From: a virus
Taxonomy: Duplodnaviria > Heunggongvirae > Uroviricota > Caudoviricetes
Virus record (IMG/VR): IMGVR_UViG_3300029214_000136
Location: 1-7,521 of that record
Length of the DNA: 7,521 nucleotides
Reading direction: 5' to 3' (one strand)
Shown here: in pieces, positions 1 to 7,521 of the stretch
Position numbering within the stretch: position 1 is the first letter of the stretch
Layout of the letters: each line of letters starts with the position of its first letter
Made by a program: the position numbers and the translations under genes
Notes under the pieces: model-generated
Database searches by the model: none
What the model saw: the letters and a program-made list of their open reading frames with translations, nothing else
Told to the model about the DNA's origin: nothing

Positions 1-165
1 TTACATGTTCTTGATGATCGCATCACCAAATTCTGAACATTTCAGCAGTTTAGCGCCTTCCATCAGACGCTCGAAGTCATAGGTTACGGTCTTCGCATTG
101 ATTGCGCCTTCCATACCTTTAACAATCAGGTCTGCGGCTTCAGTCCAGCCCATATGGCGTAACAT
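1..165 (-). pseudogene. icdC: 3' fragment of the isocitrate dehydrogenase gene (about 55 codons), an att-associated remnant like icdC of e14
   Basis: Minus-strand translation of 1-165 reads [54 protein letters not shown], which matches the C-terminus of E. coli Icd as I remember it. The frame closes with an in-frame stop just upstream (169-171), so it cannot be part of an intact gene. The spacing to mcrA (~230 bp) is as I recall for the e14 right end in K-12. Confidence 0.85.
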
Positions 166-398
166 TAGTTAGATGACTAAATCGTAACTATTTGACATAG
201 CAACATAATTTTACTAATTTGCATATAACTCATTAGCTCTTAGCATTTCCATAACTCATTGATTATCAACATGTGTTTTTGAGTTTTGATAACCATTTTT
301 AGCATAAAAATAGCAGTTAACATTTGCAGAAGTTAAGATCAGAGAAAATTTTTACCCTGTAGGGTATTACGTCTTAAATGTGACTTTAATAAACAATT

Positions 399-1232
399 TT
401 ATTTCTGTAATCGGTTTATATTAACGTAAAGCATCTCGATTAGTTCTTTTGCATTTTTACTATAGTGCAATTCTCTATGGCAATTCGGACAAAGGGCAAC
501 ACAGTTATCTGTTGTATCAGCACCACCTGAAGACAGGGGAATTACATGATGCACTTCCAAGTATGGGCTTCCATCATTTAAATAAAACGGAGCATTTTTA
601 CCACAGTTTTCACATATACCTTTACTTTGCTGTAAAATCCAAGCTTTTACCATTGGGTCTCGGACATAAACTTTTTGTAGTCTTTCTACCTCAACTGGTT
701 TCCTGGAGCCCTCGGGTTGACTCAACGTTTTCTTAATTAATTTATTAACCCTCATATTCAGAAGCGATTCATCATCTGTAGGCTGTGAAAGCTCTGATAG
801 TTCTCCATGTATTATAGACGCCCAAAAACTGTCACTATAAATACCTGGAACATTTATCAATATTCGTTTCGTTCTATTGCCGGAAGGAATTTCCTTTCTC
901 CCCGTACGACTAAAATAAGCCTGATAACCACACATCTTCAAGCGTATATCGCGGGGGCTATTACCAATCAAAGTAAAATATTCACCAGGATGGATTTTTC
1001 TTTCATCCAAAGAATGCATATGTTTTCTGACTAATGATGACGCCAGATATACTACGACTTGGGATACACCAGAATCAACCAACCGTTCAATGATATAATC
1101 AAGAGCGATATTGTAATCTTTGTTTCTGTCACCCGGCCCCCACGACTCAAGGATTAGACCATAAACGCCATCCTCTTCACCTATCGAACACTCAGCTTTC
1201 AGTTCAATTCCATTATTATCAAAAACATGCAT
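399..1232 (-). CDS. mcrA: McrA, 5-methylcytosine-specific type IV restriction endonuclease (HNH nuclease), 277 aa
   Basis: The translation from the ATG at 1232 begins MHVFDNNGIELKAE and carries the C-terminal HNH motif CENCGKNAPF...EVHHVIPLSSGGADTTDNCVALCPNCHRELH. The ORF track begins 5 codons earlier at a TTG (1247); I prefer the ATG at 1232. Confidence 0.93.
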   Translation of the reverse strand: MHVFDNNGIELKAECSIGEEDGVYGLILESWGPGDRNKDYNIALDYIIERLVDSGVSQVVVYLASSLVRKHMHSLDERKIHPGEYFTLIGNSPRDIRLKMCGYQAYFSRTGRKEIPSGNRTKRILINVPGIYSDSFWASIIHGELSELSQPTDDESLLNMRVNKLIKKTLSQPEGSRKPVEVERLQKVYVRDPMVKAWILQQSKGICENCGKNAPFYLNDGSPYLEVHHVIPLSSGGADTTDNCVALCPNCHRELHYSKNAKELIEMLYVNINRLQK

Positions 1233-1338
1233 AATATTAATCTTCAATCAATTTTTTACGACAATACTACTTTTATTGATAAAATTGCAACAAGTTGCTG
1301 TTGTTTTATTTTCTTTTGTACACAAAGTGTCTTTAACT

Positions 1339-1893
1339 TTATTTATCCTCTGCAGGAAACCTCTTATACAAAGTTGACACACCAACATCATAGATAATCG
1401 CCACCTTCTGGCGAGGAACTCCTGATGCAATTAATCGTCCGGCCTGTGCCCATTGTTCTGGTGTAAGTTTGGGACGACGTCCACCAATTCGCCCCTGTGC
1501 GCGAGCAGCTTCCAGTCCAGCTTTTGTTCGTTCAACAATCAGTTCACGCTCCATTTCAGCCAAGGCACCCATCACATGAAAGAAAAAGCGTCCCATTGGT
1601 GTGCTGGTATCAATTGAATCCGTCAGACTACGAAAGCTGATGCCTCGTTCGCGCAACTCCTCCACCAACACGACAAGATGCCGCATACTACGCCCCAGCC
1701 GATCCAGCTTCCAGACAACCAGAGTGTCACCTGCCGATAATGTCCTGAGCAGTTTTTTCAGTCCCGGCCTTTCGGACTTTGTGCCGCTTATCTTGTCTTC
1801 AAAAATCAGCTCGCATCCTGCACAGTTCAGCGCATTACGTTGTAGATCTGTGTTCTGGTCATTTGTTGATACGCGTACATAGCCAATAAGCAT
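1339..1893 (-). CDS. pinE: Pin serine recombinase (DNA invertase of the Gin/Hin/Pin family), 184 aa
   Basis: The translation MLIGYVRVSTNDQNTDLQRNAL...GRRPKLTPEQWAQAGRLIASGVPRQKVAIIYDVGVSTLYKRF has the resolvase catalytic N-domain with the serine in YVRVST and a C-terminal helix-turn-helix. A GGGGGAG ribosome-binding site lies about 6 nt upstream of the ATG at 1893; the track's longer ORF to 1929 is probably an over-extension. Confidence 0.93.
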   Translation of the reverse strand: MLIGYVRVSTNDQNTDLQRNALNCAGCELIFEDKISGTKSERPGLKKLLRTLSAGDTLVVWKLDRLGRSMRHLVVLVEELRERGISFRSLTDSIDTSTPMGRFFFHVMGALAEMERELIVERTKAGLEAARAQGRIGGRRPKLTPEQWAQAGRLIASGVPRQKVAIIYDVGVSTLYKRFPAEDK

Positions 1894-1919
1894 GGTAGCT
1901 CCCCCTGACAAAAGCAGGA

Positions 1920-2294
1920 ATGATGCCATTTGCTCGTTATTTCTGCATTTTCATAAACGTTGGTTTGGGAGAAGCGGCAAAACGAAATGTGGGAACAGGG
2001 GAAAATCAGATACCTGATATGTCATCATATGCATCAGGTTCAGGCTGGCGAAAAATGCCAGATGGTTCAATTGAACAGTGGGGACGAATTAGTTTTCCTG
2101 GTGAACACGGGCCTGTATCCGCCAATGTTTCATTCCCGATTCCATTTACACAGACACCGGGCATTGTAATTGTGTGCGATGGTGGTTTCGGGGGCGGGAA
2201 TATGTGGGGGGCGACCAACTGGAGCACTACCGGCTTCATAGCTCACTGCAATTATGGTCTTGAAGGTGGTGCGTTTTTCGCTAAGGGCTGGTAA
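1920..2294 (+). CDS. stfE: Side tail fibre variable C-terminal cassette (stf', promoterless alternative segment in this orientation)
   Basis: The ORF ends ...[36 protein letters not shown], is Gly-rich like tail-fibre tips, and its stop overlaps the start of the downstream tfa gene (TAATGATG). The functional 5' boundary is probably the pix crossover at 1948-1973 rather than the ATG at 1920. Confidence 0.7.
1948..1973. other. pix/gix/hix-type 26-bp crossover site for the Pin invertase
   Basis: The sequence TTTTCATAAACGTTGGTTTGGGAGAA is the reverse complement of TTCTCCCAAACCAACGTTTATGAAAA, which fits the imperfect dyad of hix/gix sites (TTCT...AAACC-AA-GGTTT...GA.AA). It lies next to the pin 5' end and inside the 5' end of the tail-fibre cassette, as in G/P inversion systems. 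Confidence 0.7.
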
Positions 2295-2737
2295 TGATGA
2301 AATATCTGTACGTAAACAACCTGGCATATCCTTACGAACTTCAGTCTCTTTATGTTGAAAAAGGTGAATGGCCTGAAGAAAAAGGTGTTGATATAGACGA
2401 AGTAATTTTCAGGGAATATTTCTATGATACACCACCAGAAGGAAAATACAGATGTGTCGGAGAGGATGGACTGCCTGCATGGGCAGATATTCCTCCACCA
2501 ACACGTGAAGAACAAATTGCATCAGCCGAAACTAAAAAGCAGCAATTGATTAACCAGGCCAACGAATACATAAACAGTAAACAATGGCCAGGTAAAGCAT
2601 CAATTGGTCGTCTGAAAGGTGAGGAACTGGCGCAATATAATTTGTGGCTGGATTATCTGGACGCACTGGAACTGGTCGATACTTCCGGTGCGCCAGATAT
2701 TGAATGGTCTACGCCTCCGGCAGTTCAGGCCAGATGA
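2294..2737 (+). CDS. tfaE: Tail fibre assembly protein (Tfa chaperone)
   Basis: The translation [17 protein letters not shown]...YNLWLDYLDALELVDTSGAPDIEWSTPP is the conserved Tfa family pattern, and the gene is coupled to the stf cassette by a TAA/ATG overlap. The true start may be the second ATG at 2297. The symbol is assigned from position next to pinE as in e14. Confidence 0.8.
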   Translation: MMKYLYVNNLAYPYELQSLYVEKGEWPEEKGVDIDEVIFREYFYDTPPEGKYRCVGEDGLPAWADIPPPTREEQIASAETKKQQLINQANEYINSKQWPGKASIGRLKGEELAQYNLWLDYLDALELVDTSGAPDIEWSTPPAVQAR

Positions 2738-2770
2738 CGTCCGGCGCTGTGCTGGTAATCGCGGTTAATC

Positions 2771-2798
2771 NNNNNNNNNNNNNNNNNNNNNNNNNNNN
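2771..2798. other. Run of 28 N: assembly or scaffold gap of unknown true length
   Basis: Directly visible. It truncates the endolysin 3' end and places an invertible tail-fibre cassette next to a lysis cassette with nothing between. Confidence 0.95.
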
Positions 2799-3239
2799 TT
2801 TGAATTTTGCAATCAGGCTGTCAGCCTTATGCTCGAACTGACCATAACCAGCGCCCGGCAGTGAAGCCCAGATATTGCTGCAACGGTCGATAGCCTGACG
2901 AATATCACCGCGATCAATCATCGGTAAAGCGCCACGCTCTTTAATCTGTTGCAGTGCCACAGCGTCCTGGCTTTTCGGAGAGAAGTCTTTCAGGCCAAGC
3001 TGCTTGCGGTAAGCATCCCACCAGCGTGAAAGAAGTTGATAACGGCCTGCAGCTGTTGATTTGAGTTTCGGGTTTAGCGTGACAAGTTTGCGAGGGTGAT
3101 CGGAGTAATCAGTGAAGAGTTCTCCACCGACAATAACGTCATAACCGTGGTTACGTGTCGGTTGTCGCCCGTTATCCGTTCCCTCTGACCATGCCACCAT
3201 ATCCAGGAAAGCTTTACGCTGGGAATTTAGTACCTGCAT
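2799..3239 (-). CDS. R: Phage endolysin, lambda R-like lytic transglycosylase, 3' end lost in the N gap
   Basis: The translation MQVLNSQRKAFLDMVAWSEGTDNGRQPTRNHGYDVIVGGELFTDYSDHPRKLVTLNPKLKS...GQFEHKADSLIAKFK is nearly collinear with lambda R as I remember it. An RBS TAAGGAG precedes the ATG at 3239. The track ORF runs through the Ns to 2709; that extension is an artefact. Confidence 0.9.
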
Positions 3240-3242
3240 AAA

Positions 3243-3569
3243 TTACTCCTTAGAGCCACCAAACTTGTTACCGATTACTCTCATTGCAGCCCCACGAATA
3301 GCATCAACACCGATCAGCCCCACCCCACCACCAATGGCAACAGATAGTGATTTAGGCCATCCGACATACTCAAGAGCGGATGCAAAAGTCAGCGTCAGAG
3401 CGCCACAGAGTAGAATTTCGAGTGTTTTTCGCTTCCAGCCGCCACCACCGCCAAAATAGGCAATACGTAAACCAGCCATAACAATCGACATAATCACTGC
3501 GCCCAGCGGTGTGTCTCCACGCCACCAGCTCTGGACCAACTCCAGCCATGTATTTGGGTTATGAGGCAT
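3243..3569 (-). CDS. Putative holin (class I-like, lambda S-type topology), 108 aa
   Basis: It lies immediately upstream of the endolysin, with its stop 3 nt from the endolysin ATG. The protein is small with hydrophobic stretches (GAVIMSIVMAGLRIAYFGGGGGW, LEILLCGALTLTFASAL, SVAIGGGVGLIGV) and a charged C-terminal tail, resembling lambda S in the region MAGLRIAYFGGG versus MAYLRGRYNGG. Confidence 0.7.
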   Translation of the reverse strand: MPHNPNTWLELVQSWWRGDTPLGAVIMSIVMAGLRIAYFGGGGGWKRKTLEILLCGALTLTFASALEYVGWPKSLSVAIGGGVGLIGVDAIRGAAMRVIGNKFGGSKE

Positions 3570-3707
3570 TTGTAGTTATCTCTCACCTCGCTGATACAGC
3601 AGGTGCAAATTGAGGAAACATCATGTACCGCAAATCAGAAGCGGAAACGTCAAAGAAGCCGAGTCAATGGATAACTGCGGGATAGGCTAGGACCAAGGAA
3701 TCCCCAG

Positions 3708-3743
3708 ACCCAGAAACGACAAAACCCGCTCGATGGCGGGTTT
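3708..3743 (-). terminator. Intrinsic terminator on the minus strand, in the tR' position upstream of the holin
   Basis: An 8-bp GC-rich stem AAACCCGC/GCGGGTTT (3722-3729 and 3736-3743) with loop TCGATG is followed on the minus strand by TTTTGTCGTTTCT. On the plus strand the stem is followed by only TTT, so it is mainly minus-strand directed. Confidence 0.5.
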
Positions 3744-3745
3744 AA

Positions 3746-3860
3746 GCTGTGTGGCGAAGTGAGCACACTTAACAGATTACGATATTTTTTGCGTACGCGT
3801 TAGTGTTTTGATAGAATTTTCAGCCACATAAAAATTCATTCTTATAATTCGGGATATATA
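3746..3860 (+). promoter_or_regulatory. Divergent intergenic control region: candidate promoter for the ORF A/B operon, and possibly the late promoter for the lysis genes on the other strand
   Basis: A consensus TATAAT hexamer lies at 3843-3848, with TTGATA at 3808-3813 but at non-canonical spacing. The palindrome GCGTACGC(GT) lies at 3791-3800 and GGGA lies 7-10 nt before the ATG at 3861. The exact promoter elements are not resolved. Confidence 0.3.
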
Positions 3861-5036
3861 ATGGATATAACTTGTTTAGAATGTGGCAATGTTCTTGACG
3901 ACCCAACTGTAGCTTGCGATAAATGCGGTGCCACGCCTCATGTTGTAGTGCTGGGCAAACAATCGTACTTTCCTATTGGTGCTGTAACAGCAAATCTTGA
4001 AAAAAATGATTCAAGAGCATTTGATTATCGATTAGGTGAAGTTTGGGATCTAAAAAATGAAGTCACATCTGAATTCATAACCAGAATTGAGAAAAAATTT
4101 AGCCGAAAAAACAAATTTCATAACTTCCTAGACTCAGATCACAACCCTTCATCCATTCCTACGATCCTAAAAAAATACATTAATAAAAATAATGAATTCA
4201 TTGATTTATCTAGAGCTATAATAGAGAAGCTTAAACATAATGCTAATAACGAATCGAGAGTTGCCCAACTTCAGGGGGGGAGCGTTGTTTTCATCCACTA
4301 TAAGTCTACCGAACCAGAGGATTTGGGGAAACTTCTAATCGTAATGGTTGATAAACAAAGCGCCTATGACTTTGATTCGGATAAGTTGACCCCAACAAGA
4401 TTAAATCCAATTAATACCGATGCCTTACGGCAGGCTGCGATGTTCGATTTAACTTTATTCGAAGCCAGTTATCCAGAAAACAAGGGTGACTCATATGTAC
4501 ATTTCTTGCAAGGTAAATCTAAAAGCGATTTTTTCAAAGACTCATTAGGTTGCCGACATGATTCGGACAATAAAAGAAGCATTCAGCAATTATTCAGTGC
4601 TATAGATATTTTTGCTAGTAAAAACTCACTCGGTCGTGTACTGCGTGATACTATTGACAATGAAGTTAAATCCTTACTGGAAAAAAAATCAAAAGATAAA
4701 CACGGAAATAAGTCCGTTAAGATAGAGGATATTTCAAAAATAATTGACTCATGCCTGACTGATTCACACAAATGTAAGGGAACGTTTGTCGATTTTGTTA
4801 ATCTTAATGGTTTCCAGATTGACCCTCAATTTGAACCAACTCCTAAAGCAGCTGAAAGCGCGCTTACAATTGAAGTGGCAGATAACGACAATAATTTTAA
4901 GTTGAAAATAATGCGTGGAGCTATTGGAGACGAAAAGTCAAATAAGCCTGTAATTCTCACTGACAACAAATGCGAAATTGTGATAAAATTGAGTCAGGCA
5001 AATTATGATGAACTCAAAAGATATAGAGACAGCTAA
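3861..5036 (+). CDS. Hypothetical protein (391 aa): N-terminal CxxC-x10-CxxC zinc ribbon fused to a domain resembling nucleoid-associated protein NdpA/YejK
   Basis: The ORF is long and uninterrupted. Cysteines lie at residues 5, 8, 19 and 22 (CLECGNVLDDPTVACDKCG). The segment GGSVVFIHY...LLIVMVDK...LNPINTDALRQAAMFDLTLFE...YVHFLQGKSKSDFFKDSLGC aligns by eye with E. coli YejK GGFVLFCHY...LLVAVLSN...LDINHADIVARIDLTEWE...[23 protein letters not shown]. Composition is AT-rich and Lys/Asn-rich. Confidence 0.8.
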   Translation: MDITCLECGNVLDDPTVACDKCGATPHVVVLGKQSYFPIGAVTANLEKNDSRAFDYRLGEVWDLKNEVTSEFITRIEKKFSRKNKFHNFLDSDHNPSSIPTILKKYINKNNEFIDLSRAIIEKLKHNANNESRVAQLQGGSVVFIHYKSTEPEDLGKLLIVMVDKQSAYDFDSDKLTPTRLNPINTDALRQAAMFDLTLFEASYPENKGDSYVHFLQGKSKSDFFKDSLGCRHDSDNKRSIQQLFSAIDIFASKNSLGRVLRDTIDNEVKSLLEKKSKDKHGNKSVKIEDISKIIDSCLTDSHKCKGTFVDFVNLNGFQIDPQFEPTPKAAESALTIEVADNDNNFKLKIMRGAIGDEKSNKPVILTDNKCEIVIKLSQANYDELKRYRDS

Positions 5037-5038
5037 TA

Positions 5039-6253
5039 ATGACAATTGCTGATGACTTATCAAGATTAGCGCAGATTATTAACGGAGCCTCAAGCAGAGT
5101 TGAGGGCTACTACACTGTCATAAGTCTTGAAGAAAGCATTGTTATTGTAAATAGTTCTGAAATAATTAGACTGTTACAATCTATAGGTTATAAAAAGGCA
5201 ACAACCTGCATCGAAAATAATGAAATTTGGCTAGATCGCCAAGCTTCATCTTGGGATGATGCTATAATTTATGAGAATGTTGAGTCTTTTTGGTCTAGAG
5301 TAAACACCCAAAACGCTCTTCCGAAAAATTATATCATCGGAACGCCGTTAATACTCCCTACTTCTAAGAATGAAAGCATCGAAAAAATCCATATTTTCTT
5401 TATGTGGAAAGATATCCTTTCATTAATTTCTGATCATCATAACAGTGACTGCTCTGTCTTATTTTTCACCAATGAAGACAAAAGTTATACAGTCGAACTC
5501 ACGCATTTTTTACAATATAGCGAGATTAATCGCTTATCGAACTCGTCTCTTAAATATGAAATTATAAAGGAGCTTCTCGACACAATAAAAATCAATGATT
5601 TACACAAAAGCGAGCGCAAGCTCGTTATACGCTCAGCCATAAACGAAGTATTTAAAGCAAATGGTACGTTCAATTTCTTTGACTTGCTTAACTCTACTGA
5701 ACTCGTCAGGAAAAAATATGATGAACTATATGAGATTTACACAAAGAGGTTTTCTGTAAATAAAATTCTTAACGAACTCGATGAGAAAAATCTTGAGTTC
5801 ACGAGTAAAATTAACGAATTCATATCATCTAATCAGACAAAAGCATTGACTATTCCCGGTGCATTAATAGCAGCTGGTGGCTTAGTGAAGGCTAATGAAA
5901 CAACCGAAGCAATATTGATTATCGCAGGACTTTGGATGATAAAAAAAGTCAATTACATTTCTATTGAGATATTCAATGAAACATTCGACAACTTACGTTC
6001 TCGAGTGGAGTCCGCTTTCGATAAGTATTTAAAGTTTGAAGAAAATAAAGAAATCAAAGATAATGCAGATAGTATTAAGAGTAGCATTACAGGTTTGATT
6101 GATAAAGCTAAAAAAAGGATGAGAACTGTTAAATATCTCGCATCAGCCATGTTTTATGGAGGCCTTATTTACGTTGGATATAAACAGTTCCCAGTCTTTT
6201 TTGAAAAATCGGCAGTAAATCTATTTTATTTTTTATGCCATACTATAAGCTAA
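5039..6253 (+). CDS. Hypothetical protein (404 aa) with hydrophobic, possibly membrane-associated segments; translationally coupled to ORF A
   Basis: The start ATG is 2 nt after the ORF A stop (TAATAATG). Hydrophobic stretches occur at about residues 268-300 (ALTIPGALIAAGGLV...AILIIAGLWMI) and 366-380 (LASAMFYGGLIYVGY). I recognise no catalytic motif. Confidence 0.8.
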   Translation: MTIADDLSRLAQIINGASSRVEGYYTVISLEESIVIVNSSEIIRLLQSIGYKKATTCIENNEIWLDRQASSWDDAIIYENVESFWSRVNTQNALPKNYIIGTPLILPTSKNESIEKIHIFFMWKDILSLISDHHNSDCSVLFFTNEDKSYTVELTHFLQYSEINRLSNSSLKYEIIKELLDTIKINDLHKSERKLVIRSAINEVFKANGTFNFFDLLNSTELVRKKYDELYEIYTKRFSVNKILNELDEKNLEFTSKINEFISSNQTKALTIPGALIAAGGLVKANETTEAILIIAGLWMIKKVNYISIEIFNETFDNLRSRVESAFDKYLKFEENKEIKDNADSIKSSITGLIDKAKKRMRTVKYLASAMFYGGLIYVGYKQFPVFFEKSAVNLFYFLCHTIS

Positions 6254-6589
6254 CATTGCTAAACAGCCATCAACAAACCCCATTGCAGTTTGCAGTTCCT
6301 TCCTAATTGTGCCATCAGAGCATTTTCTCTTCTTCGCAATAGTGCGTAATGAGATACCGATAACAAAGTGGGCGATGATGAGCTCATATTCCTCTGGTTT
6401 ATACCTTCTCAACCGAGCCACACAACTGTCTATCATGATGCCTTCGTCATCATCACACTGAATCCGTGACTTTTTGCCATGAGGTAAAAGTCCCTTGAAA
6501 CCAGCCGCTATCGGCTGCCAGTCCACTCCGCTATTGTCTGAAGCAGCCCAAGCTCCCCAACGATCCATTACTTCATACATATCACGCAT
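6233..6589 (-). CDS. Late-gene antiterminator of the Q family (QuuD / phage 82 Q-like), 118 aa
   Basis: The translation MRDMYEVMDRWGAWAA...WQPIAAGFKGLLP...RIQCDDDEGIMIDSCVARL...CSDGTIRKELQTAMGFVDGCL matches the pattern I recall for QuuD (LERWGAWAA...IAAGFKGL...CDDD...CSDG...LQKAEG). The ATG at 6589 has a GGAGA RBS; the track ORF begins at a TTG at 6604. Confidence 0.85.
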   Translation of the reverse strand: MRDMYEVMDRWGAWAASDNSGVDWQPIAAGFKGLLPHGKKSRIQCDDDEGIMIDSCVARLRRYKPEEYELIIAHFVIGISLRTIAKKRKCSDGTIRKELQTAMGFVDGCLAMLAYSMA

Positions 6590-6606
6590 CAACTTTCTCC
6601 ACAAAA

Positions 6607-7506
6607 TCAGGCCAGCACACCAATTGCCAGCGCACGATCGATAAAACGAAATATCAACTCCAGCTGGGAGCCATACTTCTCTTCAAATGCCACGGTATCC
6701 GCATGCAGCTCGTCGTGATGCTTTCTGCACAAAGGCAGCACAAAGAATCGGGATTCGAAGAAATGCGGCTGCGTCTCGCGCGGATTTGCGGGACTGGTGA
6801 TGTTCTTGCCGAACATGCAGCCTTTCGCCGTCAGCGACCAGAATTTTTTGATGTTGTTAATCGCGGTACGGCTGTATCGTTCGCGCTGCTCGACGATCCC
6901 CAGCTTCACCATCTGGTGATATGCCTGATTAGCTGTCAGGCGGATACCATACTGCTTCAGCAGTGCACTCAGTGACAGCGTGGGGCGGCTTGAGCCATCA
7001 GGCGCGTCAGCAGGAGCATCAATGGCATAGCGCGGTGCCAGATTCGGTAAGCCAACAGCCTCCTGGAGTTTCTGACAGGCTCCAAGCACTGAAGAGTTAG
7101 ACAGATTTAACTCCCGGCGCATAAAGTCCAGCAGAATCACGCCAGCCTGCATCTTGTCAGCAGCCTGTCCGGATAATTTTTCAGGTGCGCTGGTTACCAT
7201 GTCGAAAGTACGGATCACCTTCAGATGGAATGACGGGCTGATCCACATTGCATAGGCATACACCAGTTCTTTGCAGACATACGTCCCCTGGTTATTTCCG
7301 CCACGAATAACGTTAACTGGCTCTATATTGACCGAGTTGCAAATCTGCAACTCGCTTATTAAACGTTCAGTTTGCTCATTGCGGAGCCAGAATGCAGGCT
7401 TATGCTTATCCAGAGAACCGGCAGCCCTGTGCAGATCGTTCAGGCTGTAACGACCATAAGCATCACGACGAACTTCAATACCATCAATGACCATCAGATT
7501 ATTCAT
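6607..7506 (-). CDS. KilA-N domain protein (phage antirepressor or Roi-like), 299 aa
   Basis: The N-terminus MNNLMVIDGIEVRRDAYGRYSLNDLHRAAG...KPAFWLRNEQTERLI fits the KilA-N pattern. A GAGGAG RBS lies upstream of the ATG at 7506, and the stop at 6607-6609 leaves about 17 nt before the Q start at 6589. Its position just upstream of Q is typical for lambdoid nin/ant region genes. Confidence 0.7.
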   Translation of the reverse strand: MNNLMVIDGIEVRRDAYGRYSLNDLHRAAGSLDKHKPAFWLRNEQTERLISELQICNSVNIEPVNVIRGGNNQGTYVCKELVYAYAMWISPSFHLKVIRTFDMVTSAPEKLSGQAADKMQAGVILLDFMRRELNLSNSSVLGACQKLQEAVGLPNLAPRYAIDAPADAPDGSSRPTLSLSALLKQYGIRLTANQAYHQMVKLGIVEQRERYSRTAINNIKKFWSLTAKGCMFGKNITSPANPRETQPHFFESRFFVLPLCRKHHDELHADTVAFEEKYGSQLELIFRFIDRALAIGVLA

Positions 7507-7521
7507 ACTTCGTTTCTCCTC

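Follow-up and report, generated by a model that had tools for sequence, protein, structure and literature searches.

The window, by which we mean the whole 7,521-nucleotide stretch of DNA analysed here, carries two coupled plus-strand open reading frames that occupy the 2.66-kb interval between the antiterminator gene Q and the lysis cassette. ORF1 (DS-1A in what follows; 3861-5036, + strand) encodes a protein of 391 aa and ORF2 (DS-1B; 5039-6253, + strand) one of 404 aa, and the junction between them reads AGC TAA TA ATG, a 2-nt spacer on the same strand, just as an initial annotation made from the raw letters had described them. Q (6233-6589/6604, - strand; PF06530, 3e-47) and the lambda-family holin gene S, with which the lysis cassette begins (3243-3569, - strand; PF05106, 6e-25, and annotated by RefSeq in loci L001-L004), are separated by 2663 bp from Q stop to holin start, in agreement with the ~2.66 kb given earlier. 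ORF2 and Q are convergent and share 21 nt at their 3' ends. The segment had been called AT-rich by eye, and its G+C content is 0.348 over 3861-6253 as compared with 0.497 in the left flank (2709-3569) and 0.496 in the right flank (6254-7521). Both proteins are rich in Lys, Asn, and Ile, again as described (K 10.5%, N 7.2%, and I 7.2% for ORF1; K 8.4%, N 7.4%, and I 11.6% for ORF2). One detail did not hold, namely that the pair runs opposite to every flanking phage gene, since the plus strand also carries the tail-fibre and tfa genes, which lie farther to the left in the window. A consensus scan places a candidate sigma-70 promoter, TTGATA-16-AAAAAT (3808..3835, + strand; 9/12 matches), 26 nt 5' of the ORF1 ATG; the count of promoter sites in the region is not above that in shuffled sequence, so this promoter is a weak candidate only. 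A search of the window against Rfam matched no family.

Judged by its sequence, the two-gene insert is DS-1, a published and experimentally validated anti-phage system. DS-1A scores 451.4 bits against NCBIfam DS1_1_antiphage (NF053868; cut-off 330; residues 10-377, the whole model) and DS-1B scores 375.3 bits against DS1_2_antiphage (NF053869; cut-off 315; residues 46-378, the whole model). DS-1A is identical to WP_000355468.1 of published DS-1 over 391/391 residues, and DS-1B agrees with WP_000150292.1 at 398/399 positions, with the single substitution S131A, over the 399 residues printed in Table S8, which leaves out the last 5. The RefSeq accessions under DNA matches of 100% identity are WP_000355468.1 and WP_000150293.1/292.1, and some RefSeq records name the two genes 'anti-phage protein' and 'nucleoid-associated anti-phage protein'. 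The published system, whose source is a draft ECOR-type assembly (NZ_RRVY01000002.1), has its genes in this order and with this 2-nt coupling, and we see no substantive difference between it and the insert. DS-1A is also matched by phrog_3767 and DS-1B by phrog_5023 (5e-158); neither protein matched PADLOC-DB v2 (2023), a library older than the description of DS-1, at E up to 0.1. We regard the identity with DS-1, and with it the defence function, as virtually certain. The initial annotation was therefore right to see a defence cassette in the bare letters, but its view that the system was undescribed falls: the pair had already been predicted, cloned, and validated in 2025-2026, and DS-1 is now covered by curated annotation models.

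DS-1 (working id D390) comes from the 'DefensePredictor' study of DeWeirdt, Mahoney & Laub, which appeared on bioRxiv in January 2025 and in Science in April 2026 (Science 2026, PMC13092281; bioRxiv 10.1101/2025.01.08.631726). The test suggested in the initial annotation, with the native promoter in a naive E. coli against a diverse phage panel, is in effect the one reported there, in which DS-1 was carried on a low-copy plasmid under its native promoter in MG1655 and the result is marked as replicated (PMC13092281). The -log EOP values are 7.6 for Bas01, 2.7 for Bas26, 1.7 for Bas03, 1.7 for T3, 1.0 for T5, and 0.9 for T7 (Table S7, PMC13092281); small-plaque phenotypes are among the plating results, and T4 has no entry for DS-1 (PMC13092281). 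The restricted phages are Drexlerviridae, Demerecviridae, and T7-like phages, and Bas01 and Bas03 belong to one T1-like subfamily, yet their restriction by DS-1 lies ~6 logs apart. The Science paper notes that the YejK domain is newly implicated in defence and says nothing further on mechanism, nor does it give an account of the genomic slot (PMC13092281). A literature search found no mechanistic experiment on DS-1 itself.

The domain architecture first proposed for DS-1A, a zinc ribbon plus an NdpA-like domain, is borne out. An NA37 (YejK-type) domain spans residues 64-376 (4050..4988, + strand; PF04245, 1.2e-23, 84.5 bits against a cut-off of 24.6), and direct inspection of the sequence reveals an N-terminal zinc-ribbon motif, CLEC...CDKC (CxxC...CxxC), at residues 5-22 (3873..3926, + strand). 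The ribbon falls below the Pfam threshold (Zn_Ribbon_1, E 0.07), has a low pLDDT of 48-64 in an AF2 model with an overall pLDDT of 86, and is present in 27/59 members of the DS-1A family, which correspond to an Enterobacterales clade. The sole significant PDB fold match of DS-1A is YejK (9be2; Foldseek E 2e-14), and the profile match to YejK reaches E 2e-19 over ~280 residues. DS-1A thus has the NA37 fold in common with E. coli YejK/NdpA (9be2; PF04245; NF001557), but it is only ~19% identical to it (Foldseek, 9be2), has an added N-terminal zinc ribbon and a longer C-terminus, and its gene sits on a mobile element, paired in an operon with one for a membrane protein. DS-1A is therefore a paralogue recruited to defence rather than the housekeeping YejK. 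An assignment as housekeeping YejK/NdpA was ruled out by the equivalog model NF001557, against which DS-1A scores 81.4 bits (cut-off 341).

With DS-1B, Pfam gave nothing over threshold (SWIB, at E 0.09, was discarded), sequence and profile searches of the PDB gave nothing at E up to 1, and fold searches found no significant relative. In the AF2 model (pLDDT 83.6), residues 1-218 (5039..5692, + strand; pLDDT ~90) form a predicted soluble N-terminal alpha/beta domain of mixed helices and strands, which is mildly acidic (pI 5.2, net charge -8; family median -9). The most conserved core, residues 225-285 (KKYDELYEIYTKRFSVNK...SKINEFISSNQTKALTIPGALIAAGGLVK; 5711..5893, + strand), holds 12/18 of the invariant columns counted in a 45-member alignment. 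The hydrophobic segments that had been noticed in the second protein correspond to three hydrophobic helices kept across its family, each at a peak of family-averaged hydropathy. Two of them, residues 269-283 and 288-306 (5843..5956, + strand), make up a helical hairpin with the loop KANETT, at the tip between AF2 helices 220-281 and 288-332, and the third is a C-terminal helix at residues 363-385 (6125..6193, + strand). At least one 19-residue window with a Kyte-Doolittle hydropathy of 1.6 or more is found in 61/64 family members; the best such window in DS-1B itself reaches 1.56, and its hydrophobic segments, at 15-19 residues, are short and of borderline hydropathy. DS-1B is probably a membrane effector. 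Matches of DS-1B to the ClyA-family alpha-pore-forming toxins (ClyA, AhlB, SmhB, MakA) are non-significant, with generic coiled coils scoring equal or higher, and DS-1B differs from that family in its 218-residue alpha/beta N-terminal domain and its third hydrophobic helix; we treat the resemblance as a lead only and not as evidence of homology.

Comparison of the Q-S interval among relatives defines a variable cargo cassette of ~2.46 kb with a G+C content of ~0.35, which runs from ~3804 to ~6266 rather than from 3771, where the segment had first been taken to start. In alignments with the cargo-swapped relatives (L002-L004), conservation breaks off above window position ~3803-3809 and resumes within Q at ~6267. 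The cassette therefore contains the DS-1 operon with its promoter region, including the candidate promoter, and, on the opposite strand, the last ~11 codons of Q, so the 3' end of Q is part of what is swapped. Related prophages with common flanks carry other genes here, which establishes the DS-1 segment as an insertion and not a core gene block; its early reading as variable prophage cargo stands. The prophage is e14/SfII-like and lambdoid, and DS-1 occupies, as cargo, a swappable slot that immediately follows Q. Sister phages have unrelated cassettes in this slot, which indicates that the phage life cycle depends on none of them. The occupants other than DS-1 comprise at least 5 different cassettes, most of them with no Pfam, NCBIfam, or PADLOC match.

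Just downstream of the slot, in the direction of the late genes, a terminator scan and conservation delimit an 89-bp unit (3721..3809, - strand) made up of ~65 bp, an intrinsic terminator hairpin (3722-3743), and a T-run. This unit is kept in all the cargo-swapped relatives, in SfII, SfIV, and Stx2a_1447, and also in L005, where it lies against a different downstream background. Its position and conservation suggest that it is probably the late promoter pR' / Q-utilisation / tR' unit; the scan found no sigma-70 consensus within it at threshold, and manual inspection gave only poor -35 elements. An analogy with the Stx cargo site, drawn at the outset, stands in part. The phages share a Q antiterminator family, and accessory cargo likewise lies between Q and the lysis genes; the Q of the window is 91.5% identical to that of Stx2a_1447 and ~46% identical to other Stx-phage Q proteins, and the Stx2a phage that carries the 91.5%-identical Q bears cargo of both kinds. 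The analogy fails in that the stx genes are on the late strand, downstream of the late promoter/terminator unit and inside the Q-dependent late transcript, whereas DS-1 sits directly after Q and upstream of the late unit, on the opposite strand and with its own candidate promoter. A reading of DS-1 as a Q-dependent, stx-like moron was rejected on account of this opposite strand and of its position between Q and the 89-bp terminator-bearing unit.

The gene pair is conserved well beyond this prophage. Wherever a genome locus includes the sequence upstream of its DS-1B homologue, the gene directly 5' is a DS-1A homologue, and such paired loci occur across Gammaproteobacteria, including Pseudomonas, Pseudoteredinibacter, Colwellia, and Thalassotalea. 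Homologous pairs are also found outside prophages, beside integrase, AbiEii, and AAA_21 genes. The DS-1B family comprises 782 representatives at 50% identity, and in the protein database its E. coli members fall into a single group of nearly identical alleles.

Mechanistic data on YejK-like two-gene systems are available from the PANGU preprint of Li et al. (April 2026), which concerns operons of a YejK-like gene and a TM-protein gene (10.64898/2026.04.06.716658). Both genes are required there, neither is toxic alone, and the phenotype is abortive infection; on infection, the NAP leaves the nucleoid and binds the N-terminal domain of its partner at 19 nM (10.64898/2026.04.06.716658). DS-1 would be read from its own candidate promoter on the strand opposite the late genes, which would make it expressible in the lysogen independently of Q. 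By analogy with the preprint's systems, DS-1A would be held on the host nucleoid through its NA37 domain until certain phages disturb or degrade the nucleoid, or supply a specific trigger, and so free it. Free DS-1A would then bind the soluble N-terminal domain of DS-1B, which would in turn use its hydrophobic helical hairpin and C-terminal helix to compromise the integrity of the membrane, and the infected cell would no longer support phage growth, an abortive infection. The YejK fold of DS-1A supports this scheme, as do the confidently predicted soluble domain and three hydrophobic helices of DS-1B. T5, T7, T3, and T1-like phages degrade host DNA. The ~6-log gap between Bas01 and Bas03 is more readily explained by a specific trigger, or by a phage inhibitor, than by a general response to genome degradation. 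A sensor and membrane effector acting by abortive infection, as had been guessed from the sequence, agrees with the preprint's findings on YejK-like two-gene systems, and we give this mechanism an even chance of being correct for DS-1. The whole statement, which joins the DS-1 identity, the slot, and the mechanism, is one that we hold with somewhat better than balanced confidence.

A stronger claim of membership, which overlaps with the explanation above, is that DS-1 is Type II PANGU (Pag2A/Pag2B, PANGU-Ecu) under another name and with the same mechanism, in which Pag2A quits the degraded nucleoid and binds the TM effector Pag2B at its N-terminal domain, an acidic DNA mimic. Compared by description rather than by sequence, both are two-gene E. 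coli operons with an anti-phage phenotype, a YejK-like NAP gene in first place, and a partner gene less than 40 bp away (2 nt in DS-1), and the N-terminal domain of the partner is soluble in Pag2B and predicted to be so in DS-1B; towards the C-terminus, Pag2B has a membrane region and DS-1B has hydrophobic helices that may form one. The NA37 domain (IPR007358) that marks the NAP of Type II PANGU is present in DS-1A, as seen from PF04245 (1.2e-23) and the match to YejK 9be2. Since the E. coli DS-1B family is a single near-identical allele group, an E. coli member of it would be DS-1B, and the size of the 782-representative family fits the preprint's description of a major cluster (10.64898/2026.04.06.716658). 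The phage spectra are discordant, however: PANGU-Ecu, which comes from a UPEC strain, acts on T4 and leaves T1 and T5 unrestricted (10.64898/2026.04.06.716658), whereas DS-1 restricts T1-like phages by 1.7-7.6 logs, T5 by ~1 log, and T3/T7, with no T4 effect recorded, a contrast between published data from different expression systems that is weak evidence. Pag2B is described as having an acidic 'DNA-mimic' (DMK) N-terminal domain that binds the NAP (10.64898/2026.04.06.716658), and the only mildly acidic domain of DS-1B is weaker than that description. NAP operons come in dozens of types (10.64898/2026.04.06.716658), so E. coli may hold another NAP and TM pair. On balance, we put full identity with Type II PANGU a little short of an even chance.

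Direct and specific recognition offers a different account, in which DS-1A, with its zinc ribbon and NA37 domain, recognises incoming phage DNA or a particular phage protein and an inner-membrane DS-1B blocks DNA entry or an early step, so that the outcome would be superinfection exclusion or targeted interference and not necessarily suicide. T4-like phages also degrade host DNA, and the lack of a recorded DS-1 effect on them would suit recognition, as would the uneven, narrow spectrum in which Bas01 is restricted by 7.6 logs and the closely related Bas03 by 1.7. DS-1B is predicted to be membrane-associated, the zinc ribbon is an extra module of the Enterobacterales clade that could add a specificity determinant, and DS-1 is prophage-borne, which is typical of exclusion functions. 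However, the only mechanistic data on YejK-like two-gene systems describe NAP relocation and abortive infection, a single injection block hardly explains action on T1-like, T5-like, and T7-like phages, which differ in receptors and injection routes, and small plaques are common for abortive infection systems. We consider this account rather unlikely. That DS-1 is a non-defence module acting on the host or phage chromosome (by nucleoid remodelling, lysogeny maintenance, or late-transcription control, for instance), with the plating effects a by-product of plasmid expression, is barely credible: DS-1A is homologous to a housekeeping nucleoid protein and the cassette adjoins the late regulatory region and extends into the 3' end of Q, but low copy number and the native promoter still gave protection of up to 7.6 logs, homologous pairs lie outside prophages beside other genes, sister phages fill the slot with unrelated cassettes, and DS-1A reaches 81 bits where the YejK equivalog model demands 341.

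We note two linked proposals that go further and that, taken jointly, we regard as doubtful: that the slot is a post-Q hotspot for reverse-oriented defence cassettes and that DS-1 works by a mechanism unlike that of the PANGU systems examined to date. The hotspot, apparently undescribed, may lie directly after Q and before the late promoter/terminator unit, with cassettes swapping together with the 3' end of Q, and may extend to lambdoid phages that use this Q family, among them SfII, SfIV, prophages of the e14-like kind, and one or more Stx2a phages. The trigger of DS-1 may be a specific feature of T1-like phages instead of bulk genome degradation, and killing may proceed via a membrane effector whose fold has no solved relative. 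The slot appears to hold further uncharacterised cassettes, those of Stx phages included, which may be new defence systems, and it could be mined for them. The DS-1 cassette itself is present in 106/5426 complete E. coli genomes (~2%). A 64-kb 'plasmid' carrying DS-1 was considered as a phage-plasmid and rejected, since it proved to be the same prophage assembled as a circle with many frameshifts, and two DS-1 copies bear IS insertions.

The AT-rich insert between the antiterminator and holin genes is an instance of an anti-phage system that has already been described. Two plus-strand ORFs, ORF1 (3861-5036, 391 aa) and ORF2 (5039-6253, 404 aa), are joined by a 2-nt spacer (TAA TA ATG) and lie within the 2663 bp that separate a minus-strand antiterminator Q (6233-6589/6604; PF06530, 3e-47) from a minus-strand lambda-family holin (3243-3569; PF05106, 6e-25). 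The G+C content of the two ORFs is 0.348, against 0.497 and 0.496 in the flanks. In ORF1, a CxxC...CxxC motif occupies residues 5-22 and an NA37 (YejK-type) domain spans residues 64-376; ORF2 has no match in Pfam. The ORFs, spacer, low G+C and Q/holin flanks are all as the initial annotation had described them, and its proposal that the pair is a defence system also holds. Both proteins match curated equivalog models in NCBIfam release 20, one per protein: ORF1 scores 451 bits against NF053868 ("DS1_1_antiphage, nucleoid-associated anti-phage protein", cut-off 330), and ORF2 scores 375 bits against NF053869 ("DS1_2_antiphage", cut-off 315). The name DS-1 comes from DeWeirdt, Mahoney and Laub ("DefensePredictor", bioRxiv January 2025, Science April 2026; PMC13092281), whose Table S6 lists the system under the working id D390 as WP_000355468.1 plus WP_000150292.1, "defensive TRUE". 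All 391 residues of ORF1 match WP_000355468.1, and ORF2 differs from WP_000150292.1 by a single substitution, S131A, over the 399 residues printed. The pair is thus DS-1, and we refer to its products as DS-1A and DS-1B. Because the pair in the window corresponds exactly to a system that has been published, validated and curated, the description of the pair as undescribed does not stand. It looked unnamed because PADLOC-DB v2 (2023) contains a model for neither protein; some recent RefSeq records already label the genes "nucleoid-associated anti-phage protein" and "anti-phage protein" (H33, a database match).

The defence function of DS-1 was shown in that published work. Candidates were cloned with their native promoters on a low-copy plasmid in an MG1655 host and challenged with 24 phages (PMC13092281), which is the plating experiment that the initial annotation had proposed. 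In Table S7 the -log(EOP) values for DS-1 are 7.6 for Bas01, 2.7 for Bas26 (with small plaques), 1.7 for both Bas03 and T3, 1.0 for T5 and 0.9 for T7 (with small plaques), and SECphi27 shows a small-plaque effect only (PMC13092281). Bas01 and Bas03 belong to the Drexlerviridae and Bas26 to the Demerecviridae. All 26 mentions of D390 in Table S7 are listed phage rows or file names, and the table records no DS-1 effect on T4-like phages or lambda. Of DS-1 the main text says only that a "YejK nucleoid-associated domain" has been newly validated in defence (PMC13092281).

The AF2 model of DS-1A is confident (pLDDT 86). Of 59 family members, 27 have the zinc ribbon, and these make up the Enterobacterales clade. 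A DALRQAAMFDL region, to which the basic residue R190 belongs, is conserved in DS-1A. The DS-1B model (pLDDT 83.6) has a well-folded alpha/beta N-terminal domain at residues 1-218, mildly acidic (pI 5.2, net charge -8; family median -9), followed by four long helices at residues 220-281, 288-332, 337-383 and 385-403. Conservation peaks at residues 225-285. The family also shares three hydrophobic segments (269-283, 288-306 and 363-385), and the first two together make the tip of a hairpin of helices. A transmembrane-grade hydropathy window is found in 61 of 64 DS-1B family members, with the DS-1B encoded here being borderline.

Our literature search found no mechanistic study of DS-1 itself. 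The closest description is that of PANGU, two-gene operons with a YejK-like NAP reported in a bioRxiv preprint of April 2026 (10.64898/2026.04.06.716658). The Type I NAP binds long DNA non-specifically; it departs from the nucleoid upon chromosome degradation by T4 nucleases, after which it engages a toxSAS effector and switches it on. In the Type II system, PANGU-Ecu from UPEC E. coli, the partner Pag2B combines an acidic "DNA-mimic" domain at its N-terminus with a TM region at its C-terminus; both genes are needed, neither is toxic singly, and the phenotype is abortive infection. GFP-Pag2A departs from the nucleoid upon infection, and the KD for Pag2A binding to the N-terminal domain of Pag2B is 19 nM (10.64898/2026.04.06.716658). 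DS-1 appears to share the architecture of Type II PANGU, which makes a sensor with a membrane effector and abortive infection the best explanation. By this analogy, DS-1A would be a nucleoid-bound sensor that activates DS-1B, a putative membrane effector, whose activation would in turn lead to abortive infection. The main alternative, that DS-1 recognizes or excludes phage directly at the membrane without cell death, seems to us unlikely. Two observations count against simple identity of DS-1 with PANGU-Ecu. The phage spectra are opposite: the two PANGU systems studied in depth restrict T4 but not T1 or T5 (10.64898/2026.04.06.716658), whereas DS-1 restricts T1-like phages and T5, with no T4 effect recorded, a contrast that is weak evidence because the expression systems differ. 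Also counting against identity, Bas01 and Bas03, which belong to the same subfamily, lie ∼6 logs apart under DS-1, pointing to either a specific trigger or an inhibitor encoded by the phage. That DS-1A is simply the housekeeping YejK is ruled out: E. coli YejK (9be2) is its sole significant PDB relative (Foldseek E 1.9e-14, profile E 1.8e-19, ∼19% identity), but DS-1A scores 81 bits against the YejK equivalog, below the cut-off of 341, and is therefore a diverged paralogue.

Of 5426 complete E. coli genomes, 106 contain the 2.66-kb interval at ≥99% identity. The copy in APEC O2-211 belongs to an intact e14-like prophage, with the Q-DS-1-holin order seen in the window. About 280 additional genomes match only ∼3571-3810 of the window; there, other genes sit between this holin and a same-family Q, always directly against the stop codon of Q and on the opposite strand from the late genes. 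Strain 3-72 has the PADLOC candidate PDC-M53A/B in the slot, CRE1493 has two hypothetical proteins, and ExPEC XM has a TIGR04255 protein with two hypothetical proteins. Alignment places the cassette boundaries at ∼3804-3809 and ∼6267 of the window, the latter within the last ∼11 codons of Q. The identical Q allele and DS-1 also occur in another lambdoid background, with tRNA genes downstream. This Q is of the Stx phage Q family (about 46% identity), and Stx2a_1447 has a Q 91.5% identical to ours followed by a different reverse-oriented two-gene cassette and then by a small ORF, a methylase, tRNAs and stx2. Unrelated two-gene cassettes occupy the slot in SfII and SfIV, both of them functional phages. 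Reverse-oriented alternatives were located at 4410-5898, 4279-5609 and 4400-6127 in three cargo-swapped relatives (L002, L003 and L004), at 3285-4899 in SfII (L010; gp49-50), at 2405-3827 in SfIV (L011; gp48-49) and at 4879-6442 in Stx2a_1447 (L028; genes 23-24). In all, the slot after Q accommodates at least six other cassettes of 2-3 genes, one matching PDC-M53A/B and one with a TIGR04255-family protein; the remaining scanned cassettes (a scan that excluded the Stx2a_1447 cassette and SfIV gp48) gave no significant Pfam, NCBIfam or PADLOC match. These other cassettes are candidate uncharacterized defence systems, and part of the residual value of the locus lies in this slot, with several uncharacterized cassettes in e14-like, SfII/SfIV and Stx phages; the rest lies in the mechanism of DS-1 and its relation to Type II PANGU.

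Directly after the slot, a minus-strand 89-bp unit (3721-3809) is made up of ∼65 bp, an intrinsic terminator hairpin (3722-3743, minus strand) and a T-run, in that order. It is kept in this position in every background examined, the Stx2a phage included, with counterparts at 6484-6571 in Stx2a_1447 and 4001-4140 in L005, a locus with another downstream background. A convincing sigma-70 consensus was sought in the unit and not found. From its position and conservation, the unit is probably the late promoter/Q-utilization (qut)/tR' unit of this Q family, and on the same basis we infer that the cargo slot lies between Q and this putative late promoter unit. Such a placement would leave the DS-1 cassette outside the Q-dependent late transcript and with its own promoter, for which TTGATA-16-AAAAAT (3808-3835, plus strand) is a weak candidate. 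The main difference from stx cargo is that stx lies downstream of the late unit on the late strand, whereas the DS-1 cassette lies before the putative late unit. The 3' ends of DS-1B and Q overlap by 21 nt on opposite strands (6233-6253). No terminator-like hairpin is present between their stop ends, so Q read-through would run antisense over DS-1 at prophage induction; we speculate that this could silence DS-1 in the phage's own lytic cycle.

A word-indexed search returned 69 DS-1B and 110 DS-1A clusters, Enterobacterales predominating, and an exhaustive profile search returned 782 DS-1B-family representatives at 50% identity (371 at E ≤1e-10), mostly of ∼400 aa with end-to-end matches. Twelve species-representative genomes contain a DS-1B homologue; one of these loci ends at a contig edge and one consists of degraded remnants of both genes. 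A DS-1A homologue lies directly upstream on the same strand in every DS-1B locus with upstream sequence. The Pseudomonas aeruginosa partner is clearly homologous to DS-1B (hhalign probability 100%, E 2e-57). There the two genes (6001-8422 in L007-L009) overlap by 17 nt and border a Pf-type filamentous prophage (Zot, DUF2523), pointing to filamentous phages, or the sites where they integrate, as further carriers of a DS-1-type pair. The Pseudoteredinibacter pair adjoins integrase, AAA_21 and AbiEii genes. IS1 and ISKpn26 break the DS-1-containing interval in two E. coli genomes, NZ_OZ547033.1 (H12) and NZ_CP182203.1 (H13), which would fit occasional inactivation of a costly system. Taken together, the gene linkage, mobile-element contexts and IS-hit copies indicate that DS-1A and DS-1B are an obligate, mobile pair.

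DS-1 is also found on a record annotated as a plasmid, the 64-kb "plasmid unnamed3" of E. coli MS 69-1 (L027). The record is the same prophage in circular form, with frameshifts in many genes and DS-1B split, and probably reflects either prophage excision or poor assembly quality.

The window itself is a composite or degraded prophage, as seen at 1-2798 and 6607-7506. Positions 1-2757 correspond to the right-hand end of an e14-like prophage at icd and carry the 3' end of icd, the type IV restriction enzyme McrA (PADLOC 660 bits), the PinE invertase, the C-terminus of a tail fibre, and Tfa. Beyond them lies a run of 28 N bases (2771-2798), with the lysozyme ORF reading across it; none of the complete E. 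coli genomes spans this junction, so it represents either a gap in the scaffold or the loss of ∼20 kb of structural genes. At the other end, the ORF at 6607-7506 fuses a KilA-N N-terminus to a DUF968 C-terminus through an 885-bp deletion relative to APEC O2-211.

What the first reader, a model, noticed from the sequence alone, without database searches (positions are those of the whole stretch)
5039..6253. ORF B: 404-aa protein with no recognisable motifs and internal hydrophobic segments, a candidate effector
Seen in sequence: it is tightly coupled to ORF A, and its N-terminal ~260 residues have no motif I can recognise. A hydrophobic pair at about residues 268-300 is split by KANETTE, and a further hydrophobic stretch lies at about 366-380 with an aromatic-rich C-terminus. 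Inference: it may be a membrane-inserting or membrane-perturbing effector partnered with ORF A. The hydrophobic stretches are short, so transmembrane status is uncertain.
Basis: inference. Interest (0 to 1): 0.6.

Follow-up and report, generated by a model that had tools for sequence, protein, structure and literature searches.

The report
Membrane partner of DS-1 phage defence

Summary
ORF B (5039-6253, 404 aa) starts 2 nt after ORF A, has no Pfam domain, and carries hydrophobic segments at 269-283, 291-301 and 366-381.

It is not new. ORF A is identical to DS-1A, and ORF B differs at one of the 399 residues that could be compared (S131A) from DS-1B. DS-1 is a system shown to protect E. coli from phages (DeWeirdt et al., Science 2026). 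NCBIfam models built from it match above their cut-offs. A 2026 preprint describes the same architecture as type II PANGU. In it, a YejK-like nucleoid protein leaves the degraded chromosome and binds the acidic N-domain of a transmembrane effector.

My analyses add four points:
- The three hydrophobic segments are conserved across a family of about 780 clusters, and are more hydrophobic in most relatives.
- The N-domain (1-219) folds confidently, is acidic, and matches no known fold.
- The most conserved block is the stalk/TM1 junction (KALTIPGALIAxG, invariant P273).
- A YejK-like gene lies immediately upstream in every informative locus.

Membrane damage by ORF B has not been shown by anyone. 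Identity with the PANGU protein could not be checked, because no sequences were available.

The parts
3808..3860 (+). Low-GC leader of the cassette with sigma-70-like hexamers (TTGATA-16-AAAAAT at 3808-3835). This is a candidate native promoter.
   Evidence: Consensus scan only, and the number of promoter-like sites is not above the shuffled expectation. GC drops from about 0.50 to about 0.34 here. The published DS-1 clone used its native upstream region.
3861..5036 (+). ORF A, 391 aa: a YejK-like nucleoid-associated protein with an N-terminal zinc ribbon (residues 1-40, two CxxC). It is DS-1A and, by architecture, a Pag2A-type sensor.
   Evidence: Pfam NA37 1.2e-23. NCBIfam NF053868 DS1_1_antiphage scores 451 bits against a cut-off of 330. 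It is not the housekeeping YejK: 81 bits against a cut-off of 341. It is 391/391 identical to WP_000355468.1, as printed in Table S8 of the paper. PDB YejK 9be2 matches at 1.2e-9. The zinc ribbon is kept in 12 of 14 homologues.
5039..6253 (+). ORF B, 404 aa: DS-1B, the finding itself.
   Evidence: NCBIfam NF053869 DS1_2_antiphage scores 375 bits against a cut-off of 315. phrog_5023, function unknown. It differs from the tested WP_000150292.1 only at S131A over 399 compared residues. AF2 mean pLDDT is 84.6.
5039..5695 (+). ORF B residues 1-219: an acidic alpha/beta domain, presumed cytoplasmic. It is the presumed docking site for ORF A (the 'DMK' domain of the preprint).
5711..5890 (+). ORF B residues 225-284: the most conserved block of the family. 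It covers the end of the long stalk helix and TM1 (RFSVNK..E..TSKINE.ISS.Q.KALTIPGALIAxG..K).
   Evidence: In the 42-sequence alignment A1, invariant residues include Y227, S239, N241, K242, E246, K257, Q266, K268, A269, P273, A275 and A278. P273 is the only residue invariant in the more distant set. AF2 predicts one continuous helix over 220-281.
5843..5953 (+). ORF B residues 269-305: a hydrophobic helical hairpin. TM1 is 269-283, the loop is KANETTE at 284-290, and TM2 is 291-305.
   Evidence: Sequence and hydropathy. Family-wide mean hydropathy peaks fall at these columns, and most homologues exceed 1.6 on the Kyte-Doolittle 19-residue scale here. AF2 predicts helices 220-281 and 288-331 with a turn at 282-287.
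5954..6133 (+). ORF B residues 306-365: two amphipathic helices, net positive, ending in KAKKRMRTVK. They are presumed cytoplasmic and to pack against the stalk helix.
   Evidence: AF2 helices 288-331 and 337-383. Net charge of residues 303-365 is +3. Hydrophobic moments are 1.08 and 1.59.
6134..6250 (+). ORF B residues 366-404: the third hydrophobic segment (366-383) and an aromatic amphipathic tail, presumed periplasmic side. The last 21 nt of the gene overlap the 3' end of the convergent Q gene.
   Evidence: Hydropathy. The tail is variable in length, and two homologues carry SH3 domains there. Q occupies 6233-6604 on the minus strand.

Best explanation
ORF B is the predicted membrane-embedded subunit of a two-gene, prophage-carried anti-phage system. 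The system is published as DS-1 and, by architecture, as type II PANGU. ORF A is its YejK-like DNA-bound sensor.

Shown by others:
- The DS-1 pair, expressed from its own promoter, reduces plating of T1-like, T5-like and T3/T7 phages.
- In the architecturally matching PANGU-Ecu system both genes are required and neither is toxic alone. Infection is aborted at the population level.
- In that system the nucleoid protein leaves the nucleoid during infection and binds the effector's acidic N-domain at 19 nM.

Inferred here:
- ORF B is an N-in inner-membrane protein. It has a cytoplasmic acidic alpha/beta domain (1-219) and a long stalk helix (220-268).
- The stalk runs straight into a conserved TM1-loop-TM2 hairpin (269-305). 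Two cytoplasmic helices and a third TM segment (366-383) follow.
- When phage nucleases destroy the chromosome, freed ORF A docks on the acidic domain. The stalk transmits this to the conserved KALTIPGALIAxG hairpin.
- The hairpin then opens or assembles into a leak in the inner membrane. Membrane potential collapses and the infection aborts.
For: Identity with DS-1:
- NCBIfam equivalog hits are above cut-off for both genes.
- ORF A is 391/391 identical, and ORF B differs at 1 of 399 compared residues from the cloned proteins.
- RefSeq names the protein 'anti-phage protein'.

Defence data for DS-1, as -log10 EOP: Bas1 7.6, Bas26 2.7, Bas3 1.7, T3 1.7, T5 1.0, T7 0.9.

Architecture:
- AF2 full model pLDDT 84.6, with helices 220-281, 288-331 and 337-383.
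- N-domain model pLDDT 93.4.
- The N-domain is acidic across the family.
- Three hydrophobic segments are conserved, and most homologues are above the TM threshold.
- The peak of conservation is at the stalk/TM1 junction.
- Charge distribution is compatible with an N-in topology: residues 303-365 carry net +3 and end in KAKKRMRTVK just before TM3, and the TM1-TM2 loop carries -1.
- Some homologues carry C-terminal SH3 extensions.

Obligate pairing with NA37 holds in every informative locus, including relatives below 20% identity. The two proteins are co-inherited (r=0.93).

Defence contexts of homologues include Gabija, AbiE, BstA and Thoeris neighbours. The Q-holin interval also carries other cargo in sister prophages.

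ORF A is interrupted by IS1 or ISKpn26 in some genomes while ORF B stays intact. This fits an effector that is harmless without its activator.

From my own knowledge, T1-like, T5-like and T3/T7 phages degrade host DNA, which fits the trigger model.
Against: - No experiment shows that ORF B is in the membrane or damages it. The preprint states that how Pag2A activates Pag2B remains to be determined.
- In this particular protein the segments are short and score just below the classical TM threshold (1.56). TM1 is not favoured on the Wimley-White scale.
- The sequence of Pag2B-Ecu was not available, so equating DS-1 with type II PANGU rests on architecture alone.
- The reported spectra differ. 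PANGU-Ecu blocks T4 but not T1 or T5. DS-1 blocks T1-like Bas1 strongly, and T4 is absent from its listed rows, which appear to hold only phages with an effect.
- DS-1 had no single-gene deletions or mutants in the Science paper.
Confidence: 0.6

Rival explanations
1. The roles are reversed. ORF B is a membrane-anchored sensor or tether, and ORF A is the executor. ORF B would hold or recruit the nucleoid protein at the membrane, where ORF A coats or compacts incoming or replicating phage DNA. No membrane damage would be involved.
For: [quoted passage not shown] ORF A is a DNA-binding NA37 protein with an extra zinc ribbon conserved in 12 of 14 pairs. The N-domain of ORF B has conserved charged residues of the kind expected at an interface.
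Against: In type I PANGU the NAP is demonstrably the activator of an enzymatic toxin. Pag2A leaves the nucleoid for a diffuse cytoplasmic pattern on infection. The Abi-like growth arrest at high MOI fits a toxic effector. The strongest conservation in ORF B lies in TM1 and the stalk, not in the docking domain.
Confidence: 0.15
2. ORF B is not a membrane protein. The hydrophobic helices would be buried in a soluble oligomeric helical bundle, and the conserved N-domain (D132-H133, D187, E192-R193) would be an enzyme or binding module that acts in the cytoplasm.
Confidence: 0.1
3. ORF B is a superinfection-exclusion protein that blocks phage DNA entry at the inner membrane, as prophage Sie proteins do. 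ORF A would be an accessory.
For: It is prophage-encoded and predicted to sit in the membrane. The block of Bas1 is complete, with no plaques and EOP below 1e-7.
Against: The obligate partner is a cytoplasmic DNA-binding protein. The spectrum spans unrelated phages; to my knowledge these use different entry routes. Many homologues lie in non-prophage defence islands. The PANGU-Ecu phenotype is abortive, with growth arrest at high MOI.
Confidence: 0.07
4. ORF B is an accessory of the prophage's own lysis or late-gene control, for example an antiholin or membrane regulator, given its position between Q and the holin.
For: It lies between antiterminator Q (6233-6604) and the holin (3243-3569), and is a predicted membrane protein.
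Against: It is transcribed opposite to the late genes. It has foreign base composition, 34% GC against about 50%. Sister prophages carry unrelated cargo in the same interval. Homologues occur outside prophages. It confers defence when cloned alone on a plasmid.
Confidence: 0.02

Closest known systems
DS-1 (DS-1A/DS-1B; working id D390) of DeWeirdt, Mahoney and Laub, DefensePredictor, Science 2026 (PMC13092281); NCBIfam NF053868 and NF053869
   Same: It is the same two genes. ORF A is identical to WP_000355468.1. ORF B differs at one residue (S131 against A131 in WP_000150292.1) over the 399 residues that could be compared. Both pass the equivalog cut-offs. The genomic setting, an E. coli prophage, is also the same.
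   Different: Only the single substitution. The paper gives no mechanism, no mutants and no domain for the second gene.
Type II PANGU (Pag2A/Pag2B; PANGU-Ecu) of Li et al., bioRxiv 10.64898/2026.04.06.716658
   Same: A bicistronic operon from E. coli encoding a YejK-like NAP plus an effector. The effector has an acidic N-terminal domain and a C-terminal TM region. Relatives are linked to defence islands.
   Different: Sequence identity could not be checked, because no sequences or accessions are held. The reported spectrum differs: PANGU-Ecu acts on T4 but not T1 or T5, whereas DS-1 acts on T1-like, T5-like and T3/T7 phages. Expression also differed, IPTG-induced against native promoter.
Type I PANGU (Pag1A plus the GRel toxSAS Pag1B)
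   Same: The sensing logic is the same. A YejK-like NAP is released from damaged DNA and binds an acidic 'DNA-mimicking' domain on the effector.
   Different: The effector is a soluble alarmone synthetase, not a membrane protein. A profile of the ORF B N-domain retrieved only ORF B-type proteins and none with a RelA/SpoT domain, so homology of the two docking domains is unsupported.
Phage lambda RexA/RexB exclusion system (own knowledge)
   Same: It works alike in outline. It is a prophage-encoded pair: a cytoplasmic DNA-associated sensor and an inner-membrane protein believed to depolarise the cell and abort infection.
   Different: There is no detectable homology, and no PADLOC model matched either ORF at E<=1. 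As I recall, RexB is a four-TM protein without a large cytoplasmic domain. The sensor here is a YejK-family protein.
CorA/Mrs2 magnesium channels
   Different: RMSD is 7.7-14.7 A over about 140-150 residues, so only the long helices superpose. There is no CorA Pfam hit and no GMN motif in the sequence. ORF B has an extra third TM segment. This is an analogy only.

Membership tests
DS-1 anti-phage system (NCBIfam NF053868 / NF053869, equivalog models) | The second protein scores above the curated equivalog cut-off of NF053869. | tested here: met
   375.3 bits against a cut-off of 315, E=2.7e-112, covering residues 46-378.
DS-1 anti-phage system (NCBIfam NF053868 / NF053869, equivalog models) | The first protein scores above the cut-off of NF053868 and lies immediately upstream. 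| tested here: met
   451.4 bits against a cut-off of 330. The gap between the genes is 2 nt.
DS-1 anti-phage system (NCBIfam NF053868 / NF053869, equivalog models) | Sequence identity to the proteins that were cloned and tested. | tested here: met
   ORF A is 391/391 identical. ORF B is 398/399 identical over the stretch printed in Table S8, differing at S131A.
DS-1 anti-phage system (NCBIfam NF053868 / NF053869, equivalog models) | Confers phage resistance when expressed in E. coli. | not testable with these tools
   Published for the near-identical pair: Bas1 EOP about 1e-7.6, Bas26 about 1e-2.7, and others. The S131 variant itself has not been tested.
Type II PANGU (Pag2A/Pag2B) | A bicistronic operon whose first gene is a YejK-like (NA37) nucleoid-associated protein. 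| tested here: met
   Pfam NA37 1.2e-23. The pairing is conserved in all informative homologous loci.
Type II PANGU (Pag2A/Pag2B) | The effector has an acidic N-terminal 'DNA-mimicking' domain. | tested here: met
   Residues 1-219 have net charge -8 and pI 5.16. The family median is -8 to -9.5. The domain folds confidently. DNA mimicry itself was not tested.
Type II PANGU (Pag2A/Pag2B) | The effector has a C-terminal transmembrane region. | tested here: met
   Three conserved hydrophobic segments, above the TM threshold in most homologues and at 1.56 in this protein. This is prediction only.
Type II PANGU (Pag2A/Pag2B) | Sequence homology to Pag2B-Ecu, or a match to the authors' Cluster 2 HMM. 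| not testable with these tools
   No sequences, accessions or supplementary files are held for the preprint.
Type II PANGU (Pag2A/Pag2B) | Both genes are required, neither is toxic alone, and the NAP binds the effector's N-domain. | not testable with these tools
   Reported for PANGU-Ecu. An indirect hint here is that IS elements interrupt ORF A while ORF B stays intact in some genomes.
Housekeeping nucleoid protein YejK (for ORF A) | Scores above the NCBIfam YejK equivalog cut-off. | tested here: not met
   81.4 bits against a cut-off of 341. ORF A is a diverged YejK-family paralogue with an added zinc ribbon.
CorA/Mrs2 channel family (for ORF B) | A CorA Pfam domain, a GMN motif after TM1, and close structural superposition. 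| tested here: not met
Any system in PADLOC-DB v2.0.0 (2023) | A match to a PADLOC protein model. | tested here: not met
   No families matched either ORF at E<=1. The system was described after that release.

The most novel reading that the evidence does not exclude
ORF B would found a previously unclassified type of inner-membrane effector: an oligomeric channel gated by a nucleoid protein.

A novel-fold acidic receptor domain would capture the YejK-like sensor once the chromosome is destroyed. A CorA-like stalk helix would then pull open a conserved KALTIPGALIAxG hairpin that lines or nucleates the pore.

This would be the first described route from loss of chromosome integrity directly to membrane depolarisation.
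Probability: 0.35. Interest if true: 0.55.

Novelty: already known. Interest (0 to 1): 0.3.

Why it matters
The system belongs to a newly recognised class of bacterial immunity. In this class an abundant chromosome-binding protein acts as a sentinel for phage-inflicted DNA destruction.

The membrane-effector branch, which includes ORF B, is the part whose mechanism is still open. Knowing how a freed nucleoid protein switches on a membrane protein would link genome-integrity sensing to cell suicide.

The conserved stalk/TM1 motif, the fold-less acidic domain and the predicted topology described here give concrete residues and constructs to test.

For genome annotation the practical point is simple. 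This ORF should be labelled DS-1B (anti-phage protein), not hypothetical.

Tried and rejected
- Pfam, PADLOC and PHROGs gave no informative hit for ORF B. Pfam's best was SWIB at E=0.09, PADLOC gave nothing, and phrog_5023 has no known function.
- tblastn against 50,697 deposited phage genomes found no match.
- A profile search of PDB sequences gave 0 hits at E<=1.
- Foldseek against BFVD found nothing at E<=1e-3.
- The AlphaFold-database library (afdb50) was not available.
- A profile of the N-domain alone, searched against 5.8 billion proteins, retrieved only the same family. There were no fusions to RelA/SpoT or other effectors. This tool depends on shared 5-residue words, so the negative result is weak.
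- A search for an 'empty site' with the holin and Q flanks adjacent found none among 5,426 E. coli genomes. Sister prophages carry other cargo in that interval instead.
- I considered a lysis-accessory role and a superinfection-exclusion role; the arguments against them are under the rival explanations.
Full report
**1. Observation**

The window is a decayed e14-like/lambdoid prophage of E. coli next to the icd fragment. It carries McrA, PinE, tail-fibre pieces, a lysozyme, a holin, antiterminator Q and a KilA-N protein.

ORF B runs from 5039 to 6253 on the + strand and encodes 404 aa. ORF A (3861-5036) ends with TAA, and the ORF B ATG follows after two bases. Both genes lie in a 2.4-kb block of about 34% GC, inside a backbone of about 50% GC.

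- ALTIPGALIAAGGLV (269-283), KANETTE (284-290), AILIIAGLWMI (291-301).
- YLASAMFYGGLIYVGY (366-381), followed by an aromatic tail.

No Pfam or PADLOC model matches.

**2. What it is**

NCBIfam release 20 has equivalog models named DS1_1_antiphage and DS1_2_antiphage, and both ORFs match them above the curated cut-offs. ORF A scores 451 bits against 330. ORF B scores 375 bits against 315. Recent RefSeq annotation calls the ORF B protein 'anti-phage protein'.

The name traces to DeWeirdt, Mahoney and Laub, 'DefensePredictor' (Science 2026, PMC13092281). Their Tables S6 and S8 list DS-1 (working id D390) as WP_000355468.1 plus WP_000150292.1. ORF A is identical to the first over all 391 residues. 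ORF B differs from the second only at residue 131 (Ser here, Ala there) over the 399 residues printed. The window variant is WP_000150293.1.

DS-1 was cloned with its native promoter on a low-copy plasmid in MG1655. It reduced efficiency of plating by the following factors:

| Phage | -log10 EOP | Note |
|---|---|---|
| Bas1 | 7.6 | |
| Bas26 | 2.7 | |
| Bas3 | 1.7 | |
| T3 | 1.7 | |
| T5 | 1.0 | |
| T7 | 0.9 | |
| SECphi27 | about 0 | smaller plaques only |

That paper gives no mechanism, no mutants and no domain call for the second gene.

A second source is Li et al., bioRxiv 10.64898/2026.04.06.716658 (April 2026). It defines 'PANGU' systems as a YejK-like nucleoid-associated protein (NAP) plus an effector. 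Type II PANGU pairs the NAP (Pag2A) with 'a transmembrane protein effector Pag2B'. AlphaFold shows Pag2B to have an acidic N-terminal 'DNA-mimicking' domain and a C-terminal TM region.

For an E. coli example (PANGU-Ecu) the preprint reports the following:
- Both genes are needed, and neither is toxic alone.
- Protection looks abortive.
- Pag2A-GFP leaves the nucleoid on T4 infection.
- The isolated N-domain binds Pag2A with a KD of 19 nM.

The authors state that how Pag2A activates Pag2B 'remains to be determined'. No membrane assay is reported.

The architecture matches ORF A and ORF B point for point. No sequences are held for the preprint, however, so identity is not verified. The reported spectra also differ. 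PANGU-Ecu acts on T4 but not on T1 or T5. DS-1 acts on T1-like, T5-like and T3/T7 phages.

**3. My own evidence on the protein**

*Family.* A word-indexed search found 69 clusters from 22% to 100% identity, mostly Enterobacterales with a few marine Gammaproteobacteria. A profile search of a 50%-clustered library found 778 representatives at E<=1e-3, nearly all 380-450 aa.

*Hydrophobic segments.* Family-wide, mean hydropathy peaks at the same three places: about 270-285, 290-305 and 368-382. The E. coli protein peaks at 1.56 on the Kyte-Doolittle 19-residue scale. Most relatives reach 1.8-3.4 at those positions. The segments are therefore a conserved feature, and the E. coli protein is at the weak end. 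A Wimley-White scan, with scale values recalled from memory, favours segments 2 and 3.

*Structure.* AlphaFold2 with a 42-sequence alignment gives mean pLDDT 84.6. It predicts an alpha/beta domain (1-210) followed by helices 220-281, 288-331, 337-383 and 385-403. Each hydrophobic segment is thus the membrane-distal or membrane-proximal end of a long helix, and TM1 is continuous with a 50-residue stalk.

*Conservation.* The most conserved stretch is 225-284, the stalk end plus TM1, with the motif KALTIPGALIAxG. P273 is the only residue invariant in the distant set. In the N-domain the conserved residues are W72, P95, D132-H133, D187, E192-R193 and R198.

*Topology.* Three observations are compatible with an N-in, C-out, three-TM topology:
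- Residues 303-365 carry net +3 and end in KAKKRMRTVK.
- The TM1-TM2 loop carries net -1.
- Two homologues carry SH3 domains after TM3.

**4. Partnership and context**

An ORF A homologue lies -44 to +18 nt upstream of the ORF B homologue in every locus that has upstream DNA. This covers E. coli, Pseudescherichia, Proteus, Morganella, Phytobacter, Pantoea, Serratia, Pseudomonas, Pseudoteredinibacter, Colwellia, Thalassotalea, Pseudoalteromonas, Vibrio and metagenomic contigs. It includes relatives below 20% identity.

Pairwise identities of the two proteins correlate at r=0.93 (Mantel 0/5000). This shows co-inheritance, not necessarily co-evolution beyond shared descent. The NAP keeps its N-terminal zinc ribbon in 12 of 14 pairs.

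Neighbours of homologues include Gabija-like genes, BrxR, AbiEii, BstA, Thoeris genes and integrases.

In E. coli the cassette occurs at >=99% identity in 106 of 5,426 complete genomes. It sits between Q and the holin, transcribed against the late genes. Sister prophages carry a TIGR04255 three-gene cassette or a KAP NTPase in the same interval and orientation.

In strain ARS-C301 the cassette survives intact in a heavily deleted prophage remnant.

**5. Mechanism**

The best-supported reading combines published results with my inference. ORF A coats the chromosome. Phage nucleases destroy the DNA, and freed ORF A binds the acidic N-domain of ORF B. The signal passes down the stalk helix to the conserved TM hairpin. 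The inner membrane then leaks or depolarises, aborting infection.

- Shown by others for the type II architecture: relocalisation, binding, the requirement for both genes, and the abortive phenotype.
- Shown by others for these genes: defence.
- Inferred by me: membrane insertion, topology, the role of the stalk/TM1 motif, and depolarisation.

From my own knowledge, T1-like, T5-like and T3/T7 phages degrade host DNA, which fits the trigger.

I put about 0.85 on ORF B being the predicted membrane subunit of this defence system. I put about 0.5 on membrane permeabilisation being the killing step, and give 0.6 for the combined statement.

The rivals are a reversed-role model (ORF B as tether or sensor), a soluble-bundle model, superinfection exclusion and a lysis accessory. 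They are set out with their tests in the rival explanations.

**6. Comparison and novelty**

The finding is DS-1B by every testable criterion, and it fits type II PANGU in all features I could test. It works like lambda RexAB in outline but shows no homology to it. It shares only a general layout with CorA. ORF A is not the housekeeping YejK (81 bits against a cut-off of 341).

The feature is therefore already known as a validated defence gene. What remains open is the effector mechanism and the fold of the N-domain.

**7. Verdict**

Novelty is 'already known' and interest is about 0.3. The residual novel possibility is a nucleoid-protein-gated membrane channel with a new receptor fold. I give it about 0.35 probability and moderate interest if true.

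Noticed in passing
window 2771-2798: A run of 28 N interrupts the lysozyme ORF (2709-3239, minus strand). The ORF then appears to read on into sequence overlapping the end of the tail-fibre assembly gene. This may be a masked stretch or an assembly gap.
   Followed up: partly
window 6607-7506 (minus strand): A single 299-aa ORF carries a KilA-N domain (residues 7-105) and the last 43 positions of DUF968 (residues 254-296). In APEC O2-211 these are two separate genes, and the window is about 0.9 kb shorter there. It therefore looks like a deletion fusion.
   Followed up: partly
window 3570-3860 and 6233-6253; loci L010 and L011: The interval between antiterminator Q and the holin is a cargo hotspot. 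Sister prophages with the same backbone carry a TIGR04255 three-gene cassette or a KAP-family NTPase there, in the same orientation. No empty site was found in 5,426 genomes.
   Followed up: partly
L001 6262-8211 (NZ_OZ547033.1) and hit H13 (NZ_CP182203.1): IS1 and an IS5-like ISKpn26 element fall within the cassette in some E. coli genomes. In L001, IS1 splits ORF A while ORF B stays intact. This fits an effector that is harmless without its partner.
   Followed up: no
window 6233-6253: The 3' end of ORF B overlaps the 3' end of the convergent Q gene by 21 nt. The same overlap is annotated in RefSeq genomes.
   Followed up: no
window 3722-3743 (minus strand): A terminator-like hairpin (AAACCCGCCATCGAGCGGGTTT followed by a T-rich tail) lies upstream of the holin on the late-gene strand, in backbone-GC sequence. 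It may be a tR'-like late terminator. If so, the late promoter region lies on the holin side of the inserted cassette.
   Followed up: no
L012 (NZ_CP132983.1, strain ARS-C301): The cassette is intact inside a heavily decayed e14-like remnant. That remnant holds capsid and lysis-gene fragments and lacks most morphogenesis genes. This suggests retention by selection after the prophage died.
   Followed up: no
window 3861-3980 (ORF A residues 1-40): The nucleoid protein carries an N-terminal zinc ribbon with two CxxC motifs, absent from the YejK Pfam model. It is conserved in 12 of 14 homologous pairs, and its role is unknown.
   Followed up: partly
P0059 and one further member of alignment A2 (probably P0087): Two ORF B homologues have long C-terminal extensions with bacterial SH3 domains after the third hydrophobic segment. 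This hints that the C-terminus faces the cell wall.
   Followed up: no
L014 (JAATEZ010000277.1): A 2.6-kb contig binned as a Lactobacillales MAG carries an ORF A/ORF B pair; its ORF B is 37% identical to the window protein. The family is otherwise gammaproteobacterial, so this may be a binning error.
   Followed up: no

What the first reader, a model, noticed from the sequence alone, without database searches (positions are those of the whole stretch)
6233..6253. Convergent 21-bp overlap between the cargo operon 3' end and the Q gene 3' end: the insertion junction sits inside the Q C-terminus
Seen in sequence: the ORF B stop codon is at 6251-6253 and the Q stop codon (minus strand) is at 6233-6235, so the two genes converge and overlap by 21 bp. 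The base composition changes from AT-rich to balanced at about 6250-6260. The last few Q codons (...LAYSMA*) are therefore encoded by the overlap and differ from the QuuD tail I remember. Inference: the insertion may have rebuilt the Q C-terminus and leaves no room for a late promoter directly downstream of Q. Convergent transcription could also couple Q expression to cargo expression.
Basis: partly seen in the sequence, partly recalled or inferred. Interest (0 to 1): 0.5.

Follow-up and report, generated by a model that had tools for sequence, protein, structure and literature searches.

The report
Defence cassette wedged between Q and its promoter
The 21-base overlap is real: it is the edge of a swappable, backward-facing anti-phage gene cassette that lambdoid prophages carry between the late-gene activator Q and the promoter Q acts on, an arrangement already present in E. 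coli K-12 and therefore only moderately new.

Summary
ORF B stops at 6251-6253 and Q (minus strand) stops at 6233-6235. They overlap by 21 bp in the same codon register, and GC steps from 0.20 to 0.40 at about 6250.

Q alleles that carry other cargo lose DNA similarity at about 6265, inside the Q 3' end, and each cargo type has its own Q tail. However, this is not a local scar. The same NA37/ORF B pair abuts a Q gene with a 21-, 30- or 37-bp overlap in Citrobacter, Raoultella, Klebsiella and Yersinia.

The late promoter is not lost. A conserved block at 3740-3803 (minus strand) carries a dyad that co-varies with Q clade, a TANNNT hexamer and an invariant TGTTAAGAGTGG motif. A terminator (3722-3743) and the holin gene follow it. 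The block lies 2,459 bp beyond the Q stop.

In distant Q relatives with long C-terminal tails the block lies 21-37 bp after the Q stop, followed by lysis genes. In every close relative where I located the block (33 loci with at least 77% Q identity), 1-3 ORFs antisense to Q fill that gap, and several match defence families.

K-12 DLP12 (quuD-nmpC-essD) has the same layout. The overlap itself looks like compaction; a regulatory role was not tested.

The parts
6233..6253 (.). Convergent 3'-3' overlap of ORF B and Q (21 bp), in the same codon register
6233..6589 (-). Q antiterminator gene, 118 aa, Q21/Q933W family (PF06530). The ORF is open upstream to a TTG at 6604.
   Evidence: Pfam E=3.2e-47, model positions 1-115 of 118. 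RefSeq CDS in the 100%-identical APEC O2-211 locus. Remote match to the Q21 structure 6p18, E=1e-3. dN/dS about 0.03.
6236..6265 (-). Cassette-specific Q tail (CLAMLAYSMA). DNA similarity to Q alleles with other cargo collapses here. As protein, CLAML still fits the family pattern, so only AYSMA (6236-6250) is non-Q sequence.
6260..6262 (+). Ancestral ORF B stop codon (TAA), used by the 407-aa homologues (...KHC*). The window has an earlier TAA at 6251-6253.
5039..6253 (+). ORF B, 404 aa: mildly acidic N-terminal 270 aa (pI 5.3) and a hydrophobic C-terminal part. Candidate membrane effector resembling Pag2B.
   Evidence: architecture compared with bioRxiv 10.64898/2026.04.06.716658
3861..5036 (+). 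ORF A, 391 aa: YejK-like nucleoid-associated protein (NA37) with an N-terminal Cys-rich stretch. Resembles Pag2A.
   Evidence: PF04245 E=1.2e-23
3808..3835 (+). Promoter-like site for the cargo operon (TTGATA-16-AAAAAT, 9 of 12), back to back with the late-promoter block
   Evidence: consensus match only
3740..3803 (-). Putative late promoter PR'/qut block. It contains the dyad GCGTACGC (3791-3798), which co-varies with Q clade; a -10-like TAATCT (3774-3779; TANNNT in 50 of 50 loci); and a near-invariant TGTTAAG(A/T)GTG(G/C)TCAC (3759-3774).
   Evidence: The same block lies at the Q stop in the 933W-like Stx2 phage 86 and before essD in K-12 DLP12.
3712..3743 (-). Intrinsic terminator (tR'-like) after the block: AAACCCGCCATCGAGCGGGTTT followed by a T tract
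   Evidence: 44 of 50 related loci have a hairpin plus T tract 29-46 nt after the block, with different stem sequences.
3243..3569 (-). Lambda-family holin, the first late gene downstream of the block and terminator
   Evidence: PF05106 E=5.7e-25
3805..6265 (.). Approximate extent of the exchangeable cassette (cargo promoter, ORF A, ORF B, Q tail)
   Evidence: Homology with other-cargo loci ends at 3780-3819 on the left and starts at 6267-6288 on the right for the two closest Q alleles, L002 and L003

Best explanation
The overlap is the Q-proximal edge of an exchangeable cassette. The cassette is transcribed antisense to Q and lies between the Q antiterminator gene and Q's own late promoter and loading site (PR'/qut).

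In the empty state of this Q family, PR' starts 21-37 bp after the Q stop, and in 933W-type phages the Q stop lies inside the promoter-proximal dyad. There is therefore no spare intergenic DNA. Any cargo placed there has to cut into the Q C-terminal extension. In the loaded clade, Q has lost the ...D(I/V)RLEMD... extension and ends 0-6 residues after the conserved G-x-x-x-M-L motif, in whatever the cassette supplies.

In this window the cassette is a two-gene system, NA37 nucleoid-associated protein plus a membrane protein, that resembles type II PANGU. Q reads 5 codons into the antisense of the ORF B C-terminal codons before meeting a TAA. ORF B ends at a TAA that is the antisense of a Q Leu codon.

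Q binds DNA at PR' and rides RNA polymerase. Moving PR' 2.46 kb away should therefore not stop it from switching on holin and lysis genes. This is inferred from the reported Q control of the DLP12 lysis cassette across nmpC.

Cassettes appear to be swapped by homologous recombination, using the Q core and the PR'-terminator-holin segment as arms.

The overlap itself is most likely neutral compaction. Because no terminator separates the two genes, antisense read-through in both directions is expected, but this was not shown.

Shown: the anatomy, the conservation and the breakpoints. Inferred: promoter function, Q activity, the recombination mechanism and defence activity.
For: - Breakpoints at about 3780-3819 and about 6265 against E. 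coli prophages and Stx phages that carry other cargo.
- The conserved block plus terminator lies after the cargo and before the late genes in all of them.
- In 9 distant Q relatives the block lies 21-37 bp after the Q stop (74 and 167 bp in two more); in L054 two holins and an endolysin follow it. In the 933W-like phage 86 the Q stop lies within the dyad.
- All 33 loci (window included) with Q at least 77% identical in which the block was located have 630-2,655 bp between the Q stop and the block. Apart from one 80-aa ORF overlapping the Q 3' end in L024 and one 86-aa ORF that starts at the block in L037, every ORF there is antisense to Q. Spacing at the Q stop runs from -30 to +34 bp in most cases.
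- No E. coli genome of 5,426 has this Q and the PR'/holin segment within about 1 kb of each other.
- The dyad co-varies with Q clade, and TANNNT is kept in 50 of 50 loci.
- The same cargo with a Q overlap occurs across genera.
- The Q tail tracks the cargo (78-93% identity) more closely than the Q core does (74-84%, dS saturated).
- The cargo is diverse and rich in defence-related families: KwaB, PDC-S20/KAP NTPase, PDC-M53A, NA37 with RelA_SpoT, SDH protease.
- K-12 DLP12 has the same layout. Q-dependent control of its lysis cassette is stated in PMC7918800.
- The canonical Q cassette is defined in bioRxiv 10.1101/651190.
Against: - The promoter assignment is comparative only. The sigma-70 scan found no site on the minus strand in 3500-3950 at its threshold. 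The -35 is poor, and TANNNT could be the sigma-dependent pause element rather than the -10.
- The window's block has two substitutions in the otherwise near-invariant motif.
- The prophage in the window is degraded: it has a KilA-N::DUF968 fusion and an N-run. Q may therefore not be functional in this strain.
- Six close relatives had no detectable block within the fetched DNA.
- Whether short-tailed Q proteins antiterminate was not tested.
Confidence: 0.75

Rival explanations
1. One reading: a recent insertion of the cargo operon into this particular prophage truncated Q and removed or displaced its late promoter, leaving a scar.
For: Homology breaks inside the Q 3' end. GC steps at about 6250. 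Insertion-free relatives have a different Q tail.
Against: The identical junction geometry with the same cargo occurs in at least four other genera at 83-87% nucleotide identity with dS of 0.5-0.95, so it is old. All close Q relatives in which the block was located are loaded, with other cassettes. PR' and the terminator are intact on the far side. No repeats or mobile-element genes flank the cargo.
Confidence: 0.05
2. The terminator-less convergent overlap is a selected regulatory device. In the lysogen, cargo transcription runs antisense through Q and damps leaky Q expression. After induction, early transcription through Q runs antisense across the abortive-infection cassette and shuts it off, protecting the prophage's own lytic cycle.
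For: No intrinsic terminator on either strand at the junction. Apart from two short Q-sense ORFs at the edges of the gap (L024, L037), all cassette ORFs in 37 loaded loci are antisense to Q and abut it tightly, mostly -30 to +34 bp, which is too short for a hairpin terminator. The orientation bias is striking.
Against: The overlap as such is not conserved between cassettes, and gaps of 200 bp or more also occur. The tail residues of both proteins vary freely within the same cassette. The overlap length fits chance read-through. The antisense orientation could simply keep cargo out of Q-dependent late transcription and allow lysogenic expression. There are no expression data.
Confidence: 0.15
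3. Q here is a decaying, non-functional remnant whose C-terminus was destroyed, so the overlap has no consequence.
For: The window's prophage is degraded: an 895-bp deletion fuses KilA-N to DUF968, and structural genes are absent from the window. The Q tail is shorter than in canonical relatives.
Against: Q covers Pfam model positions 1-115 of 118. dN/dS is about 0.03 against cross-genus orthologues. The same short-tailed Q type sits in complete prophages such as APEC O2-211 and in Stx-converting phage genomes, upstream of stx.
Confidence: 0.05

Closest known systems
E. coli K-12 cryptic prophage DLP12: quuD - nmpC::IS5 - PR' - essD/rrrD/rzpD
   Same: It has a PF06530 Q, then antisense cargo, then the same conserved block (TGTTAAGAGTGGTTAC, 0 mismatches) plus a terminator, then the holin gene. 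Q-type control of this lysis cassette is reported (PMC7918800).
   Different: The cargo is a porin gene, not a defence pair. There is a 189-bp gap between the quuD stop and the nmpC 3' end, so no overlap. QuuD keeps the DIRLEMD... extension (127 aa). The dyad is of the TTTACGTACGTAAA type.
Canonical Q-dependent regulatory cassette (phage 21, 933W, lambda): Q gene immediately followed by PR', SDPE, tR' and late genes
   Same: Same Q family (Q21/Q933W, PF06530), same block, and a terminator before the late genes.
   Different: Here 2,459 bp of antisense cargo separate Q from PR', and Q lacks the C-terminal extension. In phage 86 the Q stop lies inside the dyad, 19 bp before the block.
Stx prophage cargo (stx, tRNAs) in the Q-S interval
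   Same: Accessory genes sit in the Q-to-lysis interval of lambdoid phages. Stx2a_1447 and Stx1_EH1992 carry both kinds of cargo.
   Different: The stx genes lie downstream of PR'/tR' in the sense orientation and depend on Q (established knowledge). The cassette here lies upstream of PR', is antisense, and presumably has its own promoter.
Prophage and satellite defence hotspots (P2/P4 hotspots, PMC9122126)
   Same: Variable, defence-rich cargo lies between conserved phage genes. A 41%-identical homologue of this same gene pair sits next to a D5-type primase in a Pectobacterium element.
   Different: A different phage family and a different location. Here one flank is inside a coding sequence, so a cassette-specific protein tail is created.
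Type II PANGU (Pag2A YejK-like NAP plus Pag2B TM effector), bioRxiv 10.64898/2026.04.06.716658
   Same: Two-gene operon of an NA37 protein followed by a protein with an N-terminal soluble domain and a C-terminal hydrophobic part. The tested type II system came from E. coli.
   Different: No sequence of the published system was available, so identity is unverified. PADLOC v2 has no model that matches.

Membership tests
Q21/Q933W-family antiterminator (PF06530) | Sequence membership in PF06530 over the full domain | tested here: met
   E=3.2e-47, residues 6-120, model positions 1-115 of 118. Remote match to the Q21 structures 6p18 and 6jnx, E=1.2e-3.
Q21/Q933W-family antiterminator (PF06530) | A cognate PR' with Q-binding element, sigma-dependent pause element and terminator ahead of the late genes | tested here: inconclusive
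   A conserved block with a clade-specific dyad, TANNNT and an invariant motif, followed by a terminator and the holin gene, is present. No transcription or binding data exist, and the -10 versus SDPE assignment is unresolved.
Q21/Q933W-family antiterminator (PF06530) | Antitermination activity | not testable with these tools
   Needs a reporter or in vitro transcription assay.
Canonical Q regulatory cassette | PR' lies immediately downstream of the Q gene | tested here: not met
   The block lies 2,459 bp after the Q stop. No promoter-like site occurs in 6050-6700. Empty relatives have it 21-37 bp after the stop.
Lambdoid moron / prophage cargo hotspot | Variable gene content between conserved flanks at one position in related prophages | tested here: met
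   41 protein clusters among 46 cargo ORFs in 26 loci. The flanks are conserved.
Lambdoid moron / prophage cargo hotspot | Own promoter and terminator, and a composition different from the phage backbone | tested here: inconclusive
   GC is 34.8% against 46-51% in the flanks. There is a weak promoter-like site at 3808-3835. No terminator was found.
Type II PANGU defence system | YejK-like NAP (NA37) sensor gene | tested here: met
   PF04245 E=1.2e-23, residues 64-376.
Type II PANGU defence system | Adjacent effector with an N-terminal acidic DNA-mimic domain and a C-terminal TM region | tested here: inconclusive
   N-terminal 270 aa have pI 5.3. One 19-residue window exceeds hydropathy 1.5, and further hydrophobic stretches lie in the C-terminal third. 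No structure or sequence comparison with Pag2B was possible.
Type II PANGU defence system | Anti-phage activity that depends on both genes | not testable with these tools
   Context supports a defence role: homologues lie next to BstA_C and in a primase-bearing element.
Functional antisense/convergent-transcription switch (excludon-like) | Overlapping transcripts with a reciprocal effect on expression | not testable with these tools
   Only the absence of terminators is shown.

The most novel reading that the evidence does not exclude
The Q-PR' gap is a dedicated, orientation-locked slot. Defence cassettes there are transcribed into Q with no terminator. Lysogenic cassette transcription would then silence leaky Q expression. 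Prophage induction would send early transcription antisense through the abortive-infection cassette, switching off the prophage's own suicide system just when it replicates. The cassette-specific Q tail would be part of that interlock.
Probability: 0.15. Interest if true: 0.65.

Novelty: new member of a known kind. Interest (0 to 1): 0.4.

Why it matters
The finding places the missing late promoter and shows that Q-family antiterminators tolerate two things: separation from their loading site by kilobases, and replacement of their C-terminal tail by arbitrary cassette sequence.

It also marks the Q-PR' gap of Q21/Q933W-type prophages across Enterobacterales as a compact place to look for new defence genes. 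Its two flanks are easy to recognise (the Q core and the TGTTAAGAGTGG block). In 26 loci it held 41 protein clusters, many of them unannotated.

For Stx phages with this Q type, it shows that an antisense cassette sits between Q and the promoter that drives stx.

Tried and rejected
- A chimeric query (holin-PR' joined to Q) was run against 5,426 E. coli genomes to find an empty site. No place covered both halves. Empty sites were found only among Qs of 35-49% identity in other genera.
- PADLOC on ORF A and ORF B gave no hit.
- Rfam on the whole window gave nothing meaningful; the only match was a snoRNA at E=0.6.
- The sigma-70 scan did not call PR' on the minus strand, so the promoter assignment rests on comparison.
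- Folding the junction on both strands gave no terminator.
- Literature searches for a described Q-PR' defence hotspot found none in the held library. This does not prove that none exists.
- The two DLP12 Q papers (PMID 23378572 and 25998262) are not held.
- No supplements are held for the PANGU preprint, so no sequence comparison was possible.
- I considered and rejected an ORF-calling artefact, because both ends are fixed by stop codons and conserved in orthologues.
- I considered and rejected a transposon or integrase insertion, because no such genes or terminal repeats were seen in 3570-6600.
- I did not run a structure prediction of Q. Q sequences from the fetched loci may not be submitted, and the result would not change the verdict.

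Full report
**The window**

The window is the right-hand part of a degraded e14-like prophage at icd. From left to right it contains:
- an icd fragment (1-165);
- mcrA (399-1247, minus strand);
- a Pin invertase gene (1339-1929, minus strand);
- tail-fibre remnants;
- a run of N (2772-2798);
- an endolysin gene and a lambda-family holin gene (3243-3569, minus strand);
- a two-gene plus-strand operon, ORF A (3861-5036) and ORF B (5039-6253);
- a minus-strand Q gene (6233-6589);
- a KilA-N::DUF968 fusion ORF.

Positions 2799-6746 are 99.97% identical to a complete prophage of E. coli APEC O2-211.

ORF B ends with TAA at 6251-6253. Q ends with TAA (TTA on the plus strand) at 6233-6235. The genes converge and share 21 bp in one codon register, and each stop codon is the antisense of a Leu TTA in the other gene. 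GC is 0.20 in 6220-6249 and 0.40 in 6250-6279.

Both genes are real and under purifying selection. Q matches PF06530 at E=3e-47, ORF B has 69 homologues, and dN/dS is 0.03-0.12. In the Q register, the antisense of the cargo carries a stop about every 21 codons. Q's 5-codon run into the cargo is therefore what chance read-through would give.

**Where the junctions are**

E. coli prophages and Stx phages with closely related Q genes carry entirely different genes at this position:
- TIGR04255 plus two hypothetical genes;
- a hypothetical gene plus KwaB;
- a 248-aa protein;
- an SDH-type Clp protease;
- unannotated pairs or triplets in Stx2a_1447 and Stx1_EH1992.

Their similarity to the window stops at 3780-3819 on the holin side. 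For the two closest alleles (L002, L003) it resumes at 6267-6288 on the Q side. A column-by-column comparison of the Q 3' ends shows 70-90% identity up to about 6265 (codon G109/C110) and 50% or less after that.

As protein, residues 110-114 still follow the family pattern of two hydrophobic residues, then S/C, then M/I, then L/V. Strictly, only AYSMA (6236-6250) is foreign to Q.

**It is not a local scar**

ORF B homologues of 86-90% identity in Citrobacter, Raoultella, Enterobacter and Klebsiella are 407 aa long and end ...CHTISKHC. In every locus I fetched, the NA37/ORF B pair converges on a 118-aa (in one locus 124-aa) PF06530 Q. The overlap is 30 bp for the 407-aa forms and 21 bp for the 404-aa forms. 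The surrounding prophage backbones differ in their holins and in the genes upstream of Q.

The window reads TAA CAT TGC TAA at 6251-6262. The ancestral stop is therefore at 6260-6262, and the window form has an earlier stop.

Cross-genus similarity runs from 3742 to at least 6589 at 83-87%. The Q tail segment (78-93%) tracks the cargo (84-88%) better than the Q core does (74-84%, synonymous sites saturated). This fits a cassette that includes the Q tail and recombines within Q.

More distant homologues give a mixed picture:
- A 38%-identical ORF B in Yersinia overlaps a 150-aa Q by 37 bp.
- A 41%-identical homologue lies next to a D5-type primase, with no Q nearby.
- A 33%-identical homologue lies next to a BstA_C gene, with no Q nearby.

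**The late promoter is displaced, not lost**

On the minus strand, 3803-3740 reads CTAACGCGTACGCAAAAAATATCGTAATCTGTTAAGTGTGCTCACTTCGCCACACAGCTTAAAC. An intrinsic terminator follows (3743-3722 plus a T tract), and then the holin gene.

This block occurs after the antisense cargo in all cargo variants and in all the cross-genus loci. In the two Stx phages it lies after the antisense cargo and before the stx genes.

Across 50 loci the block shows the following features:
- a TANNNT hexamer in all 50;
- a near-invariant TGTTAAGAGTGGTCAC directly after the hexamer;
- a terminator-like hairpin with a T tract 29-46 nt further on in 44 loci, with many different stem sequences;
- an upstream dyad that changes with Q clade: GCGTACGC for Qs at least 77% identical to ours, GCGGTCCGC for the 54-57% clade, TTTACGTACGTAAA for the 44-49% clade, and TTCGTTACGAA for two others.

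This is the anatomy of a Q loading site as defined for Q21: a Q-binding element, a -10-like pause element and a terminator ahead of the late genes (bioRxiv 10.1101/651190). I cannot tell whether TANNNT is the promoter -10 or the pause element, and the consensus promoter scan did not call the site.

**The empty state**

I scanned one genome per species with a Q alignment and obtained 73 loci.

In 9 loci with Q 35-49% identical, the block lies only 21-37 bp after the Q stop (74 and 167 bp in two more), and these Qs have long tails such as ...LEMDRYVSREPESRLAAGA. In L054 the order is Q, 34 bp, block, terminator, two holin genes, GH108 endolysin. In the 933W-like Stx2 phage 86 the Q stop lies inside the dyad, 19 bp before the block, upstream of the tRNA genes.

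In contrast, every locus with Q at least 77% identical in which the block was found (33 loci, window included) has 630-2,655 bp in between. That gap holds 1-3 ORFs. Apart from one 80-aa ORF overlapping the Q 3' end in L024 and one 86-aa ORF that starts at the block in L037, all are antisense to Q. The 3' end of the last ORF lies mostly 19-34 bp from the Q stop, or overlaps it by 4, 8, 12, 21 or 30 bp in unrelated cassettes.

No E. coli genome of 5,426 has this Q and the PR'/holin segment within about 1 kb of each other.

The empty configuration thus leaves no spare DNA between Q and its promoter. This explains why cassettes cut into the Q C-terminal extension.

**What the cargo is**

ORF A is a YejK-like NA37 protein (E=1e-23). 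ORF B has a mildly acidic N-terminal two-thirds and a hydrophobic C-terminal third.

A 2026 preprint describes type II PANGU as such a pair: the Pag2A NAP sensor plus the Pag2B effector, which has an N-terminal DNA-mimic domain and a C-terminal TM region. One tested system came from E. coli (bioRxiv 10.64898/2026.04.06.716658). I could not compare sequences, so I treat this as a match of architecture, not as shown membership.

Other cassettes in the same slot include KwaB (E=1e-149), PDC-S20/KAP NTPase (E=1e-175), PDC-M53A, an NA37 gene with a RelA_SpoT gene, an SDH protease and an MBL-fold protein. Five of the ten representatives I tested hit PADLOC models. The 46 cargo ORFs from 26 loci form 41 clusters.

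**A precedent**

K-12 DLP12 has the same layout: quuD, then antisense nmpC::IS5, then the block (an exact match to TGTTAAGAGTGGTTAC) and a terminator, then essD. Q-type control of that lysis cassette is reported in the literature, as cited in PMC7918800. The architecture is therefore not new in kind. What this window adds is a different cargo and a very tight junction in which Q and the cargo gene borrow each other's last codons.

**Mechanism and confidence**

I am fairly confident (0.75) of three things: the overlap is the edge of a cassette nested between Q and PR'; PR' is at 3740-3803; and the Q tail is supplied by the cassette.

The overlap itself most likely has no function of its own. 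Spacing varies from -30 to more than +200 bp among cassettes, and the tails of both proteins vary within one cassette type.

No terminator separates the two genes on either strand. Antisense read-through is therefore plausible in both directions, and the almost universal antisense orientation is notable. A regulatory interlock between the cassette and Q remains possible (about 0.15) but was not tested.

The idea of a recent local insertion is largely refuted. The idea that Q is a dead remnant is unlikely, given dN/dS of about 0.03 and the presence of the same Q type in complete prophages and Stx phage genomes.

Noticed in passing
window 6607-7506 (junction repeat 6736-6746): The 299-aa ORF is an in-frame fusion of the KilA-N N-terminus with the DUF968 C-terminus. 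It arose from a deletion of about 895 bp relative to APEC O2-211 and all other fetched relatives, with an 11-bp repeat at the junction.
   Followed up: partly
window 2772-2798: A run of 27 N lies inside the endolysin region. To its left the sequence switches to tail-fibre assembly, pin and mcrA (the right end of e14), whereas APEC O2-211 continues with Rz, iss, HNH and terminase. This is either a scaffold join, a masked stretch or a large deletion.
   Followed up: partly
window 3759-3774 (minus strand): The window and APEC O2-211 read TGTTAAGTGTGCTCAC where most of the 50 related loci read TGTTAAGAGTGGTCAC. These are two substitutions in the most conserved part of the putative Q loading site.
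   Followed up: no
window 3791-3798; loci L004, L005, L046-L057, L068, L078: The dyad-symmetric element upstream of the TANNNT hexamer changes with Q clade (GCGTACGC, GCGGTCCGC, TTTACGTACGTAAA, TTCGTTACGAA). It is a candidate Q-binding element. The Q21 site is described as a direct repeat, so the symmetry is worth checking.
   Followed up: partly
L093 2920-2975 (Stx2 phage 86): In the 933W-type phage the Q stop codon lies inside the dyad TTTACGATCGTAAAA, so the end of the Q coding sequence and its putative binding site overlap.
   Followed up: no
L034 (Kosakonia sp. S29), L025 (Shigella flexneri), L026 (Rosenbergiella): Other NA37-containing pairs occupy the same slot. L034 has NA37 plus a RelA_SpoT (toxSAS-like) gene that overlaps Q by 12 bp. 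L025 and L026 have NA37 plus a membrane-type partner of about 400 aa.
   Followed up: partly
window 6611-6631 and 6655-6673 (minus strand): Two terminator-like hairpins with T tracts lie just upstream of the Q start, inside the 3' end of the DUF968 reading frame. They might gate entry of early transcription into Q.
   Followed up: no
window 3861-3950 (ORF A residues 5-25): ORF A begins with a CxxC...CxxC stretch (CLECG...CDKCG) ahead of the NA37 domain, and there is no recognisable Shine-Dalgarno sequence before its ATG.
   Followed up: no
L001 4738-5028: In APEC O2-211 the serum-survival gene iss sits just after the lysis genes on the opposite strand. This is a second antisense accessory gene in the same late region.
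   Followed up: no
L013 5367-6930 and L014 5382-7489: The Stx2a_1447 and Stx1_EH1992 phages carry unannotated antisense gene sets between Q and the block that precedes stx. None of the representatives I tested matched Pfam or PADLOC.
   Followed up: partly
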